This document shows, one piece after another, positions 1-64,000 of a stretch of 64,000 nucleotides of DNA (positions are counted from its first letter, which is position 1; every line of letters starts with the position of its first letter). A program made the translations under genes and the position numbers. The stretch lies in the IMG/VR virus record IMGVR_UViG_3300027793_000087. One strand, written 5' to 3'. The notes below the pieces were generated by a model. That model searched no databases and was not told the origin of the DNA. It saw nothing but the letters and a program-made list of their open reading frames with translations. This DNA is from an uncultured virus (IMG/VR IMGVR_UViG_3300027793_000087). Lineage: Duplodnaviria > Heunggongvirae > Uroviricota > Caudoviricetes.

Positions 1-1731
1 CTCCTTGTTCTTGCGGTTTACAGTAACAGTGTCACCGCCAACAATACGCAGCAGCTGAGAAACAACAGCATTGCGATTTCGATCGGGCGCACGCGCGTCC
101 GTAAACGATGCAAGTAATTTTCCAAGCCACGGTTGTAGTCCGAACGTGTCACAGAGCTCTCCTAGTTCTGGCGCGACGGTGTTGTGCTGTCCAAGCAGCG
201 CCACCAGCACCTTGTTGATGGTCCCCTTGCCTGATCGGCGGGGTCCGATTAGATTAAAAAACTTCTGCTGGCGCGTGTCTCCGGAGAGTACGTAGCCGAA
301 CATCTCCTGCAGGCACTGTATCGACTCGGTGTCCTTCTCCCACAGCTGCGAGAGAAACGATTCCCAGGTCGGGCAGGTCGCGGCAGGGTCGTACGAAAAG
401 GGCAGGCTGTTCTGGGTGAAGAATCCTAAAGAGTGTGGTAGTAGCACCGACTCCTCAAGATGAAATAGTCCATTCTCCACCGAGATGAGCTTACCCGCCT
501 CAGGGCGGCCGTTCTCGTAGCCCGCAAGCCAGACAGGCGGCTTGGTGTTGGGCGCGTTGCGTAGGTGCGTGAGGGCCTTTGTAGCATCCAGCGCCGCCGA
601 AACCGATGCAGGGTTTGGAGCGAATGGAATAAGATTCCCACGACGGTCCGTCTTCTGGCAGCGATCAAGGAATTGATAGATCGCGGCCCGTATTGTCGCC
701 TCCTCAATCTGCTCGTAATGTGTCCCGCGGTATACGTACCAATCGTCGGCGTAGTGTACAAGCTTAACCCCTTCTTCGCATGTGTAGAGAGACTCCAGAA
801 ACTGACGCGCGTGTTCCATCGGGGCCTGGCCGAGTACTATCTCGCCGCGCTCCAGGGCCTCCTGCTTTTTTGTCTGGTTGACCTTGAATATCAGCGATCG
901 CAGCGTGGCACCGCCCTTCTTGGTAAACGTGTCCCACTTCCGGTCGCACAGCCCCGGGCTGTAGGATCCGCACTTCCCGTCGTTGTCCGACCAGCGGTCC
1001 CACAGCTCGAGCGCCTCGACGTCGCCGTTAAACTGGTGGTGCAGGGCCATCCCGACCGTGATCCACTCGGTATAGCTGCACTCCGGGTCGAAGTGTGGCA
1101 GCAGCTCCGTCTCGACTCGTGCCAGGTCGTACTCCTCGACCGGGGCACGGTAATCCGCGAAGTCGTCGCCGGACTGTTTTACCGTCCGCTCCGGTACGAT
1201 GGTCGACAGGTCCTGGGCCTCGGTGGGCAGGTCCCCGCGCACCTTGCGCCCGGTGACGGTGAAGTAGCGCCCGCGTGGGTAGATCTCTATACCCTTCTCG
1301 TGGTCGACGTGGGCATAGCCCAGGTCTGCCCGTGTGAATATCTTCACGCCGGTCCCGGACGGGCTGATCTCCATGTAGCCGTCGACGCTGTCCGCTATGG
1401 ACTCCGAGTCTGGGTTTGTGAAGTCTCCCGTCTGGGGGTCGATGCAGTCGTCGAGGTCGATACCGACCAGCTTGTCGGAACCGTCGAAGACGAACCCCAC
1501 CCCGTCGAATCGGCCGGTCATGTAGGCGCTCTGGGCGGACAGGAAGTCTGTCCAGGTCTGGGGGTCGTTGCTCTTGGCCGCGCGCTTGTCTGCCTGTACA
1601 GGCAGCTTCTTCCACTTCTTGCCGTCGTTGTCGACGACCTCGACGTAGTCCCACAGGACCCACCTCGGCACCATCTTGAGCGCCATCGGTATGTCCTCGA
1701 ATATCACCGGCAGGTTGTTAGGTTTACTCAT
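1..1731 (-). CDS. Primase-polymerase / PriCT-2 / D5-like SF3 helicase (5' part; runs off the left edge)
   Basis: Not in ORF track because it has no stop in the window. ATG at 1731 (MSKPNNLPVIFEDIPMALKMVPRWVLW). Prim-pol-like GIDLDDC and EISPSGTGVKIF, PriCT-2-like WITVGMALHHQF, Walker A GPRRSGKGT. Confidence 0.9.
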   Translation of the reverse strand, partial: MSKPNNLPVIFEDIPMALKMVPRWVLWDYVEVVDNDGKKWKKLPVQADKRAAKSNDPQTWTDFLSAQSAYMTGRFDGVGFVFDGSDKLVGIDLDDCIDPQTGDFTNPDSESIADSVDGYMEISPSGTGVKIFTRADLGYAHVDHEKGIEIYPRGRYFTVTGRKVRGDLPTEAQDLSTIVPERTVKQSGDDFADYRAPVEEYDLARVETELLPHFDPECSYTEWITVGMALHHQFNGDVEALELWDRWSDNDGKCGSYSPGLCDRKWDTFTKKGGATLRSLIFKVNQTKKQEALERGEIVLGQAPMEHARQFLESLYTCEEGVKLVHYADDWYVYRGTHYEQIEEATIRAAIYQFLDRCQKTDRRGNLIPFAPNPASVSAALDATKALTHLRNAPNTKPPVWLAGYENGRPEAGKLISVENGLFHLEESVLLPHSLGFFTQNSLPFSYDPAATCPTWESFLSQLWEKDTESIQCLQEMFGYVLSGDTRQQKFFNLIGPRRSGKGTINKVLVALLGQHNTVAPELGELCDTFGLQPWLGKLLASFTDARAPDRNRNAVVSQLLRIVGGDTVTVNRKNKE

Positions 1732-1856
1732 AGATTTTCCCTTGTGTTGCGTCATTCTAGGTCTGGTCGTTTTGGTGTGTCAATACGGCAAAATTTGCCG
1801 TTTTTGATTGTCGGCCACTTACGATCCAAAGTTAAAGTCAATTCTCGAATATTGCC

Positions 1857-1991
1857 GGGGTTGCGGGGGTAGTAGGGGTCTAAACGTAATTATTCGTTTT
1901 TAAATTAAAAATTAAAAATGAAATTATTCTGGACCGACCTCACATAGACCCCCGCTACCCCTACTACCCCTGACAAATGTCCGGACAAGTT
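1857..1991. repeat. Origin-like element copy 1: GGGGTAG/CTACCCC inverted iterons around an AT-rich core
   Basis: GGGGTAGTAGGGGTCTA...AT-rich...TAGACCCCCGCTACCCCTACTACCCC. Near-copy at 10041-10178. Confidence 0.75.
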
Positions 1992-2157
1992 AGGCACGGT
2001 TCAGGTAGCGATCGGCAAAAATTGCCGCCGCCAGATACATATCCTTGGCCGCCTGTTCCATCTCGAGCGCCAACGACTCGGCCATTCGCTTGGCGTAGTA
2101 GTTGGTCCCTGCCTGGGCAAGCATAAACTTTAGGATAAGCTCTTCACGTGTTTCCAT
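1990..2157 (-). CDS. Hypothetical protein, 55 aa (METREELILKFML...)
   Basis: Read by hand; AAGGAG RBS upstream; below the ORF-track cutoff. Confidence 0.6.
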   Translation of the reverse strand: METREELILKFMLAQAGTNYYAKRMAESLALEMEQAAKDMYLAAAIFADRYLNRA

Positions 2158-2173
2158 GTTAGTGACTCCTTGG

Positions 2174-2374
2174 TTAGTTAATTGGGATAAAATTTTTGCG
2201 TTTTAAGACGTCCGTGAACCACTCCCTGAACTCTGCCCTTGCCTCTGGGCTCTGGACGTCGTACGGGCCGCATATCGCGTCCAGGACGTGCTCTCCGGTC
2301 TCGGAGTCGTTTGCCACGATCCGCTGCAGTATGCCGCGATCGTCGTGCACCTCGATCAGTCTGACCTTTTTCAA
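2174..2374 (-). CDS. Hypothetical protein, 66 aa
   Basis: TTG start overlapping the stop of the sigma gene; 3' part of track ORF 2174..2602. Confidence 0.55.
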   Translation of the reverse strand: MKKVRLIEVHDDRGILQRIVANDSETGEHVLDAICGPYDVQSPEARAEFREWFTDVLKRKNFIPIN

Positions 2375-2943
2375 TCCTCGCTCTCCTCTTGAAATTTTTC
2401 CTGATTGAATGACTCCAGCGATGCCGGCTCCCTGGATATGTGCTCCCTGAGCTCGTCCAGGCGGCTGACGTGGACCTTGAGACGGTCGGCCAGCTCGGCG
2501 TCGGTGGGCTCCCTTCTCAGCTCCTGGCTCATGGCCCGCTCGGTGTACTTCATGCGCCGTATCTCCTCGGCCACGTTGACGGGGACCCGGATCAGGCTCC
2601 ACTCGTTATCAAGGGCCCTCCTCACGCCCTTGAGAATGAACGGCTTTGCGTACGTCGCGAACCGGGCACCATTCTTCGGGGTCCACTTCTTGGCGGCTCG
2701 GATCAGCGCCTCGTTGCCCATGGCGATGAGATCCTCGAACGGCACCGCCCCGTGGTGCCATGCCGGTGTCTCCTTGACGACCGAAACGACAAACCTGAGG
2801 TTGTGCCGTACAAGTTTCTCCAGCGCGGCGTTGTCTCCGGAGGCGATCATGCCGGCCAGCCGCTCCTCCTCCTCGAGCGGCAGGGGCTGTACCGAGTACA
2901 GCCGGCCCAAATAGCTTGATATGGCGGATCGGTCACTTGGCAA
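2371..2943 (-). CDS. Sigma-70 family factor, regions 1.2-3 only
   Basis: LVRHNLRFVVSV, FEDLIAMGNEALIRA, RFATYA, LIRVPVN, ELRREPTDAELA; ends after PASLE with no region 4. Confidence 0.88.
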   Translation of the reverse strand: MPSDRSAISSYLGRLYSVQPLPLEEEERLAGMIASGDNAALEKLVRHNLRFVVSVVKETPAWHHGAVPFEDLIAMGNEALIRAAKKWTPKNGARFATYAKPFILKGVRRALDNEWSLIRVPVNVAEEIRRMKYTERAMSQELRREPTDAELADRLKVHVSRLDELREHISREPASLESFNQEKFQEESED

Positions 2944-3067
2944 AATAGTAGCTCCCTGCGACCATCAGCAGCCCGATCACGATCATGGCGATGTGCTCGC
3001 CTGAGTAACCCCCGACGCTCATCAGCCAGCCAAGAAATGCCATAAAAAATCCGACGGCTCTCATCAT
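2933..3067 (-). CDS. Small membrane protein
   Basis: Two hydrophobic stretches; GGAG RBS. Confidence 0.5.
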   Translation of the reverse strand: MMRAVGFFMAFLGWLMSVGGYSGEHIAMIVIGLLMVAGSYYFAK

Positions 3068-3133
3068 ATAACTCCCGTAAGTTTCAGGACCGCGGCCACG
3101 ATCATGGCCACCCACAACAGCAACATCAGCGGC

Positions 3134-3355
3134 TCATCGTACTGCATGCTTTCTCTCCTTTGCGATGCACCAGTCCAGCGTGCGCTCTGCGTTCTTTCGT
3201 TGGCTCTCCTCGTCGTTTAAGTCGTCAAACTCGTAGACGTAGAGCGGCTCGTTGTCCTGGAGTACGGCCCACGCGTTGTGCGTGCCGTCGTACGTGGCTC
3301 GGATGTCGTTGACGTCGGCCGGGACGAATGCCGGGGCAAGCTTAAACTGGCTCAT
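3134..3355 (-). CDS. Hypothetical protein
   Basis: ORF, start overlaps upstream stop. Confidence 0.65.
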   Translation of the reverse strand: MSQFKLAPAFVPADVNDIRATYDGTHNAWAVLQDNEPLYVYEFDDLNDEESQRKNAERTLDWCIAKERKHAVR

Positions 3356-3654
3356 ATCGCCTCCATGTGTCGTGCGTACTCCTCGCCGTGGATGTCGGCC
3401 ACGTACTCAAACGAGCCCTTGGTCCCGCGCTTTACCTCGTCGCGTGACGGGATGCGTGATCCCCAGTAGTCGCGTGTGTGCTCGCGGCCCAGCATGCAGT
3501 GACCGTCTTCCAGTGCCTGCATCATGGCACGCCCGTAGGATCCCTGCATGCGCCATGCGTGGAGTGAGTTGATCGCGCGCTGCAGGCTCTCGAAGTACTG
3601 CTCCTGGGTCTCGGCGCCGCTCTCAATGGTGTCGATGTCTGTCGTGTCGAACAT
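3352..3654 (-). CDS. Hypothetical protein
   Basis: AGGAG RBS; AWRMQGSYGRAMM. Confidence 0.7.
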   Translation of the reverse strand: MFDTTDIDTIESGAETQEQYFESLQRAINSLHAWRMQGSYGRAMMQALEDGHCMLGREHTRDYWGSRIPSRDEVKRGTKGSFEYVADIHGEEYARHMEAI

Positions 3655-3667
3655 GTCTATTCTCCTT

Positions 3668-4012
3668 TTATGACCCCAGCGCGAGCTCGATGACTCGCAC
3701 CGGGAGGTGGTTTGGGTGGACCATCATATCGTCCCTGCCCGTGTCGCGGTAGCCCTCGAAGAAGTCATGGTGGACGTCTTTTGTGGCCTCCTGCTGCTTC
3801 TTGGCGATGGCGAACAGCTGTCGCCATGTCGGGTTGAGCAGGACCTTTGAACGAAAGGGCCGGCTGTCCTCGCCGCCAAAAAATTGGTCTCGCTCGGCCC
3901 GGACCTGGCACAGCCCGGTGAACGCGACAAGGTTCTGTCGCATCCACCAGCAGCCGACCTGCGGGTCGAAGACGCCGCGCTCGAAGTCGTGTGTCGATAC
4001 GGAGTATCTCAT
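3668..4012 (-). CDS. Hypothetical protein
   Basis: ATGA-coupled to upstream gene. Confidence 0.65.
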   Translation of the reverse strand: MRYSVSTHDFERGVFDPQVGCWWMRQNLVAFTGLCQVRAERDQFFGGEDSRPFRSKVLLNPTWRQLFAIAKKQQEATKDVHHDFFEGYRDTGRDDMMVHPNHLPVRVIELALGS

Positions 4013-4281
4013 TCGGCGACCCCCGTCACCTCGAGTATGGTCTCGCGGTTCACGGCCCGGTACGAGGCCTTGGTCATGTCGTAGACCGTGACGTACTTCG
4101 AGGCATCGAGGGTGCTCTTGCCGCCCTTGAGGTGCTTGGTGACGCCCATCCGGCAGTTCATCTTGCGGATGCTGCCGTCGGACTTGAGAAATGTCACGGT
4201 GACGAATCCCTTGGCCTGCTCAAGCTTCTCGGCCAGCTTGCGGGACTGGACGGGGTCGATGGTGATTCCTTTGTTCTGCAT
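4009..4281 (-). CDS. SH3-like/WYL-like small protein
   Basis: FVTVTFLKSDGSIRKMNCRMGV...VTVYDM...YRAVN pattern; AGGAG RBS. Confidence 0.6.
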   Translation of the reverse strand: MQNKGITIDPVQSRKLAEKLEQAKGFVTVTFLKSDGSIRKMNCRMGVTKHLKGGKSTLDASKYVTVYDMTKASYRAVNRETILEVTGVAE

Positions 4282-4294
4282 GGTAGTGCTCCTT

Positions 4295-4489
4295 TTAGGC
4301 TGTTTTTGATTGTAAAACGTCAAACCGCTTGATTGCTTTTTCGGGCATGTCGATCACCCGAATGCGCCAAGATCCGATACCGCTGCGGTCGTCTGAGATG
4401 TCCACAATTGTGGCCCGGACTCTGTCGAGGCGTTTGATTGTGTTTGTCAGCGATCGCGTGTCTGATAACACGACTATTTCTTCTTGCAT
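4295..4489 (-). CDS. Hypothetical protein, 64 aa
   Basis: AAGGAGCACTACCATG leader, shared with the next gene. Confidence 0.6.
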   Translation of the reverse strand: MQEEIVVLSDTRSLTNTIKRLDRVRATIVDISDDRSGIGSWRIRVIDMPEKAIKRFDVLQSKTA

Positions 4490-4517
4490 GGTAGTGCTCC
4501 TTGTTGTTGAGATTGAA

Positions 4518-4820
4518 TTATATGACTTCGTAGCTGCCGCGTACAGCCCTGGCCCAGCGCTTGGCGTAGTCCTTGGCCTCGTCCTCGTAGCGGCCGCCGC
4601 CGTACAGGACCGCGGGCCACCAGCGCTCCTCGTAGTCGGGGTGGTCTGAGTTCTCGTCGCCGTAGACCACCCACGACCCGCCGTCGTACGTGACGGTGAT
4701 GACGGGCTCGGGCGGCTCCTCGACGGACCAGAGCTCGCGCTCGTCTTGCACGACCGTGACGTTGATCGTGGCCGGCTCGCCTGCCGCGTCGAAGACATCA
4801 AGAGGGTATGTCGTGCTCAT
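4518..4820 (-). CDS. Hypothetical protein, 100 aa
   Basis: GGAGG RBS, ATGA overlap. Confidence 0.6.
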   Translation of the reverse strand: MSTTYPLDVFDAAGEPATINVTVVQDERELWSVEEPPEPVITVTYDGGSWVVYGDENSDHPDYEERWWPAVLYGGGRYEDEAKDYAKRWARAVRGSYEVI

Positions 4821-5017
4821 GCTGCCTCCTTGGCCGGGTTGGCGTGCGACGCTGCCGACGCGCGCAGGATCTCGTCCGCGAGCTTCACGGCGTCGGCGTT
4901 GTGCAGGTAGAACGTCGCCGTGACGGGGAAATTGTGGACGCTGATGATGACGTCGCCGTCGTCGCAGGGTATTGCGCTGATGGAGTAGCGCGACTCGTTG
5001 TAGGTGTAGTCTTGCAT
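4817..5017 (-). CDS. Hypothetical protein
   Basis: AGGAG RBS, downstream of promoter-like repeat. Confidence 0.65.
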   Translation of the reverse strand: MQDYTYNESRYSISAIPCDDGDVIISVHNFPVTATFYLHNADAVKLADEILRASAASHANPAKEAA

Positions 5018-5049
5018 GGTCTTGCTCCTTTTTGTGGTTGGTATGTGTT

Positions 5050-5069
5050 TGGTTTTTCGTGGGTACTTT
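5050..5069 (-). promoter_or_regulatory. Early promoter-like repeat AAAGTACCCACGAAAAACCA, copy 1
   Basis: Identical 20-mer found five times, each upstream of a minus-strand gene. Confidence 0.6.
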
Positions 5070-5141
5070 TACGGCAGGTCCCACGGGCGCATTACGAGAA
5101 CGACGGCCGCGAGGCCGGCCAGCAGAATGATCTCGCCCATG

Positions 5142-5414
5142 TCAGATCACCTTGTCGTACTCAAAGCCCAGCGACTCGACGATGTAGGCGATGGCATGCC
5201 AGCCCTCGCTGTCCATGGCGCCCCACTTGTAGCCGATGCGCAGGGCCTCTCCGAGGCGGCTGATCTTGCCCTCGAGCAGCAGGCGCTCGATCTCGCGGTT
5301 CATCTTGGCCGCGATCTCGTCACGGCCGGGCTCGCCGTACAGCGACCAGTCGTCGGCGGTGAGGTTGATCTCGGCACGTACCGAGATGCTGATTGGTTTG
5401 ACTTTTTGTGACAT
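5142..5414 (-). CDS. Hypothetical protein
   Basis: GGAG RBS. Confidence 0.65.
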   Translation of the reverse strand: MSQKVKPISISVRAEINLTADDWSLYGEPGRDEIAAKMNREIERLLLEGKISRLGEALRIGYKWGAMDSEGWHAIAYIVESLGFEYDKVI

Positions 5415-5417
5415 GGT

Positions 5418-5705
5418 TTATTGCTCCGTTTGTTGTGGTTGGTATTGTGGATAATTGCGGACCCAAGAGTACTGTTTGCGGCTCGATGTGTTGCGCTCCC
5501 GGTACCGCGGCTCGATGCCGTACTTTGTGCGGTACTCGATATGGAACCGGGACAAGTCGCAATCCTCCTCTAGGTAAACCCAATCCCCCCGTTGGTATGA
5601 GTAGTGCGAGATCTGCGCCTCGATGCCCAAGTCGCGCAGCAGCGCGCGCGGCACCTTGGCCCAGCCGTGGCCGGCGTCGGCAATAAAGTCGAACGTTTTT
5701 TGCAT
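5418..5705 (-). CDS. Conserved-looking phage hypothetical protein
   Basis: DAGHGWAKV...SHYSYQRGDWVYLEEDCD; AGGAG RBS. Confidence 0.7.
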   Translation of the reverse strand: MQKTFDFIADAGHGWAKVPRALLRDLGIEAQISHYSYQRGDWVYLEEDCDLSRFHIEYRTKYGIEPRYRERNTSSRKQYSWVRNYPQYQPQQTEQ

Positions 5706-5730
5706 GGTGTGCTCCTGTTGTTGTGTTGGT

Positions 5731-5835
5731 GGGAGAGGGCGGGCAGCTGACTCCCGAATCCGCCCCACTGCGGCGCGCGGAGGGTATTCGTCCGTCGCGT
5801 TGTCCCGCAGTGCAGGGCTGCACTTTCCCTCTCCC
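5731..5835 (-). ncRNA. Unclassified multi-stem structured RNA with possible kissing loop
   Basis: 9-bp closing stem GGGAGAGGG/CCCUCUCCC, three internal hairpins, loop complementarity CGAAU/AUUCG. Confidence 0.6.
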
Positions 5836-5840
5836 GTTGA

Positions 5841-6056
5841 TCACTCGGTCGACAGGCCGGCGGCGCTGTCTGCGTTGTACTGCTCGGCGCTGTACCAGCC
5901 GTCGATCTTGGCCGGCGGCGGGTAGCCGCAGGTGTGCAGGTTGGCGTCGTGCTCGGCGCGGGCCTGCTTACGTGCCTGCTGCTTTCTGTCCCACTCGCGG
6001 GCAAGCTTCAGCTGGTTGTTGAAGTACTGGTCGAAGATGTCGTTGACTGATTGCAT
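5841..6056 (-). CDS. Hypothetical protein
   Basis: CAACAGGAGCACACCATG leader. Confidence 0.6.
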   Translation of the reverse strand: MQSVNDIFDQYFNNQLKLAREWDRKQQARKQARAEHDANLHTCGYPPPAKIDGWYSAEQYNADSAAGLSTE

Positions 6057-6076
6057 GGTGTGCTCCTGTTGTGTTG

Positions 6077-6352
6077 TCATTCTACTGGTTTTTCGTGGGT
6101 ACTTTTTTGCTGCTCGATTCGGGCCTCGGTCACCTTGCGCTGCGCCCAGTGGTAGCCGTGTGAGAGGGCCTCCATGTAGCTGCGGTGGGTGTAGTACCGG
6201 ACGCTGCCCCGGCCGTGGGCCCTTGACTGGGCCGTGACCTTGCCGTCGGGCCAGTACGTGATCCGGTAGTGCATGCCCTCCGGGAGGCCGTCTGCCCGGA
6301 CACTGGCCGACATCCCGCCGTCGGGCCTGAATCGCTCAAAGAATTCGATCAT
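6077..6352 (-). CDS. Hypothetical protein
   Basis: GGGGAG RBS, ATGA overlap. Confidence 0.6.
   Translation of the reverse strand: MIEFFERFRPDGGMSASVRADGLPEGMHYRITYWPDGKVTAQSRAHGRGSVRYYTHRSYMEALSHGYHWAQRKVTEARIEQQKSTHEKPVE
6083..6105 (-). promoter_or_regulatory. Early promoter-like repeat, copy 2
   Basis: AAAGTACCCACGAAAAACCAG followed by TAGAAT. Confidence 0.65.
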
Positions 6353-6558
6353 ATCTCTCCCCTTGTCAGCCGCTCTAGCTGTTTCGTTGCGTTGGCCCAC
6401 TGCGAGACCATCTCGGCAGAGTCCTCGAATTCGTAGTCGATCACTGGCGTCTCGGTGCCGTCTGTCTCGACGCGGCAGATCCTGAATAAATCCGACATGT
6501 CGTGATCGCAGCGCTCGACGCCGTTGCCGATGTTGCGGTATGGGTGAAGTGTGTACAT
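6349..6558 (-). CDS. Hypothetical protein, 69 aa
   Basis: CAGGAG RBS before MYTLHPYRN. Confidence 0.6.
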   Translation of the reverse strand: MYTLHPYRNIGNGVERCDHDMSDLFRICRVETDGTETPVIDYEFEDSAEMVSQWANATKQLERLTRGEI

Positions 6559-6587
6559 GGTGTCACTCCTGTGTTGTGGTTGGTATC

Positions 6588-7031
6588 TTACTGGTTTTTC
6601 GTGGGTACTTTGTAGATCGCGAAGACGCGCGACCCGGCGCGCGTGCCTGCGGTGTCGATGATCCTGCCATCGACGACGGCAAAGGCGTGGCCCGTGATCA
6701 GGACCACGTGCCGGCCGTCTTGCAGGCCCCGCAGCGCGGTCTCCACGGTCATGCCTTGGCCGGGTGTGGTGTTGGTGAAGCTGCCCGCGAAACGTGCTCG
6801 GCCCGTGGACCCGTAGACCCCGACCAGCCGCAGGCCCGCCTCGATGTAGGCCTTGTGGTAGGTCGAGAACGTGGCGCCCTTGCGGAAGCGGCGCCCGTGT
6901 TTGGATAGAAGGGCGTGCGCCTCGCCGTAGTCCCAGCCGGCTGCGTTGGCCAGCGCGCGGACGGTGCAGTCTCTGGCCTCGTTCATTCTTGACTGGCCCT
7001 GAGAGACGGGCCATAGCGTTTTGCGTGTCAT
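6588..7031 (-). CDS. Hypothetical protein with Cys...His motif
   Basis: RDCTVRALA...GHAFAVVDG; RBS downstream of hammerhead 1. Confidence 0.65.
   Translation of the reverse strand: MTRKTLWPVSQGQSRMNEARDCTVRALANAAGWDYGEAHALLSKHGRRFRKGATFSTYHKAYIEAGLRLVGVYGSTGRARFAGSFTNTTPGQGMTVETALRGLQDGRHVVLITGHAFAVVDGRIIDTAGTRAGSRVFAIYKVPTKNQ
6589..6611 (-). promoter_or_regulatory. Early promoter-like repeat, copy 3
   Basis: Core followed by TAAGAT. Confidence 0.65.
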
Positions 7032-7053
7032 GGTGTCTTGCTCCTGTTGTGTT

Positions 7054-7105
7054 GCACTGGACCCCGTCTCCGGGGTTTCGGCCATTGAGGCCTCGTCAGC
7101 AGTGC
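7054..7105 (-). ncRNA. Type I hammerhead ribozyme 1
   Basis: GCACUG CUGACGA GGCC UCAAU GGCC GAAA CCCCG GAGA CGGGG UC^CAGUGC. Confidence 0.93.
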
Positions 7106-7462
7106 TCAGAATGAGAAGTCGTGGTAATGGTCGCGGAATCCAAGGATCAGCCCGCCATACCTGTGCGACTTCCAGCGCCCGGTCTCGGGGTTGCGGATTA
7201 CACGGACCCAGCGATTGTCGCGGTCGCGCCGGTAGTGGTTGATCGGCGCGTTGGGGTTGGGCGTGCACTCGTACTGCTGGGCGTCGGACATGCCGTTGGC
7301 GTCGGTGCGGCGGACGTCGTCGTCTTGGACCGAGACGATCTTGCCGTCCCACGCCACGACGGTGCCTGCCTGTCGGTCGGTGTATCCGGTCATGGTGGCG
7401 CCCATGCCCACGACGGGCTCTGGTGCGTTGATTGTCATCGCCTCGTACATTTCATTGATCAT
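7106..7462 (-). CDS. Hypothetical protein, 118 aa
   Basis: EPVVGMGAT...TDR...RDHYHDFSF; RBS after hammerhead 2. Confidence 0.7.
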   Translation of the reverse strand: MINEMYEAMTINAPEPVVGMGATMTGYTDRQAGTVVAWDGKIVSVQDDDVRRTDANGMSDAQQYECTPNPNAPINHYRRDRDNRWVRVIRNPETGRWKSHRYGGLILGFRDHYHDFSF

Positions 7463-7484
7463 GGTTTTGCTCCTGTGTTGTGTT

Positions 7485-7536
7485 GCACTGGACCCCGTCG
7501 CCGGGGTTTCGGCCACTCAGGCCTCGTCAGCAGTGC
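7485..7536 (-). ncRNA. Type I hammerhead ribozyme 2
   Basis: GCACUG CUGACGA GGCC UGAGU GGCC GAAA CCCCG GCGA CGGGG UC^CAGUGC. Confidence 0.93.
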
Positions 7537-7717
7537 TGATCCATTTCAAATTGTAGACGGAGGGAAAATACTCGCCCGCCGTTGTCCACACACGCCCGGT
7601 CGATCCGGTGTGGTGTGGTGGCTGCCCGCCTTTCAGGGTTGCGGATTCACCGCGAAACGATGTCACTGTCGCGCCGGGTTTTACTGGGTTGTTTTGATTG
7701 TCTACTAGTGTCCACAT
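7517..7717 (-). CDS. Hypothetical protein; 3' end overlaps hammerhead 2
   Basis: AGGAG RBS; stop TGA lies in ribozyme loop II. Confidence 0.65.
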   Translation of the reverse strand: MWTLVDNQNNPVKPGATVTSFRGESATLKGGQPPHHTGSTGRVWTTAGEYFPSVYNLKWISTADEA

Positions 7718-7750
7718 GGTTTAGCTCCTGTTGTGTTGTGGTTGGTGTCT

Positions 7751-7773
7751 TACTGGTTTTTCGTGGGTACTTT
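7751..7773 (-). promoter_or_regulatory. Early promoter-like repeat, copy 4
   Basis: Core followed by TAAGAC. Confidence 0.65.
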
Positions 7774-7775
7774 AT

Positions 7776-7827
7776 GCACTGGACCCCGTCTCCGGGGTTT
7801 CGGCCATTGAGGCCTCGTCAGCAGTGC
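7776..7827 (-). ncRNA. Type I hammerhead ribozyme 3
   Basis: Same sequence as copy 1. Confidence 0.93.
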
Positions 7828-7831
7828 TGGA

Positions 7832-8578
7832 TTATGCCGCAAGCTTGATCGGGATCACGCGCTGCGCCGTGTCGATCACGAACCCGCTGCCGTCGCGTTT
7901 TGCCTTGCCTTTGGCGTAGAGCGCGACGACGACGCCCTTGGGCTCGAGGTGGCGCACGTCGGAGTCGTCTCCGCCGATGCAGCGCATGCCCTGAAACGTC
8001 TCGGGGATCGACTCACGCGTGCGGAACACGACCGCGACGCGCATGCCGTTATCAATGGCCCGCTGCGCGTACTGGCGGAATGCCGCGACGCCGGAGTACG
8101 AAAACGTCAGATCGTAATTTGCCGGAATCTCGCGCCGATTGTTCAGCTTGGTGTAGTCGTAAAACTGCACGTTCGGGAACAGCTCGAACAGCGTACGGCC
8201 GCACGCAGCGCGGACCGTCTCCCACCGGATGTCGGACGTGCCGTTCAGCCGGACCAGCGGGGTCATGCCAAGCTTGGCAGCGCGACGGACCAGTCGCGCG
8301 ATGTCCTGCACCAGCAGTGACATAAAACCCGCGCGGTCCTCAAAAAAGAAATGCGTACGGTTTAGGCGCGCTGCCTGCACTGACGACATGGCGCCGCGGC
8401 CGGCGGTGAAGAGGCACGCCGACTTGCACCCGGCCAGCTCGGCCGTCGCGCAGACGTTGTGGCCAGACTGGTCGGCGGGGGCGAGATACAGGATGCCAGT
8501 CAGAAAGCCGAGGGTCTGGCCCTTGACGGTCTTGGCATTCGTGTCGATTGACAGCAGGTTTTTAGGTTTCTTGTGCAT
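7832..8578 (-). CDS. GP88-like (phage gene product 88) protein
   Basis: NVC...GCKSACL, RLNGTSDIRWE, QFYDYTK, NYDLTFSYSG, DDSDVRHLEP. Confidence 0.75.
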   Translation of the reverse strand: MHKKPKNLLSIDTNAKTVKGQTLGFLTGILYLAPADQSGHNVCATAELAGCKSACLFTAGRGAMSSVQAARLNRTHFFFEDRAGFMSLLVQDIARLVRRAAKLGMTPLVRLNGTSDIRWETVRAACGRTLFELFPNVQFYDYTKLNNRREIPANYDLTFSYSGVAAFRQYAQRAIDNGMRVAVVFRTRESIPETFQGMRCIGGDDSDVRHLEPKGVVVALYAKGKAKRDGSGFVIDTAQRVIPIKLAA

Positions 8579-8599
8579 GGTGTTTTGCTCCGTGTTGTT

Positions 8600-8651
8600 G
8601 CATCAGACCCGCTGTCGCGGGTTTCGGCCACTCAGGCCTCGTCAGTGATGC
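8600..8651 (-). ncRNA. Type I hammerhead ribozyme 4
   Basis: GCAUCA CUGACGA GGCC UGAGU GGCC GAAA CCCGC GACA GCGGG UC^UGAUGC; compensatory changes in stems I and III. Confidence 0.93.
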
Positions 8652-8655
8652 TGAA

Positions 8656-8904
8656 TCAGCGCGCGTCCATCTGCTGTTGGCGACGCTGTGTCGAATCCCA
8701 ACAATCGAGCACGCCGAGGTCGTCGCAGACCCACATTGCGAAGATGTCTTCTCGGGTATACCCGGCCGGCATTGGGCGCTGATTGATGCGGGTGACAAGG
8801 TGCTCGATGTAGTCCGCATCGAAGAGGTCGAATGCGTCTTTGATGTCGTGCTCTTCTGCTACCTGCTTGACGATGGCCGTGGCCTGCTTGGTGGTGATGT
8901 GCAT
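8656..8904 (-). CDS. Hypothetical protein
   Basis: GGAG RBS between hammerheads 5 and 4. Confidence 0.65.
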   Translation of the reverse strand: MHITTKQATAIVKQVAEEHDIKDAFDLFDADYIEHLVTRINQRPMPAGYTREDIFAMWVCDDLGVLDCWDSTQRRQQQMDAR

Positions 8905-8925
8905 GGTGTCATTCTCCGTGTTGTT

Positions 8926-8977
8926 GCATCAGACCCGCTGTCGCGGGTTTCGGCCAATCAGGCCTCGTCAGTGATGC
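8926..8977 (-). ncRNA. Type I hammerhead ribozyme 5
   Basis: As copy 4 with loop II UGAUU. Confidence 0.93.
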
Positions 8978-8981
8978 TGAA

Positions 8982-9188
8982 TCAGTCCTCCCAGTGCAAG
9001 ACCCTCACGTCTCCCTCGATGACGCCGACAATCCGGACGTCGTCCGGGCTGTCGCATCCCCAGTCGGCGGCGCACTTCGTTTTTGCCTTGTCGCAGGCCT
9101 GATCGACTGTCTCGGCCTGCACTGCGCTGATCCATGTAGTGCCGCCAGCGTTGATGTTGTCGCCGCAAAATACTGTAAATGTGTTCAT
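8982..9188 (-). CDS. Hypothetical protein (first early gene)
   Basis: AGGAG RBS downstream of promoter-like repeat 5. Confidence 0.65.
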   Translation of the reverse strand: MNTFTVFCGDNINAGGTTWISAVQAETVDQACDKAKTKCAADWGCDSPDDVRIVGVIEGDVRVLHWED

Positions 9189-9221
9189 GGTGTGGATCTC
9201 CTGTGGTTAATGTGTCCACTG

Positions 9222-9244
9222 TACTGGTTTTTCGTGGGTACTTT
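9222..9244 (-). promoter_or_regulatory. Early promoter-like repeat, copy 5
   Basis: Core followed by TACAGT. Confidence 0.65.
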
Positions 9245-9387
9245 TATGGGCGCGCCACGCCGGCACGTTGTGCTGTGCAACACGCTAGCCCCCTACTCTG
9301 CCCTCGTGCGCGCGAATGCCTCTGTGGCCGCATTGCGGGCCCGCCACGCCGTCGACGCGCCCTCCCCTACCCCGGCCCCTGCCCCCC

Positions 9388-9396
9388 TGTGGATAA
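9388..9396. promoter_or_regulatory. DnaA box
   Basis: TGTGGATAA, reverse complement of consensus TTATCCACA, in non-coding DNA. Confidence 0.5.
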
Positions 9397-9451
9397 CGGC
9401 ACCACGGCGATTTCCCACATTGCGAAATCTGCAGCCCCCGCCGCGCCAGTC

Positions 9452-9508
9452 TGGCATGATTCTTGCTAGGCAATACGCGTGCCGTGGCATGCTGGCACGA
9501 TTCTTGCA
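9452..9508. promoter_or_regulatory. Cluster of sigma-54 (-24/-12)-like sites
   Basis: TGGCATGATTCTTGCT (9452), TGGCACGATTCTTGCA (9493), and CGGCACGCGTATTGC on the minus strand between them. Confidence 0.55.
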
Positions 9509-9512
9509 TAGT

Positions 9513-9766
9513 AGTGAGCGCACACTAACTTATGTTGCGGTGCAATATGATAGTGAGCGCACACTGACCAAGCTGTTGCGCCGCAGCATGTTAGTGTGCG
9601 CACACTGGGGCGCTGGCAACGTGTTAGTGAGTACTCACTGGGGCTGGTGCAGTGCGGCATATTGTTGCGCCGCAACATGTTAGTGAGCGCTCACTGGGGC
9701 GTTGTGCACTGCAGCAAAATGGTGCGGTGCAACATAGGCAACCCGGCGCTTTGTTGCGACGCAGCA
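9513..9766. repeat. Interleaved palindromes AGTGWGYRCWCACT (x5) and TGC-N2/3-GCA-type boxes (~7)
   Basis: Palindromes at 9513, 9552, 9593, 9626, 9682, alternating with TGTTGCGCCGCAACAT-like motifs. Confidence 0.8.
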
Positions 9767-9919
9767 CCCCTTTCGGGTCCCGTCGGTCGGGTGGGCGGTG
9801 GCCCCGCCTCAGACCAAAAGCTGCTCAATTCCAGATTTTTTCGCTCGAAACCTGAAAATTTTTTATATTTTTTCATAATGTGAAAAGTATAGAGAAAGTT
9901 GCGTAAACGCCACACTTCT

Positions 9920-9940
9920 AAATGAGAATTGTTCTTATTT
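9920..9940. promoter_or_regulatory. Fur-box-like palindrome
   Basis: AAATGAGAATTGTTCTTATTT. Confidence 0.45.
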
Positions 9941-10040
9941 GTCAGGGGTTGCGGGGGTTGTGCGGGGGTCCGTATAGAGAATTTGTATAGAGAAAAAAAC
10001 CCGCTAAGTCATTGATTTTATTGAATAGTTGACATAATTC

Positions 10041-10178
10041 TGTCAGGGGTAGTAGGGGTAGTAGGGGTCTAAACGACTTTTTTTATTTTTAAATGAAAAA
10101 TGAAAAATAAAATATCTACACCGACCTGGATTAGACCCCCGCTACCCCCGCTACCCCTGACAAATGTACGGACAAGTT
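10041..10178. repeat. Origin-like element copy 2
   Basis: Direct near-repeat of 1857-1991 with the same iterons, AT core and TGACAAATGT.CGGACAAGTT tail. Confidence 0.75.
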
Positions 10179-10232
10179 GACCCTGGATTGAGGTGGCAAA
10201 CTGGCCGCAACTTGCCTGGTTGCCGGTCGATG

Positions 10233-10262
10233 GGGCGGTTGTCTAGAGAAAGCTGTATTGGT
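10233..10262 (+). promoter_or_regulatory. Putative late promoter GGGCG-N16-TGTATTGGT
   Basis: Same bipartite motif and spacing as at 17161, 21114, 40221 and 58418(-). Confidence 0.55.
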
Positions 10263-10271
10263 AGTATAGAG

Positions 10272-10496
10272 ATGAAAAGATACAACCCAAACACCAAGAC
10301 ACCCTTCAGGCGCGGCGACGTACGCCACGACGGGTACGTCTTTTTTGCCTACACCAACAAGAGAAAGGCCGACGGCCACTTTGTTGAGATCTGGCTCAGC
10401 CCGCAGGCATCGGATAAGGCCACGGCAAACGACCGAGCCAGGAAGAGGCTAAAGGCCCGTGGCAATCGACGCCAAGACGCCGCTGCCAACGCCTGA
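10272..10496 (+). CDS. Hypothetical basic protein, 74 aa
   Basis: FRRGDVRHDGYVF...EIWLSP; directly after promoter motif. Confidence 0.6.
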   Translation: MKRYNPNTKTPFRRGDVRHDGYVFFAYTNKRKADGHFVEIWLSPQASDKATANDRARKRLKARGNRRQDAAANA

Positions 10497-11427
10497 CGGA
10501 TGGACGGCGGCCTCAGACATACGGCCAGGAGACCTTGTGTTCTGCTCAGACGGTGGGACTCAGAGGGTCCTGTCGGTCCAGAGCCACATCCCGTCGGCCT
10601 GCTACAGGGTGGAGCTAAGCGGGGGTCTCTCGATCGTGGGCGATCACAACATGACTTTCTCCCTGCAGTGCCGCAAGTGGAGGAACCGCCTGCAGATGTG
10701 GATACGAAACCAGAGCTCCAAGTTTGCGAAGAAAAGGTTCCGAAGGCCCCTGGCCGTAAGAAGCGTGGCCCAGATGCTCGATGAGGGCCTGGACGACAAC
10801 CGAAACAGAAAAAAGTGGGCACTTACTAACATCGAGCCTCTTAGGTACCCACACGTCGATCTTCCGGTCCCTCCCTACGTCCTCGGGCTGTGGCTTGGGT
10901 CGATGACAAAGTCCGGCAGGCACTGGGTCAGGGGCAAGGACATGGAGAGAATATCCAAGAAATGCCGCCGGCATGGGTTCTTCATAACCCAAAACCGCGG
11001 CGAGTTCTTCTTCCGGCCGAGTGTCAGGGAGTCTTTTACCTTCGCGGGTGCCCCGATACCGGACAAGATACCATCATCCTACCTGGAGAGCGACGTAGAG
11101 AGCCGACAGATGCTGCTTGAGGGGCTGATAGACTCCGAGGATGCCAAGAAACAGGCCCACGGAGAGGAGTGCTACACGATACAGGACTCCTGGCTATCGG
11201 CAAAGCGCAAGCAGCAGCTCCTGGAGAGCCTCGGACACACCACCTCGCTGACAAAAAGGGACGACAGGGCACGTTTTGCTCTTAATTTTTGCAAAATACT
11301 GACCCCGGCACCCAAAAATCGTCGCCAAATAGTGAAAATTGACAAAATTAGGCCCAGACAGTGCGTACACATCGTGACAGAGCACGATTTTGTCGCCGCG
11401 GAGGGCTTTTTGAGCGTAAAGATGTGA
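10459..11427 (+). CDS. Free-standing degenerate intein-like (Hint + LAGLIDADG-like) protein
   Basis: AIDAKTPLPTPDGW...IRPGDLV, LPVPPYVLGLWLG, LLEGLIDSED; no terminal His-Asn. Confidence 0.8.
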   Translation: MAIDAKTPLPTPDGWTAASDIRPGDLVFCSDGGTQRVLSVQSHIPSACYRVELSGGLSIVGDHNMTFSLQCRKWRNRLQMWIRNQSSKFAKKRFRRPLAVRSVAQMLDEGLDDNRNRKKWALTNIEPLRYPHVDLPVPPYVLGLWLGSMTKSGRHWVRGKDMERISKKCRRHGFFITQNRGEFFFRPSVRESFTFAGAPIPDKIPSSYLESDVESRQMLLEGLIDSEDAKKQAHGEECYTIQDSWLSAKRKQQLLESLGHTTSLTKRDDRARFALNFCKILTPAPKNRRQIVKIDKIRPRQCVHIVTEHDFVAAEGFLSVKM

Positions 11428-11430
11428 AAA

Positions 11431-12867
11431 ATGTTGAATAAGGCACAGGAAAAGGTCCTAGCGGACTTCGCAAAGAACAACCGTCACTGGCCAAAGCACC
11501 AGCTTGACGCCGCACTGTGGCAGGTGAGGTGGGAGCTGGAGGCCCTGCCTCACCAGCAGGAGCCGGAGGACGGCGAGTACGACACGTTTCTGATGCTGGC
11601 AGGCCGTGGGTCGGGAAAGACCCACACCGCGAGCCACTGGATCGGTATACGTGCATGGAAGTACCCCGAGACGCGCTGGCTGGTCACGGCACCCACATCG
11701 AACGACATACGGGCGACGTGTTTTGAGGGAGACTCGGGCCTTCTTAACATCATCCCCCAGTCGCTGATACAGGACTACAACAAGTCGCTGTTTGAGATCA
11801 CGTTGGTCAACGGCTCGATCATACAGGGCATACCTGGATCGGAGCCCGAGCGATACCGAGGCAAGCAGTACCACGGTGCCTGGTTCGACGAGCTCTGCGC
11901 CTTTGAGTACATCGACGACGCATACGACCAGGTACAGTTCACGCTGCGTTTGAGGCACCCCAACATCGAGCGCGTCCAGCAGATCATCACGACAACACCC
12001 AAGCCCAAGGAGCTGATAGTGGACCTGGCCGAGGGAAAGGTCGGGGGCGATGTATACATGGTCAACGCCAGCTCCTACGACAACCGACAGAACCTGTCGG
12101 CGACGTTCTTCAAGCAGCTCGAGACCTACGAGGGCACCGACCTCGGAAAGCAGGAGATCTACGGCGAGATCCTGAACCCAGAGGATGCCGGTATCGTAAA
12201 ACGGAAGTGGTTCCGGATGTGGCCGGCCAAAAAGGAGACACCGACCCTGGAGTACGTCATCGCATCCTACGACCCGGCCACCTCCGAGAAGACGCACAAC
12301 GACCCCACCGCGTGCGAGGTCTGGGGAATATTTGAGCAGCAGGATGCCGGGACCTGTGTCATGCTGCTGGATGCCTGGGACGGTCACCTATCATACCCCG
12401 AGCTGCGAAAGAAGGTAATCAGCGACTTCAAGGAGGTGGTGTACGGCGCGGACAACTCGTTTGCCAAGGGAAGAAAGGCAGACCTGATCCTGATGGAGGA
12501 CAAATCGGCAGGTATATCGCTCATCCAGGAGCTACAGATGGCCGGAGTGCCCGTCCGAGCTTACAACCCTGGCAGGGCCGACAAGGTCCAGCGTATCAAC
12601 ATCGTCGCGCCACTGATAGCCAAGGGAAAGGTCTACCTCCCGGAGGATCCCAAAAAGCCTGGCGAGTTTGCCGAGTGGGCCAAGCGATTCCTGCGACAGG
12701 TATGCTCCTTCCCCGAGTCCGGCGGCCACGACGACTACGTCGACAGCCTATCCCAAGCGCTTAGGGTACTGAGAGACTCCGGGTGGCTACAGCTGGACCC
12801 TCTCCCACCCCGCGACTACCAGTACGCCGACGACAAGAGGCAGCGAGTCAACCCATACGCCCAGTAG
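11431..12867 (+). CDS. terL: Terminase large subunit
   Basis: AGRGSGKT, AWFDE, ITTTP, SYDPA, HDDYVDSLSQAL. Confidence 0.95.
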   Translation: MLNKAQEKVLADFAKNNRHWPKHQLDAALWQVRWELEALPHQQEPEDGEYDTFLMLAGRGSGKTHTASHWIGIRAWKYPETRWLVTAPTSNDIRATCFEGDSGLLNIIPQSLIQDYNKSLFEITLVNGSIIQGIPGSEPERYRGKQYHGAWFDELCAFEYIDDAYDQVQFTLRLRHPNIERVQQIITTTPKPKELIVDLAEGKVGGDVYMVNASSYDNRQNLSATFFKQLETYEGTDLGKQEIYGEILNPEDAGIVKRKWFRMWPAKKETPTLEYVIASYDPATSEKTHNDPTACEVWGIFEQQDAGTCVMLLDAWDGHLSYPELRKKVISDFKEVVYGADNSFAKGRKADLILMEDKSAGISLIQELQMAGVPVRAYNPGRADKVQRINIVAPLIAKGKVYLPEDPKKPGEFAEWAKRFLRQVCSFPESGGHDDYVDSLSQALRVLRDSGWLQLDPLPPRDYQYADDKRQRVNPYAQ

Positions 12868-12920
12868 GCCCGGTCTATGGTTTTTTGTGTATGAGTTGGG
12901 ATAGGGAGACACAAACAACA

Positions 12921-14171
12921 ATGAACCCCATCAAATCACCGCGCGAGATGCTGTTCGAGATGGCAGGCATTCCCTCCTTCGCGGGAGGGAGCCAGGTGCC
13001 AAAGATTGGCGCCGAGATGTACAAGCTCATCACCAGCGCCATTGAGCGTTACACGAAGGCATACGGGAAGCCGCCACCGGCGGAGGATGTCAAGGCACTA
13101 CGTGCCCACGTAGAGCAGATCTCCAAGAAGAGCGAGATCAAGAGCGATCCAGCGACGCAGGCACGGGCGCGTCACGAGATGGCGACAGACCCCAACCTGA
13201 TCAACCCAGAGGGGCCGGACCCATTCCTGACCAAGGCCGTAACCGGCCGGACCGTGAAGAGCACGTACCTCAAGCCCAAGGTGCAGGACATCAACGACCC
13301 CAACGTCCGCGCCAACATCGAGACAAAGCAGGCCTCGGGCGAGCTGGAGGAGGTACTGCCCGAGTCAATCACGCCAAGCGCGGACTACATGGGACGCATG
13401 GGTGCCGCGATCGAGAACGCCACGCTTGCATCTGGAAAGACTCCCCTGATCGACAAGCTGAAGCTAGAGTTTTTTAAAAAGAACAAGAGATACCCCACCG
13501 ACGAGGAGCTGGAGGTCATCATCGCCGAGTTCAACCCGGCACGGCACCAGTACGGCGAGAAGGGCGCGTCGATCGTGGCAGAGAGACCTCCCACGGCGAA
13601 GGGAATGTCGGAGTGGAGGCAGCAGGCCAGAACAGAGGGCCTGCCGGAGTCGGCGCTGGAAAAGCCGCCCGCAGATTACCCGCAGCACCTGCTGGACGCT
13701 CTCAACCTATCGCGTGGAGTACAGCCCGGCACAAAACCGCTGTCAAGCCAGCGCATCAACCCAGACCGCGCATACGCCGGCGGAAGAAACGTCGCGCCCA
13801 TGACACCGAGAGAGATGCAGGCCATGATGGTCGCGTACGGAAAGAACCCGCGATCGTTTGAGGACATCGCATCGCGCGCGACACCCGCCGCAGCAAAACC
13901 ATCCGCACTTAAAAGGTTAGGAAAACGGTCGATGCAGGGCCTTGGTTTTGCGTCTGTGCCGTTCAGTGCCATGGCCATGGAAGATTACAGAAAACAGGGA
14001 GACCTACCTGGCGAGATTTTGTCAGGCATCGAGACCGCAGCAAACGCCGCCGCGATGTTCCCGCCACTTAGCGCACCCGCCACCGTGGTAGGGTTAGGCG
14101 CGATGGGCGCAAACATGGCAAGAGAATATCTTGCGCCAGAGTACCGATCCGTTATGGAAGATTACAAATAA
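12921..14171 (+). CDS. Hypothetical late/virion protein
   Basis: ATG after GGGAG; FAGG and YAGG motifs; hydrophobic C-terminus. Confidence 0.7.
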   Translation: MNPIKSPREMLFEMAGIPSFAGGSQVPKIGAEMYKLITSAIERYTKAYGKPPPAEDVKALRAHVEQISKKSEIKSDPATQARARHEMATDPNLINPEGPDPFLTKAVTGRTVKSTYLKPKVQDINDPNVRANIETKQASGELEEVLPESITPSADYMGRMGAAIENATLASGKTPLIDKLKLEFFKKNKRYPTDEELEVIIAEFNPARHQYGEKGASIVAERPPTAKGMSEWRQQARTEGLPESALEKPPADYPQHLLDALNLSRGVQPGTKPLSSQRINPDRAYAGGRNVAPMTPREMQAMMVAYGKNPRSFEDIASRATPAAAKPSALKRLGKRSMQGLGFASVPFSAMAMEDYRKQGDLPGEILSGIETAANAAAMFPPLSAPATVVGLGAMGANMAREYLAPEYRSVMEDYK

Positions 14172-16924
14172 TGCCACAAATCCCCAAGATGCCAATCCAG
14201 CAGGGTGCAAACCTTGCATCGCTCGACCTGGAGTCCTCGGAGAACTACGAGGAGGCCATGATGCAGGAGGCCGAGATCGAGCACTACGAGGACGTGCTTG
14301 GGCTAGAGCCAGGACAGGCAGAAGAAGAGGTCATCGAGTTAGATGATGGCTCCGTGGTCATCAACTACCGGCCCACCGAGGGACCGCTAAAGAACCCAGA
14401 GTTTTATGCAAACCTGGCCGAGCTACTAGACGAGAGCGTTCTGTCTTCGCTCTCTACCGAGTACAACGAGTACATCCAGGTAGACAAAGAGGCACGCAAG
14501 GAGAGAGATAAGCAGTATGAAGAAGGACTACGAAGGACAGGACTTGGAAAGGACGCGCCAGGTGGCGCAACTTTTGACGGAGCTTCCAAGGTTGTGCACC
14601 CTGTCATGGCAGAGGCTTGCGTTGACTTCGCGGCGTCTAGCTCGCGCGAGCTTCTCCCGCCTGACGGAATCGTTAAGTCGGAGATAAAGGGCGAGGCGGA
14701 CCGCCAGCGCGTAGACGTTGCCGAGCGCAAGTCTCAGTTCCTAAACTGGCAGCTCACGGAGCAGATTGAAGAGTACCGCGACGAGATGGAGCAGGCGCTG
14801 ACCCAGCTGCCGCTTGGCGGATCGCAGTACTTCAAATGGCGATGGGATGGAGAGCAAAAGAGACCCACCTGCGAGTGGATCCCGATTGATAACATCTTCC
14901 TGCCGTACGCCACGACAAACTTCTACACATCGCCCCGCGTAACCGAGGTGCAGGACATTACGGAGGACACGTTCCTACAGCGCGTTGATGCCGGCATCTA
15001 CCGCAACATCGGCGACCTGGTCGTGTCGGAGCTGCCGCAGGACAACATGACGCGCTCGCAAAAGGCCAACGACAAGATCGAGGGCAAGGAGGCGCCGACA
15101 AAAAACATCGACGGCGTACGCCGCGTGTACGAGATTACGTGCTTCTTGAGGCTAGAGGACGACCCTGAGACCAACGGCGCACGAGCGCCGTACATCCTCA
15201 CGATTGACGAGGACACCGACAAGGTCCTCTCGCTGTACAGAAACTGGGAGGCGGGAGATGAGAAGCTTACAAAACTGGACTGGATCGTCGAGTTTAAGTT
15301 TATTCCTTGGCGCGGTGCTTACGCCATTGGCCTGCCTCACCTTATTGGCGGTCTTAGTGCCGCTCTCACTGGCGCTTTGCGTGCCCTACTGGATTCGGCG
15401 CACATTAACAACAGCCAGACGATGCTTAAACTCAAGGGCGGAAGAATCTCCGGCCAGAGCGACAGAATTGAGCCTACCCAGGTTCTAGAAATCGAAGGTG
15501 CCCCTGGTGTGGACGACGTCCGCAAGTTGGCTATGCCGTTGCCGTTTAACCAACCCTCAAGCGTTCTTTACAACCTTCTTGGGTGGTTGACCGACGCCGC
15601 GAAAGGGGTCGTTACGACCGCCGAAGAGAAAATTGGCGACGCAAACGCTAACACGCCAGTGGGCACCACCCAGGCACTGATCGAGCAGGGCGCGAAGGTA
15701 TTCTCAAGCATCCACGCACGCCTGCATCGGTCTCAGGCCAAGTCGTTAAAGATCCTATCGCGTATCAATCACTGGTACCTGGAGGAGATGGACAACGAGT
15801 CCGGCTCCGAGATCGAGGTCCGCGACTTTGCATCCAACAACGACGTCCGGCCAGTGTCGGACCCGAACATTTTCTCTGAGACGCAGCGGCTTGCACAGGC
15901 ACAGGCAGTTCTGCAGATGGCAAACGCGGCGCCTCAGTTGTACGACCTTCGGGCTGCCCACCGGAGGGTTCTGAAGCAGCTGAAAGTTCCTGCAATTAGT
16001 GAGATATTGCCAGATCCGGATGGAATCAAGGAAGCAAACCCTGCCCTGGAGAACGTTGCAATGTCCATGGGCCGCCCCGCGGCGGCTTATCCGGATCAGG
16101 ACCACTTGGCGCACATCAAGGTTCACTTGGCGTATGCCCAGGACCCCAACTACGGTGGCAGCCCACTCATTGGCCCGACCTTCGCGCCGCACGCGCTGGA
16201 GCACATCAAGCAGCACCTGACGCTGCACTACCTGCAGTCGATGCGTGCATACGTCGCCGAAGCATCCGGCGGAAGCGATACTCTTGGACTGCACGAGGAG
16301 AAGCCGCTCTCGCTCGAGGACCAGAAGGCACTGGCGCTTGCCGCGGAGATGGTATCCATGGACGCACAGACCACGTTCCAGACCGCACAGCCCATGATCC
16401 AGCAGCTTGCCCAGAAGGTTCAACAGGCACAGAAGGCCAAGATGGAGCAGATGGCATCTAACGACCCAACGGCTCAGGCACTTCTCAAGACGCAGATGGC
16501 CGAGACGCAACGCAAGGCACAGGAGGCACAGGCCAAGCTTCAGCAGGAGATGTCCAAGCACCAGCAGGACTACCAGCTCAAGGTGGCCGAGCTGGAGCAG
16601 AAGGTCCAGGAGCTCATCGCCAAGTACCAGACCCAGAGCCAGGTCGACAGCCAGAAAAACTCGACCAACATCGCGCTTGCAAACATCAACAACGCCTCGC
16701 GCGAGCGCGTGGCCGCGATGCAGGCCGGGTCCCAGATGGACGGCCTGCAGGCCCAGCTGGCTCACGAGCAGGCCATGTCGGCAATCGACGCGATCAACAC
16801 CGCCGATACCGACATCCGCCAGCACGGGATTGCAATCGAGCAGGCAGCGTTTCAGAAACAGGCAGAGGCCGTACAGGCCGCAATAGACCAGCAGCAACAA
16901 CAACCACCACAAGGAGTAGTGTAA
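14171..16924 (+). CDS. Portal protein
   Basis: 917 aa after terL; FYANLAE, GASKVVHPVMAEAC, C-terminal Q-rich coiled coil. Confidence 0.85.
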   Translation: MPQIPKMPIQQGANLASLDLESSENYEEAMMQEAEIEHYEDVLGLEPGQAEEEVIELDDGSVVINYRPTEGPLKNPEFYANLAELLDESVLSSLSTEYNEYIQVDKEARKERDKQYEEGLRRTGLGKDAPGGATFDGASKVVHPVMAEACVDFAASSSRELLPPDGIVKSEIKGEADRQRVDVAERKSQFLNWQLTEQIEEYRDEMEQALTQLPLGGSQYFKWRWDGEQKRPTCEWIPIDNIFLPYATTNFYTSPRVTEVQDITEDTFLQRVDAGIYRNIGDLVVSELPQDNMTRSQKANDKIEGKEAPTKNIDGVRRVYEITCFLRLEDDPETNGARAPYILTIDEDTDKVLSLYRNWEAGDEKLTKLDWIVEFKFIPWRGAYAIGLPHLIGGLSAALTGALRALLDSAHINNSQTMLKLKGGRISGQSDRIEPTQVLEIEGAPGVDDVRKLAMPLPFNQPSSVLYNLLGWLTDAAKGVVTTAEEKIGDANANTPVGTTQALIEQGAKVFSSIHARLHRSQAKSLKILSRINHWYLEEMDNESGSEIEVRDFASNNDVRPVSDPNIFSETQRLAQAQAVLQMANAAPQLYDLRAAHRRVLKQLKVPAISEILPDPDGIKEANPALENVAMSMGRPAAAYPDQDHLAHIKVHLAYAQDPNYGGSPLIGPTFAPHALEHIKQHLTLHYLQSMRAYVAEASGGSDTLGLHEEKPLSLEDQKALALAAEMVSMDAQTTFQTAQPMIQQLAQKVQQAQKAKMEQMASNDPTAQALLKTQMAETQRKAQEAQAKLQQEMSKHQQDYQLKVAELEQKVQELIAKYQTQSQVDSQKNSTNIALANINNASRERVAAMQAGSQMDGLQAQLAHEQAMSAIDAINTADTDIRQHGIAIEQAAFQKQAEAVQAAIDQQQQQPPQGVV

Positions 16925-17142
16925 TGGCAGACGACAACCTCAAAGGATTCCGGCAGACCTACCAGGAGACGGGCAAGCCCGGCTACGGCGGCGGCAACGG
17001 AACCACCAACATCGACCCGGGCCCGTCCGGCTCGCACCGCGACAACAACTGGAAGCGCGGCGCGGCACAGGCAAAGACGAAAAACGCAGGCCAGGTCGGA
17101 CCCTACAGCAACGTGAAAGATCAGTTTGGTCCTAAGTATTAA
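16924..17142 (+). CDS. Hypothetical protein
   Basis: Coupled to portal stop. Confidence 0.65.
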   Translation: MADDNLKGFRQTYQETGKPGYGGGNGTTNIDPGPSGSHRDNNWKRGAAQAKTKNAGQVGPYSNVKDQFGPKY

Positions 17143-17160
17143 AGCCCTGTTTAGTTTGTA

Positions 17161-17190
17161 GGGCGGGTATTAAGAAAATCTTGCATAGGT
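17161..17190 (+). promoter_or_regulatory. Putative late promoter
   Basis: GGGCG-N16-TGCATAGGT. Confidence 0.6.
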
Positions 17191-17196
17191 GGGTCT

Positions 17197-17388
17197 ATGC
17201 AGGATTTGACATCCAGAATTATGGCTCGCGTAAGCGAGCAGATCCGATTGTTAGACTCCTCCCTAATTACGGGCAAGGGAGTCAGCAACATGGAGCGCTA
17301 CCAGAGGCTCCTGGGTGAGCGTGAGGGACTACAGACGTGCCTCAACATTATTGACGACATACTGACAGAGAACGACGAGGCTGAATAG
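17197..17388 (+). CDS. Hypothetical head-module protein
   Basis: NMERYQRLLGEREGL; typical position before GroES. Confidence 0.7.
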   Translation: MQDLTSRIMARVSEQIRLLDSSLITGKGVSNMERYQRLLGEREGLQTCLNIIDDILTENDEAE

Positions 17389-17406
17389 CCTGGAAAGGAG
17401 TGCCGG

Positions 17407-17847
17407 ATGGCATTTGACGTGGTAAAGAAGGAGGAGCCAGACCTACGTACGGAGATTGAGTGTTTTCCGGACATCGACCCTGGCATAGACGTGGCAGGCG
17501 ACCGTGTGTTGGTCCAGCTGCGACGAGAGAAAACAACGAGCAAGGGCGGCATCATCCTGGTTGATGAGACCAAGCAAACGCTTCGGTTTAACGAGACGGT
17601 CGCGAAGGTCATACAGATCGGACCCCTGGCATACAAGAGCCCAGACACGCTGGAGCCTTGGATCGAGGGACCCTGGTGCAAGGTCGGCGACTTAGTTCGC
17701 ACGATCAAGTACGGCGGGGATCGGTTTGTTGTACAACCCGAGGATGAGGGATCTCCGGTGGTGTTTATCACCATCCAGGCAAGAGAGATCATCTCGCGCA
17801 TCCGGAGCTTTGAGCACGCACAAAAAATGCGGGCCTTCGTTGATTAA
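17407..17847 (+). CDS. groES: GroES-like co-chaperonin
   Basis: GDRVLV...TSKGGIIL...AKVIQIGP...CKVGDLV..KYGG. Confidence 0.85.
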   Translation: MAFDVVKKEEPDLRTEIECFPDIDPGIDVAGDRVLVQLRREKTTSKGGIILVDETKQTLRFNETVAKVIQIGPLAYKSPDTLEPWIEGPWCKVGDLVRTIKYGGDRFVVQPEDEGSPVVFITIQAREIISRIRSFEHAQKMRAFVD

Positions 17848-17866
17848 ACTTTGTAGAAAGTGACAA

Positions 17867-18889
17867 ATGGCAGAGAAAGAGGAGAAGCTGCTCCCCATCA
17901 AGGAGCAGGAAGACGGCGCGGTTCTGGTCGCGGTTGATAAGGAGGACAACCCCTTTGAGGACGCGGACAAGAGTCAGGATGACGACAAGAAGGACGCTGA
18001 CACCGGCGGTGACGTATCAGATCAAGACGGTGGTGCCGAACAGTCGATGGATTCTGACCCCGATGACGGGGATTCTGATGAAGAGACTGACGAGGACAGA
18101 GAAAAGATTCGCGAGGCTCGCCGCGAGGAGCGCAAGCTCAAGAAGGAGCTAGCCAAGCAGCGAGAGATCTCTGCAAAGCACAAGATTAGCGCGCTGGAGC
18201 GCAGAAACGAGGAGCTGGCCCGCAGGCTGGCCGCGGTTGAATCAGCCGCGACATCGTTCCAGTTCGCGCAGGTAGACAAGGCAATCGACGACGAGGCAAC
18301 ACGCGTCGAGTACGCCAAGATGAAGCTGCTGCAGGCCTCACAGGCCGGCAACGCCGAGGAGCAGGTTGAGTACCTTGAGCAGCTTCAGGAGGCAAAGACA
18401 CGGCTTGCACAGATGCAGGCCTACAAGAAGCAGCAGGTTGAGCAGGTCCGTCGTCCCAAGCAGAACGTGCCAAACGAGGTATCTCGCGCGGTGCAGGAGA
18501 ATGCAGAGGCCTGGCTCTCAAAGAATAAATGGTATGACCCCAACGCGAGGGATACAGACAGCAGGATCGCGAAGGTCATAGACAACGAGATGGCCGCAGA
18601 GGGCTGGGACCCATCGGACCAGGAGTACTGGGACGAGCTGGACAACAGACTATCTGCGCGTTTGCCACATCGTTACGCGGCAAAGACCGGCAACAGCGCC
18701 GCCAAGGCAAGGCCAAACCCTACGGCATCAAGCCGTACGGCCAACCCCTCAGGCGTTCCGGCAAATGCAATTAAGCTATCCCCGGACAGGGTGAAGGCGA
18801 TCAAGGATGCAGGAGCGTGGGACGATCCCGCGGCACGCAACCGGATGATCAAGGCATACATCGCGTACGATAAACAGAACAGGACATAG
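17867..18889 (+). CDS. Putative capsid scaffolding protein
   Basis: Acidic N-terminus, coiled coil, AWLSKNKWY; position. Confidence 0.7.
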   Translation: MAEKEEKLLPIKEQEDGAVLVAVDKEDNPFEDADKSQDDDKKDADTGGDVSDQDGGAEQSMDSDPDDGDSDEETDEDREKIREARREERKLKKELAKQREISAKHKISALERRNEELARRLAAVESAATSFQFAQVDKAIDDEATRVEYAKMKLLQASQAGNAEEQVEYLEQLQEAKTRLAQMQAYKKQQVEQVRRPKQNVPNEVSRAVQENAEAWLSKNKWYDPNARDTDSRIAKVIDNEMAAEGWDPSDQEYWDELDNRLSARLPHRYAAKTGNSAAKARPNPTASSRTANPSGVPANAIKLSPDRVKAIKDAGAWDDPAARNRMIKAYIAYDKQNRT

Positions 18890-18891
18890 TC

Positions 18892-19443
18892 ATGGCAAAC
18901 ACAAGAATTAAGCGCGATCTGGACGATCGCTTAGAGGCCCGCGTGGCGGAAGTTAAAGAGCGTCACGCAGGCAACGACGAGGAATCAAAGCGCAGGGAAC
19001 GCATAGACGCGTTCCGTGATAAATGGCAGAACAGCGCGCTGCCTGATCTCCCCAAGGATGCAATCCCGGGATTTCACCTGTGCTGGTTAAGCACTACAAA
19101 CCAGTACGACAGTATCGACAAACGTTTAGCACTAGGCTATGAGCCGGTGAAAGCCGCTGAGTTAGGCAAAGGCTTTGAATCACTGGGCAAGATGAGTTCG
19201 GGCAAGTTTGAAGGCTGTGTTAGTTGTAACGAGATGGTTCTCTTTAAGTTACCAGAAGAGATCTACCAGGAAGTGATGCGTATGCTGCACCTTGAGGATC
19301 CCCTCGAGCACCAGCGAAACATCACGAGCGCAGTCCGAAGCAACTCGCAAGAGGGCAAAGGTGGGCGTTCAATCCTGGAGGGTGGCATTCTGGAAATGGA
19401 AAAAGAGACCGCAAGAGCGAATCAAAACATTCGATTCCAATAA
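18892..19443 (+). CDS. Head-module protein
   Basis: IPGFHLCW...LGYEPV; position. Confidence 0.65.
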   Translation: MANTRIKRDLDDRLEARVAEVKERHAGNDEESKRRERIDAFRDKWQNSALPDLPKDAIPGFHLCWLSTTNQYDSIDKRLALGYEPVKAAELGKGFESLGKMSSGKFEGCVSCNEMVLFKLPEEIYQEVMRMLHLEDPLEHQRNITSAVRSNSQEGKGGRSILEGGILEMEKETARANQNIRFQ

Positions 19444-19470
19444 CAATCTTCAACAAACAAAGGAAGTTAA

Positions 19471-20133
19471 ATGGCAACGACATTGAAACCCTTTGGTCTG
19501 AAGCCTGTCTACCACCCCAGTGGCCTGGACCGTGCGACTCCTTTCGTCGGCACCAACAGCTACACCACCGGAAGTGTTTACACGGCACCTTACTCGCTGA
19601 GCTCTGGTCAATCATTTTACCAGTACCAGCCGGTGTCTGTAACCGCATCAGGCGAACTGACCATCGCCGCCTCTGCCGCCGCCTCTGGCACGGTATATGG
19701 CGTGTTTGACGGCGTGGAGTTTACCGACTCCCAGGGCCGTCGCTCCGTAGCAAAGTGGGCATCCAAGCTTACGCTTGACGCTTCTTCTGACATCGTGTTC
19801 TGGGTCTTCACCGATCCCGAGCTGGTGTACGAGGCACAAGTCAATGGCTCGGCAACAACCGCGTCCATCGGACAGCAGTACAACTTTGAGACCGCAACAG
19901 GCATGACCCCCGCCAGTGGAACAGCCATTGGCAATGGTGGCGCCGGCTTCTCCACCTGTGCTCTAAACGACACAGCTGTTGGAACTGGCAACCAAGGTCA
20001 GGTTCGGGTTGTTGGTCTGGGCCGTGAGGTGGCCTATCCTCCTGGTGAGACAAACGCCTGGGGTGACACCTACACGATTGTACAGGTCAAGATCGCAAAC
20101 AACTCGTTTGTGTATCCGAAGGCTTCGGTCTAA
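19471..20133 (+). CDS. Putative capsid decoration protein
   Basis: PFGLKPV, GVFDGVEFTD, DPELVYEAQ; immediately before MCP. Confidence 0.6.
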   Translation: MATTLKPFGLKPVYHPSGLDRATPFVGTNSYTTGSVYTAPYSLSSGQSFYQYQPVSVTASGELTIAASAAASGTVYGVFDGVEFTDSQGRRSVAKWASKLTLDASSDIVFWVFTDPELVYEAQVNGSATTASIGQQYNFETATGMTPASGTAIGNGGAGFSTCALNDTAVGTGNQGQVRVVGLGREVAYPPGETNAWGDTYTIVQVKIANNSFVYPKASV

Positions 20134-20156
20134 TTAACGAAAGAAAGGATTAAGCA

Positions 20157-21074
20157 ATGGCAACCCCAATGCGTAGTACGGACTTTCGTGCGGTAGTCGA
20201 ACCGATTATCAACGAAGTCTTTGATGGTGTTTACCAGCAGCGTGATGATGAGTGGAAAGGGTTTGTTGAGCAAATCCAAGGTATTCCCCGCAACTATCAC
20301 GAAGAAGTAATGCTGTTCGGCATGAACGCAGCTCCCGCTATGCCCGACGGAACTCCGGTTTCGTACGATCAAGGCGGTACGCTGTACATCACCCGATTCA
20401 TTTATCAGATCTATGGTTTGGCATACGCTTTGACCAAGGTTCTGATGGAAGACGGCGATCATATCCGTATCGGCAGCACCTTCGCCAAACACCTGGCTCA
20501 GTCCATGATTGAGACCAAGGAGACCCTGTGCGCCAACCTGCTGAACTTCGCGTTCACCGCAGGCTACACCGGCGGCGACGGCGTGACGCTGAGCAACAGC
20601 GCACACCCCGTGGCTAACGGCTTGACGTACAGCAACGTCCTGGCCACCCCGGCCAACCTGTCGCAGACCTCGGTTGAGCAGATGCTCATCCAGATCCGCT
20701 CCGCCATTGACAACAACGGCAAGCGTATCCGTCTGAAGGCAGAGCAGCTGATCGTTCCTCCCGCGCTCGAGTTCCAGGCTGAGGTTATCCTCAAGTCTGT
20801 CCTCCGCTCCGGAACGGCTGACAACGATCTGAACCCGATCAAGTCGACTGGTATGCTCCCGAAGGGCGCCCACGTGGTGACCCGTCTGAGCTCTACCAAG
20901 GCATGGTGGGTGCAGACCGATGCCGAGAACGGTCTGATGCTGGTTATGCGCCGCCCCATGGAGAAATCCATGGAAGGTGACTTTGAGACCGACAGCATGC
21001 GTTACAAGGCAACCGAGCGCTACGCGACCGGCTGGCACGACGCACGCAACATCTACGGTACTCAAGGCGTTTAA
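20157..21074 (+). CDS. Major capsid protein
   Basis: LIVPPALEF, GDFETDSMRYKATERY; followed by terminator. Confidence 0.88.
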   Translation: MATPMRSTDFRAVVEPIINEVFDGVYQQRDDEWKGFVEQIQGIPRNYHEEVMLFGMNAAPAMPDGTPVSYDQGGTLYITRFIYQIYGLAYALTKVLMEDGDHIRIGSTFAKHLAQSMIETKETLCANLLNFAFTAGYTGGDGVTLSNSAHPVANGLTYSNVLATPANLSQTSVEQMLIQIRSAIDNNGKRIRLKAEQLIVPPALEFQAEVILKSVLRSGTADNDLNPIKSTGMLPKGAHVVTRLSSTKAWWVQTDAENGLMLVMRRPMEKSMEGDFETDSMRYKATERYATGWHDARNIYGTQGV

Positions 21075-21091
21075 TTAGTACCCGGCAGTGC

Positions 21092-21125
21092 AAAGCCCCA
21101 GAGTGACCCTCTGGGGCTTTTTTAT
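21092..21125 (+). terminator. Rho-independent terminator
   Basis: AAAGCCCCAGAG/CTCTGGGGCTTT hairpin plus T tract. Confidence 0.85.
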
Positions 21126-21143
21126 TGCCTTTTCTGCATAAGT
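21114..21143 (+). promoter_or_regulatory. Putative late promoter overlapping terminator
   Basis: GGGCT-N16-TGCATAAGT. Confidence 0.6.
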
Positions 21144-21161
21144 AGACATAGGAAGAAACCC

Positions 21162-21228
21162 GCCCCACTCAGACAGCCGATCTCTTCCCGGCTGACGGCT
21201 TAGCGACGGTTTGGGGCAACCTCTAAGC
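21162..21228 (+). ncRNA. Putative pseudoknotted 5' leader
   Basis: GCCCCA/UGGGGC, CAGCCG/CGGCUG, pseudoknot GCUUAG/CUAAGC next to the RBS. Confidence 0.5.
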
Positions 21229-21240
21229 AAGGACAATAGA

Positions 21241-21729
21241 ATGTCACGCACCACTTTTTCGGGACCAGTAGCGTCCCAAAACGGCTTCATCAGCATCGCC
21301 TCCACGTCAGAAAAAATTCTGACCATCCAGGCCCCGGCCGCTCTCTCGGCCGACACGACTCTCACGTTTCCTAACGGCGCCGGCACAAACGGCCAGGTAC
21401 TGACAACCAACGGCACCGGCACCCTTAGCTGGACGACCAACGGCGCAGGCACCGTGACCTCCGTCGGCGGAACGGGCTCCGTAAACGGCCTCACGCTGAC
21501 CGGCACCGTAACCTCGTCCGGCTCGCTGACTCTGGGCGGCAGCTTTGCTCTCCCAACAGCATCCGCCGCAAACGTCGGAGATATTACCAACGCCATCAAC
21601 ACCACCGGCAAGTATGCCGGAAAGATGGTCGTTGACTACGCCACGGGAATCATCTACACCGCCGTCGGCGCAACCGCCGCATCGGACTGGGCACCATCAG
21701 ACGCCAGCGGCCTCGTAACTCCCGTTTAA
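21241..21729 (+). CDS. Structural protein (head/tail fibre-like)
   Basis: MSRTTFSGPV; GTNGQVLTTNGTGTLSW fibre repeat. Confidence 0.7.
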   Translation: MSRTTFSGPVASQNGFISIASTSEKILTIQAPAALSADTTLTFPNGAGTNGQVLTTNGTGTLSWTTNGAGTVTSVGGTGSVNGLTLTGTVTSSGSLTLGGSFALPTASAANVGDITNAINTTGKYAGKMVVDYATGIIYTAVGATAASDWAPSDASGLVTPV

Positions 21730-21742
21730 TTAGGGGCCAACC

Positions 21743-22054
21743 ATGCGCCAAACTACAGTAACAGTGCCCAGCCTTTTGGGTTCTACTACAACTTCGGCCG
21801 TGGTGCTTGATCAATACCTGACCCCGTTCAGCGTCTCGTACGCAAAGACGGGATCGGGTACTGTAGAGGTCTCGCTGACCGACCCGTTTCCTGTATCAAA
21901 CGGAAACTTCGTCGCGCCAACGTTTACCTGGATCACGGCACCAACCAGCGCGCCCAACAGCGCCACATCTCTTGGGCAGCCGTTTAGGGCTATTCGCCTA
22001 AGCGGCGCGGCTCCGGGTGACACGCTGACGGTTGTACAAGCCGGGGTAAAGTAA
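21743..22054 (+). CDS. Small structural protein
   Basis: Beta-rich ORF in operon. Confidence 0.65.
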   Translation: MRQTTVTVPSLLGSTTTSAVVLDQYLTPFSVSYAKTGSGTVEVSLTDPFPVSNGNFVAPTFTWITAPTSAPNSATSLGQPFRAIRLSGAAPGDTLTVVQAGVK

Positions 22055-22396
22055 GTGCCCATCTACCTCGATACTCGAGGTAACTCGGTTCTGTCGGTCG
22101 CTATCTGCGACCGATGCAACCGAAAGTTTGCCTACGTGGACCTCATGCCGGACCCAAACTTTCCCGGCATGAGGGTCTGCAAGGACGACGTGGATAACTA
22201 CGACCCCTGGCGTCTGCCGGCAAGGCAAACAGAAAACATCGCCCTTCGGCACCCGCGCCCGGACCAGTACATTGGCATCGCCAACCGACACCTGGTCACA
22301 CAGGGTGCGCCAAACGCTGCCGGGGACTCAATGTTCATCGACCAGGATCCTCCCGAGTCTACGACCGCGGGCGAGCCTGGCGACATACAATACTAA
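22055..22396 (+). CDS. Hypothetical protein with CxxC
   Basis: AICDRC...RVC...LRHPRPD. Confidence 0.7.
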
Positions 22397-22399
22397 ACC

Positions 22400-23620
22400 A
22401 TGGCCGATCGTTCCATATCCCAACTTCCAGTCGCGGGGCCTTTGTCCGGCACGGAGCTTGCTGTTGTCGTCCAGAACGGCATAACCAAGCAAACACAAGT
22501 CACAGACATCACGGCACTCGGGGGCGCAACTGGGCCCACGGGCCCGGTCGGACCCACAGGGCCCACTGGACCCATAGGGAACCCAGGACCCAGCGGCCCA
22601 ACAGGGCCCACGGGGCCGACAGGCCCGACCGGACCAACGGGTCCCACAGGCGACCCCTCGACTGTCCCCGGCCCTACCGGGCCGACCGGAGACACCGGGC
22701 CAACGGGACCATCTGGTCCGATTGGCAACAACGGCCCCATAGGGCCAACCGGGCCAACGGGACCCACCGGGGACCCATCCACCGTGCCGGGACCGATAGG
22801 GCCAACCGGGCCCAAAGGCACATCGTCAAGCTTTTTTCCGTACAAGGCCAAGACGACAATAACCAGCGGCGACCCGGGCGCGACACACCTGATCTGGAAC
22901 AACTTGACACAGATCAGCGCGACCCAGATTAACGTCAGCCACATAGACAAGGACGGTGTCGATATTGACATCTTCCTGGCCACGCTGCAGGCCACGGAGC
23001 AGATTATTATCCAGGACGCGTCCAGCAGCACGGACTACCAGACCTGGGTAATCTCGGCCGCGCCAACGATGCAAACGGGATACATTGAGATCCCCGTCAC
23101 CCTCGTCGACTCCGGCGGTACAGGAACGACCAACTTCCCAAACAACCACGAAGTTTTTCTTGCTCTGGTAAGCGGCGTGGTGGGGCCCACCGGACCAATC
23201 GGACCCACCGGACCCACGGGTCCCATCGGACCAATCGGACCCACAGGGGACACGGGTCCCATCGGACCCACGGGGCCCACGGGGCCAGACTACGGAGTTC
23301 GTGTCGTTGCCGTTCCTGACGCGACGTCCATAACCGTCAACGCCGATACCACGGACATGGCCACCCAGAGCAACACGCAAGCGGCTGGCACATTGACAAT
23401 CAACGCACCGACCGGGACGGTCGTAAACGGGCAAAAGATAATGATCCGCCTGACGTCGACAAACGTTCAGACGTTTTCGTTTAACGCGGTGTTCCAGGGC
23501 TCAACCCAGCTGCCTCTTCCAACGGTCTCGTCTGGCTCGTCACGGGTTGACTACATGGGATTTATTTACAACTCCACGTCTGCCAAGTGGCAGCTTATAT
23601 CGAGAGTGTTTGGGTTCTAG
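22400..23620 (+). CDS. Collagen-like fibre protein
   Basis: Two GPT/GPI triplet runs; ISQLP N-terminus. Confidence 0.85.
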
Positions 23621-23622
23621 GT

Positions 23623-23841
23623 ATGGAAGATACGGTTGTTATTGAGTTTGAGAGGCAGGCAGAGAACGGTTCCGTTTTTAGGGACGCGATCCACCTACCA
23701 GCAGACCACACTCTCTCAGTCGACGACATTGAGTCCATTAAGGAGCAGCGCTTCCTTGCATGGCTCGGTGTTGTTGAGCAGTTTAGGATCCAGTCCGAAG
23801 CAAGTCCGGAGGTGGTGCCAACGCCAGGAGCGCAAAGCTAA
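23623..23841 (+). CDS. Small fibre-associated protein
   Basis: FRDAIHLPADH; coupled to next gene. Confidence 0.6.
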   Translation: MEDTVVIEFERQAENGSVFRDAIHLPADHTLSVDDIESIKEQRFLAWLGVVEQFRIQSEASPEVVPTPGAQS

Positions 23842-26800
23842 TGGCCGACCGCTACTGGGTGGGGGGCACCGGGACCTGGAGCTCCTCAAGCACAACTAAC
23901 TGGTCTACCTCGTCCGGCGGCTCGTCCGGCGCGTCCGTACCGACAACGTCCGACGACGTGTTTTTTAACGTCAACTCAAACGTCGGTACCGGGTCGTTCA
24001 CGGTCACGATAAGCGGGTCAATAAACTGCCGAAGCATAACCGTGAGCGGGCTTGACGGGGCCATGACGCTGGCAAGCAGCGGCACCGGGACCTGGACAAT
24101 CGCCGGAAGTATATCCTTCCCGGCCACCAACCTGACGGTCACGTCATCTAGGCCTATAACCCTAACCCCCACATCGAACTCGACGATCAACACAAACGGG
24201 GTCTCGCTCGCAAACACCAACATAACACTTAACACCACCGGGTCGAGCACCACAACGCTAACCGGCGCTCTGACGTGTTCTAGGTTTATCGTTACGGACG
24301 GGGCTTTTTTTACTGGCGGATACAACTTAACAGCGCTAAGCTTTGCGTCCGCTGGGTCAGCCACAAGAACAGTAAACTTATCAACAAGCACGCTGACGCT
24401 GTCTGAGTTTTTTGATTTAGGTACAGCCCCAACAAACTTAACGTTTACCGGAAACAGCTCCACCATTAACATGACCGGCACCGGTGGTTTTTGGGGAGGA
24501 GGACAAACCTACAACGCGGTAAACTTTACTAATAATTCATCGGTTGCATCTATAATTATAAATGGAAACAATACCTTCTCTTCCCTGTCCCTGTCTAACA
24601 ACACCAGAACAACAACCGCATATTATGTTTTCCGCATACAAAACAATCAGACCTGCACGTCAAGCTTTATTGCCAGGACAACGTCGGCCGCGGCCCAGGT
24701 CCTAATAGTAGGCGACCCCCAATCCGCCACCGAGAGGGTGACAATATCCTCGCCATCGGTCACGCTGGTAAATGCCGGGTTTGGCAACATCATCGCCGCC
24801 GGTACCGCGGCCCCGTTTACGGGTACAAGAATAGGCGACCTGGGAGGAAACCAAAACATAACCACGGACGCGCCCAAGACGGTGTACTGGAACCAACCGG
24901 CCGGAGGAAACTACACCGACGCGGCCTGGGCCCTTGGCAGTGGGGGGTCCGTCAGCGCCGACAACTTCCCCCTCCCGCAGGACACGGCGGTCCTTGAAAA
25001 TACCGGACTAAACACAAGCGCCACGATCACCGTCCCCGCCAACACACTGTTTAACGGCATTGATACCTCGACCAGGACAAACGCAGCCACACTAACCGTG
25101 CCAACAACTGGGTTAATGGTTGGTAAAAAATACAACTTCTCCTCCCCAAACGTAACATACGCAAGCACTAACATATTTTTTAATAGGCCGGGCGTGACCG
25201 ACGGCGAGCAGGAGGTGTGGCTGCCACTGTCAACCAACAATTTTACTCACTCACTTTACGCTGAGTATCTTTTTAGTTACAACCCGGTGACGTTAAGGCA
25301 AAACGGAACCTTAAAGTTTATGAACTCCGGGCGGGCGTTTAATTATATTTATCTTGCCCGCGGGACGATAGACGTAAACGGTCAAAACGTCAAGATGACC
25401 AACATCAACGCCCGTTTTGAATATGTTTTCGTTAGCAGCGGCAGCACCACTAATTACTCTCACCTAAATTTTAACAGCGGCACGATTGATTTTGAATTTA
25501 CAAAATCAGGTACCCACACAGCAATATACCAAAACTCAACCTGCTACACAAAGGGTGACGCCGCAACCAACAGCGGCAGGTTTAGAATTATGACCACCCA
25601 GTCCGGTGGATTTATTACCTATGTTTATTCGCAGGCACCTCAAATTAGTCTTGGTATCGTGCCCTTTAATTTGGAGATAGTGCAGACCTCCCCAACAAAC
25701 TTTATAAATTACGTATATCTAGTTCCTACCAGCGGGGGCGTAACGTTTTTAAACAACTTGACAACGACGCCAGCGGCCAGCGGAAACGTTAATTATTTTT
25801 ATAACTCAGCAACAAATATTTGCTTAACCGGAAACATAAACATAGGAGCCAGAAGCACTATTGACGTTCCTAACGCACTTAGTTTACTTAACAATGTGTT
25901 TTCTTTGCCTACCTCGTCAACCATATCCATAAACGGACCGACCACAGCCGTTGTTACGCCCGCTATAGAAATTGGTTTTGACAGGTATGTCGGTGTGGCT
26001 CGGACAACCAACAACTACATTTTACAAAGCAACTCCGATGTTGGCTTTTCTACCACCACAAACGGCGTTACATCCTTTTACGGCGGAAACTTTAACTTTA
26101 ATGGGTACTCTTTCAGGTTTAGCCGTTTTATTTTTGTAAACTCAATGACCACGCTGACCGCCGGAACGGGGGGCGAGGCCGTATCAGCCTACGCCTCTGG
26201 CAGCACAGGCACATACACCTGGGAAGCTGTAAGTTTTTGCACTATTGTTGGAAATTTAACGTTTCGCTGTGATAACAACACCAGTAATTTGGTATCCTTT
26301 CTTCACGCCACGGGAAGCGCAACTAACGCGCTAAGCATAAACAGAAGCGCCGGTACGGGATATATTTTTCCTGGCTCAAACTCTTACATAAGAGACTTCA
26401 AGCCGACAGCGACCAACGCGTACCTAGCTAACAACGTATTTGTCTCGGGCGATATAACACTGCCCGCCGGAGCCACTACAGCTTTTGTTTATCTTTATTT
26501 AGTTGGCGGCGCGACACAGGCGGTGACCGGGAACGGGGTAACAGCAAACTATTATCTTAGCGTTCAAAAAACTGCCGGCACACAGGTTGTCTTTAACGAC
26601 AACGCAAGGTTTTACTATTTAGAGTCATTAACAGGCGACGTAAACTTTAACAACTTCAATTGTACAATAACATCTAACGTAGTGTCTCAGGCTGGTGGCT
26701 TGAAGACATTCTATATGGGTACCGGAACGCTGACCACGTCTATTTTTAATGTTTCTACCGACTCCGCAGACGTAACTATTGTCCCGTCAACCTCCACCAT

Positions 26801-27227
26801 AAGAATGAGCAACGCGGGCTCTTCTACAACGTTTCACGGGGCCGGAAAGACATACAACCGCCTCCTAAAAACGGGAAGCGGGACCTTAACTATCAACGGA
26901 TCAAACACGTTTAACACTATCGAGAACGAGACATCGCCCGGAACGATTACATTTACGTCTGGCACGACTCAGACGGTGACAGACTTTAAGGTCTCCGGCA
27001 CGGCAGGCAACTTGATCACAATCAACAGCTCGACCCCCGGCAGCCAGGCCACCCTGTACAGCGTCCCCGATTCTTTAGAGAATTGCAACTACCTGAGCAT
27101 CCGCGACTCAAACGCCACCGGGACAAAGTACTGGTACGCAGGAAACAACAGCACCAACGTCTCAAACAACTCAAACTGGATATTTGCAAGCCCAGACGAT
27201 TTTAGTTTCTCAGCCTTTTTTGGATAA
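23841..27227 (+). CDS. Large Ser/Thr/Asn-rich fibre/adhesin 1
   Basis: MADRYWVGG; beta-helix-like composition. Confidence 0.75.
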   Translation: MADRYWVGGTGTWSSSSTTNWSTSSGGSSGASVPTTSDDVFFNVNSNVGTGSFTVTISGSINCRSITVSGLDGAMTLASSGTGTWTIAGSISFPATNLTVTSSRPITLTPTSNSTINTNGVSLANTNITLNTTGSSTTTLTGALTCSRFIVTDGAFFTGGYNLTALSFASAGSATRTVNLSTSTLTLSEFFDLGTAPTNLTFTGNSSTINMTGTGGFWGGGQTYNAVNFTNNSSVASIIINGNNTFSSLSLSNNTRTTTAYYVFRIQNNQTCTSSFIARTTSAAAQVLIVGDPQSATERVTISSPSVTLVNAGFGNIIAAGTAAPFTGTRIGDLGGNQNITTDAPKTVYWNQPAGGNYTDAAWALGSGGSVSADNFPLPQDTAVLENTGLNTSATITVPANTLFNGIDTSTRTNAATLTVPTTGLMVGKKYNFSSPNVTYASTNIFFNRPGVTDGEQEVWLPLSTNNFTHSLYAEYLFSYNPVTLRQNGTLKFMNSGRAFNYIYLARGTIDVNGQNVKMTNINARFEYVFVSSGSTTNYSHLNFNSGTIDFEFTKSGTHTAIYQNSTCYTKGDAATNSGRFRIMTTQSGGFITYVYSQAPQISLGIVPFNLEIVQTSPTNFINYVYLVPTSGGVTFLNNLTTTPAASGNVNYFYNSATNICLTGNINIGARSTIDVPNALSLLNNVFSLPTSSTISINGPTTAVVTPAIEIGFDRYVGVARTTNNYILQSNSDVGFSTTTNGVTSFYGGNFNFNGYSFRFSRFIFVNSMTTLTAGTGGEAVSAYASGSTGTYTWEAVSFCTIVGNLTFRCDNNTSNLVSFLHATGSATNALSINRSAGTGYIFPGSNSYIRDFKPTATNAYLANNVFVSGDITLPAGATTAFVYLYLVGGATQAVTGNGVTANYYLSVQKTAGTQVVFNDNARFYYLESLTGDVNFNNFNCTITSNVVSQAGGLKTFYMGTGTLTTSIFNVSTDSADVTIVPSTSTIRMSNAGSSTTFHGAGKTYNRLLKTGSGTLTINGSNTFNTIENETSPGTITFTSGTTQTVTDFKVSGTAGNLITINSSTPGSQATLYSVPDSLENCNYLSIRDSNATGTKYWYAGNNSTNVSNNSNWIFASPDDFSFSAFFG

Positions 27228-27228
27228 A

Positions 27229-28299
27229 ATGAAGATTGCCGTCTACGCCATAAGCAAAAACGAGGAGCAGTTTGTTGAACGATTCTGCGATTCGGTCAAA
27301 GACGCCGATTGCGTAATCGTGGCCGACACCGGCTCGACCGACAACACCGTTTCCCTGCTAAAGGAGCGCGGTGTTAGGGTCTACGACATCTGCGTATCGC
27401 CGTGGCGGTTTGATAAGGCAAGAGACGCGGCCCTGGCCCTGGTCCCTGCCGACGTGGACGTGTGTATAAGCCTCGACCTCGACGAGGTCCTGGAGCCGGG
27501 CTGGCGAGAGGAGATTGAGCGCGTGTGGGTCCCGGGGTCCACGACACGCCTGCGGTACCTGTACGACTGGGGCAACGGCCTGCCGTTTTTCTACGAAAAG
27601 ATCCACGCACGTTCCGGCTACCACTGGCACCACCCCTGCCACGAGTACCCGCGCCCGGACATGAGGATCTCGGAGACCCACGCGACCACCAACAAGCTCC
27701 TGGTAAGCCACAAGCCGGACCCGACAAAGAGCCGAGGCCAGTACCTGGACCTGCTCAAGATGTCGGTCGCCGAGGACCCAAGCTGTCCCAGGAACGCTTT
27801 TTACTACGCCAGGGAGCTCACGTTTTACGGTAAGTGGCAGGAGGCAACGGAGGCCCTTCAGAACTATTTAGCCAACCCACGAGCTACCTGGGCCAGCGAG
27901 AGGGCCTACGCGATGCGTCTTTTGGGCAAGTCGTACGCGAACCTGAAAGATAACCAGAGAGCCATGGAGTGGTTTTTGAAAGCGACAGAGCAGGCCCCGT
28001 CGTCCAGAGAGCCGTGGGTGGACCTGGCCAAGGAGCTATACCGGCAATCTTCATGGGACAAATGCTACCAGGCCGCGACGAGAGCGTTACAAATTACGGA
28101 CAGGGAGTTTGCGTACATGACAGACCCCGAGTCATGGAGCTCCCTGCCGCACGATTTACTGGCCATATCGGCCTACCACACGGGACGCTTTGAGGAGGCC
28201 GAGCGTCACGGGAAGGCGGCCTTGGATTACAGCCCGAACGACGACAGGCTCAAAAACAACCTCCGCTGGTACAAACAGGCACAACAAAAGGCGGCTTAA
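27229..28299 (+). CDS. Glycosyltransferase family 2 with TPR repeats
   Basis: ISKNEE, ADTGSTD, LDLDE (DxD), helical repeat C-terminus. Confidence 0.88.
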   Translation: MKIAVYAISKNEEQFVERFCDSVKDADCVIVADTGSTDNTVSLLKERGVRVYDICVSPWRFDKARDAALALVPADVDVCISLDLDEVLEPGWREEIERVWVPGSTTRLRYLYDWGNGLPFFYEKIHARSGYHWHHPCHEYPRPDMRISETHATTNKLLVSHKPDPTKSRGQYLDLLKMSVAEDPSCPRNAFYYARELTFYGKWQEATEALQNYLANPRATWASERAYAMRLLGKSYANLKDNQRAMEWFLKATEQAPSSREPWVDLAKELYRQSSWDKCYQAATRALQITDREFAYMTDPESWSSLPHDLLAISAYHTGRFEEAERHGKAALDYSPNDDRLKNNLRWYKQAQQKAA

Positions 28300-28842
28300 A
28301 TGGCACAGTCTGGAAAAACACCTATCTCGCTGTATCACAGCACAACCGCCCTGGCGACACCCAGCGCGCTAAACTTAGTCGACGGCGAGCTGGCGATTAA
28401 CATCAACGACGGTAAACTTTACTACAAAGACGACCTGGGCGTGGTGCAGCTCATTGCCGCCGAGGGATTTATTCAGCCAAACTCAACACAGACCCTAACA
28501 AATAAAAGAATCGACCCAAGGGCTGTATCGGCCCCGGCCACGTCCGGGAACCTGACAATAAACGGCGACGTCACCGACCTGTACAAGGCCGAGGGTTTGA
28601 CAGGGGCAATCACGTTCCTTCAGCCGAGCGGGACCCCCGTCGACGGCCAGAAGCTGATGATTCGTATCAAGGACAACGGCGTGATTAGAGCAATTACGTG
28701 GACCACAACCTCCGGAGCTTTTCGGGCGGTCGGGGTAACACTTCCGACAGCAACTACAGCATCCAAAGTCACGTACGTCGGGTGCGTGTACAACGCGACG
28801 GATCTGTTCTGGGACGCTGTTGCCACAGCCCAGCAAGCATAA
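28300..28842 (+). CDS. Fibre protein
   Basis: GELAININDGKLYYKD; C-terminal domain similar to that of 22400..23620. Confidence 0.7.
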   Translation: MAQSGKTPISLYHSTTALATPSALNLVDGELAININDGKLYYKDDLGVVQLIAAEGFIQPNSTQTLTNKRIDPRAVSAPATSGNLTINGDVTDLYKAEGLTGAITFLQPSGTPVDGQKLMIRIKDNGVIRAITWTTTSGAFRAVGVTLPTATTASKVTYVGCVYNATDLFWDAVATAQQA

Positions 28843-28889
28843 TATGCGTAAGATTATTTTTACTTTTTTAAGCCTAACGGAGCGTAGCT

Positions 28890-31800
28890 GTGGCTGATAG
28901 GTACTGGGTTGGAGGTGCTGGGAACTGGAACGACACAGCAAAATGGTCTACATCATCTGGCGGGGCTGGCGGTGCGTCTGTCCCGGGCGCTGCCGATAAC
29001 GCTATTTTTGATATCAATTCTGATACCGGCACCAACTTTACCGCGACCGTCAACGCCTCGTTTACAATTGCCAACCTTACTTTTACGTCCGTAGACCGAC
29101 TAATTACGCTCGGCACGGCAGGCAACCTAACCGTTACTGGCGCCACAACAATTTCTGCTAATGCGCCGGCATCCCCGCCGACCACTGGGATGTTGGTGTC
29201 CGGAAACGCATCGCTAGGGGCCATTACTTTAAATTCTGGATTATTAAATATTGATGGTAATACGGTTACTGCGGTAACTTTTTCATCAGGTGCCAATGAC
29301 ATCAGAACTTTTGATTTTGGCACTAATGGAAATATAAACATTACTGGCAATAATACCACAGTTTGGAATTTTGTTCTTATTGGAACACCAGTTGTTTCCG
29401 GAACCGGGGCAATAAATTTAACCTACTCTGGCGGGGTAGGCACTAGATCTGTAAACAATTTTACACTTTCCGGCAATCCCAACGTTAACGTTACCGCCGG
29501 AACTGATTCGGTCCAAATTGCTGTAAATATTGGTTCTCTTAATTTTACGGGGTTTTCAGGCACTTGGGTTAACATCAGTTCCCTTACTATAAACGGAAGT
29601 TTAACTGTATCGACAGGGATGACCGTTGGCTCCGGAACTAATGGTGTTGCTATTGGCGCAACAGGAACAATAACCTCTAACGGTAAAACATTAGATTTTC
29701 CTTTAACTATAAGCGCACCAAGTTCTACGGTATCTCTGGGCGACAATTTAAATTTAGGATTAAAAACTTTAAGTGTTATAAGAGGAACTTTTACTACAAC
29801 GGCAAGCAATTTTAGTATTACCGCAAGGGCATTAACATCAGATACTTCTAACACTAGATCAATTTTGTTAAACGGAAGCACGGTTACTGTAGGCGCTCTA
29901 GCTGCCGGGATATCTTTTTCCTTTGGGTCTACACTAACATTTGACGCCGGAACATCGTCAATAATTGTAACCCACCCAGATGGTGCAATTTCTAGCAATG
30001 TAAATACAATTTTTTACAATGTTACATTTTCTTCATCGTCAACTGGCACTAGAACAATAACCGGCAATCTTACTTTTAATAATCTTACGCTAACGGCGTC
30101 GGCCACAGGGTTAAGTAAATTATATTTATCGGGCAACCAAACTATTAACGGGACACTTACTTGCTCTGGCTCATCTCCCACACAAAGAGCGTATCTTTTT
30201 ACTCCCACACTAGGAACACAGCACACGATCACCGCTGCAGCTATTTCTGCCGATGATTGTGATTTTAGGGACATAATTCTTGCCGGAGCGGCGGCTGGCG
30301 CGGCACCCACCCGCGCGGGGGACCTTGGTAATAATTCAGGAATCGTGTTCCCCGCCCCCAAAACGGTCTACTGGAACCTTGCCGGAACTCAAACCTGGAA
30401 CAGTACGGGGTGGGCTACGACACCATCAGGGACACCCGCAGTAAATAATTTCCCGTTAGCGCAAGACACGGCCGTTTTTACCGACATCGGGGCCGCCACA
30501 TCTGTTAGCACATCCCCAATATTTAACCTTGGAAGCATTGACGCGTCAAGTAGAACGTCTCCTCTAACATTAGACCACTCAAGTACAATTGAGATATACG
30601 GAAACTATTCGTTAGGTCCGGGTGTAACCTTTACTGGGTTTGGGCTTAGATTCTCTTCTTTTGGAACACAAACATTTACGTCGTCGGGCGTAACACTTTC
30701 GGGGGGAATAACTGTAAACAAACCGGCGGGTACAATTTTTCAACTCGGCGATGATTTTTCAACAGCACCATCATCTATTACAACTTTTAGGCTTAACTCC
30801 GGCATTTTTAACACACAAAATTATAATTTTACTTCCAGCTCTTTTATTTCTGATGGTACAGCAACTAGGACCATCACCATGGGCTCCGGTCTTTGGACTC
30901 TTAACGGAACCGGAACCATTTGGAATGTAAGTGCCACAAATTTAACTTTTAATAAAAACACTGCCAATATCCTTCTTTCAAGCTCATCGGGTTTGTCTAG
31001 AAGTTTTATTGGTGGTGGGTTAGTTTACAACAAGCTAACCATTGGTGGCGTTACAACATCAACCACAACAATAAGTGGAAATAATACTTTTAGCGAGTTA
31101 GCTTCAACCAACCCTCTTTCACACACAGTTACGTTTAGCGGCAATCAAACAGTTCAAAATTGGACTATTACTGGAACCCCCGGAAATGTTGTTACATTAA
31201 ACTCTGATACCCCAGGGACAGGCAGAACTATCACAAAATCTGGCGGTGGGTTTTTAGCAGGAATTGATTACCTTAACGTGAGAGACATTGTTGGTTCCCC
31301 TCAGAGCGATACTTGGTACATAGGTTTTAATTCTGTCTATAATTCAACCGGCCCAAACGTAGCGCAATTTTTATTTTTAACTCAAAGAATTAACAACGTT
31401 GTTTTTGTTTTAACTTCTACGACACCATCAACTTGGACGGTTCCCGCGGATTGGAACAATGCAAATAACAGCATTCACTTAATTGGCGGCGGAGGGGGCG
31501 GTGCCGGAAGAAGATCTTTGTCAATATCAGGAATTAACTACCGCGCGGCCGGAGGCGGTGGCGGCGGGGGCGGATACACCAGACTAAATAATCAAACGCT
31601 GGGTGTTGGTTCATCAATACCTTATCAGGCAGGAACGGGAGGAAATCCAGGCGTTAGCGGAAGCGATGGCGTTGCTGGCGGAACAACGTCTTGGAACTCA
31701 GGGGCAGCAACTGCGGGGGGCGGAGGTGGCGGACAAGCAACCACAACCCCATCATCTACCGGAGGAGTCGCTGGAGTTGGGTCGACATTTAATGGCGGCG

Positions 31801-32336
31801 CGGGGGGCCCGGGAGCGTTTGGGACCACGTCTAGTGCTGGGTATGGCGGTGGCGGTGGCGGCGGAGCGGGAGGCCCTAACGGTAACGGCGGAAACGGCGG
31901 TGACGGTTTTGGTCCAACAACCTCAAGTTTAAATATAAATGGCGGTGGCGGCGGAGGCAACGGCGGAGGGGGCAATGGCGGATCTGGTGGCGTTTCTTCG
32001 GCCGGAATTGGAGGTAATAATTCATTAGGAGTCGGCGGCGGTGCCAGTAATTCTTCGGGTTGGCTCGGGGGTGGTGCCGGCGGCAGTAACGGCATTGGTA
32101 CAAAAATAGCGGGGTACGGAATTGAAATTTTTGGTGCCGGTAGCGGGGGTGGTGCCGGCGGATCAGGTAATGGGGACGTCAACAATTTTCCTGGACGTTA
32201 TGGCGGCGGCGGTTCCGGTGCCAGTGTCCCTCTTGCAGGGACCGCCACGCCGGGTAGCTCTGGCGTGCAAGGAGCGATAATTATTACCTACGTACCCGGC
32301 GGAGCAGCCGGCAACATGTTTTTGATGTTTAACTAA
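28890..32336 (+). CDS. Large fibre/adhesin 2 with glycine-rich C-terminal domain
   Basis: Paralogue of 23841; WTVPADWNN..IGGGGGG; GAIIITY. Confidence 0.75.
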   Translation: MADRYWVGGAGNWNDTAKWSTSSGGAGGASVPGAADNAIFDINSDTGTNFTATVNASFTIANLTFTSVDRLITLGTAGNLTVTGATTISANAPASPPTTGMLVSGNASLGAITLNSGLLNIDGNTVTAVTFSSGANDIRTFDFGTNGNINITGNNTTVWNFVLIGTPVVSGTGAINLTYSGGVGTRSVNNFTLSGNPNVNVTAGTDSVQIAVNIGSLNFTGFSGTWVNISSLTINGSLTVSTGMTVGSGTNGVAIGATGTITSNGKTLDFPLTISAPSSTVSLGDNLNLGLKTLSVIRGTFTTTASNFSITARALTSDTSNTRSILLNGSTVTVGALAAGISFSFGSTLTFDAGTSSIIVTHPDGAISSNVNTIFYNVTFSSSSTGTRTITGNLTFNNLTLTASATGLSKLYLSGNQTINGTLTCSGSSPTQRAYLFTPTLGTQHTITAAAISADDCDFRDIILAGAAAGAAPTRAGDLGNNSGIVFPAPKTVYWNLAGTQTWNSTGWATTPSGTPAVNNFPLAQDTAVFTDIGAATSVSTSPIFNLGSIDASSRTSPLTLDHSSTIEIYGNYSLGPGVTFTGFGLRFSSFGTQTFTSSGVTLSGGITVNKPAGTIFQLGDDFSTAPSSITTFRLNSGIFNTQNYNFTSSSFISDGTATRTITMGSGLWTLNGTGTIWNVSATNLTFNKNTANILLSSSSGLSRSFIGGGLVYNKLTIGGVTTSTTTISGNNTFSELASTNPLSHTVTFSGNQTVQNWTITGTPGNVVTLNSDTPGTGRTITKSGGGFLAGIDYLNVRDIVGSPQSDTWYIGFNSVYNSTGPNVAQFLFLTQRINNVVFVLTSTTPSTWTVPADWNNANNSIHLIGGGGGGAGRRSLSISGINYRAAGGGGGGGGYTRLNNQTLGVGSSIPYQAGTGGNPGVSGSDGVAGGTTSWNSGAATAGGGGGGQATTTPSSTGGVAGVGSTFNGGAGGPGAFGTTSSAGYGGGGGGGAGGPNGNGGNGGDGFGPTTSSLNINGGGGGGNGGGGNGGSGGVSSAGIGGNNSLGVGGGASNSSGWLGGGAGGSNGIGTKIAGYGIEIFGAGSGGGAGGSGNGDVNNFPGRYGGGGSGASVPLAGTATPGSSGVQGAIIITYVPGGAAGNMFLMFN

Positions 32337-32348
32337 AAGGTAACGACC

Positions 32349-32546
32349 ATGGAGGAGTCTGTGGAAACAAAACTAGCCGTACACGAGGCCGTTTGCGCTG
32401 AGCGGTACGGACACATATCTAAGCAGCTTGACGACGGCGACAAGCGAATGACAAAGATTGAGTACCTACTGTACGCGACAATTGTGGCCGTCCTGTTTGG
32501 TCCTGGTGTCGCGGCCGAGTTTATTAAAAAATTACTTGGAATCTAG
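32349..32546 (+). CDS. Small membrane protein (XhlA/holin-like)
   Basis: HEAVCAERY, coiled coil, one TM segment. Confidence 0.6.
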   Translation: MEESVETKLAVHEAVCAERYGHISKQLDDGDKRMTKIEYLLYATIVAVLFGPGVAAEFIKKLLGI

Positions 32547-32549
32547 TGA

Positions 32550-33008
32550 GTGTCCCAGCTACCCGATCCGACCGACCCGAGCAAGGTCGTCCAGACCGCA
32601 CTTGGCGGAATCAAGGAGGCGATCAAGGCCGGACGAGACATCAAGGAGACGGCCAAGGAGGTCAACGCCTTTTTGGACGAGGAGGCTCGAGCACGCGTAG
32701 CCTGGCGCAGGAAGCAGCAGGAAGTACAGCGCCGCGGCGACATGATGTACGTCGACGCCATCAACGAGTACCGGGTACTCTACAACCTAAGAAAAAATAA
32801 AGAAGAGGCCTTCAAGCAAATCGAGCGCGAGTTTGGAAGGCGAGCGATACAAGAGGTCGAGGAGCTCGAGTCCAGGCTGCGACGAGAGCGCAAGGAGCTT
32901 CAGAAAGAGTACGACAGCGATCGACAGGCCACCAGAAACGAGTGGCTGATGATAGGACTGTCCGCGCTGCTGGTGTACGTCGTTCTGAAGCTGGCAAAGG
33001 TGTGGTAA
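32550..33008 (+). CDS. Membrane-anchored coiled-coil protein
   Basis: C-terminal TM segment; lysis cluster. Confidence 0.65.
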   Translation: MSQLPDPTDPSKVVQTALGGIKEAIKAGRDIKETAKEVNAFLDEEARARVAWRRKQQEVQRRGDMMYVDAINEYRVLYNLRKNKEEAFKQIEREFGRRAIQEVEELESRLRRERKELQKEYDSDRQATRNEWLMIGLSALLVYVVLKLAKVW

Positions 33009-33025
33009 GGGAAAGGCAAAATAAT

Positions 33026-33427
33026 ATGATACCGATCGCAACGCTACTTGATGTGGGGACAAAGATCCTCGACAAGGTAATACCTGACCCAGAGGCCAAG
33101 GCACGAGCACAGGCCGAGCTTCTAAAGCTTCAGCAAGAGGGTCGGCTGGCCGAGCTTCAGGCCGATAACGTAGAGGCACAGGAGGTCACCAAACGCCACG
33201 AGGCGGACATGAAGTCTGACTCCTGGCTCTCCAAGAACATCCGGCCCATGACTCTGGTGTTCATACTGATCACGTACACCTCGTTTGGTTTGATGTCTGC
33301 GTGGGACCTGGAGGTAAACAACAACTACGTCGAACTGCTGGGCCAGTGGGGCATGCTGATCATGTCGTTCTACTTTGGTGGCCGAACCCTTGAGAAGATC
33401 ATGGACATGAAGGCAAAACAGAAATGA
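33026..33427 (+). CDS. Holin (3TM, gene-transfer-agent type)
   Basis: LDKVIPDP, SWLSKNIRP, FYFGGRTLEK. Confidence 0.75.
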   Translation: MIPIATLLDVGTKILDKVIPDPEAKARAQAELLKLQQEGRLAELQADNVEAQEVTKRHEADMKSDSWLSKNIRPMTLVFILITYTSFGLMSAWDLEVNNNYVELLGQWGMLIMSFYFGGRTLEKIMDMKAKQK

Positions 33428-33888
33428 ACCTAACCCCAAACTTTACCCTCTCCGAGATGGTTAAGTCCGAGACCGCACTCCGGCACAACATGGACAACAC
33501 CCCCGGCGAGAAAGAAATTCAGAGCCTGCAAACCCTGGCAGAGAAGATACTGCAGCCCGTCCGGGACGCATTCCAGCGCGGCGTCAAGGTCAACTCGGGG
33601 TACAGGGCCCCGGCCGTGAACCAGAAGGTCGGTGGTTCTCCCACCTCGGACCACTGCAAGGGACAGGCCGCGGACATCGAGATACCAGGCGTCCCAAACG
33701 TCAACCTGGCCCGGTGGATCGTCGAGAACCTAGAATTTACCCAGGTCATCCTGGAGTTTTACACGCCCGGCGTTGCCGACTCCGGGTGGGTGCATGTGTC
33801 ATACGACCCAGCAAACCTTAAAAAACAGGCGCTTACGGCAGTAAAAAAAGACGGCAAGACGGTCTATTTACCCGGTCTTGTTGCATAA
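33424..33888 (+). CDS. Endolysin, peptidase M15A family
   Basis: NSGYR, SDHCKGQAADI, WVHVSY. Confidence 0.88.
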   Translation: MNLTPNFTLSEMVKSETALRHNMDNTPGEKEIQSLQTLAEKILQPVRDAFQRGVKVNSGYRAPAVNQKVGGSPTSDHCKGQAADIEIPGVPNVNLARWIVENLEFTQVILEFYTPGVADSGWVHVSYDPANLKKQALTAVKKDGKTVYLPGLVA

Positions 33889-33890
33889 GT
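33861..33890 (+). promoter_or_regulatory. Putative late promoter
   Basis: GGTCT-N16-TGCATAAGT. Confidence 0.5.
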
Positions 33891-33923
33891 AGAGATAGAT
33901 CCACCACTTTTTAGGAGAGCAAC

Positions 33924-34748
33924 GTGGAAGGCTTTAAGTCAAACCCCAAAATGAAATCAGACATCGCCTGCTATAAAGAGGGCGGATCGGTTTACAAATC
34001 ACGCACGCACAAAGATGACCCCAAAGAGGCGGCCGAGGACAAGGCCATGGTCAAGAAGGGCATCCGCCAGCACGAGACGGCCAAGCACAAGGGCGAGGAA
34101 AAGACCGAGATCAAGCTCAAGAATGGCGGCCGGTCCAAGAAAGAAGGCGGCAACGTACGCAAGTACAAGGCCGGCGGCGCCATCGCCATGAAAAAGGGCA
34201 AGGACGACAAGAAGGCCATCGCCCAGACCAAAAAGACCAAGCCCGGCAAGGCCGACGCACCGAGCGCTGCCACCGGCAAGAAAAAAGAGTCTCCCAAGAC
34301 CGATAACAAGCCCGCCAAGAGCACGATGACGGCCTCCATGGTAGGAGCCCTACCCGAGGCAGCAAACGCCCCCAGCGCGGCCCTAAGCATGCCTGAGGAC
34401 CAGCCTATCGAGATGATGGCCGCTGGCGGCACGCCCGGCATGGGAGGGGCCTCGGACTACGAGCAGGCACTCATGCAACAAGGCGGCATGGGGACCACGG
34501 CCGACGCAGAACGATTACTGGCTGAAGAGATGATGAGAAAGCAACGCATGCGCCGCAACGTTCCGTCGGGCGCTGCCATGGGCCCGATCGGCCAGCAGGC
34601 GCTACAAGGCGCGGGCATGGGCGGTGGCATGGGCGCCGCAGCCTCTGCAGGACCGATGGGCGCCGCGGCACCGATGGGTGCCTCAGCCGACCTGATGCGG
34701 GGACTGCAGGCCGTCGGCCAGTACGCAAGCGGCGGGAGCACCTGCTGA
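33924..34748 (+). CDS. Lys-rich/Met-Gly-rich protein with six xxGG motifs
   Basis: AGGAG RBS; YKEGG, LKNGG, KKEGG, YKAGG, MAAGG, YASGG. Confidence 0.75.
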
Positions 34749-34927
34749 TGCCGATCGAGTCCAAGGCCCAGCAACGGGCCATGTACGCCGCGGCCGCGGG
34801 CAAGTCAAACATTGGCATACCCAAAAAGGTAGGCAAGGAGTTTGTCTCCGCGGGCCCGGCAAAGAAGAACCTACCAGAGCGCGCAAAGTCAAGCGCACCG
34901 AAGCGGACATCCGGCCGCGGGAGATAA
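34748..34927 (+). CDS. Small basic protein, 59 aa
   Basis: [38 protein letters not shown] coupling. Confidence 0.7.
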
Positions 34928-34930
34928 ACT

Positions 34931-35986
34931 GTGGCCTACTCAGGCACCACCAACCAGACCAAGATCAACGTAGGGCAACTGATCGAGTACGCCTTCCGCG
35001 AGGCAGGCAAGACCTCGGAGGAGCAGACAGCTCAGTACGTTGTCGCCGGCAAGCAGGCACTGTTCTACATCCTGCAAAACCTGTCCAACCGCGGCGTCAA
35101 CCTGTGGATGCTGGAGAACAAGCTCATAGGTACCGTCAAGGACCAGACGATCATCACGCTGCCCGAGGGTACTGTCGACGTACGCGAGGCCAACTGGCGT
35201 TACATTGTGACTCCAGCAATCAGCGACGCGTTGCCGGTCAGCAACCCAAACTCTGGGAACCTGTTCGACAGCAACCTGTCAACGTTTGCCACCTCGACGG
35301 TTTTAAACAACTGGTTTGGGGCGAGCTTTACCAGCGGCGAGCGGATTTATCAGGTCGGGTTTAACTCCTACGGCGCGTCAACCTACAACTTTGTCTTTGA
35401 GACCAGTGCGGACGGCATCACCTGGACGGTCCGCAAAACCCTGCCAGCAATTACCTTAGCCGACCGTGAGTGGTACTACTTTTCGTTTGACCCCACGCCG
35501 GAGTATAACTTCTTCCGTCTACGCGAGACGGTGGCCTCAACTTTCTCGCTGCGCCAGCTCTCCTTTTCATACACGCAGCAGGACATCCCGCTGTCAAGAC
35601 TAAACCGAGACGACTACTGGAACCTCCCAAACAAACAGTTTGAGTCACAGCGCTCGCTTCAGTACTGGTTTGATCGACAGATCACGCCGCAGATGTATCT
35701 GTGGCCAATCCCGGACAACGACTTCCAGCTGTTCCAGCTCATTATTGAGAAGCAACTTCCCGATGTGGGGTCGCTCTCAAACGAGCTCTACATCCCCAAC
35801 CGGTGGGTCGCGGCGGTGCAGAAGATGCTGTCTCACCAGCTCGCGCTCCAGATCCCAGGCGTCGAATTAAACCGCATTCAATACCTTGAGCAGCAGTCTA
35901 ACATCTGGCTCGCTCAGGCAGAGAATGAAGAGCGAGACAAGTCGCCGATCTACTACGCCCCGGCGATTTCATACTACACGAGATAA
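34931..35986 (+). CDS. Head-tail adaptor / tail tubular protein with inserted beta-sandwich domain
   Basis: NRGVNLW, YWFDRQ, LWPIPD. Confidence 0.65.
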   Translation: MAYSGTTNQTKINVGQLIEYAFREAGKTSEEQTAQYVVAGKQALFYILQNLSNRGVNLWMLENKLIGTVKDQTIITLPEGTVDVREANWRYIVTPAISDALPVSNPNSGNLFDSNLSTFATSTVLNNWFGASFTSGERIYQVGFNSYGASTYNFVFETSADGITWTVRKTLPAITLADREWYYFSFDPTPEYNFFRLRETVASTFSLRQLSFSYTQQDIPLSRLNRDDYWNLPNKQFESQRSLQYWFDRQITPQMYLWPIPDNDFQLFQLIIEKQLPDVGSLSNELYIPNRWVAAVQKMLSHQLALQIPGVELNRIQYLEQQSNIWLAQAENEERDKSPIYYAPAISYYTR

Positions 35987-35988
35987 AC

Positions 35989-36606
35989 ATGCCCGCATAC
36001 GTAATGACATACGACTCGCTGGTGGAGGACGTGATACGCTACTCGGAGAGGGACGACACTTCCTTCGTGCAGCAAATCCCGCGCCTGATCGCCATGGCCG
36101 AGCAAGAGATTGCGGCCCAAATAAAAACTCTGTGGGAGCTAAACGTGGTAACGACCGCGCTGGTTCCTGCGGCCGGCACGCTTATTAAACCCAGCCGGTG
36201 GAGAAAAACTGTCTCCATGAAAATAAACGGCGAGCCCGTTTTGCACCGATCTCAAGACTATGTGGCCCAAGTACAAACAGAATTTTCACAAGGAGTACCA
36301 CAATACTATGCAGATTACGACTACAATCACTGGGCTCTTGGCCCGATTCCGAACAGCAACTACACGGTTGAAATCATCTACTACAGCCTTGTTCAGCCGC
36401 TTGACTCAACGAATCAGCAAAACCTTATCACGCAAGTAGCGCCGCAGGCAATGCTGTTTGGCACTCTCCTGCAGGCCCAGGGGTATTTGAAATCTCCGGA
36501 CAAGCTGCAGCTCTGGCGCGGAATGTACGATAACGCCATGCAAGCACTCAAGGCAGAAAACGCCAGCAGAAACATTGACCGCAACACCAACGTCATGGAG
36601 CCCTAA
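35989..36606 (+). CDS. Adaptor protein
   Basis: MTYDSL, LGPIPNSNYTVEIIYY. Confidence 0.6.
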   Translation: MPAYVMTYDSLVEDVIRYSERDDTSFVQQIPRLIAMAEQEIAAQIKTLWELNVVTTALVPAAGTLIKPSRWRKTVSMKINGEPVLHRSQDYVAQVQTEFSQGVPQYYADYDYNHWALGPIPNSNYTVEIIYYSLVQPLDSTNQQNLITQVAPQAMLFGTLLQAQGYLKSPDKLQLWRGMYDNAMQALKAENASRNIDRNTNVMEP

Positions 36607-37877
36607 TGACGACGTTCGTATCCCCGTTCACCGGCGACGTCGTACAACCGACCGACGTAAGCTACCTGTCGCTGACGTTCTCAACAAGCCAACAACTTTC
36701 TTGGCCGGAGAGCACGCTTCCTGGCGGGACCACTGTTGTCGCTGCCCGAATCATTGACTGTATTGCGAACACGGCCGGGACATCAATCAGGCTACCGCCG
36801 GCAAACCAGGCCTCAGTCGGGACGGATATTCTTTTTCGCAACCGAGGCATAGAAAGTTTCGTTGTTTCGGATTACACCGGAGCCAACGACGTCACCATCC
36901 TGCCAGGAACGGCAAGATACTTTTACCTGGTCGACAACAGCACCGTGGCGGGAGTTTTTAGAAACTTCACGTACGGTGCCGGAACGTCAATCGCAGACGC
37001 CGCATCCCTTGTTGGCAGCGGATTAACGACCATGGCCGGAAAGCTAGAGACCTCGACGGACGTCGTGGAGGTGTCTGTGGCGCCAACTCTGGACGAGGAC
37101 AGCAGGGCGCTGGCATACGTTTGGACCAGCGGCGCGGGGTCGTTTAACCTGCCGGACCCGGCAACGATTGAGCCTGGCTGGTTTATCATGGTCCGCAACA
37201 ACGGCACGGGAGCCCTAACAATTTTACCCTTTGCCGGATCAACAATTGACGGCAACAGCACCTCTACGTTCTACCCAACAGATTCGGCCATCATCGTTTA
37301 CGACAGCTCTACCGACAACTTTTTTACGGTCGGATTGTCTAGACAGGCCCTTCTTACGTACACCTCGGCAACCTACGACGTAGATGCGATCGTAGGAAAC
37401 AGCCTTAGCCTGGTTACGTTTGCTCCAACAATTCAAGAATACGCGGCCTTCACCGGAACCCGCACACAAAACCTGACGGTGACTCTGCCGGCCATAACCC
37501 AGGTATACATTATTAGCAACGTCACGGGACAACCTGGCTACAGCGTTGAGTTTGAGATTACGGGAAGCCCGTCGCCTGCTGTGTCGTTTGGTGACGGGGT
37601 TACCGCGTTTTTGTTAAGCGACGGCGTAACCCTTACAACGCTTGCTCTTAGCACCTCCACCGGAACGTTTTTAGCAAACAACGGGACCGTATCAAACCCG
37701 ACCTTTTCTTTTGCCAGTAACACAAGCACGGGCCTTTACTTGGCAGCCGCTAACGTCATGCGGGTCGCCGCCAATGGCCAAGATATTTTTGAATTTGATG
37801 GGTCCAATCTAAGCAGCCCCCAGGTATCTGCTTCCGCAGAGTTTAACGCTGATCTGATAACGGGCGGAACATTTTAA
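36606..37877 (+). CDS. Tail protein
   Basis: Beta-rich; GTVSNPTFSFASNTSTGLY. Confidence 0.65.
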   Translation: MTTFVSPFTGDVVQPTDVSYLSLTFSTSQQLSWPESTLPGGTTVVAARIIDCIANTAGTSIRLPPANQASVGTDILFRNRGIESFVVSDYTGANDVTILPGTARYFYLVDNSTVAGVFRNFTYGAGTSIADAASLVGSGLTTMAGKLETSTDVVEVSVAPTLDEDSRALAYVWTSGAGSFNLPDPATIEPGWFIMVRNNGTGALTILPFAGSTIDGNSTSTFYPTDSAIIVYDSSTDNFFTVGLSRQALLTYTSATYDVDAIVGNSLSLVTFAPTIQEYAAFTGTRTQNLTVTLPAITQVYIISNVTGQPGYSVEFEITGSPSPAVSFGDGVTAFLLSDGVTLTTLALSTSTGTFLANNGTVSNPTFSFASNTSTGLYLAAANVMRVAANGQDIFEFDGSNLSSPQVSASAEFNADLITGGTF

Positions 37878-39967
37878 TGGCGCAGCAGATGGATCAAAAC
37901 TTAGGAATGATCTACACGCTGGGCGTGCAGCCTGGTATTAAACGTGACGGTACCGTCTTTGAGTCCAGAGAGTTTACCGATGGCGTGTGGACCAGGTTCC
38001 AGCGTGGGGCCCCAAGAAAGATGGGGGGCTACCGGCAGATGTTCCGTGACTCAAACGGCATCGCGCGAGGAATGATCGTAAACGCCTACAACGGCCTAAA
38101 CTACTTATTTGCAGGTAATGCCACAACCTTAGACGCTTTTACTACCGGCACCACGTTTGGCGCCGGAAACGGGCCTTTCGTTTGCAATATGAACGTGGGC
38201 TACGCCGAAGAGCCCGTCATAGCAACCGGCGTAAATGACTTTGATGTAACTGGCGATCAGACGGCAAAGTATCCGATCGGCACACAGGTAGTATTCGATC
38301 AAACCCCCGGGGCTCAGATCTACACCGTCACGGGCGTGGCGTTTGTTGTTGACACTACCGTCTCTGTGACCCCAGCAATGCCTGGTACTCCCCCGGCGTC
38401 GGTCTGGATTGCTGACACGTACTACCAGCCAAGTATAAATAATCTGTGGCAGTTTGACGTTCAATACAACCCCTCCGGGGCGGCGCTTCAGGTTATAGCC
38501 CACCCAGGTAGAAACTTGGGAAACATTGATAACAGCTTTGAGACCCAAATCTACGCGGGGAACATTGTACCGGGACTTAGCGGAGACTGGGAGTTTTACG
38601 GTTTGGCAGACAGCGCGGGAGCAAACCCAACGTTTGCCCCGGTAACGGCCGACGGAGGGGTCTGCGTTTTGTACCCGTTTATTTTCATTTACGGGTCAAA
38701 CGGTTTTATCGCAAACAACCACGTTGACGCAACGTACGCAAATCAAAACTTTAGCGACTGGAACGGGCCACTGGCAAACCGGGTCAACATGGCGGCAGGT
38801 AAGATCGTTAAGGGCATTCCGGTTCGCGGCGGAACAAACTCACCATCGGGGTTGTTCTGGGCCACGGACAGTTTGATTCGTGTATCCTTTACTGGCAACT
38901 CTGCCCAGTACTGGAAGTACGACATTATTTCTAGCCAGACCACCATTCTATCATCAAACTGCATCGTAGAGATGGATGGAGTTTATTACTGGATGGGCGT
39001 TGACCGTTTTTATCTGTACAACGGCACGGTTCAGGTTCTGCCCAACGATAAAAACATTAACTGGGTGTACGACAACCTGAACTTCGAGCAACGCCAGAAG
39101 GTATGGGCAACAAAAGTGCCCAGATATAACGAGATCTGGTTTTTTTATCCACGCGGCTCTGCCACCGAGTGCACCGACGCAATTGTCTATAACGTCAAGG
39201 ACAAGATCTGGTACGACGCCGGGCAGGCGCTTGGCGCTCGCAGATCGTGCGGTTACACGACGGAGGTGTTTCCCTCGCCGATATGGTTTGGTTGGGAATA
39301 CTTGGCTACGTTTTCAAGCCCCTACCAGGTGGTGGCGACACCAGGCAGCTCTCCGCCTCCGGGACCAAACGAGCTTTACCTAGGAGGAAACGTAACGACG
39401 GGCTTGCCACCAGGAAAAAACTTTCAGTTTTCTACGGTGGTAGGTGACTCCTTTTACACCGTCGTTTCGTCAACGTACGACGCCGTGTCAAATACGACAT
39501 TGGTTGTTGCAAACAACAACTTTCCGGCATATCCGTCCGTGGGGCAGAACGTTTACCCGACCAGTAACGGGTACACGATGTGGCAGCACGAGTACGGGAC
39601 CGATACCATCAGCGACGATGGCACGCTGGCGATACAGTCAAACATATCAACCAGCGACATCAGCTGGGTCGGAGGGGATCCCTCTCAGGACGCCGCGAGG
39701 GGCGTAAACCGACGGATACACCTGCGCCGTATCGAGCCGGACTTTGTCCAGTCGGGCAACATGACGCTGCAGGTCATCGGTAGAAAATTTGCCAGGGGCG
39801 ACGAGGAGCTGTCGCCTGTGTTTACGTTTGGGCCTAACGACGGCAAGGTAGACCTGCGAATTGAAAACAGGGAGTCCCGGATAAAGTTTGAAAGCAACGT
39901 TGTTGGAGGAGACTACCAAATGGGCCGGGTTCTGATTACCGCCGAGTACGGAGACGAGAGGCCATGA
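37877..39967 (+). CDS. Tail nozzle/stabilisation protein
   Basis: RFQRGAPRKMGGY, YWMG, EIWFFYP, RIEPDF. Confidence 0.65.
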   Translation: MAQQMDQNLGMIYTLGVQPGIKRDGTVFESREFTDGVWTRFQRGAPRKMGGYRQMFRDSNGIARGMIVNAYNGLNYLFAGNATTLDAFTTGTTFGAGNGPFVCNMNVGYAEEPVIATGVNDFDVTGDQTAKYPIGTQVVFDQTPGAQIYTVTGVAFVVDTTVSVTPAMPGTPPASVWIADTYYQPSINNLWQFDVQYNPSGAALQVIAHPGRNLGNIDNSFETQIYAGNIVPGLSGDWEFYGLADSAGANPTFAPVTADGGVCVLYPFIFIYGSNGFIANNHVDATYANQNFSDWNGPLANRVNMAAGKIVKGIPVRGGTNSPSGLFWATDSLIRVSFTGNSAQYWKYDIISSQTTILSSNCIVEMDGVYYWMGVDRFYLYNGTVQVLPNDKNINWVYDNLNFEQRQKVWATKVPRYNEIWFFYPRGSATECTDAIVYNVKDKIWYDAGQALGARRSCGYTTEVFPSPIWFGWEYLATFSSPYQVVATPGSSPPPGPNELYLGGNVTTGLPPGKNFQFSTVVGDSFYTVVSSTYDAVSNTTLVVANNNFPAYPSVGQNVYPTSNGYTMWQHEYGTDTISDDGTLAIQSNISTSDISWVGGDPSQDAARGVNRRIHLRRIEPDFVQSGNMTLQVIGRKFARGDEELSPVFTFGPNDGKVDLRIENRESRIKFESNVVGGDYQMGRVLITAEYGDERP

Positions 39968-40221
39968 GCGTCCCGATCACCCAAAGCATCCCGTTTATTG
40001 CGGGCGATAACACCTGGGAGTCTTGGAATGGCAGCATGATCCACTACTTTGGCCAGGAGCCCCTGCCGAGGGTTGACGAAGTTGAGTGGCCAGAGTTTGC
40101 AAACAACATGATCAACCTGCCGACGTTCTCATCCTACGGTTTGCCAGGGCCAGGCGCGTACGATAACTGGCAGGACTGGGTATCTGCGGTTGTTAGTTTA
40201 GTGAACGGGCCTACCGAATAG
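39964..40221 (+). CDS. Hypothetical Trp-rich protein
   Basis: ATGA coupling. Confidence 0.65.
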   Translation: MSVPITQSIPFIAGDNTWESWNGSMIHYFGQEPLPRVDEVEWPEFANNMINLPTFSSYGLPGPGAYDNWQDWVSAVVSLVNGPTE

Positions 40222-40250
40222 GGTAAAATTTCCTCGCTTTCTGTATAAGT
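40221..40250 (+). promoter_or_regulatory. Putative late promoter of ACP-KS-ejection operon
   Basis: GGGTA-N16-TGTATAAGT. Confidence 0.55.
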
Positions 40251-40274
40251 GGATATAGAACGGGGAGAGGCCCA

Positions 40275-40559
40275 ATGAACTTTTTAGAGCTCTTTAACGA
40301 AGTAGCCAAGCTGGCAAAGCCGGCCGTGGCCGATACGCTAAAACCAGTCACGGACGACCAGGCACCCCTAAAGGAGCTCGGGATCGACAGCCTGGACCTG
40401 CTGATGGTAACGGTCTACCTGTGCGAGATCTTTGCAATACCCGAGGAGATTGGTAAGGATTTAAGGCCGGCGAATGTATCCGACATCGTTGCGTTTGTAA
40501 CCAAGAACGCTACAAGGATGCCCGGCTCGGTGGAAGAGGCACTCGGGCTGGTCTCGTGA
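40275..40559 (+). CDS. acpP: Acyl carrier protein
   Basis: 94 aa, LGIDSLD phosphopantetheine site (Ser39). Confidence 0.88.
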   Translation: MNFLELFNEVAKLAKPAVADTLKPVTDDQAPLKELGIDSLDLLMVTVYLCEIFAIPEEIGKDLRPANVSDIVAFVTKNATRMPGSVEEALGLVS

Positions 40560-41650
40560 TCTGGCTGACGGACTACCGCACGGCGGCGACCGATCAGACC
40601 ACGGCCCTGGAGGACCTGCCGTACCCGCAGAGGGTGCACTACTTCCCGGACACGTACCGAAGAACGGAAACGGGCCTGGTCTACCCTCCCCACAGGCTGG
40701 CGGACAAGGTGCTGGATCCCAAGCTGATGGTAGACATCCGGGACAGGGGCGGCAAGACGGCTTTTATATTTGCCTCGGGCAACGCACACCTGGCCGGCAT
40801 GAACGGCAAGGAAAAGAAGACGCAGCTCTGGTACGACTACAAGATGCTGCCGATGACGCTGACCCAGGTCTACGCCGGCAGGATCGCCCAGCAGTGTGGT
40901 GTAGAGGACCTGGTAACAACGGACGCAACGGCATGCGCCTCGTCTCTCAAGGTCTTGATGGACGTGCAGACACTGATAGACCTGTACGGGTTTGACCGGG
41001 TTGTAGTACTAAGCTTTGAGGACGCGGTCTCAAACAACGTCCTGCAGTTTTTTGGTGAGGCTGGTGCCTGTTTAACGCTGGCCCAGGAGCAAGAGCATAA
41101 AGTTATTCCATCCGCATTTGACAGAAATAACTTTGGGTTCTACGTCGGTCAGGGCGCGGTCTTTGCCGTGTTTGAAAACGCAGACCGCGGACACGCAAGG
41201 CTGGTGGGTGCCTACAGCGCATCGGAGCGCAGCACCAACGCCATAGGCCAGCGAGAGGACGGAGAGGGGTTTATTAAGGCAATGCGCGGGGCTCTGTCCT
41301 ACGCAAGGCTAGACGAGAGGGCCGTGACGATCGTAAAGACTCACGGAACCGGCACCAGATCGAACAATATGGCCGAGACCAACGCGATCAGGGAGGTGCT
41401 GGGTGATGTGGTAGCTACCTCATTTAAGCCAGCAATTGGTCACACGATGGGGGCCTCGGGTTTGTTAGAAACCTGTTTACTGCTAGACGCAATTAAACAA
41501 ACCGGCAAGGTGCCGGCGATTAAAAATAGAACAGAGCACGACCCCGTCTTCCTCAGCGAGGACACGGAGCCAGAGAGCGGAATGATTATGAGCTTAGCGG
41601 CCGGGATGGGGAACGTATACAGTGCCGCAATTTTTGACCCGAGGATTTAA
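40556..41650 (+). CDS. Beta-ketoacyl-ACP synthase (FabB/FabF-like)
   Basis: TACASS, KTHGTGT, KPAIGHTMGASG (Cys-His-His triad), GMGN. Confidence 0.92.
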   Translation: MIWLTDYRTAATDQTTALEDLPYPQRVHYFPDTYRRTETGLVYPPHRLADKVLDPKLMVDIRDRGGKTAFIFASGNAHLAGMNGKEKKTQLWYDYKMLPMTLTQVYAGRIAQQCGVEDLVTTDATACASSLKVLMDVQTLIDLYGFDRVVVLSFEDAVSNNVLQFFGEAGACLTLAQEQEHKVIPSAFDRNNFGFYVGQGAVFAVFENADRGHARLVGAYSASERSTNAIGQREDGEGFIKAMRGALSYARLDERAVTIVKTHGTGTRSNNMAETNAIREVLGDVVATSFKPAIGHTMGASGLLETCLLLDAIKQTGKVPAIKNRTEHDPVFLSEDTEPESGMIMSLAAGMGNVYSAAIFDPRI

Positions 41651-42120
41651 TGATTGACTCCAGACACCAGGAGCTGAGCAATGAGGAGATCATACAGATC
41701 GCCGCTCAGAACACTGGATCACAATACTCGCCAGAGCAGGTCCTTGCCTCGCTCATGGCCGAGACTCGCGTTCCAAACACGCTAACCCTTCGCCAGGGCA
41801 ATACCCTTTTTATTATCCACAGGTCCGAGAAGGACCCCTCCGTGGCCGTGTTCCGTGCACTTAACGCCGACACCGCGCCAAACTACCTCGAGAACAGCTT
41901 TATCTTTACCGAGACAATGAAGTCCATGGGGTTTAAAGCCATGGTATCAATGTTTTACGATCCTACCATCCTGAACATATTTAAGTACATATCACGCAAC
42001 CCACCGTTCCCTGGTATGGGTTACAAGGTGCAGCGGACAAAGGACGACGGGTTTTACGTTACGGTAAACCTTGGCTCAGAGCCGGGCGGTCTGGCGTCAG
42101 TTAAAAGGCAACCACAATGA
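41650..42120 (+). CDS. Hypothetical protein, possibly GNAT-like
   Basis: Coupled to KS; alpha/beta pattern; occupies the slot before ejection proteins. Fold is a guess. Confidence 0.5.
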   Translation: MIDSRHQELSNEEIIQIAAQNTGSQYSPEQVLASLMAETRVPNTLTLRQGNTLFIIHRSEKDPSVAVFRALNADTAPNYLENSFIFTETMKSMGFKAMVSMFYDPTILNIFKYISRNPPFPGMGYKVQRTKDDGFYVTVNLGSEPGGLASVKRQPQ

Positions 42121-43976
42121 GCGTAGAAGCCGTATTTGATTTTGCTGAAGACGTAATTGAGGGCGCCGTCGATCTAGTCGGTGACGTCGTTGACGTGGCG
42201 GTTGACGTCGTCGAGGACGTTGCAGAGACAGTCGGTGACGTTGTTGAGAATGCAATTGAGAACCCGATTGCCACGATAGGCACAATAGCTGCAATCGCCG
42301 CGGCCCCATACACCGGAGGCGCGTCACTGAACTGGATCCCTGCAATCAACGCCGCAAATACGCTGGCAGAAGGCGGAAGCTTTGAAGACGCCTTAAAATC
42401 TGCCGCCATATCTTACGTGGCACAAAACGTTGGCCAATACGTTGGCGACGTGGCAGGAACTTCTTTTCAGTACGGCACGGACCCATTGTCACAACAGACA
42501 GGGATGCTGGCCCAACAAAGCGGCGGGATGCTTGGTGGAACGACTGCGGGATATGTTGGCGGTGCGGCTGGTGCGGCAGCTTCCGGAGCAACGGCGGCGG
42601 CGCTTTCTGGCGGAGACATTGACCAGGCAGTGTACAACGCGCTGGCCAGCTACGCTGTTAGAAATGGCGTCCGGTACAGCATAAATGAGGCCGGAAAACT
42701 TGTTGACGAGTTTGGCAAAGAGGCCCCGCAATCCGCGGTAGATGAAATTACATCAAACGTTGTTAGTGAGCTAGATCAATATGAAGTAGACAATATCGGA
42801 AACGTAAGCCAGGGAAACATTCTTGGCGGGGGCCTTCCGTCAATTGATCCGTTTGAGGTTGATAACGTAGGCAACCGAAGCGAGAGCCAAATTCTTACGG
42901 GCATAGGCCAAGGAAACTTCTTAACGGATGCTGCAGGGAAGTACTTCAAAAATCAGTTTGCAAACGCCCTATCAAACCAGATCCTTGGCGGCATCATGCC
43001 GGACGATCCCAGGCCGATGGGGGCCAGGCTTAACCGCAGGCCCATGTCCTTGACGGGAGCCCCGGGAGTATCAGAAAGTTTGATGGATCTTGGCTACTCC
43101 GTCATCCCGGGACAAAACTTTACTATACCCGAACCGAAAGAAGAGGGCGAGTTTACTCCGGTCGGTCTGTGGGACCCCGGCATAAGCGAAAACTGGGATA
43201 CCAACGACAAGCTAAGCGGTCTTGGGTTTGCCGGTAAGTTTATTAACGAAGAGCAGCCCGAGGTGGAGGTTGAGCCCGATGAAGAGGTTGAGACCATTCC
43301 CGTGTCGTCGTCAGAGACAGGACAGGACCTCCAATCGCTGTCGCCAGACATTTCCGAGATGACCGAGCGTGACGCAATTGAGTTCTGGGACCCGGGCGTA
43401 AGTGATAGCTGGGAGACCGACAACAATCTGACTAACCTGGGATTCTCCGGCAGCTTTATCAACCAGGACGATTACATCAACGCCCCCGCAGAAGAAAGAC
43501 AAAGAATTATTGACGAGGTTAAACAACGTGGTTGGATGACCGAGGAAGAAAGGGCCGCGCTAGAGCAGAGCTCTGGGTTTTTTGACGCCGGCGCGGATAA
43601 CATATTAACAGACGCGTCTCCGTGGTACTCCCCGGAATACGCCGAGGGAGGACACATTGACCACAACCCAGAGTTCTACTCAGAGGGAGGCGCCTCGCTG
43701 GCTAACCGCTATGTCCGCGGCGACGGCGACGGTACCAGCGATAGCGTTCCTGCTATGCTGGCAAGCGGTGAGTTTGTCATCCCTGCTGACGTTGTGTCTG
43801 GCCTTGGAAACGGCGACAACGACGCTGGAGCAAAGGTATTGGATGGATTTATGGCAGCAATAAGAAGTCACAAGAGATCAACAAACCCAGAGGATCTGCC
43901 TCCGGACAGCAAGGGGCCCCTTGCCTACCTAGCAGAGGCGCACAAGAAAGCAGGAAAGAAATATGGCCGGTCTTAA
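42117..43976 (+). CDS. Putative ejection/internal virion protein 1
   Basis: Acidic amphipathic N-terminus, Gly/Ala hydrophobic stretches, C-terminal GDGTSDSVPAMLASGEFV domain. Confidence 0.65.
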   Translation: MSVEAVFDFAEDVIEGAVDLVGDVVDVAVDVVEDVAETVGDVVENAIENPIATIGTIAAIAAAPYTGGASLNWIPAINAANTLAEGGSFEDALKSAAISYVAQNVGQYVGDVAGTSFQYGTDPLSQQTGMLAQQSGGMLGGTTAGYVGGAAGAAASGATAAALSGGDIDQAVYNALASYAVRNGVRYSINEAGKLVDEFGKEAPQSAVDEITSNVVSELDQYEVDNIGNVSQGNILGGGLPSIDPFEVDNVGNRSESQILTGIGQGNFLTDAAGKYFKNQFANALSNQILGGIMPDDPRPMGARLNRRPMSLTGAPGVSESLMDLGYSVIPGQNFTIPEPKEEGEFTPVGLWDPGISENWDTNDKLSGLGFAGKFINEEQPEVEVEPDEEVETIPVSSSETGQDLQSLSPDISEMTERDAIEFWDPGVSDSWETDNNLTNLGFSGSFINQDDYINAPAEERQRIIDEVKQRGWMTEEERAALEQSSGFFDAGADNILTDASPWYSPEYAEGGHIDHNPEFYSEGGASLANRYVRGDGDGTSDSVPAMLASGEFVIPADVVSGLGNGDNDAGAKVLDGFMAAIRSHKRSTNPEDLPPDSKGPLAYLAEAHKKAGKKYGRS

Positions 43977-45129
43977 CGATCTAGTAACCAACAGAGAGAC
44001 ACAATCAACGTCGCTGCCGAGCTGGTACAGCACGGCGCAGCAGAGTCTTGTCAACCAGGCGACCGGGGTCAATGCCCCGGCCCTGGCCGATACCGCGGCC
44101 CAGTCTGCGGTCAGTGCGTTCGGAGCAGGCAGCCCGTTTACCGCGGGCCAGAACATCCTGCAGTCGATCGGAAGCGGCGCCGCAAATCCCTGGCTTGTCT
44201 CAACCGATGCCGCGGGGGCACAAACGGTTACACCAAACGTTGCAACGCCTCTGGGTGGTCTCTTTGCCGCACAGAAAGATTATCTTAGCCAGATCCTACC
44301 GGACATCGAGGCCGCCGAGACGGCAGGCTCTATCGCTGGCGGAGACTTTGGTAGCCGCATGAACCTCTCCGGCGTCCAGCGGGAGAGGTCCAAGGCATTC
44401 TCCGACCTGGCACAGAAGCAGATGCAGGCCGCGCTGCAGGCGCAGCAGTACGGGGTATCGGCCGGTGCCGGACTGAGCGACATCGGCCAGGAGATTGTCA
44501 AATCCGCGCTTGAGACGGGCAAGTTCCAACAAAACGCCCCGTACGCCGGGGCCGTAAACCTTGCCAACATCCTCGGAGGCGTAAAGACAGGACAGGATAT
44601 TACCAAGTCCGTGCAGCTGGGCGGGCTAAACCAGATCATGGGCCTCTTGTCCGGTGTGCAGGGTGGTATTGGGGCGCTTACCGGAGACTACATGCGAGAC
44701 TCTACCGGCAAGATTCTTACCGACAAACAGGGCAACCCAATTAAGCGACAGGGATTACTTGACCAGCTTGGAATTAAAGGCGGCCTTACCTCGCTCGGAA
44801 ACTTCTTTAGAAATCCGTCAACTCTTCCGCCTGTCACTCACACAAGCCCCGACTCTGGCGCCGTGTTTGACTCCGAGTCTGGGTTGACGTTTGTCACGGG
44901 CGCGGACGGAAACCAGTACTCAATCGACGTCAGCGGAAACTACTACGACGCCGGCGGTAATTTAATATGGTCGCCTGGTGGTGCGTACTCAGACGAGCCA
45001 GACTACGGCTACGGTTATGGTGATGAAGCAGAAAATCCAAACTATTACTACGACTTTGGGTACGGTGACAACAACACAAACCAAAGCTATACCTATGACC
45101 CAAACTATGACTTTGGGTACGGGGACTAA
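43963..45129 (+). CDS. Putative ejection protein 2
   Basis: Ala/Gly/Gln-rich; LPSWY; Tyr-Asp-Gly-rich tail. Confidence 0.6.
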   Translation: MAGLNDLVTNRETQSTSLPSWYSTAQQSLVNQATGVNAPALADTAAQSAVSAFGAGSPFTAGQNILQSIGSGAANPWLVSTDAAGAQTVTPNVATPLGGLFAAQKDYLSQILPDIEAAETAGSIAGGDFGSRMNLSGVQRERSKAFSDLAQKQMQAALQAQQYGVSAGAGLSDIGQEIVKSALETGKFQQNAPYAGAVNLANILGGVKTGQDITKSVQLGGLNQIMGLLSGVQGGIGALTGDYMRDSTGKILTDKQGNPIKRQGLLDQLGIKGGLTSLGNFFRNPSTLPPVTHTSPDSGAVFDSESGLTFVTGADGNQYSIDVSGNYYDAGGNLIWSPGGAYSDEPDYGYGYGDEAENPNYYYDFGYGDNNTNQSYTYDPNYDFGYGD

Positions 45130-45131
45130 CG

Positions 45132-47060
45132 ATGAGCGGACTTTCCTACTTTGATAACGGCGGCGCAGCGCAATCAGAAGACGCCACGGTAATGGTCAAG
45201 CCTACCGCAGGTCGCGGTAGGTACGGTCTTCCAACGGTAACGACAAACTTGCCTGTCAACACCGGCGTCTTGTCCAGCATGGAGCAGCTGTACCAGGACA
45301 AACTGTCGCAGCAGCAGGGTTTTATGGAAGCCATGAAGGACGCCGCGGCATGGTGGTCTGGCGGAATTGAGGGCCCTGGCGCCGCTTTATCTAGAAGGAC
45401 CAAAGAGCGCGAAGAACAAACCGCTAACCTGTTCCAGCTCCAGACGCAGATCGCGCAGTACCGCGCGGCGCAGGAGGCACAGAAAAACTTTGAGCGTCGC
45501 AGAACTGGAGAGCTAGGTCAGATTCCAGGAGCTGCGGGACAGCCTCCCTCGCTGGCGTCTCAAATGTTTGGCATGCCTGCCGAGATTCGCCAGGCCCTTA
45601 TGAACGCCAAGACAGAGGCGGAGTACGACAAGATATACGGAGAGTGGGCCAAGAAGAAGGCAGAGGTAGAGGCAAGCCCAGAGTTTGACGTTCCGAAGAT
45701 TCCGGTAGTTACTTGGAACGAAGAGACAAATGAGTGGCAGCGCGATGTCATATCCGCTCGCCAGCTTCGTGCCAACCCAAACAAGTACCTCAGCCCGGAG
45801 AGCGTTCCCTCGGCGCCTGCCAAGAAAGAGGCTCCCAAGCCTGCAGCGGCAGCAACACCGCCCGAGGCGGCCCCGCCGCCTGCAGCGGTTGCTGAGGCCC
45901 CGCCCCCGGCAGCGGTCGCGGAGGCACCATCCCCGGAGGCCGCGCCAAGGGCACAACCCGTAAACTACACATTCAGCGAGCTGACTCCCGACCAGATTAA
46001 GAGGATGAGCGAGCAGGGCCGTGCCATGGGCCTAATTAACAACGTCATGGAGCGCCCGGATGCCGCAGAGCTCTTTGACAAGCAGCCACTTGAAAAACGC
46101 AAGGCCGTTTTCAACGCACTGCAGACTCCTCCGGTTCAGGTTGCAGCAGCACCATCTACGACCATGACGGACGTGACGGCACCGACCACGGGAACGATGA
46201 GGCCAACGACTCAGGTGGCGCAGGCTCCTGCTGCCGCACCGGCTCCGGCTCCGGCTCCGGCACGTCCACCAAAACCAACAGCTAGCCAGCTCGAGCGGCA
46301 GGCCGAGATAGATAAGCAGGTGGAAATTGCAGCGGCAACCAAAAAGCTTGAGTCTGATAAAACTCAGCGTGATCTTTATGAAAAAGAAGCAGATCCTTTA
46401 CTTATTTCAGAAAGAAAAACTCGAGCCGAGGCTGTACAAAAACTTGTAACTGAAGACCCAACAATTGTTGGTGTTTTGATGCAGCCAAACGTTAAGAGCG
46501 CAATTGCAAACGTAATCCAGCAAGGCCTCTCTACTCCGAGCGGATCCATATCTATCTCTGGTTTGAGCGACGCAATCTTCCAGACGCTGCCGACCACTAT
46601 GAGCCTTACCAAGCGGCGCGAGGTGGCTGGATACATTGCACAGATGGAACTAGATGCGGCCAAAGCAATGAACGGTCAGGGCCAGATCTCTGACTCCGAG
46701 CGACAAATTATTAGGGCCGCTTCTATTAGCATTGAGGACCCGGCAGAAGTAGTGGTCAAGAAGGCCATGATGATGCAGGCACGACAAGAGACGCTGGAGA
46801 AGTTAAACCAAATCTACGGCGATGGAAGCAAGTTTATTAAAAACTTTGGGGCGTTTAAGAACGATCCCCAATACAAGGCAATACAAAAAGAATACGAAGA
46901 AAGACTTCGTGCAATTGCAAAACAAGAGATTAAGATTGATCGGTCCATGGTTGGTAAGATCGGCGGAGGGGATCAGAAGCCGCCAACAAAAGTTCAACCG
47001 TTTGGGGATGCAGAGAAAGAGCGTCGCTATCAAGAGTGGAAACGGAGCCAGGGCAAATGA
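45132..47060 (+). CDS. Putative ejection protein 3
   Basis: Helical with Pro/Ala linkers; GQGQISDSER. Confidence 0.6.
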   Translation: MSGLSYFDNGGAAQSEDATVMVKPTAGRGRYGLPTVTTNLPVNTGVLSSMEQLYQDKLSQQQGFMEAMKDAAAWWSGGIEGPGAALSRRTKEREEQTANLFQLQTQIAQYRAAQEAQKNFERRRTGELGQIPGAAGQPPSLASQMFGMPAEIRQALMNAKTEAEYDKIYGEWAKKKAEVEASPEFDVPKIPVVTWNEETNEWQRDVISARQLRANPNKYLSPESVPSAPAKKEAPKPAAAATPPEAAPPPAAVAEAPPPAAVAEAPSPEAAPRAQPVNYTFSELTPDQIKRMSEQGRAMGLINNVMERPDAAELFDKQPLEKRKAVFNALQTPPVQVAAAPSTTMTDVTAPTTGTMRPTTQVAQAPAAAPAPAPAPARPPKPTASQLERQAEIDKQVEIAAATKKLESDKTQRDLYEKEADPLLISERKTRAEAVQKLVTEDPTIVGVLMQPNVKSAIANVIQQGLSTPSGSISISGLSDAIFQTLPTTMSLTKRREVAGYIAQMELDAAKAMNGQGQISDSERQIIRAASISIEDPAEVVVKKAMMMQARQETLEKLNQIYGDGSKFIKNFGAFKNDPQYKAIQKEYEERLRAIAKQEIKIDRSMVGKIGGGDQKPPTKVQPFGDAEKERRYQEWKRSQGK

Positions 47061-48856
47061 CAGACCAGGAACGCGAAGAGTTTGAGTTTCGCCTTAGGCT
47101 AGAAAAAGAGGCCGAGGCCAACAAGTCAGTATCCGATAAGGTTGAAGAGTTTACGGGCGTGGGCGTCTCCAGCCCCCTGTTTGGCGGGGCGGTTGGCGCC
47201 ATAGCCGGGATACCGGCGGGTGCCGTAATTGAAGGCGCCACCAAGGGCGCGACGGCCCCAATACAACCGCGGACCGCGGTCGGGGCCGGCACGAGCGGGG
47301 AGAAGTGGCTGAGAAACTATGCAGGCATGGACAGGCCCGGTTTTACTGGCGGAGTGCCTCAGGCATCTGCGGCCTATCAGAGGTCAAAGGGCCAGGGGCC
47401 CGTCTCGTCAAGGGTGACTCAAAGGTTTGGCCCGGCGGCAAAGCTCGATATTGCAGGACAGCTTGAGGCGCAGCAGGCGGCACAAAGGGCGCGACCCTTT
47501 GCCGAGAGAGTAGCCGCAAGCATGCCGGAAAGTTTGCAACGCACTGGCCAAGCGGTACGTGGCGCGGCGGCTTCGGTGCCTACATGGCTCGGTCGTGGTT
47601 TGGCTGGAGGCAGCGCTGGATTCCAAGGCGTTGACGCGGTTAATAGAATAGAGCAAGACGATTATCTTGGAGGTTTAATCAGCGGGCTTGGGGCTGTTGG
47701 TTCAGGCGTGGCAATGATCCCTCACCCACTTACGCGCGGAATCGGCACAGCCGTTGGCGTAGCAGCCCCAGTGCTTAATGAAATTATTGACCGCGCTCGT
47801 AAAAGAGAAACACCAACAGAAATTTCAGCTGATACATATCCAATCGGTGCGGCATCTGGTGGAGCAATTCGTGGATACGCCGGAGGCAAGAGGGCGCTTG
47901 CCGATCTTGCCGTTGGCAAAGCTCCCGCAGGACTTGATTTCTTAAAAAAGGTTTTCGCCCCCGCTGAGTCAAAAGCCGTAAAGCTTAGCGAGGGGCTCGC
48001 TCCGTTTGAAGGTGGGAAGCTTCGCGTAACGCAGGCCGACAGAATGCGTGTCGGTGAGGGCATGAAGGGAGGCTCAGGTTTCCCTGGGCTGCAGCTTTCA
48101 GATCCCGAGCACGCCGCAAGACAAGCCGCCTGGATGACCGACGCTAAAAACGCGGCGACCATTCTCTCCAGGGCCGCACAAGAAAATCCTAAGACGGTTT
48201 TCTCTAACGTCCTTGGCACGCCAACGCAACATCATTCAAACCGCCAAGTGTTTGGAGACCTGCGTGACGCATACTTCCAGGCGTTAGACAAAGGAGAAGT
48301 CAGCCCGGAGTGGATTGAGAAGGCAAACCTACTCATACCTAAGCTGACTACGGGCAAGGAACGCAGCCCTCTGTTTTCACAGCCGTTTGACGTGCGAGAT
48401 AAGTTTGCCGTCCAGGAGCTGGTAGATACATTCGACCGTCGCGGTGCGTTGGCCAGTATGTTTGCCGGCGAAAGAACGGGCGGCGCTAAGAAGGGCGCGC
48501 TTCCGTTCTACTCCAGAATAGTAGAGTCGTACGCCGATCCGGCAACAAAGAACGCTCCCACGTACGCGATTGGAAATCGGTTGTTTACGCTAACCGGAGA
48601 GGCTCCTGAAAAGGTAACGGACTTACATCCGGCTTACGATTGGTTGTTGAAAGGTAAGGACGTAGGAGTGCACTTCGATCCAGTGCCGCAAGAAATCGCC
48701 ATGCGAGACTTTTACTCTCAGATGGTGAAAGAAAAAGGACGCAAGCCGGGGACGTTTGAGTACACCCGCGGCTATCCAAGATCGCAAGACGTTACGGAAG
48801 ATTACTTAACCTTTTTGCAACGTGAAGGATATAAGGACGGAGGCTTGTCGCGGTGA
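47057..48856 (+). CDS. Putative ejection/internal protein 4 (two parts split at ASGG/YAGG)
   Basis: ATGA coupling; composition shifts at the motif. Confidence 0.6.
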   Translation: MTDQEREEFEFRLRLEKEAEANKSVSDKVEEFTGVGVSSPLFGGAVGAIAGIPAGAVIEGATKGATAPIQPRTAVGAGTSGEKWLRNYAGMDRPGFTGGVPQASAAYQRSKGQGPVSSRVTQRFGPAAKLDIAGQLEAQQAAQRARPFAERVAASMPESLQRTGQAVRGAAASVPTWLGRGLAGGSAGFQGVDAVNRIEQDDYLGGLISGLGAVGSGVAMIPHPLTRGIGTAVGVAAPVLNEIIDRARKRETPTEISADTYPIGAASGGAIRGYAGGKRALADLAVGKAPAGLDFLKKVFAPAESKAVKLSEGLAPFEGGKLRVTQADRMRVGEGMKGGSGFPGLQLSDPEHAARQAAWMTDAKNAATILSRAAQENPKTVFSNVLGTPTQHHSNRQVFGDLRDAYFQALDKGEVSPEWIEKANLLIPKLTTGKERSPLFSQPFDVRDKFAVQELVDTFDRRGALASMFAGERTGGAKKGALPFYSRIVESYADPATKNAPTYAIGNRLFTLTGEAPEKVTDLHPAYDWLLKGKDVGVHFDPVPQEIAMRDFYSQMVKEKGRKPGTFEYTRGYPRSQDVTEDYLTFLQREGYKDGGLSR

Positions 48857-50298
48857 AACCCCTCCTAGACCTGCGACGTCTTGCCCTCCTCAAGGACCCC
48901 AAGAAGAGGGCCTACGTCGAGGAGTTTACGCCTGGCTACTACCACGGCTCGCCCGCTCGTGACATCGAGGAGTTTGGGCCCGGCCCACGCGGTGCGATAT
49001 TCGCAACGCAGGACCCCAAGTTTGCCGAGAGCTTTGTGCCCGGTGGCAAGAAGGGCCAGACGTTTGGAACGGGCGGTACGATGTACCCTCTTTCGATCCG
49101 CAAGGGAAAACACTTCGACCCCGAGGACCCGGCCAACGCCCCGTTCCTTGAGAGGTACATGGAGCAGTACAACGCCAACATTTTGCCAGGTCAGGGGCGC
49201 CTGCTGCCGAACGTGTTTACCGGCCGCAACACCTGGCTCTCGATGGAGAACCCGAAGTTTATGCAGGCGCTAAAAGATGCCGGTTACGACACGTTCTCCG
49301 TGACAGAGGGCGGCGTCAAAAACATTGGAGTGTTTGACCCAAAGAACATCAGGGGCAGGTTCGCCGAGTACGACCCTGCCAAGAAGGAGTCAGGAGACTT
49401 TATGAAGGCAGAAGGCGGTCTGGCACATCTGGCAGCGGGCGGTAGAGGAGAGCTGGCAAAGCGCGCAGCAAACTTAATCCTTCCACCGGCAGAGAACGCT
49501 GCTCGTACACAAATCATTGGCACACTCCCGACCTACAGAAAGGCCGCGGAGGAGTTTCAGCGTCGCGGGGCGCAGGGTAGGGGCCTGGATTTTGGCGCCG
49601 GGCTTGGCGAGGGCGCGAAGGTCATGCCGGGCCAGTACGAGACCTATGAGCCCTTTGCTCGCGGGTGGAGCCCGACATACTCCGAGATGTCGCAGATCCC
49701 TCAGGGGGCCTACAATCGACTCACAAACCTAAACGTACTAAACGTTGTCCCCCGCGAGGTTCGGGATGAGATCGTTCAGGGCATCGGTCGCAGCATGGAG
49801 CCAGGTGGTCTTGGACTGATTACGACCCGAGGGGCGGATGTTATGAAGGCAACCGGCCGACCCGGTCCGGAGCCGATGTCGGTCATCACCAGCCGCGACA
49901 CTTACCAGAAGGGATTTACTAACCCCGAGCTGCAGGACTACCTGAAGTACATCCTCGGCTCCGGATACGACATCGAGAGGCTGGGACTTGGCCCGGCTGG
50001 TGCCGCGATCCGCAAGAAGGCAGAGGGCGGTCTGGCTCAGATGGCCGAGGGCGGCAAGACACCGGCATGGCAGCGCAAGGAGGGCAAGAACCCCGAGGGC
50101 GGCCTGAACGCCAAGGGTCGAGCATCGTACAAGGCCGAGACCGGCGGGACACTGAAGCGTCCCCAGCCCGAGGGCGGCGCTCGCCGTGACTCGTTCTGTG
50201 CCAGGATGAAGGGCATGAAGAAGAAGCTTACCTCGGCCAAGACGGCAAACGACCCAGACAGCCGCATCAACAAGTCGCTAAGGGCGTGGAACTGCTGA
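48853..50298 (+). CDS. Polyvalent protein: ADP-ribosyltransferase-like + SAM methyltransferase + basic C-terminal domain
   Basis: YYHGSP...IFAT; LDFGAGLG...NVLNVVP; RRDSFCARM...RAWNC. Confidence 0.7.
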   Translation: MKPLLDLRRLALLKDPKKRAYVEEFTPGYYHGSPARDIEEFGPGPRGAIFATQDPKFAESFVPGGKKGQTFGTGGTMYPLSIRKGKHFDPEDPANAPFLERYMEQYNANILPGQGRLLPNVFTGRNTWLSMENPKFMQALKDAGYDTFSVTEGGVKNIGVFDPKNIRGRFAEYDPAKKESGDFMKAEGGLAHLAAGGRGELAKRAANLILPPAENAARTQIIGTLPTYRKAAEEFQRRGAQGRGLDFGAGLGEGAKVMPGQYETYEPFARGWSPTYSEMSQIPQGAYNRLTNLNVLNVVPREVRDEIVQGIGRSMEPGGLGLITTRGADVMKATGRPGPEPMSVITSRDTYQKGFTNPELQDYLKYILGSGYDIERLGLGPAGAAIRKKAEGGLAQMAEGGKTPAWQRKEGKNPEGGLNAKGRASYKAETGGTLKRPQPEGGARRDSFCARMKGMKKKLTSAKTANDPDSRINKSLRAWNC

Positions 50299-50299
50299 C

Positions 50300-50539
50300 A
50301 TGGCCTCGTTCTTCGTCGCGGTCATATTCTGGTGCACCCAAGAGGGCTGCATCTTTTCCTATTCCAACGACCAGTTTCCTAACAAGCACGACTGCGTTAT
50401 GTCGATGGACCAGGAGATAGGGAAGATGCGCGACCCGAAGCTGAGGGTTATATCGGCACACGGCTCCTGCCTGGAGTTTAAGCAGGAGCGGCGTGTTTTA
50501 TTTACGGTATCGTTTACCTACCCATCCCTCGGCCGCTAG
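50300..50539 (+). CDS. Hypothetical protein
   Basis: Last plus-strand gene; 3' end overlaps DNA pol 3' end. Confidence 0.5.
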   Translation: MASFFVAVIFWCTQEGCIFSYSNDQFPNKHDCVMSMDQEIGKMRDPKLRVISAHGSCLEFKQERRVLFTVSFTYPSLGR

Positions 50540-52390
50540 AGGGAAGCCTGGAGCCCACTTAGGTGGCGTGGTCATAACCTCGGTCACGCGAGCTAAGGCG
50601 GACTCGCCGTCTGCCTCCTTGACTAAGAGGAGAATCTCATCGTGGATGCAGTTGACCACTTCAAATCCGTCCTGCTCAAGCCGAAGCATGGACTCGGTAA
50701 GAAAATCACGCGCGGTACCCTGGACAGCGCTCTGAAATACGCTCGACCCAATAAGCTTGTTTCGGCCCCACTTGCGGGTAAAGGTGTTCTGGTTGCGGAC
50801 GGTAACCCCGTCCCTGACCTCGCCCCAGGGAGTCATCTGAGGCTCGACCATCGGGTCTCTCCAGCAGATCAGCCGGCCGCTGGGAAGGCACATCCAAAGG
50901 GCTCCTTTCGCAGCCTTAAAGAGAACTTTGCCTGACTTGATCGGCGTGCCCGGTACACGTATAGCCTCGATGGCGGCACGCTCAAACTCGTACCAGCTCT
51001 CCTTGACCCGGACGTATTCCTCGCGGTAGGCCTTCACGGCCTGCTCGCTCTGCGCCGGGGTCAGCTTTACCCCCATCCCGTCCGCGTACTCGACCAGTCC
51101 CTTGGCGCCTTGTCCGAACATGCAGCCCAGGACGGCAGACTTGGAAACCTGTCGCATGTCCTTGGTAACTTCTTCGTACGGTACCCTGTAAAGGCTCTTT
51201 GATGCAAACGTCTTGTACTCGTCCAGCCCGCTGCGGAACATTTCGACCTTGTCATTTTGCCCGGCAATCCATGACGCCACCCTGTTCTCTATACTCGAGA
51301 AGTCGGCGTCCACAAAAACATGGCCGTAGGGGGCCTTAATTGAGCTCCTGACGAGGCTGGATAGCTCGTCCATGGTGCCACCCCTGCCCTGTACCAAGAT
51401 CCTCTCCACGGCCTCATCAAGAGCCTCACCGTCGAGGTGTGGCCTGGCAAGGTTCTGGAGGTTGAGACCTCCCCTGGAGGCAAAGCGCCCGGTGCTAGCT
51501 CCGTGGTAGACCAGGGTGTTGCGGATCCTGCCACCGACCTGGACCTCGAGCATCTTGTCGTACTTGGCGGTGCTGGTCAGTGAACCCTGACGGCGCAGCT
51601 CCAGTACCCGACTAATCTTGTCGGGCATATCCTTGCGCTCGAGTAGTTTCTGGACGGTCTCCGCGGTCAAGTCCTCGACCTGGATACCTCCCTCCCTAAG
51701 CCACTGCCCGATCTTGGCCGGCTGGTTGGCCGTGATGCCCCCAGTCAGCATCGTGATCTCGGACTCTATCTTGGCCTTGTTGATGGTCACTGTCGCGATC
51801 GCGCGCTGCAGCTCTGACGGGTCCACGGGCACGCCGCGGTCGTTAATAATTTGGGTCAGGACCCACAGCTCCTGCTCCTGGTCGGACAGGGGCCGGCATT
51901 TCTCGGCCACGGCCATCTCGGTCCGGACGTCCTGCATGCAGTACTCGTACATCTGGGCCAGCAGCGCGGGGTCCTTGTTGAACTGGCCCTTGCGGTCTGG
52001 CTTGGACAGCTTCTGTATCAGCCTTCGCCCCGTGACGTCCTTCTGCTCGGATACGCCAAGAAAGATCGCGGCCTCCTCGAGCGACTGCGGGATGTTAGAC
52101 GCCGCGGCCATGGCCATGGAGTCGGTAAAGTTTTTCCAGCGGACGGGTAGCTTCAGGACGTGGCGGAGTATGTTGTACTCAAAGGCCGCGTTCCATGCTG
52201 AGAATCTTACCGTGGGGTCGGATAGCCAGAACGGCATCGTCTGGTCCGGAGTCCATATCTTGACTGGTGCCCCGGGGAAGCAGTAGGCCATGCAGATGAC
52301 CTCCGTGCTCTTGTCCCTGGCGTACTTGTCCAGGCCGTAGGTCGGGAGGTCTACCAGGCTTCGTGTCTCAAAGTCGATGCTGATGTTCAT
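50498..52390 (-). CDS. polA: DNA polymerase, family A
   Basis: IDFETRS, AWNAAFE, YCMQDV exonuclease motifs; ASTGRFAS, DFSSIE, RQVSK, IHDE; RBS before ATG at 52390. Confidence 0.93.
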   Translation of the reverse strand: MNISIDFETRSLVDLPTYGLDKYARDKSTEVICMAYCFPGAPVKIWTPDQTMPFWLSDPTVRFSAWNAAFEYNILRHVLKLPVRWKNFTDSMAMAAASNIPQSLEEAAIFLGVSEQKDVTGRRLIQKLSKPDRKGQFNKDPALLAQMYEYCMQDVRTEMAVAEKCRPLSDQEQELWVLTQIINDRGVPVDPSELQRAIATVTINKAKIESEITMLTGGITANQPAKIGQWLREGGIQVEDLTAETVQKLLERKDMPDKISRVLELRRQGSLTSTAKYDKMLEVQVGGRIRNTLVYHGASTGRFASRGGLNLQNLARPHLDGEALDEAVERILVQGRGGTMDELSSLVRSSIKAPYGHVFVDADFSSIENRVASWIAGQNDKVEMFRSGLDEYKTFASKSLYRVPYEEVTKDMRQVSKSAVLGCMFGQGAKGLVEYADGMGVKLTPAQSEQAVKAYREEYVRVKESWYEFERAAIEAIRVPGTPIKSGKVLFKAAKGALWMCLPSGRLICWRDPMVEPQMTPWGEVRDGVTVRNQNTFTRKWGRNKLIGSSVFQSAVQGTARDFLTESMLRLEQDGFEVVNCIHDEILLLVKEADGESALARVTEVMTTPPKWAPGFPLAAEGWVGKRYRK

Positions 52391-52584
52391 ACGTGCTCCT
52401 GTGGCAAGCCGACGAGTCGGCGGTTGAGAGGGTACTGCCTTGGCGCGCTGCCAGTACGCCATACTGGCAGCGCGCCGGCCACGTCAGCAGAGAGAAAGGT
52501 TGGGGCTGAATCCATAAAGCCCGTTGAGCCCTGCCCGTGACTGCGGATGTTTTGCCCCACCTTCCGCTGGGGGTGTTTTGTATT

Positions 52585-52797
52585 CTAACAGCTTTTCAGA
52601 ATTCTAACATCATCAATGTTACATAAAAAAGTAGGGGGCCAGATTTGGTGGCTGCTACACGCGGCTATGAAGGCAGAAAAATACACCGCTTGCCACATCC
52701 TCTCGAGGTCTGCCTGACACCCCCCACAAGCTACTTCACCATGCAACACACAAATTAAATGCCTTGCCTCCAACGCCAAGCCATATTCCAATTCCAT
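52585..52797 (-). CDS. Cys-rich hypothetical protein
   Basis: 3' part of track ORF; weak RBS. Confidence 0.35.
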   Translation of the reverse strand: MELEYGLALEARHLICVLHGEVACGGCQADLERMWQAVYFSAFIAACSSHQIWPPTFLCNIDDVRILKSC

Positions 52798-52825
52798 AGG
52801 TTTAGCGGCGGGCACTTCCAGACGC

Positions 52826-54700
52826 TTAAATCTCGCATACACCGGCCACGCATGCAAGCATCTGCGCCCCTTCGACGTTGTCAGTCTCTTCTTTAAACAG
52901 CGACCAGTCAAGCTTTGGCATCTTGGCCTTCAGCTCATTGTACTGCGCCTCCGTGCACTCTTCGTACGGGGCCTGGCGGTACGTGCCTCCGTCGTGCGGC
53001 AGGAACGACACGCCGCTGATCTCGTCAAAGTGCTCCCACACCCAGGCACCGACCGAGGGCCAGTCCTTCTCGTGGACCGAGATCGTCACAGAGGGCTTGT
53101 GCTCGCACCACTGTCTCTGATAGGCAAGCCACAGCTCGAGGTGAGAGATTGACGATACGTCGTCTCTGACCAGCCCCGCGGGCGCCTTTTGCGGAAAGCT
53201 GAATACCGTGGTCTGGGTCGGCTTGTAGACGCAGTCCTCTGCCGGCACGCCCTGTTGTACCAGGAACGAGCTGAGCGGGTCCTTCTTGTCGCCCCTGACT
53301 CGCCTGATGTAATACTTGGAGTGCCTGGGGTGTATCCCGGAGGCCGAGTCGACCAGCTGTGACACGGTGCCCGAGGGCTTGACGCACGTAATCGCGGCGC
53401 TCTTCTCGATCCCAAGCTTGTTGGCCCAGGACTCGTTTGTCAGACGGGCGTGCTCTCTGAGCTGTGACAGGGTCGATGCAAGAGTCTCATTGTTCGCGCA
53501 CATCGCGGTGTTGTCGTAGATACCAGTCAGCGACACTCCGAGCAGTCTCTCCTCCTCGGTGTTGCGCTGCCACACCTTTCGCAGATACGGAAACTTTGTA
53601 AAGGTGGCCTGTATCGTTCCCAGAATTGTCGCCAGCTCGACCTTATTCTTGAGGGTCTCCAGCGTGTCATCGTGTCGAACAACGACCTCGGTAAGGTTGC
53701 AAAATTGATACGGCCGTAAAATGATTTCCGAGCAGGGGTTTGTTCCAAACTCATGCGCGGGATCGCGATGGCCATACTTTGCAACAGTCTTGCGCGCGGC
53801 CTCACGATTAAAAATTCCTCGTTCGCCAGAGTGTGAATTGTAAAGGGAAAGCCACTCCTCCATAAACTTTCCAACCGGCGGAGTCTCATTATAAACCGCG
53901 CTATTGTTGGCGAGTGCACGATGTGGTGCGGTCTCCCACCAAGGACCAGCTTTGGCATGTCGGATCCTTTCGTCGTCCAGGTCTGACAACGAGATCATGG
54001 CGGAGCGACGAACGCCGCCAACAACCACCACCTCGCCGATCTTGCACATCATGTCGTGACACTCCAGGGTGTTCAGTCGCCGACCTTTCGCATTTTTGAA
54101 AGTGTTGACGGTGAACGTAAATAGGTCCACGAGAGGTCCTGGTCCGCTTGCTCGTCCGCCAAAGGTCTTGAGTCTTGCCCCCGCGGGTCGGACGTTGCTG
54201 ACGTCCCACTTCGGGATCTCTCCGGCGTAGAGGTGTGCGATGAGGAGCCGGAGCGCTTTCGCCCAGCCTTCTTTGGAGTCGTGGACAGCGATAACATGTT
54301 CGCTTTCAAAAAGTTGCTCCGGCACCTCGGGCAGCTGAGAAGTGTATTTAGATTCAACGCTGAACCCGACGCCAGTACCGCAGAGCAGGATGAACATAGC
54401 TTCATCGAAAGACTTCGGGTCGTCGACGGGGAGATACGAACAGTTATAGATGCAGGTGTTATCACGGTCGGCACTCTTTCCTGCCGTCATCATGGCACGC
54501 ATCGACGGCATAACTTTTAGGTTGTAGATTGCGTCGTAAATCTCGTCTTTCAGTTCTTTGTTTGCGGTGATGGCCGGCGTGCGGCTAAAGATGTAATCAA
54601 CGAAGCGCCACACGGTCTCGCTCCACTGCTCCCGGCGACCCTTGTCGTCGATGTAGCGGGCGTAGCGGCTGGCGGCGATGTATTCTTGGTACTGGTCCAT
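52826..54700 (-). CDS. nrdJ: Class II (B12-dependent) ribonucleotide reductase
   Basis: YNCSY, GTGVGFS, GTNPCSEI, TCVKPSGTVSQL, C-terminal CxxxxC. Confidence 0.92.
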   Translation of the reverse strand: MDQYQEYIAASRYARYIDDKGRREQWSETVWRFVDYIFSRTPAITANKELKDEIYDAIYNLKVMPSMRAMMTAGKSADRDNTCIYNCSYLPVDDPKSFDEAMFILLCGTGVGFSVESKYTSQLPEVPEQLFESEHVIAVHDSKEGWAKALRLLIAHLYAGEIPKWDVSNVRPAGARLKTFGGRASGPGPLVDLFTFTVNTFKNAKGRRLNTLECHDMMCKIGEVVVVGGVRRSAMISLSDLDDERIRHAKAGPWWETAPHRALANNSAVYNETPPVGKFMEEWLSLYNSHSGERGIFNREAARKTVAKYGHRDPAHEFGTNPCSEIILRPYQFCNLTEVVVRHDDTLETLKNKVELATILGTIQATFTKFPYLRKVWQRNTEEERLLGVSLTGIYDNTAMCANNETLASTLSQLREHARLTNESWANKLGIEKSAAITCVKPSGTVSQLVDSASGIHPRHSKYYIRRVRGDKKDPLSSFLVQQGVPAEDCVYKPTQTTVFSFPQKAPAGLVRDDVSSISHLELWLAYQRQWCEHKPSVTISVHEKDWPSVGAWVWEHFDEISGVSFLPHDGGTYRQAPYEECTEAQYNELKAKMPKLDWSLFKEETDNVEGAQMLACVAGVCEI

Positions 54701-54777
54701 GTATTTTTCTTATCAAATTAGATGGTGAAAGGGCCCGCCGGCACCAGGCCGGCGGGGTACAACACAACAACAAGGAA

Positions 54778-55164
54778 TTACTTCTTGGCTGCTGCCTTTT
54801 TCTTCTTGGCCGCGGGCTTCTTGGGTGCGGGCTTGACCTCCTCCTCATCGTCATCCCTGTCACTGCCAAGTATCGACCAGATGCTCTTGTTGGCCTTCTT
54901 GACGTCCTGCATGGGTAGGCCAAGAGCGGTCTCATAAAAGTCAAGCGCCTGCTGCATGCTGTCTCGCATAACGCGTAGCATGTCAACGGATGACTTCTCC
55001 GACCAGGGGCCAACATAAAAACGGGCCTTGTTCTCTCCGTCGCCGATGTCCAGCGTCAGGTCAAAGTCGGTCGGCGATGTGGCAACCCCACGGAGTACTA
55101 CGTACTCCTGGGTGCCCGGGAAAAACTTGGAGAAAGATACCTTCTCCGTTGCCTTCTTACTCAA
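54778..55164 (-). CDS. Hypothetical protein with Lys/Ala tail
   Basis: AGGAG RBS and TTG start. Confidence 0.6.
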   Translation of the reverse strand: MSKKATEKVSFSKFFPGTQEYVVLRGVATSPTDFDLTLDIGDGENKARFYVGPWSEKSSVDMLRVMRDSMQQALDFYETALGLPMQDVKKANKSIWSILGSDRDDDEEEVKPAPKKPAAKKKKAAAKK

Positions 55165-55183
55165 TTTATTTCTCCTGATGGGG

Positions 55184-55696
55184 TTAAACTGCAAAATCCT
55201 CAGCGGCCGTGGTGGCACCGCCAAGCTTCTCTCCGTCTTCCATCTTCTGGACGTTGTTTAGTCCGCAGCCCACGCCCTTAGATCCGTTGCTGTTGTAGGC
55301 AAAGAAGCTGATTGAGGCACGGCCAAGACAGCCAGAGTAAAACTCCGAGCGGTCGATAATCGGGTTCAGGTCTGCATCGACCACGCCAGGCTTTTGCTGG
55401 CTGTTGGCGTTGATGAAGTACGAGTTGGCGTATGCCGGGTCGTCCTTCTCTGCATCGCCGTCACGCAGGCCGCCCTTGAGGCCCTTGGGGATGGTGCCGC
55501 CCCAGACAGACTTGTTGTCTTCCTTGACCTGTTCGATAGCCTTGTTGATGCGCTCGATGGTGTCCTTGTCGGACTTGGGGATGATGATTGAAACGGAGTA
55601 CTTTGGAACGCCGCCTTCCTGCGCCGCCTGCGGCTCAAACACGTGGGCGTAAGAGAAGCGAACCTTACCTGTTACTACCTTTACTGACTTTGCCAT
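55184..55696 (-). CDS. ssb: ssDNA-binding protein (DUF2815 / T7 gp2.5-like)
   Basis: VRFSYAHVFEP, LRDGD, YSGC, GLNNVQK, AEDF. Confidence 0.88.
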   Translation of the reverse strand: MAKSVKVVTGKVRFSYAHVFEPQAAQEGGVPKYSVSIIIPKSDKDTIERINKAIEQVKEDNKSVWGGTIPKGLKGGLRDGDAEKDDPAYANSYFINANSQQKPGVVDADLNPIIDRSEFYSGCLGRASISFFAYNSNGSKGVGCGLNNVQKMEDGEKLGGATTAAEDFAV

Positions 55697-55752
55697 ACTA
55701 GGCTCCTTGTTTAGCGTCATGGCCCTGAGATCCGGCGGGCCTGTCCCGGCTA

Positions 55753-55920
55753 CTACTCTGACTTATCACCGACCTCAAACGAGTCGATTATAAGACCGAT
55801 CTGTCCGATAGTGTAACCTATAAAGGCCACCATCATTCCGATGCGTCGCACCTTGAGGTACGACAGCGTCGTGAAGATGTACATCAGACCGACCAGGGAA
55901 AGAAATACGTGTGGGCTCAT
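55753..55920 (-). CDS. Small membrane protein, 55 aa
   Basis: MSPHVFLSLVGLMYIF...; ATGA coupling. Confidence 0.55.
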   Translation of the reverse strand: MSPHVFLSLVGLMYIFTTLSYLKVRRIGMMVAFIGYTIGQIGLIIDSFEVGDKSE

Positions 55921-56195
55921 TGATCGAAGATTGTATCATCAATGAACACCGGGGTGTTGTCTCCAACGTAGGCGCCTACGATGTTGAACTGGTACCACTC
56001 CATGGCCTCATCGGGGTCCATCCTGTCGTGCTTAATCAGCAGCTGGACAACCTTGGGCTCGCTGTATGCCACGGCCATCATGCCCGAGGCGCTGGTGGCG
56101 ACTCCGATGATCGCCTCGTCAAAGTACTCTGGGTCCAGGAAAAGTAGCTCGCTCCCGTCGAGGTAGTTGTCGGCAATCTGCTGTCGTTTGCTCAC
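55917..56195 (-). CDS. Hypothetical protein
   Basis: FDEAIIG, EAMEWYQFNIVGAYVG. Confidence 0.7.
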   Translation of the reverse strand: MSKRQQIADNYLDGSELLFLDPEYFDEAIIGVATSASGMMAVAYSEPKVVQLLIKHDRMDPDEAMEWYQFNIVGAYVGDNTPVFIDDTIFDQ

Positions 56196-57325
56196 TTGAA
56201 GTCCTCCTGTGCGGTGTTGTCTTCCTTGACAAGCTTTGGGGCTCCCTCGGGCTTTACGATAAACGCGGAGAGCAGGTCTGCGATGTAGCCCTTCTTGCCA
56301 AGCTTCTCAAGCTTGGCGACAGACTTCAGTGTCGCAGGCTCTGTAATGTCCTCTTCTTTAAAACCTTTGTCAAGCAGAACGGTCTTGGCCAGCAGCTCGT
56401 CGGTGATCTTTCGGTGCGTCTTGGTAGGCACCAAGGCGTAGCCTTTCGGCGTCTTGCCTGTATTGATCGCCCGATCGGTAAAGTAAGCCTCCAGGTCTGC
56501 CACGTAGGACCGCAGGCTTGCGGCTCTGGAAAACACAAGCTCCAACTCGTCGTCGCTTAACAGAGCAGGCTCGCGGAACTCCAGCTTGGCCACCTCGTTG
56601 ATGTAGTCTGACCTGGCGCGACAGGTGTGCTTCGCGCGGCAGAATTGGCAGTGATCGCCGGCGATAAACTCCCCGGTGCCTGACCAGGCGCGCTTTGCTT
56701 TTTGTTTTACAAAGGTGTTGGCCCAGTCGAGCAGTCGGGCCAGAGATGTACCGTCGGTCGTTATGCTGTCGAGCCGCGGCTGGACAATCGTGTACTCGAC
56801 CTCTTTGATGTCCGGGAACTCGTCTTTGAACTTGCTCCAGGCGCCGAGCGCGTAGAGCCTGAGCTGCGAGTTGTCTTTCGCCGAGACGGGGATGCCTTTT
56901 CCAAACTTGAGGTCGATGACTCTGACCTTGTGCTGTGAAAGTATGACGACATCAGCAGTACCAAATCCGTCAGGAGCCCAGTCAGAATAATCCACGCGCT
57001 GCTCAAATAGCGGAGTGTCAGCCTCACCAATCTGGCTGCGGACGTATAGAACATAGTTGTCAACATATTCCTCGAACTCCTGGTTGTAGTATGGCGTGGC
57101 CTTGATGATCTCGTACTCGCGCTGAAACTCCTCATACCCAATTTGGGCGTAATGATGCCTAAGCTTGATCTCTGCCAGGGTGTGGGCCATGGTGCCCTCC
57201 TGGCTGTAGTCAAAGCTTCCTGCGGACTTCTTTAGCTCTGGGAGTGTCGCCTCGAGGCGAGCGCTGGGCGTGCAGAGCAGCCAGCGGTGGGACGACGATG
57301 CGGAAAGGACGGCGTGGGCGGTCAT
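56192..57325 (-). CDS. Cas4-like PD-(D/E)XK nuclease (DUF2800)
   Basis: HAVLSASSSHRW, FGTAD, IDLKFG, QLRLYALG, CQFC. Confidence 0.88.
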   Translation of the reverse strand: MTAHAVLSASSSHRWLLCTPSARLEATLPELKKSAGSFDYSQEGTMAHTLAEIKLRHHYAQIGYEEFQREYEIIKATPYYNQEFEEYVDNYVLYVRSQIGEADTPLFEQRVDYSDWAPDGFGTADVVILSQHKVRVIDLKFGKGIPVSAKDNSQLRLYALGAWSKFKDEFPDIKEVEYTIVQPRLDSITTDGTSLARLLDWANTFVKQKAKRAWSGTGEFIAGDHCQFCRAKHTCRARSDYINEVAKLEFREPALLSDDELELVFSRAASLRSYVADLEAYFTDRAINTGKTPKGYALVPTKTHRKITDELLAKTVLLDKGFKEEDITEPATLKSVAKLEKLGKKGYIADLLSAFIVKPEGAPKLVKEDNTAQEDFK

Positions 57326-57368
57326 GTCGGTTTGCCTTGTTAGCGGTTTGTGGTAATACCACTAATGC

Positions 57369-57396
57369 AAAAAGGCACCGCCGCGGGTGCCTTTTT
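57369..57396. terminator. Bidirectional terminator
   Basis: AAAAAGGCACC-GCCGCG-GGTGCCTTTTT. Confidence 0.8.
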
Positions 57397-57427
57397 CCGA
57401 CTAAAACGGTTGGTCTTTTTTGGTGCG

Positions 57428-57817
57428 CTACTCTTTGGCGGCCTTGAGCTGCTTGATCAGGTCGTTGACGGCGCCGGAGAAATCTACCACGACGTCGGCC
57501 TTGAGCTCGACTTTGTTCTCACGCGTCTCCCTGTAATCGGATTGGAATTGACCGCGGAGTGCGATCTCCGCCAGCCGTGAGTTGTAGGCCTTGTTGCCGA
57601 CGTTTGCCAGCAGCTCGCGCTCCCAATGCGCCTGGCTGTGTACGATGGCCAGCTCGAGGGCGTCGGCGAAGTCTGGGTACTTTTTCTTCCAGTCCTCGGC
57701 CACGCCCTTGGTGATGCCGATCGCGGAGAACATCATCTTCTGCGATGCACCCGTCTTGCCCATCTCGATTAGTGTATCGCACATCTCGGGCTTGAATGTG
57801 TACTTTCGTTTTGACAT
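57428..57817 (-). CDS. Putative terminase small subunit
   Basis: HTH-like, WKKKYPDFADAL...SQAHWE. Confidence 0.65.
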   Translation of the reverse strand: MSKRKYTFKPEMCDTLIEMGKTGASQKMMFSAIGITKGVAEDWKKKYPDFADALELAIVHSQAHWERELLANVGNKAYNSRLAEIALRGQFQSDYRETRENKVELKADVVVDFSGAVNDLIKQLKAAKE

Positions 57818-58005
57818 TACTTTTTGGCCGTCTTGGCCGACTCCCTGAATGCCTTCGCGGTGGGCGCTCCCTCCGATCCGGGCTTACGCATTTTTTCTCC
57901 TGACCCTCTTTCTATCCGCTCTCGTTTGGCGTGGATGTTGGCGTACAGGCCGGGCTTTGCGGACCCGCCGGCTGCCATCTTGGGTAGTGTTTTAAAGTCG
58001 TCCAT
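57817..58005 (-). CDS. Small basic protein with MAAGG motif
   Basis: KPGLYANIHAKR...APTAKAF. Confidence 0.7.
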   Translation of the reverse strand: MDDFKTLPKMAAGGSAKPGLYANIHAKRERIERGSGEKMRKPGSEGAPTAKAFRESAKTAKK

Positions 58006-58025
58006 GTGTATCACCTGATGATATC

Positions 58026-58061
58026 GAAATGTCGGCACTTATTGATAACTGCCGACATTTC
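58026..58061. repeat. 12-bp inverted repeat just 3' of the tmRNA-like gene
   Basis: GAAATGTCGGCA-N12-TGCCGACATTTC. Confidence 0.7.
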
Positions 58062-58066
58062 CGTAT

Positions 58067-58146
58067 TGGTGGAGCCGCCGGGATTCGCACCCGGGTCCGC
58101 CGGGTTCGCTTCGGTTTTATCCCGTCGTCGAAACTATTCCGGCCCC
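58067..58146 (-). ncRNA. tmRNA-like RNA, tRNA-like domain only (80 nt)
   Basis: GGGGCCG...UUCGAC...GGAC CCGGG UGCGAAU CCCGG CGGCUCC ACCA; G3:U70, A73, CCA. Confidence 0.8.
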
Positions 58147-58147
58147 G

Positions 58148-58279
58148 TTATTTTTTCTTCTCTGCCTTCTTCTCGGCTTTTTTCTCGGCAGGCTTGTCTG
58201 CCTTCTTGTCGGCGGCAAGGGCCAGGGGTGATGCGGTTACGAATGCCGCTGCCAGCAGAGACGCGATAATCTTTTTCAT
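58148..58279 (-). CDS. Small secreted peptide, 43 aa
   Basis: MKKIIASLLAAAFVTASPLALA signal then ADKKADKPAEKKAEKKAEKKK. Confidence 0.7.
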   Translation of the reverse strand: MKKIIASLLAAAFVTASPLALAADKKADKPAEKKAEKKAEKKK

Positions 58280-58388
58280 TGGCTTTCCTTTAGGGTGGTG
58301 GGTGCCGGGGATTCCACCCGGCCTCCTCTTCGTTTTAGAGCCCGCGAGTCCTGGGCTTGATAGGGCGTCTCACGACGTGCCTACCTCT

Positions 58389-58418
58389 ACCTATGCAGAA
58401 ATGATACCGTCGCCGCCC
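58389..58418 (-). promoter_or_regulatory. Putative late promoter
   Basis: GGGCG-N16-TGCATAGGT. Confidence 0.6.
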
Positions 58419-58582
58419 TTGATCTGTTCCTTGGCCTGCTCGGCCTTCTTTCTATCGGCGAGTGCCTGGTTCAGTATGACCTTGGTCATGGCCGCGGCCC
58501 GCTCCTGGCGCTCTGCCTCCTTGGTCGGGTCGGTCATAGGTCGCAGGTACTTGGCCAGCTTGCGTCTCATCTCTCGGTTCAT
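58391..58582 (-). CDS. Hypothetical protein
   Basis: MNREMRR; ATGA coupling. Confidence 0.6.
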   Translation of the reverse strand: MNREMRRKLAKYLRPMTDPTKEAERQERAAAMTKVILNQALADRKKAEQAKEQIKGGDGIISA

Positions 58583-58824
58583 ATCTTCTTCTCCCTAACC
58601 ATTTTCTCGTAAATGTCCCACAGCTTCTGGCATCTCAGGTTGTGGATCTCCTGCAGGCCCAGGAGCAGGTTTGCCACCTGGTCCTCGCTCAGCTTATCCA
58701 TGCCGTCGTAGTACTGCTCCCAGATCAGCTTGATGTCCTCGCTGGTCGTCCAGGCGGACATGATGGCCTGCTCCAGGTCAAACCTGTCTAGGCTGCTTTT
58801 TAGGCTTTCTGTTTCCTGCTGCAT
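58579..58824 (-). CDS. Hypothetical protein
   Basis: DRFDLEQAIM; GGAGG RBS. Confidence 0.65.
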   Translation of the reverse strand: MQQETESLKSSLDRFDLEQAIMSAWTTSEDIKLIWEQYYDGMDKLSEDQVANLLLGLQEIHNLRCQKLWDIYEKMVREKKI

Positions 58825-59041
58825 TTTCTTCCTCCTTGATTGCGTCAAACAGCTCGTTGAAATTGGAGCGCAGCCTGGCGCTCAGATCTGCCAGCTGGTC
58901 CGATATGTTGTGCAGGGCGTACTCAACGTCTCGCCTGTTTGCCTCCTCGGCACCGTACGAGACGACCCTTACCGTGCTCTCCAGTACGTCGAGCCGGATG
59001 CTGACGTTCTCGATGTCTGTCAAAAGTTTAAAGTGTTTCAT
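58778..59041 (-). CDS. Hypothetical coiled-coil protein
   Basis: ATGA coupling. Confidence 0.6.
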   Translation of the reverse strand: MKHFKLLTDIENVSIRLDVLESTVRVVSYGAEEANRRDVEYALHNISDQLADLSARLRSNFNELFDAIKEEENAAGNRKPKKQPRQV

Positions 59042-59346
59042 ACCCCAAGCTCCTTCTGTATCAGCTCCACGCCGCGCTTGAAATGATACCGCCAGTATTT
59101 CTCGGTCACCTTCAAGTCCGCGGCGCTGTTGCCCATTAAAAATGCCTCCATGACCTCCCTCTGCTTCTGCGGCATTTTGTCCTGGATCACGCGACGTATG
59201 TCGATCATGTCGTCGTGCGTCCAGGGCAGCCAGCCGTCCGTCATCGAGCCAGAGATGCCCTCGATGTCCTCCTGCTCCATAAGGTCCGGCTCCTCGTCGG
59301 ACAGGCGCGGAGCGGCGCAGTTAATTTTATATTTTGTAATGTTCAT
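59038..59346 (-). CDS. Sigma region-4-like HTH protein
   Basis: IRRVIQDKMPQKQREVMEAFLMGNS...HFKRGVELIQKEL. Confidence 0.55.
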   Translation of the reverse strand: MNITKYKINCAAPRLSDEEPDLMEQEDIEGISGSMTDGWLPWTHDDMIDIRRVIQDKMPQKQREVMEAFLMGNSAADLKVTEKYWRYHFKRGVELIQKELGV

Positions 59347-60674
59347 GCCTTCAGTGCTTCCAGTACCGCCTCCTGCGCGTCAATTTTCCCGTCCAGGACG
59401 CGTATCACCTGCTCGTCGATCGTCTTCGCCGCAAGCAGGTGGTGAATGATTACCGGCCTCGTCTGGCCCTGGCGGTACACGCGAGCGTTTGCCTGGATGT
59501 AATTCTCCGAGCTCCAGGGCAGGTCGTACCAGACCACCTGCGCCAAATCGCCAGCGTTGCACTGTAGGTTCAGACCGATGCCGCCCGATTGCGGATGTGC
59601 GACAAGCATTTTAATTTTTCCGTTTCTCCAGTCCTCCATGTTGTTAGAGTTTAATTCTTGCGCGTCAGGAAACGCGGCCAGTATTTTTGCCAGGGCCGTT
59701 TTGTAGTGATAAAAGACTAGCGTTGGGTGCGGATTCTCCTCAACCAAAGACTCCAAATACTCGAGCTTTGTCTTATGGGCCTCAGCGTCACCATCTTCGG
59801 TGTAAAGGGTGCCACTGGTAAATTGTAAAAGCTTGTTGGCCAGCGCGGCGGCAGATGCCGCAGTAACCTCTTTAAGATCAATCTCACTGACCATCTCCTT
59901 TTTAAGTTGTTTGTACTTCGACATCGCCGAGTCGTCTAGCTCGATGTTGTGGTAGAGCTTTGTCAGCTTCGGCAGCTGCAGGTAGTCCTCGGCGCGCAGG
60001 CTGAAGCAGATGTCGGAGATCTTATCCAGTATCTCTTTGTCCATGCCTGGGCGTACTGCCCACTTGTAAACAACGTGCGTGTGTCGGTTTCGTTCGGCGG
60101 CGTACATGTACCTGTCTCGAAACTTTGTAAGCGTCGTTTCCAATCGCTGTCCGAGGTCCAGTATTCCAATTTGCGACCACAGGTCGCCAAGGCCTTGTGG
60201 CGTTGGTGTGCCCGTGCAGATGATTCGGCGCTTAAACTGTTTTAGCACCTTCTTTATCGCCTTGAATCTCTTCGTGCTGGGGTCCTTGAACCGGCTTGAC
60301 TCGTCGATTACCAAATAATCGAACAGCCCATCTGGCCAGTGTTCCACCAGCCAGGGGACGTTGTCCACGTTGATCACGTAGATGTCTGAGTTGCTGTAGA
60401 GCGCGCTCAAACGCTGCGCGGGTGTTCCCATCACGAGCGCCACTCGGAGGTCTGACAGGTGGCTCCACTTTTGGCACTCCTGGGCCCAGACCGACTCCGC
60501 TACTCGTTTTGGGGCAATCACCAAGGTCCTCCCCAAAGAGCTCTCCTTGATGATGGTGAGCGCCGTCACAGTCTTTCCCAGGCCCGGCTCCAGGAAAAGG
60601 CCAACGTGCGGCAGACTTTTTGCCCGGTGTATCAGGCGGTTTTGGTAGTGGTGCAAGTCTGTCTTTGAAAGCAT
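59343..60674 (-). CDS. SNF2-family helicase
   Basis: PGLGKT, IDESS, TGTP, GIGLNLQ, QANARVYRQGQ. Confidence 0.92.
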   Translation of the reverse strand: MLSKTDLHHYQNRLIHRAKSLPHVGLFLEPGLGKTVTALTIIKESSLGRTLVIAPKRVAESVWAQECQKWSHLSDLRVALVMGTPAQRLSALYSNSDIYVINVDNVPWLVEHWPDGLFDYLVIDESSRFKDPSTKRFKAIKKVLKQFKRRIICTGTPTPQGLGDLWSQIGILDLGQRLETTLTKFRDRYMYAAERNRHTHVVYKWAVRPGMDKEILDKISDICFSLRAEDYLQLPKLTKLYHNIELDDSAMSKYKQLKKEMVSEIDLKEVTAASAAALANKLLQFTSGTLYTEDGDAEAHKTKLEYLESLVEENPHPTLVFYHYKTALAKILAAFPDAQELNSNNMEDWRNGKIKMLVAHPQSGGIGLNLQCNAGDLAQVVWYDLPWSSENYIQANARVYRQGQTRPVIIHHLLAAKTIDEQVIRVLDGKIDAQEAVLEALKA

Positions 60675-61062
60675 TTAAAACCTCTTTTCGTTTGTCGTGC
60701 AGCCAGTCGGCCACGGCGTACAATTCTTTTTCTGTTACGTCTTGTTTTATTTTGTTTGCAATAAAGGATATGAATACAACGTTGCCTTGCACGTAACCAA
60801 GCTCTGGCACGACCCTGTCCAGAGACGGAGAATTTTCTTCAGGTCCGTGGCCTTTGTCTGGGGTTTCCCACATAAACTCGGTACCAAAGATAGGGCACCG
60901 TTCGCCCGCTATCAAATCTAAAAACTCGTAAGTAAGATCAAACGGGATGCCGTTAGTCTTGCAGCGACTTTTTATTTTTGAGAGGCTCGTCCGAAGATAA
61001 CCCTCTCTGGTTTTTCTGTAGCTTCGGTACCAATCACGGTGTTGTTTGTTCGACCAGGCCAT
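60232..61062 (-). CDS. HNH-like endonuclease; 3' extension overlaps helicase out of frame
   Basis: CPIFG...PSLDRVVPELGYVQGNV..IS..ANKIK. Confidence 0.7.
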   Translation of the reverse strand: MAWSNKQHRDWYRSYRKTREGYLRTSLSKIKSRCKTNGIPFDLTYEFLDLIAGERCPIFGTEFMWETPDKGHGPEENSPSLDRVVPELGYVQGNVVFISFIANKIKQDVTEKELYAVADWLHDKRKEVLNAFKDRLAPLPKPPDTPGKKSAARWPFPGAGPGKDCDGAHHHQGELFGEDLGDCPKTSSGVGLGPGVPKVEPPVRPPSGARDGNTRAAFERALQQLRHLRDQRGQRPLAGGTLARWAVRLFGNRRVKPVQGPQHEEIQGDKEGAKTV

Positions 61063-61306
61063 CGACGTCTTCCTTAGATCGCAATACGGTTACCGCAAAG
61101 CCCTGACGCTCTAATTCTCGAAACACGTATTGCTGCCTTTTTGACAGCCTTCCCTTTTCCGTTTTTAGCTCTACCAGAAGTATCTTTTTGTTTAGGAATA
61201 CTATTCTGTCCGGCACTCCCGTCACCGTGCTGATCCACTTTAGGCTCAGTCCCCCCAGCTCCTTCACCCTTTTGTTTAGGTAGCTTTCGACTTGCTTTTC
61301 TAGCAT
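61034..61306 (-). CDS. VRR-NUC nuclease
   Basis: EKQVE, GVPDRIV, VELK..GRLS..Q. Confidence 0.88.
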   Translation of the reverse strand: MLEKQVESYLNKRVKELGGLSLKWISTVTGVPDRIVFLNKKILLVELKTEKGRLSKRQQYVFRELERQGFAVTVLRSKEDVDGLVEQTTP

Positions 61307-61700
61307 TCTTCTCCATCTCCATCCGTATGCCTGTCGTTATCTGCTTTACGATGTGCTCGGTGAGATAGGCGCGAGACTCTTCGCCGATCTCCTCCGCGGG
61401 CTCGCCTATGTGCTCAAAGACGCGGCAGACGCAGTGCGTTGCCTCGTGCGCGATCACGCCGGCCAGGTATGCGGGGTCCTCGTCGACGCACTCCTTCAGG
61501 TCGAATGCCAGGACGATGACCCCCTCCTTGCCGTCGGTAAGATAGTGCGTCTCTGCAATCCCCTCATCAAGAGCGGAGGCCTTCATGGTGATGCCGTGGT
61601 CCTGGAGGATTTTTTGAAACATTTCGTTGGAGAAACATAGCTTGATCTGTGCCGGGAAGTGGCCGCAGTCTACGTGGTAGTAGCCCCAGTTTTTAGGCAT
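61074..61700 (-). CDS. HExxH protein; tail overlaps VRR-NUC out of frame
   Basis: IAHEATH...EESRAY. Confidence 0.65.
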   Translation of the reverse strand: MPKNWGYYHVDCGHFPAQIKLCFSNEMFQKILQDHGITMKASALDEGIAETHYLTDGKEGVIVLAFDLKECVDEDPAYLAGVIAHEATHCVCRVFEHIGEPAEEIGEESRAYLTEHIVKQITTGIRMEMEKNARKASRKLPKQKGEGAGGTEPKVDQHGDGSAGQNSIPKQKDTSGRAKNGKGKAVKKAAIRVSRIRASGLCGNRIAI

Positions 61701-61893
61701 CGGAGATTATCCCGTTAAATTTTTGGTAGTAGCGAGGCTGGATGATCAGTATGCCATCTTCTTTTGTAAACCTTAGGTAGCAGACGCCGTGACTCTCAAC
61801 AATGCCCAAGACATCACTCAGGCACTGATCCGCGGCTTCGGCAGTAGATGACTCCAACAGCTTATCGACCCCTACCATGACTATTTTTGGCAT
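61693..61893 (-). CDS. Hypothetical protein
   Basis: ORF in operon. Confidence 0.55.
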   Translation of the reverse strand: MPKIVMVGVDKLLESSTAEAADQCLSDVLGIVESHGVCYLRFTKEDGILIIQPRYYQKFNGIISDA

Positions 61894-62132
61894 TGTTTTC
61901 TTTCTTCTACGTTTCTCATTATTCGCCTCTTCTCGTCATCGTTGGCGTAATACCAGGCCTCTATCTCGTTCAGCGTACGGAAGCAGCCGTGGCAGATCTT
62001 TTTCTCAAAGTCGATCTCGCACACGCTGACGCATGGCGATGTCGGGCAGCCGAATATCACCTCCCAGTTTTTATCAAACTGCTCCTGGTCCTCGATCGGT
62101 CGCTGCCTGGATCCCTTACCTGCCTCGTGCAT
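61881..62132 (-). CDS. DUF1289-like Cys protein
   Basis: SPCVSVC...CHGCFRTLNEI..W. Confidence 0.75.
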   Translation of the reverse strand: MHEAGKGSRQRPIEDQEQFDKNWEVIFGCPTSPCVSVCEIDFEKKICHGCFRTLNEIEAWYYANDDEKRRIMRNVEERKQCQK

Positions 62133-62231
62133 TTCTGTCCTCCCTGATCCCGATCCAGACGGCCACGGCCATGACCAGGATCATCCAAAGTAAAAACTCG
62201 GCCGGTCCCTCGTAGTAGGCGTGCTTTCCAA

Positions 62232-62426
62232 TCACATCCGCCTCCCGCAGTTAAATGACTGTGTCCCGATCCGAAACGACGAGCTGTACTTGCAGTCGTC
62301 CAGGATCCGGCCCTCGGTCACCAGCATCCCGGCCATCACTCCAATAACTAATGCAAAAATCGGGGCCATGGCCTTTGCCCAGTGCCGTCTTACCCACTTC
62401 TTCAGTGCGGTTATTTCCTCGTGCAT
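62232..62426 (-). CDS. Small membrane protein
   Basis: One TM segment. Confidence 0.55.
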   Translation of the reverse strand: MHEEITALKKWVRRHWAKAMAPIFALVIGVMAGMLVTEGRILDDCKYSSSFRIGTQSFNCGRRM

Positions 62427-62635
62427 CACAGTCTCCCGTTCATGGTATCGGCCTTGATGCACTCGGTGATCCAGACGACCTGCATGTTGGTCGCGTTGGC
62501 CACCCAGTACCTCATCATGCCCTCCTCGTTGTCGATGCTGACAATCAGCAGCGTGTCGTTATCCTTGCAGGCCTTGGTGGCCTCGTCCAGCGCCGACAGC
62601 GCGGTCCACTTTCCTATGCGGTGTATTTCTGCCAT
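62426..62635 (-). CDS. Hypothetical protein
   Basis: AGGAG RBS. Confidence 0.6.
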   Translation of the reverse strand: MAEIHRIGKWTALSALDEATKACKDNDTLLIVSIDNEEGMMRYWVANATNMQVVWITECIKADTMNGRL

Positions 62636-62792
62636 GTTGACTCCTAAAAGGGTGCCGGCCCGAGCTTGTCGAGCTGTTTCTTTTTGTCTTCCTTCTTGGC
62701 GCGCTGGTAGTACTTGACGACCAGCTTGCGCTCCTCGGGCGTTTTAAACGGCCAGTCCCAGCGCTCCTGGGTCATGCCTGATGGGTGCAATT

Positions 62793-63035
62793 TCATTTTT
62801 CTCTCCTTCGCATCATCGCACGAGCAATCCAGTCGGCGACTTGAGCTATTTTGTCTGTTTCGCTTCCGGGAATGGTTTCGTGGTTTCTTACTTCTTTCAT
62901 AGATTCCGGGTTTGCTAATAATCCTTGCAAGGCATGCGCAGCAAAATAGTCGTGTAAGGTTATGCCTTTGTTGATGTAGTTGTACTGTTTGTCTGCATCA
63001 TTAGCGAATGGGAATGCGTATTCAGTGCGTGTCAT
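62793..63035 (-). CDS. Hypothetical protein
   Basis: AFP...GITLHDYFAAHALQGLLA. Confidence 0.7.
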   Translation of the reverse strand: MTRTEYAFPFANDADKQYNYINKGITLHDYFAAHALQGLLANPESMKEVRNHETIPGSETDKIAQVADWIARAMMRRREK

Positions 63036-63243
63036 TGTGTTTCTCCAGTTTAGTGATATACCGATCAAGGTACCAGCGCGCCTTTTTGAGGTCCTCGATC
63101 GGGCAGTGTGATTTGATCCCGGCGCGCGAGATGTACTTTACCACGTTGCCAAGGTGGTACCCAAGACGTTTGGACTCGATAAAATCAATGGTCTCGATCC
63201 CTCCGGACTTGTAATGGGGTGGGTGGTTGATGATGTCGCTCAT
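63022..63243 (-). CDS. DUF3310 (T7 gp1.7/SaV-like) protein
   Basis: INHPPHY..GGIETID...GNVVKY..R...EDLKKARWYL. Confidence 0.85.
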   Translation of the reverse strand: MSDIINHPPHYKSGGIETIDFIESKRLGYHLGNVVKYISRAGIKSHCPIEDLKKARWYLDRYITKLEKHNDTH

Positions 63244-63416
63244 GCCTGCTCCTCAAAGTCGAACCACTCGTAGATCTGTTCCATGACAGCCGATTCGATG
63301 TGGTGCCGCACGTCGTGCTCGGAGGGGTTGTCGTTGTGCTTGTGCGCTCGGTTCCAGCCGATCTCGGTGCCGTCCTCGACGCACATCAGAAGCACGCTCT
63401 CAAACTTTGGTTTCAT
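63240..63416 (-). CDS. Hypothetical protein
   Basis: GWNRAHKH...IYEWFDF. Confidence 0.6.
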   Translation of the reverse strand: MKPKFESVLLMCVEDGTEIGWNRAHKHNDNPSEHDVRHHIESAVMEQIYEWFDFEEQA

Positions 63417-63799
63417 GTTGCCTTCCTTTCGCATATAACCGTTGCCGTTACGTAGTCGTCGCTGTCGGAGATGGTGACGTGGTGCACCCACTCCAGCGAG
63501 CCCATCTGGATCGTTGCCTTGCCAGACAGTGCCAGGTAGGGCGCGCCGTCGTCGTGGTTGAGTACTTCCACCTGTCGAACATCGAGCTGTGGGATCCTGG
63601 AGGCCTTGACGAATGCCTCCTTTGCCGCGAATCTCCTGGCCAGGTAGTTCACGGCCAGTAGCTTGTCATCCACCATCTCCGCGTAGACCTGCAGCTCTCG
63701 GTGCCCGAGTACCTGGTGCGCCAGGGCCCACCCCATCTTCTTGGACATGTCCGCGATTCTTTTTATCTGCAGTATGTCGGTGCCAATGCCGTGTATCAA
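63413..63799 (-). CDS. acpS: Holo-ACP synthase (4'-phosphopantetheinyl transferase)
   Basis: GIGTDI, RFAAKEAFVKA, GAP, VTISD. Confidence 0.93.
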   Translation of the reverse strand: MIHGIGTDILQIKRIADMSKKMGWALAHQVLGHRELQVYAEMVDDKLLAVNYLARRFAAKEAFVKASRIPQLDVRQVEVLNHDDGAPYLALSGKATIQMGSLEWVHHVTISDSDDYVTATVICERKAT

Positions 63800-64000
63800 A
63801 ATATCTCCTCCCTGAAATCGCCCAGCGTGTTGACGTACTGCTGCGCGCGCTCGGTGAAGCGTACGCCGCGGTACACGTTGCGCCGCTCGCCGTTGACGCG
63901 GCTGACGGTGCTCTCGATCTGCTTGTCCTGCGTCGCGGCCATGAATCGCCGCTTGAACGTCAGGTCGGTCCCGGGGTTGATGCTCTTGCGGTGTGCCCAG
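63796..64000 (-). CDS. C-terminal end of a primase-helicase (probably the gene at 1..1731)
   Basis: WAHRKSINPG..FKRRF...RNVYRGVRF...EEIF*, winged-helix-like D5 C-terminus. Confidence 0.7.
   Translation of the reverse strand, partial: WAHRKSINPGTDLTFKRRFMAATQDKQIESTVSRVNGERRNVYRGVRFTERAQQYVNTLGDFREEIF

What the first reader, a model, noticed from the sequence alone, without database searches (positions are those of the whole stretch)
7054..8977. Five hammerhead ribozymes punctuate consecutive early genes
Seen: five 52-nt elements on the coding (minus) strand at 7054, 7485, 7776, 8600 and 8926. Each has the full core CUGACGA / GAAA / GUC with stems I-III. Stem I (GCACUG:CAGUGC vs GCAUCA:UGAUGC) and stem III (CCCCG:CGGGG vs CCCGC:GCGGG) show compensatory changes, and loop III stays GNNA. 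Four cut sites lie 27-28 nt before the next AUG, ahead of an A/C-rich leader and RBS. Established: this is type I hammerhead topology, cleavage leaves 5'-OH and 2',3'-cyclic phosphate, and hammerheads have been reported in some phages. Inference: the early polycistronic mRNA cuts itself into single-gene mRNAs without protein, analogous to T7 RNase III sites, and the 5'-OH ends may slow RNase E decay.
Basis: partly seen in the sequence, partly recalled or inferred. Interest (0 to 1): 0.9.

Follow-up and report, generated by a model that had tools for sequence, protein, structure and literature searches.

The report
Five hammerhead ribozymes between phage genes
Five small self-cutting RNA motifs sit between the first genes of an uncultured freshwater phage and probably cut its message into gene-sized pieces; this layout has been known in phages since 2011, but these copies carry a folding signature I could not find described and mark places where related phages gain or lose genes.

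Summary
Observation confirmed: five 52-nt type I hammerhead motifs with a full core lie on the coding strand at the stated places (0 equally good hits in 100 shuffles). Stems covary across 24 copies from this and related viral contigs. Cleavage is untested. The reading 'phage mRNA cuts itself into gene-sized pieces' is plausible but was proposed, and partly tested, by Perreault et al. 2011.

They belong to a class with a U-N-A-N-U loop II and adenines on both sides of a G-C pair closing stem I (81 of 84 have A1.7, against 1 of 13 in the other class). This scan noted the same two classes earlier in another genome. (2) A promoter-like repeat occurs five times, so the region may not be one transcript. 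(3) A 95%-identical relative lacks the two genes between two identical copies. (4) Relatives put an uncatalogued hairpin in the same slots. The RNase E idea is untested and the host is unknown. Verdict: new variant of a known kind, moderate interest.

The parts
8926..8977 (-). Hammerhead 1 (type I); predicted cut between 8932 and 8931; loop II UGAUU; 4 nt behind the stop codon of the 68-aa gene; 27 nt before AUG 8904
8600..8651 (-). Hammerhead 2 (type I); cut 8606/8605; loop II UGAGU; 4 nt behind the stop of the 82-aa gene; 27 nt before AUG 8578
   Evidence: stem I probability only 0.05-0.08 in longer contexts
7776..7827 (-). Hammerhead 3 (type I); cut 7782/7781; loop II UCAAU; identical to hammerhead 5; followed after 3 nt by a promoter-like repeat; 64 nt before AUG 7717
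7485..7536 (-). Hammerhead 4 (type I); cut 7491/7490; loop II UGAGU holds the UGA stop of the 66-aa gene; 28 nt before AUG 7462
   Evidence: competing hairpin, stem I probability 0.01-0.06
7054..7105 (-). Hammerhead 5 (type I); cut 7060/7059; loop II UCAAU; begins directly after the UGA stop of the 118-aa gene; 28 nt before AUG 7031
9218..9243 (-). Promoter-like repeat D2, copy 1 (conserved 20-mer then TACAGT), before the first gene
   Evidence: promoter function is inference
7747..7772 (-). D2 copy 2 (hexamer TAAGAC), between hammerhead 3 and the 66-aa gene
6585..6610 (-). D2 copy 3 (TAAGAT), at the end of the 147-aa gene
6079..6104 (-). D2 copy 4 (TAGAAT)
5043..5068 (-). D2 copy 5, degenerate hexamer (ACACAT)
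8982..9188 (-). 68-aa gene, unknown function (weak phrog_29605)
8656..8904 (-). 82-aa gene, no family match
7832..8578 (-). 248-aa gene, Pfam GP88 (PF17338) / phrog_1617, unknown function
7517..7717 (-). 66-aa gene (weak phrog_35924); reads into hammerhead 4
7106..7462 (-). 118-aa gene, no family match
6588..7031 (-). 147-aa gene, phrog_3754, unknown function; preceded by a hammerhead in 13 of 15 relatives examined
2371..2943 (-). Phage sigma factor with Pfam regions 2 and 3 and no region 4 match; candidate reader of D2 (inference)

Best explanation
The five elements are active type I hammerhead ribozymes used as mRNA-processing sites in the first-positioned gene array of a tailed phage. Steps: (a) Shown from sequence: each fills the gap between a stop codon and a short A/C-rich leader with a Shine-Dalgarno motif. 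(b) Inferred from the intact core and covarying stems: each cuts after GUC. (c) Established chemistry: the upstream piece ends in a 2',3'-cyclic phosphate and the downstream piece starts with a 5'-OH. (d) Inferred: the upstream gene keeps hairpins II and III as a structured 3' end, and the downstream gene gets a uniform 27-28 nt leader whatever gene stood before it, like a natural RiboJ-type insulator. (e) Inferred from covariation: loop II (U-N-A-N-U) docks on the adenines that flank the G2.6-C1.6 end of stem I, replacing the known U1.7-A contact. Because the copies are near-identical, they also serve as crossover points for gene gain and loss; I read this as a side effect that the insulator function makes harmless.
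For: Intact core in 5 of 5. On 24 chosen equal-length copies, all 384 stem cells pair and 13 of 16 pairs change on both sides, above all 500 shuffles and all slid controls (the copies were picked by a pairing descriptor, so 100% pairing is partly built in). In 86 distinct copies of this class, 81 have a Shine-Dalgarno motif and AUG within 64 nt of the cut, median 27 nt; an upstream ORF was found for 77, and in all 77 its stop lies inside the ribozyme or at most 4 nt before stem I. Docking signature: of 84 copies whose loop II starts with U, 81 have A1.7 (55 have A at 1.8); of 13 others, 12 have U1.7 and 12 end the loop in A. A2.7 holds in 50 of 51 copies where it is not part of a stop-like triplet. 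The same class occurs five times on a contig binned as a Chloroflexota MAG. Published arrays of this kind cleave in vitro and in E. coli (PMC3088659). Related phages put a different structured RNA in the same slots, so the slot, not the ribozyme, seems to be what is kept. Predicted opening of the Shine-Dalgarno motif rises after the cut, most for 7054 (0.04-0.49 to 0.64) and 8600 (0.35 to 0.61).
Against: No cleavage or transcript end was observed. Nearest-neighbour folding gives stem I a probability of 0.01-0.08 for 7485 and 8600 and 0.10-0.60 for 7776, depending on context; in 96-nt windows the full fold is the minimum-energy structure for 3 of 5. Promoter-like repeats already subdivide the region. 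Only 4 of 80 loci with a GP88-like gene hold any hammerhead within the fetched DNA, one of them identical to this window, so the genes do not need it. The cultured relative Caulobacter phage RW has none. Opening of the Shine-Dalgarno motif hardly changes for 7776 and 7485. Flush contact with stop codons may only reflect compact packing. Class counts are not corrected for relatedness.
Confidence: 0.62

Rival explanations
1. The repeats are kept mainly as DNA recombination joints for swapping small early genes; the ribozyme is a passenger or only tidies the junction.
For: L046, 95% identical to the window, lacks window 7107-7774, and the junction lies inside the two identical copies 7776 and 7054. 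L010/L038 has the same direct join. The 66-aa gene family is followed by a hammerhead and then by a different gene in each of three phages.
Against: A second L046 difference (window 8584-9181) breaks in the leader just before AUG, not in a ribozyme, and other swaps break at D2 leaders. Recombination needs only identity, yet copies diverge in stem sequence while keeping pairing, core and docking signature.
Confidence: 0.15
2. The ribozymes are down-regulators or translation-coupled switches: cleavage shortens the life of the mRNA or cuts distal genes off from upstream promoters, and a ribosome ending at the upstream stop codon blocks or delays folding.
For: In all five, the stop codon lies within 4 nt of stem I or inside loop II, so a terminating ribosome would cover stem I (inference). 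Competing hairpins are predicted for 7485 and 7776. glmS cleavage leads to decay (PMC6765202).
Against: The cut leaves a ready-made leader of fixed length with a Shine-Dalgarno motif in 81 of 86 copies, which fits expression rather than destruction. The upstream bases that form the competing hairpin are not conserved: positions 2.8-2.11 vary freely.
Confidence: 0.13
3. The pieces are re-ligated into circular or shuffled RNAs, since neighbouring copies of one lineage have matching stem I strands.
For: A piece between two copies with the same stem I carries a 5'-OH start and the ribozyme body with a cyclic phosphate at its end, so it could pair with itself (sequence). Full-length hammerheads ligate efficiently (PMC6155905).
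Against: Perreault et al. looked for spliced or circular products of such arrays and found none. The GP88-like gene lies between copies with unlike stem I strands, and relatives mix stem I types freely. No joints were seen in two low-depth RNA assemblies, which is weak.
Confidence: 0.05
4. The motifs are inactive relics or selfish inserts.
For: Patchy presence among relatives. One related copy has a broken stem II (L036).
Against: Core, pairing, docking signature and spacing are kept across divergent contigs.
Confidence: 0.05

Closest known systems
Clustered hammerhead ribozymes flanking single genes or short gene blocks in prophages (Perreault et al. 2011, PMC3088659; reviews PMC6155905 and PMC6765202)
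   Same: Several hammerheads close together, between small unconserved genes, on the coding strand; same proposed role, processing into single-gene mRNAs.
   Different: Five copies of one type I class in an apparently free tailed phage; fixed 27-28 nt leader; no convincing pseudoknot; strain-level gene loss between identical copies and swapping with another hairpin are shown here by comparison.
Schistosoma mansoni (type I) and sTRSV (type III) extended hammerheads with the U1.7-A(loop II) Hoogsteen contact (as described in PMC11875169 and PMC6155905)
   Same: Stem I-loop II docking at about the same distance from the core; 12 of 13 copies of the minority class in my set show exactly this U1.7 / loop-final A pattern.
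   Different: The five have A1.7, A2.7, G2.6-C1.6 and a U-N-A-N-U loop II, so the known contact cannot form as described.
Rfam RAGATH-1-hammerhead (RF03152)
   Same: Type I core; best Rfam match.
   Different: Scores of 22-23 bits against a gathering score of 56.3; its model has a 1-bp stem II and an upstream hairpin.
T7 early mRNA RNase III sites (PMC4858673)
   Same: Cuts between early genes that give mono- and dicistronic mRNAs.
   Different: T7 needs host RNase III and one long transcript; the ends are 5'-phosphate and 3'-OH (recalled), not 5'-OH and cyclic phosphate. Here internal promoter-like repeats also occur.
RiboJ ribozyme insulators of synthetic biology (PMC7536230)
   Same: A hammerhead cut gives each gene a uniform 5' leader; that paper models uncleaved mRNA as decaying faster.
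   Different: Engineered, placed after a promoter, with an added hairpin; here natural, between genes, with an unstructured leader.

Membership tests
Hammerhead ribozyme, type I | Core CUGANGA, GAAA and UH with G10.1-C11.1 and A15.1-U16.1 | tested here: met
   5 of 5; invariant in the 24-copy alignment apart from N7 and one C17 change
Hammerhead ribozyme, type I | Three helices around the core, supported by covariation | tested here: met
   13 of 16 pairs with changes on both sides; 0 of 500 shuffles reach it
Hammerhead ribozyme, type I | Stem I open, stems II and III closed by loops | tested here: met
   only the type I descriptor matches
Hammerhead ribozyme, type I | Self-cleavage after H17 giving 2',3'-cyclic phosphate and 5'-OH | not testable with these tools
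   needs a bench assay; RNA contigs cannot show ends
Rfam hammerhead families | Score at or above a family's gathering threshold | tested here: not met
Extended hammerheads with the U1.7-A(loop II) contact | Unpaired U1.7 and A at the last loop II position | tested here: not met
   all five have A1.7 and a loop ending in U
Pseudoknotted hammerheads (Perreault 2011) | Four or more pairs between loop II and a flank of stem I | tested here: inconclusive
   A2.7 and loop U1 are complementary in 73 of 73 but invariant; the next pairs hold in only 41 and 34 of 73
Clustered phage/prophage hammerheads | Several hammerheads flanking single small genes on the coding strand of a phage genome | tested here: met
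Clustered phage/prophage hammerheads | Transcript processed into gene-length pieces | tested here: inconclusive
   short contigs of this phage occur in two RNA libraries, but DNA carry-over and repeat-caused breaks cannot be excluded
T7-type RNase III processing sites | Long irregular double helix cut by a host protein | tested here: not met
   the elements are three-way junctions with 4-6 bp stems

The most novel reading that the evidence does not exclude
The five belong to an undescribed docking class of type I hammerheads (U-N-A-N-U loop II on an A/G-C/A platform at the end of stem I), common in phages. They work as plug-and-play gene cassette borders that both cut the RNA to give each gene a standard leader and let the DNA recombine to swap genes. 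The 47-nt hairpin that replaces them in relatives is a second, uncatalogued processing RNA, either an RNase III-type site or a new self-cleaving motif.
Probability: 0.3. Interest if true: 0.7.

Novelty: new variant of a known kind. Interest (0 to 1): 0.42.

Why it matters
[quoted passage not shown] This array does not settle it, and the phage is uncultured. It does give a clean test set: five short motifs with fixed leaders, natural deletion variants, and natural swaps with another hairpin. If the docking signature is a real third way to make a fast hammerhead, it is a very compact design (54 nt) that present Rfam models miss, which matters for annotation and for ribozyme insulators. If the replacing hairpin also cuts, it is a new processing element.

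Tried and rejected
Rfam at gathering score: no hammerhead hit. Own genome: none held. blastn of the region and of one copy against 50,697 phage records: no record with the array. A loop II / 5'-flank pseudoknot looked attractive in the window (UCA:UGA in three copies, UGA:UCA in 7054) but does not hold in relatives beyond the first pair. A2.7 as a by-product of stop codons and A1.7 as a by-product of A-rich leaders: both rejected. Loop III GNNA is not kept in relatives. Sigma-70 promoter scan of 1800-10500: no minus-strand site, 1 hit against 2.8 expected; terminators below chance. RNA data: two freshwater metatranscriptome assemblies hold 15 and 10 short contigs, 13 and 10 of them 99% alike; some end near ribozyme borders, but depth is about 2-6, repeats break contigs, a non-coding stretch near 10000-10300 is also covered, and 9 of 25 pieces were not shown, so nothing follows about transcription or ends; two further runs gave no contigs. 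Host: not found; the closest cultured terminase is 44% identical (Caulobacter phage RW group) and sigma hits are below 40%. RW has no hammerhead in its whole genome, nor do the 32 kb of MW202545 that I fetched. The replacing hairpin is absent from the window and matches no Rfam family. Paper searches for an earlier description of the docking class and for newer work on phage hammerhead arrays found nothing beyond the 2011 paper and reviews; the library lacks most subscription papers. Six loop II motifs were not found in the 11 supplementary files of PMC3088659 held as text, but its alignments may be gapped or cut and Figure S5 is a picture that I could not see.

Full report
Setting. The window is most of a tailed phage genome: terminase, portal and capsid genes run on the plus strand from 10459, and small unknown genes, a sigma factor, helicase, exonuclease, single-strand binding protein, ribonucleotide reductase and DNA polymerase run on the minus strand. 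The hammerheads lie among the first genes of the minus arm, right after a non-coding stretch at about 9250-10100. Caulobacter phage RW, the closest cultured relative by terminase (44%), has the same plan: small genes diverging from the terminase and leading to replication genes. 'Early' rests on this position alone. No host genome is held and the host is unknown. Contigs 99% alike occur in two freshwater libraries, and an IMG/VR contig is identical over the region (L003).

Observation. Confirmed in every coordinate. Five type I folds with the full core, stems of 6, 4 and 5 bp plus A15.1-U16.1; no strict hit in 100 shuffles; no further copy by a custom model. Rfam misses them at gathering score. 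From these and 80 GP88-selected loci a descriptor gave 194 distinct motifs: 127 type I, 63 type III, 4 type II. On 24 equal-length type I copies that I chose, every stem cell pairs and 13 of 16 pairs change on both sides. The copies were selected for pairing and are related, so this supports the fold but is not a probability.

Docking signature. The scan patterns fixed the core and stem II but not loop II or the flanks of stem I. Among 93 distinct type I copies with a 6-bp stem I, a 4-bp stem II and a 4-6 nt loop, two classes separate. With loop II starting in U (80): A2.7 in 79, G2.6 and C1.6 in 77, A1.7 in 78; in the 73 five-base loops, A at position 3 in 71 and U at position 5 in 62. Otherwise (13): U1.7 in 12 and a loop ending in A in 12. 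Taking one row per stem I sequence gives 28:2 against 1:12 (Fisher p 7e-8, not corrected for ancestry). A recount on all loci gives 81 of 84 and 1 of 13, and excludes stop codons and A-rich leaders as the cause. The small class matches the known U1.7-A Hoogsteen contact of the Schistosoma and sTRSV ribozymes (passages of PMC11875169, and PMC6155905); this acts as a positive control. The five window copies are in the large class. Which bases touch is unknown; a longer pseudoknot is not supported. My searches found no description, but Perreault et al. note that many hammerheads lack the known contacts and I could not see their Figure S5. An earlier report of this scan, e1-6469784, noted the same two classes in another genome; I saw it.

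Context. In 86 distinct copies of the class, 81 have a Shine-Dalgarno motif and AUG within 64 nt of the cut (median 27); in the 77 with a detectable upstream ORF, the stop is inside the ribozyme (29) or between one base inside and 4 nt before stem I (48). After the cut the leader is predicted largely open, and the upstream piece keeps two hairpins. The same call predicts poor stem I formation for 7485 and 8600 in longer contexts; the model ignores tertiary contacts and ribosomes, so this is a caution only.

Second repeat. A 22-mer occurs five times on the minus strand (0 in 100 shuffles) before genes at 9188, 7717, 6558, 6056 and 5017. Among 19 distinct matches to a pattern that does not fix the following bases, 15 have a Shine-Dalgarno motif and AUG 27-49 nt downstream; in these the next hexamer has T first in 13, A second in 10 and T last in 14 (five of the 15 are the window's own). 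That is the pattern of a -10 box without a TTGACA box (recalled consensus). I read it as a phage promoter, perhaps for the phage sigma factor that shows regions 2 and 3 only; this is inference. One copy follows hammerhead 3 directly, as in L002 and L028. So the array may be fed by several starts.

Gene shuffling. L046 is about 95% identical to the window but joins the GP88-like gene straight to the 147-aa gene through a single hammerhead; the 668 bases between the identical copies 7776 and 7054 are absent. It also lacks 8584-9181, but that break lies in the leader before AUG. Gene order after hammerheads differs among the 25 loci mapped (some are overlapping loci of one contig). Direction, loss or gain, is not determined.

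Replacing hairpin. Relatives carry a hairpin of about 47 nt that starts at the stop codon and ends at the same kind of leader. One 63-aa gene family is followed by a hammerhead on 4 contigs and by this hairpin on 5. Behind the GP88-like gene a model of it scores E below 0.01 in 7 of 80 loci. In 13 aligned copies 97% of cells pair and 8 of 17 pairs change on both sides, with an invariant two-by-two internal loop. It matches no Rfam family and is absent from the window. Its 20-22 bp irregular helix would fit an RNase III site (inference from recalled geometry). It suggests that the slot is a processing site that different RNAs can fill.

Comparison with what is known. Perreault et al. 2011 (PMC3088659; I read section 6, the first part of section 11 and passages) report hammerheads flanking single genes in prophages, propose single-gene mRNAs, show cleavage of three triple arrays in vitro and one in E. 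coli, and found no circles. Reviews (passages of PMC6765202, and PMC6155905) call the purpose open. T7 processing is by host RNase III at five sites (passage of PMC4858673). RiboJ insulators are the engineered analogue (passages of PMC7536230). PMC5737381 (passages) added nothing on this class. Protection from RNase E by a 5'-OH end is recalled knowledge and depends on a host that is unknown; glmS shows that cleavage can also lead to decay. This scan has recorded at least eight similar arrays in other genomes.

Verdict. Real and very probably active ribozymes (about 0.9) in a known arrangement; processing into gene-sized messages with standard leaders is the best reading (0.62). The docking signature, the deletion between identical copies and the swap with another hairpin make it a new variant rather than a plain repeat of 2011. 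Interest 0.42.

Noticed in passing
L007:4264-4317 (-), L046:6141-6195 and 7039-7094 (+), L198:5720-5775 (+), L297, L320 and others: Hairpin of about 47 nt with an invariant 2x2 internal loop, starting at a stop codon, in the same slots as the hammerheads; no Rfam match; in L228, L240, L244, L250, L261 and L263 a variant follows the GP88-like gene and is followed by a second hairpin. RNase III site or new processing RNA.
   Followed up: partly
window 5723-5838 (-); L046:6715-6850, L002:5862-5990, L053:5800-5918: Structured intergenic element of about 115 nt (z -3.8) with a 9-bp closing stem that covaries in 3 pairs across four copies; no Rfam match; follows a D2 repeat directly in L002 and L053.
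   Followed up: partly
window 5043-5068, 6079-6104, 6585-6610, 7747-7772, 9218-9243 (-): Five-copy promoter-like repeat D2, conserved in relatives; possible target of the phage sigma factor at 2371-2943, which shows no region 4 match.
   Followed up: partly
window 58067-58146 (-): 80-nt match to only the tRNA-like ends of tmRNA (Rfam RF00023, 54.5 bits), with about 10 nt in place of the mRNA-like part; ARAGORN reports nothing.
   Followed up: no
window 1857-1991 and 10046-10178: Two copies (82-86% alike) of a G+C-rich inverted repeat around an A+T-rich core, at the two ends of the small-gene array; origin-like or packaging-related.
   Followed up: no
window 9506-9704: Five or six short palindromic repeats in the non-coding stretch before the first gene, also seen in relatives; possible protein-binding sites.
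   Followed up: no
window 10459-11427 (+): 322-aa ORF just before the large terminase that matches only the N-terminal part of long terminase profiles; possibly a free-standing intein- or endonuclease-like piece.
   Followed up: no
L322:3001-5359 (+): Five hammerheads of the same class on a 7.8 kb contig binned as a Promineifilaceae MAG; may be a phage contig.
   Followed up: partly
L005, L006, L011-L013 and related loci; L060: A widespread type III hammerhead with the same stem II fused directly to a Shine-Dalgarno motif; L060 holds five type I copies with a 4-bp stem I.
   Followed up: no

Follow-up and report, generated by a model that had tools for sequence, protein, structure and literature searches.

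Host-regulator sites clustered at phage ends are already known for CtrA (PMC9437464), and have been proposed for DnaA in T5 (bioRxiv 10.1101/866236). In phages of Alphaproteobacteria, namely vB_BsubS-Delta and those resembling phiCbK, clusters of CtrA sites lie beside the terminase genes and in terminal repeats; a single master regulator is involved, and both its binding to the clusters and its control of promoters were demonstrated (Mascolo et al. 2022, PMC9437464). The injection-stop region of T5 is non-coding, repeat-rich DNA near the genome end on which a grip by a host protein has been proposed during entry; its DnaA boxes, for which a role of DnaA is hypothesised, lie some 9 kb in from the end and are conserved in both number and spacing (bioRxiv 10.1101/866236). 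On bacterial chromosomes, the binding sites of the nucleoid-occlusion protein SlmA (SBS) are dispersed over the origin region (Tonthat 2011, PMC3020112), and in E. coli Z rings are blocked by two SBS on a multi-copy plasmid when SlmA is at about four times its native level (Cho and Bernhardt 2013, PMC3573117). PhaR/PhbF operators, in turn, occur singly or in pairs at phasin and phaR promoters (PMC3206438).

Here we describe a gene-free array of sites resembling those of several host DNA-binding proteins in an uncultured phage. The stretch of DNA that we analysed (the window, 64,000 nt) is nearly the whole of a phage contig 64,498 bp long, closed by an overlap of 127 bp. Like the T5 region, the array is non-coding, repeat-rich DNA that may lie near a genome end and be gripped by host proteins during entry; unlike in T5, its make-up varies, and no two-step entry is known. 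It differs from the CtrA clusters in that up to seven mixed site classes, known from sequence, are exchanged between close relatives, in that the sites of a non-transcriptional division inhibitor are among them, and in that none overlaps the promoter motif nearby. Whereas chromosomal SBS are dispersed, a stretch of 183 bp here contains five predicted SBS, three of them degenerate, with PhaR-type boxes interleaved; in the laboratory, division is also blocked by SBS arranged in tandem on a multi-copy replicon (PMC3573117). Where hosts have one or two PhaR/PhbF operators at a promoter, the phage has six or seven. A literature search that covered mainly open-access papers found nothing on SlmA-site arrays or mixed host-operator arrays in phages.

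A dense array between the early and late genes

Annotation of both arms confirms that the array lies between divergent early and late arms, as the sequence-only reading had proposed: rightward from the large terminase subunit (TerL) run the structural genes, and leftward DNA polymerase, ribonucleotide reductase, helicase and primase/D5 helicase, with the array just upstream of the packaging genes (Table 1). TerL relatives are encoded on 591 IMG/VR stretches, and the phage is present in freshwater sequencing runs. The nearest TerL of a cultured phage, that of Caulobacter phage RW, is 43.6% identical. Among cultured phages, a nucleotide search with the array gave no match and the tandem-SBS query only three short ones, and phage DSL-LC05, a 72% TerL relative of another lineage, has no SBS cluster when inspected by eye. 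Searching 401 Burkholderiales genomes with TerL returned no close match, only a single one at 33%. Habitat, SlmA and PhaR suggest a PHB-storing member of the Burkholderiales as the most likely host; no PHB genes were found among the phage ORFs scanned.

Table 1. Features of the array and its surroundings (positions in the window)
Feature	Position	Strand	Remarks
Early promoter-like motif	9223..9241	-	points away from array into early genes; putative function
Left anchor	9304..9315		TCGC-RYR-CGCRT type; conserved; candidate end or processing signal
DnaA box	9388..9396	-	TTATCCACA; assumed consensus
TTTC..GAAA palindrome	9409..9429		class found in 28/42 relatives
Sigma-54 (-24/-12) type sites	9452-9466, 9470-9484, 9493-9507	+, -, +	match to TGGCACnnTTnTTGC
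SlmA-binding-type palindromes	9513-9526, 9552-9565, 9593-9606, 9626-9639, 9682-9695 (span 9513..9695)		AGTG-N6-CACT; assessed by half-site rules
PhaR/PhbF-type boxes	9533, 9574, 9663, 9702, 9720, 9752 (span 9533..9766)		interleaved with SlmA-type sites
Further PhaR-type boxes	9645, 9270		9645 weaker; 9270 just outside 9280-9945
Degenerate NtrC-like site	9710-9726		overlaps PhaR-type boxes
Right anchor	9768..9805		C-run, GGGTCC, G-rich tract ending GGTGGCCCC, then T-tracts; conserved; candidate packaging signal
Second TTTC-N7-GAAA palindrome	9871..9885		right of right anchor
Fur-box-like site	9921..9939		assumed consensus
Origin-like module	9937..10165		inverted arms of 9-bp units around AT-rich spacer; putative origin
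IHF-type site	10005-10017		inside origin-like module; assumed consensus
Free-standing intein-like ORF	10459..11427	+	before TerL; PHROG 15; N-terminus matches solved inteins
TerL (terminase large subunit)	11431..12867	+	used to collect relatives

The individual sites listed by the sequence-only reading could all be located between 9280 and 9945. The DnaA box is where it had been placed, and is weak evidence, there being three in the window and one or more in only 8 of 42 relatives. Both TTTC..GAAA palindromes (proposed at 9411 and about 9871) are present; this palindrome, tentatively IclR-family-like, is left without an assigned factor, its motif showing no clear enrichment in host genomes (5 matches against 2 for the control). 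The three sigma-54-like sites claimed for 9452-9508 occur in both orientations, the one at 9493 being exact and the other two having one mismatch each to TGGCACnnTTnTTGC, a consensus which, like that of NtrC, was taken from PMC8743547. A search with the NtrC pattern found only one enhancer-protein site for them, a degenerate one about 230 bp upstream of the minus-strand sigma-54 site. The five palindromes whose type had been left unnamed have the form AGTG-N6-CACT and are its only copies in the window. What had been counted as about seven TGC..GCA boxes are seven TGC-N3-GCA cores, of which six fit TGNTGC-N3-GCAM and one sits inside a sigma-54 palindrome. The Fur-like box announced at 9920 is also there, albeit outside the array proper, in the right-hand zone; the relatives have 13 Fur-like sites to the right of this anchor-side boundary, the right anchor, and 9 inside the array.

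None of 300 dinucleotide shuffles of 9280-9945 reached the observed count in any of the seven classes, a test that is post hoc for two of them, since these very sequences served to shape the IclR-like (TTTC..GAAA) pattern and the final letter of the PhaR one. From 9452 to 9766, 220 of 315 bp belong to a site, and the rest of the window (63.3 kb) contains only 2 SBS-like, 1 PhaR-like and 2 DnaA matches. Judged simply by its number of perfect palindromes, the region does not stand out; an Rfam scan of the array for structured RNA gave no match, and a sigma-70 promoter scan nothing exceeding shuffles.

We consider the five AGTG-N6-CACT palindromes to be candidate SlmA-binding sites, as the papers that a full-text literature search retrieved for the palindrome were all on SlmA; an initial LacI-type reading was dropped after this match. 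The published consensus is GTGAGTACTCAC, a 12-bp palindrome with the half-site G-T-R-A-G-Y (Tonthat 2011, PMC3020112). As in chromosomal SBS, two array sites (9627 and 9683) satisfy the rules in both half-sites, and that at 9627 is the published consensus itself; two of the three degenerate sites fail one half, and the third fails both halves at position 4. Turning to bacterial chromosomes, the SBS 14-mer is enriched in only 5 of 121 Burkholderiales genomes. In two small Burkholderiales genomes picked for their high SBS counts, strict SBS surround dnaA (7/7 within about 200 kb in G107, 6/6 within about 120 kb in G053), which is the pattern known for nucleoid occlusion, and in a third (G044) 4 of 8 are on the dnaA contig.

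The resemblance to PhaR operators, also suggested earlier, holds up well: several boxes match the motif TG[N]TGC[N]3GCAA, footprinted for PhbF/PhaR in the betaproteobacterium Herbaspirillum seropedicae (PMC3206438). Five bacterial genomes contain 19 matches to PhaR-type boxes, against 1 for the control; these lie upstream of phasin or phaR in three distinct places (G001, G107 and G053), and the other matches adjoin unrelated genes. Overall, the proposal of an array of host-protein-type sites appears sound, and the SlmA and PhaR motif matches extend it.

Elsewhere in the phage, the sole terminase-small-subunit-like gene that we found lies far from TerL, in the replication arm (57428-57817, minus strand). 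The intein-like ORF before TerL starts with Ala instead of the Cys or Ser of inteins, has no exteins, and is kept across the family at 26-43% identity, against about 80-91% for TerL. A tmRNA-like match of 80 nt (58067-58146, minus strand; RF00023, 54.5 bits) seems to comprise the tRNA-like domain only. Five hammerhead-ribozyme cores lie on the minus strand between small early genes (7075-7099, 7506-7530, 7797-7821, 8621-8645 and 8947-8971); two of the five fold into the three-stem shape, and Rfam at the gathering score reported none.

Fixed anchors and exchangeable sites

Of 66 loci extending 2.3 kb or more upstream of TerL, 42 are non-redundant, 28 of them (window included) selected through TerL and 14 through the SBS scan, the latter set being biased. 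The layout common to the 42 runs from early genes through a left anchor, a variable array and a right anchor with T-tracts to inverted iteron-like arms around an AT-rich tract. The two anchors, the IHF-type site and the inverted repeats of the origin-like zone had not featured in the sequence-only reading. Both anchors were detected in 31 of the 42 arrays, 227-493 bp apart, and in these loci 217 of 264 sites fall between them. The 42 arrays hold 372 sites, compared with 6 in the adjacent coding kilobase that served as a control.

What lies between the anchors is variable. Among the 28 TerL-selected arrays, SBS occur in 17, PhaR in 17, NtrC in 17, sigma-54 in 11 and Fur in 13; no class is universal, and totals range from 1 to 19 sites per array, some relatives having just 1-4 recognised sites. 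At the extremes, one array has sigma-54 sites only, one has nine PhaR boxes and one has seven NtrC boxes. SBS are absent from 11 of the 28 and fully conforming in only 12, and the set of sites differs between phages with 82-91% identical TerL. The sites show little helical phasing (R about 0.17 at 10.2-10.5 bp), and tandem duplications of 38-42 bp confound it. Left of the left anchor, six loci contain unassigned AGGG-W3-ACCCT palindromes together with a CTCTGTCCCC motif, both of which recur in many relatives; the palindrome showed no enrichment in host genomes (2 matches, 3 in the control).

To the right of the array, the window's origin-like module has arms at 9937-9966 and 10041-10072 facing one at 10131-10165. 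It may act as a replication origin: inverted iterons flank an AT-rich tract, and the phage encodes its own primase/D5 helicase. The arms differ in sequence between relatives and their layout is kept, with an exact arm of at least 14 bp in 25 of the 42; IHF-type sites are often found in this zone. A 9-mer of GTATAGAGA type occurs five times in the origin-like zone (9887-10272 in the window), in the closest clade only.

Similar arrays are found beyond this family. The tandem-SBS pattern is present in about 180 viral stretches and its reversed version in none. Of 121 tandem-SBS loci, the 80 with long flanks were searched for a terminase and 41 short ones left aside; a terminase gene lies within 4 kb in 69 of the 80, the array being upstream in all 69 and never downstream, and none was found in the other 11. 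The 80 loci include near-duplicates (27 come from the window's family, and the 53 others reduce to 41), and the 69 span five TerL clades that are at most 34% identical, plus a sixth group recognised by a distinct TerS. Tandem sigma-54 sites were followed up at 56 of 63 non-redundant loci; TerL was found in 32 of these, 29 having the array on its upstream side and 3 on its downstream side. A G-run plus T-tract resembling the right anchor stands directly before terS in unrelated lineages, and in several of these the SBS cluster directly abuts the G-run.

Two further observations concern these phages. Near the arrays of four loci, beside sigma-54 or SBS clusters of unrelated phages, are GTTTCACGTGAAAC palindromes, which we take to be parS-like and which would add a second chromosome-architecture protein. 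Five other loci, on contigs of up to 128 kb whose gene content appears T5-like, have SBS clusters, some together with sigma-54 and Fur sites, that adjoin small D5-like DNA-binding genes or TerS.

A candidate genome end

The sequence-only reading also placed a genome end near the array, a proposal for which the support is indirect: the position upstream of the terminase, a repeat boundary in phage RW and an enrichment of contig ends are in line with it, whereas the contig ends of the family itself are scattered. In contigs of at least 15 kb, tandem SBS lie within 300 bp of a contig end in 8 of 55 cases (1.3 expected), and tandem sigma-54 sites in 11 of 67 (1.2 expected), figures that were computed with near-duplicate contigs kept in and that could stem from assembly breaks in hypervariable repeats.

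The record of Caulobacter phage RW has an identical terminal repeat of 2,940 bp, whose inner boundary falls in the same divergent gap; the accessible text of PMC11053796 does not describe how the RW ends were set. The repeat ends 19 nt left of a 10-mer that equals the most frequent left anchor and precedes two loose sigma-54-like sites, the anchor match being one post hoc 10-mer in a distant phage (TerL 44% identical). Within the family, a 35.6-kb contig (L201) ends 21 nt left of its left anchor. It is the only family contig to fit; 53 true contig ends of the family are scattered with no fixed break at either anchor, and small anchor scans likewise gave none. One sequencing run (X1) shows a step in read depth near 8.9 kb, from about 6 to 14.5, that is absent from another (X3), these runs being possibly the source of the assembly; the only raw-read run examined had no coverage of the phage. 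We infer that a genome end may lie at or near the anchors, and that this end would enter the cell first.

Possible functions of the array

We tentatively favour the array being a generic coat of host proteins on the likely genome end, a reading that we would place a little short of probable. Between a sponge or sensor for host regulators and a ratchet or protection for incoming DNA, the choice offered by the sequence-only reading, the balance tips towards a structural coat and away from a sensor, since site types are interchangeable between close relatives: if sites swap while their position stays fixed, being bound would matter more than which protein binds. The coat also draws support from motifs that match the published sites of unrelated proteins, and from arrays that are bounded by anchors, upstream of the terminase and near contig ends, as well as from the RW terminal repeat. 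SlmA, PhaR, sigma-54 polymerase, NtrC, Fur or any other tight host binder, whose binding here is predicted from the motifs, would load onto the first few hundred base pairs to enter, keep the end from slipping back and protect it against nucleases that attack ends, up to the point at which the inward-facing early promoter at about 9223 is engaged by host RNA polymerase. It would then matter little which protein binds, so that site types change through tandem duplication, and an SlmA-mediated block of host division could be a side benefit in those lineages that keep SBS. Against such a coat, an array of 0.4 kb could ratchet only the tip of a 64-kb genome, and the published CtrA array regulates transcription from the same position (PMC9437464). 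Nor does position separate a coat from regulation, as the gap upstream of the terminase also holds divergent promoters and the putative origin.

Rather unlikely, to our mind, is a DNA decoy or effector, in which replicated genomes would titrate host regulators, and SlmA bound to phage DNA would block the FtsZ ring and stop division. The plasmid experiment in E. coli (PMC3573117) is a laboratory precedent. SlmA scores above the family cut-off (NF007015) in 89 of 121 Burkholderiales genomes, a tally that takes in one unpublished genome, its recognition helix is conserved in all 6 inspected, and host chromosomes have few strict sites (0-9 per genome). Tandem SBS recur, moreover, in five terminase clades. 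Yet a decoy has no need to sit upstream of the terminase, as 69 of 69 do; it also leaves unexplained the 11 of 28 relatives that lack SBS, and only 12 of the 28 have a fully conforming one. Activators (NtrC, sigma-54) and repressors (PhaR, Fur), if titrated together, would have opposite effects, and close relatives differ in their set.

Similarly unlikely, and ranked next, is a sensor of host state, whereby regulators of carbon storage, nitrogen, iron and the cell cycle would set the divergent early and late promoters and allow lytic deferment. It has the best published precedent in the CtrA clusters (PMC9437464), it fits an array placed between divergent arms, and in the window the minus-strand sigma-54 site does have its degenerate NtrC-like site upstream. 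However, the CtrA clusters involve one conserved regulator with sites at promoters, and here no class is universal among the 28, whilst the inputs would change between phages whose TerL are 82-91% identical. The early region contains the early promoter-like motif four times in identical form, always on the minus strand and before a ribosome-binding site and ATG; only the copy at 9223 has array sites within 600 bp upstream, at distances of 150-520 bp and with no overlap. Ordinary regulation fits poorly with the three identical promoters that have no array, and with the absence of sigma-54 sites from 15 of the 17 arrays that have at least two NtrC sites; NtrC and sigma-54 co-occur in just 7 of 26 NtrC-bearing arrays.

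We find it improbable that bound proteins serve as a roadblock, stalling a leftward fork from the adjacent putative origin, or the packaging motor, and so helping to fix the mode of replication or the end of the genome. Replication forks are known to be blocked by operator arrays, the origin-like module with its IHF-type site abuts the array across the family, and interchangeable sites would suit a steric barrier equally well. Set against this are the SBS clusters that directly abut the G-run before terS in several unrelated lineages, the 11 of 80 loci with no terminase found, the rarity of DnaA boxes (8 of 42 arrays) and an origin function that is itself putative. Least credible of all, and very improbable, are phage-own operators or neutral duplications that resemble host motifs by chance: an SBS 18-mer adjoins unrelated TetR genes at four loci in some bacteria, which would allow for a different TetR protein as the one that reads it, many of the small ORFs in the phage lack annotation and strict SBS number 77 against 72 for the control over 42 hand-picked genomes, but neither a PHROGs scan of 89 ORFs nor a Pfam scan of window ORFs brought up a regulator family, and at least five unrelated host consensus sequences are matched where the reversed control gave 0.

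Returning to the generic host-protein coat, we would go further only with more reserve. It is possible, if on the doubtful side, that unrelated tailed phages have convergently evolved a protein-free cassette at the packaging end, made of interchangeable host operators, those of chromosome-architecture proteins such as SlmA among them, which grips and shields the first DNA to enter, and that the amplified genome turns the host's own SlmA into a division block with no phage protein involved. This bears on how phages unlike T7 secure and finish the entry of their DNA, and on what role is played by the repeat-rich non-coding DNA at phage ends. If SlmA is recruited, the phage could stop host division by DNA alone. 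The classes of site also hint at the host of an uncultured and widespread freshwater family.
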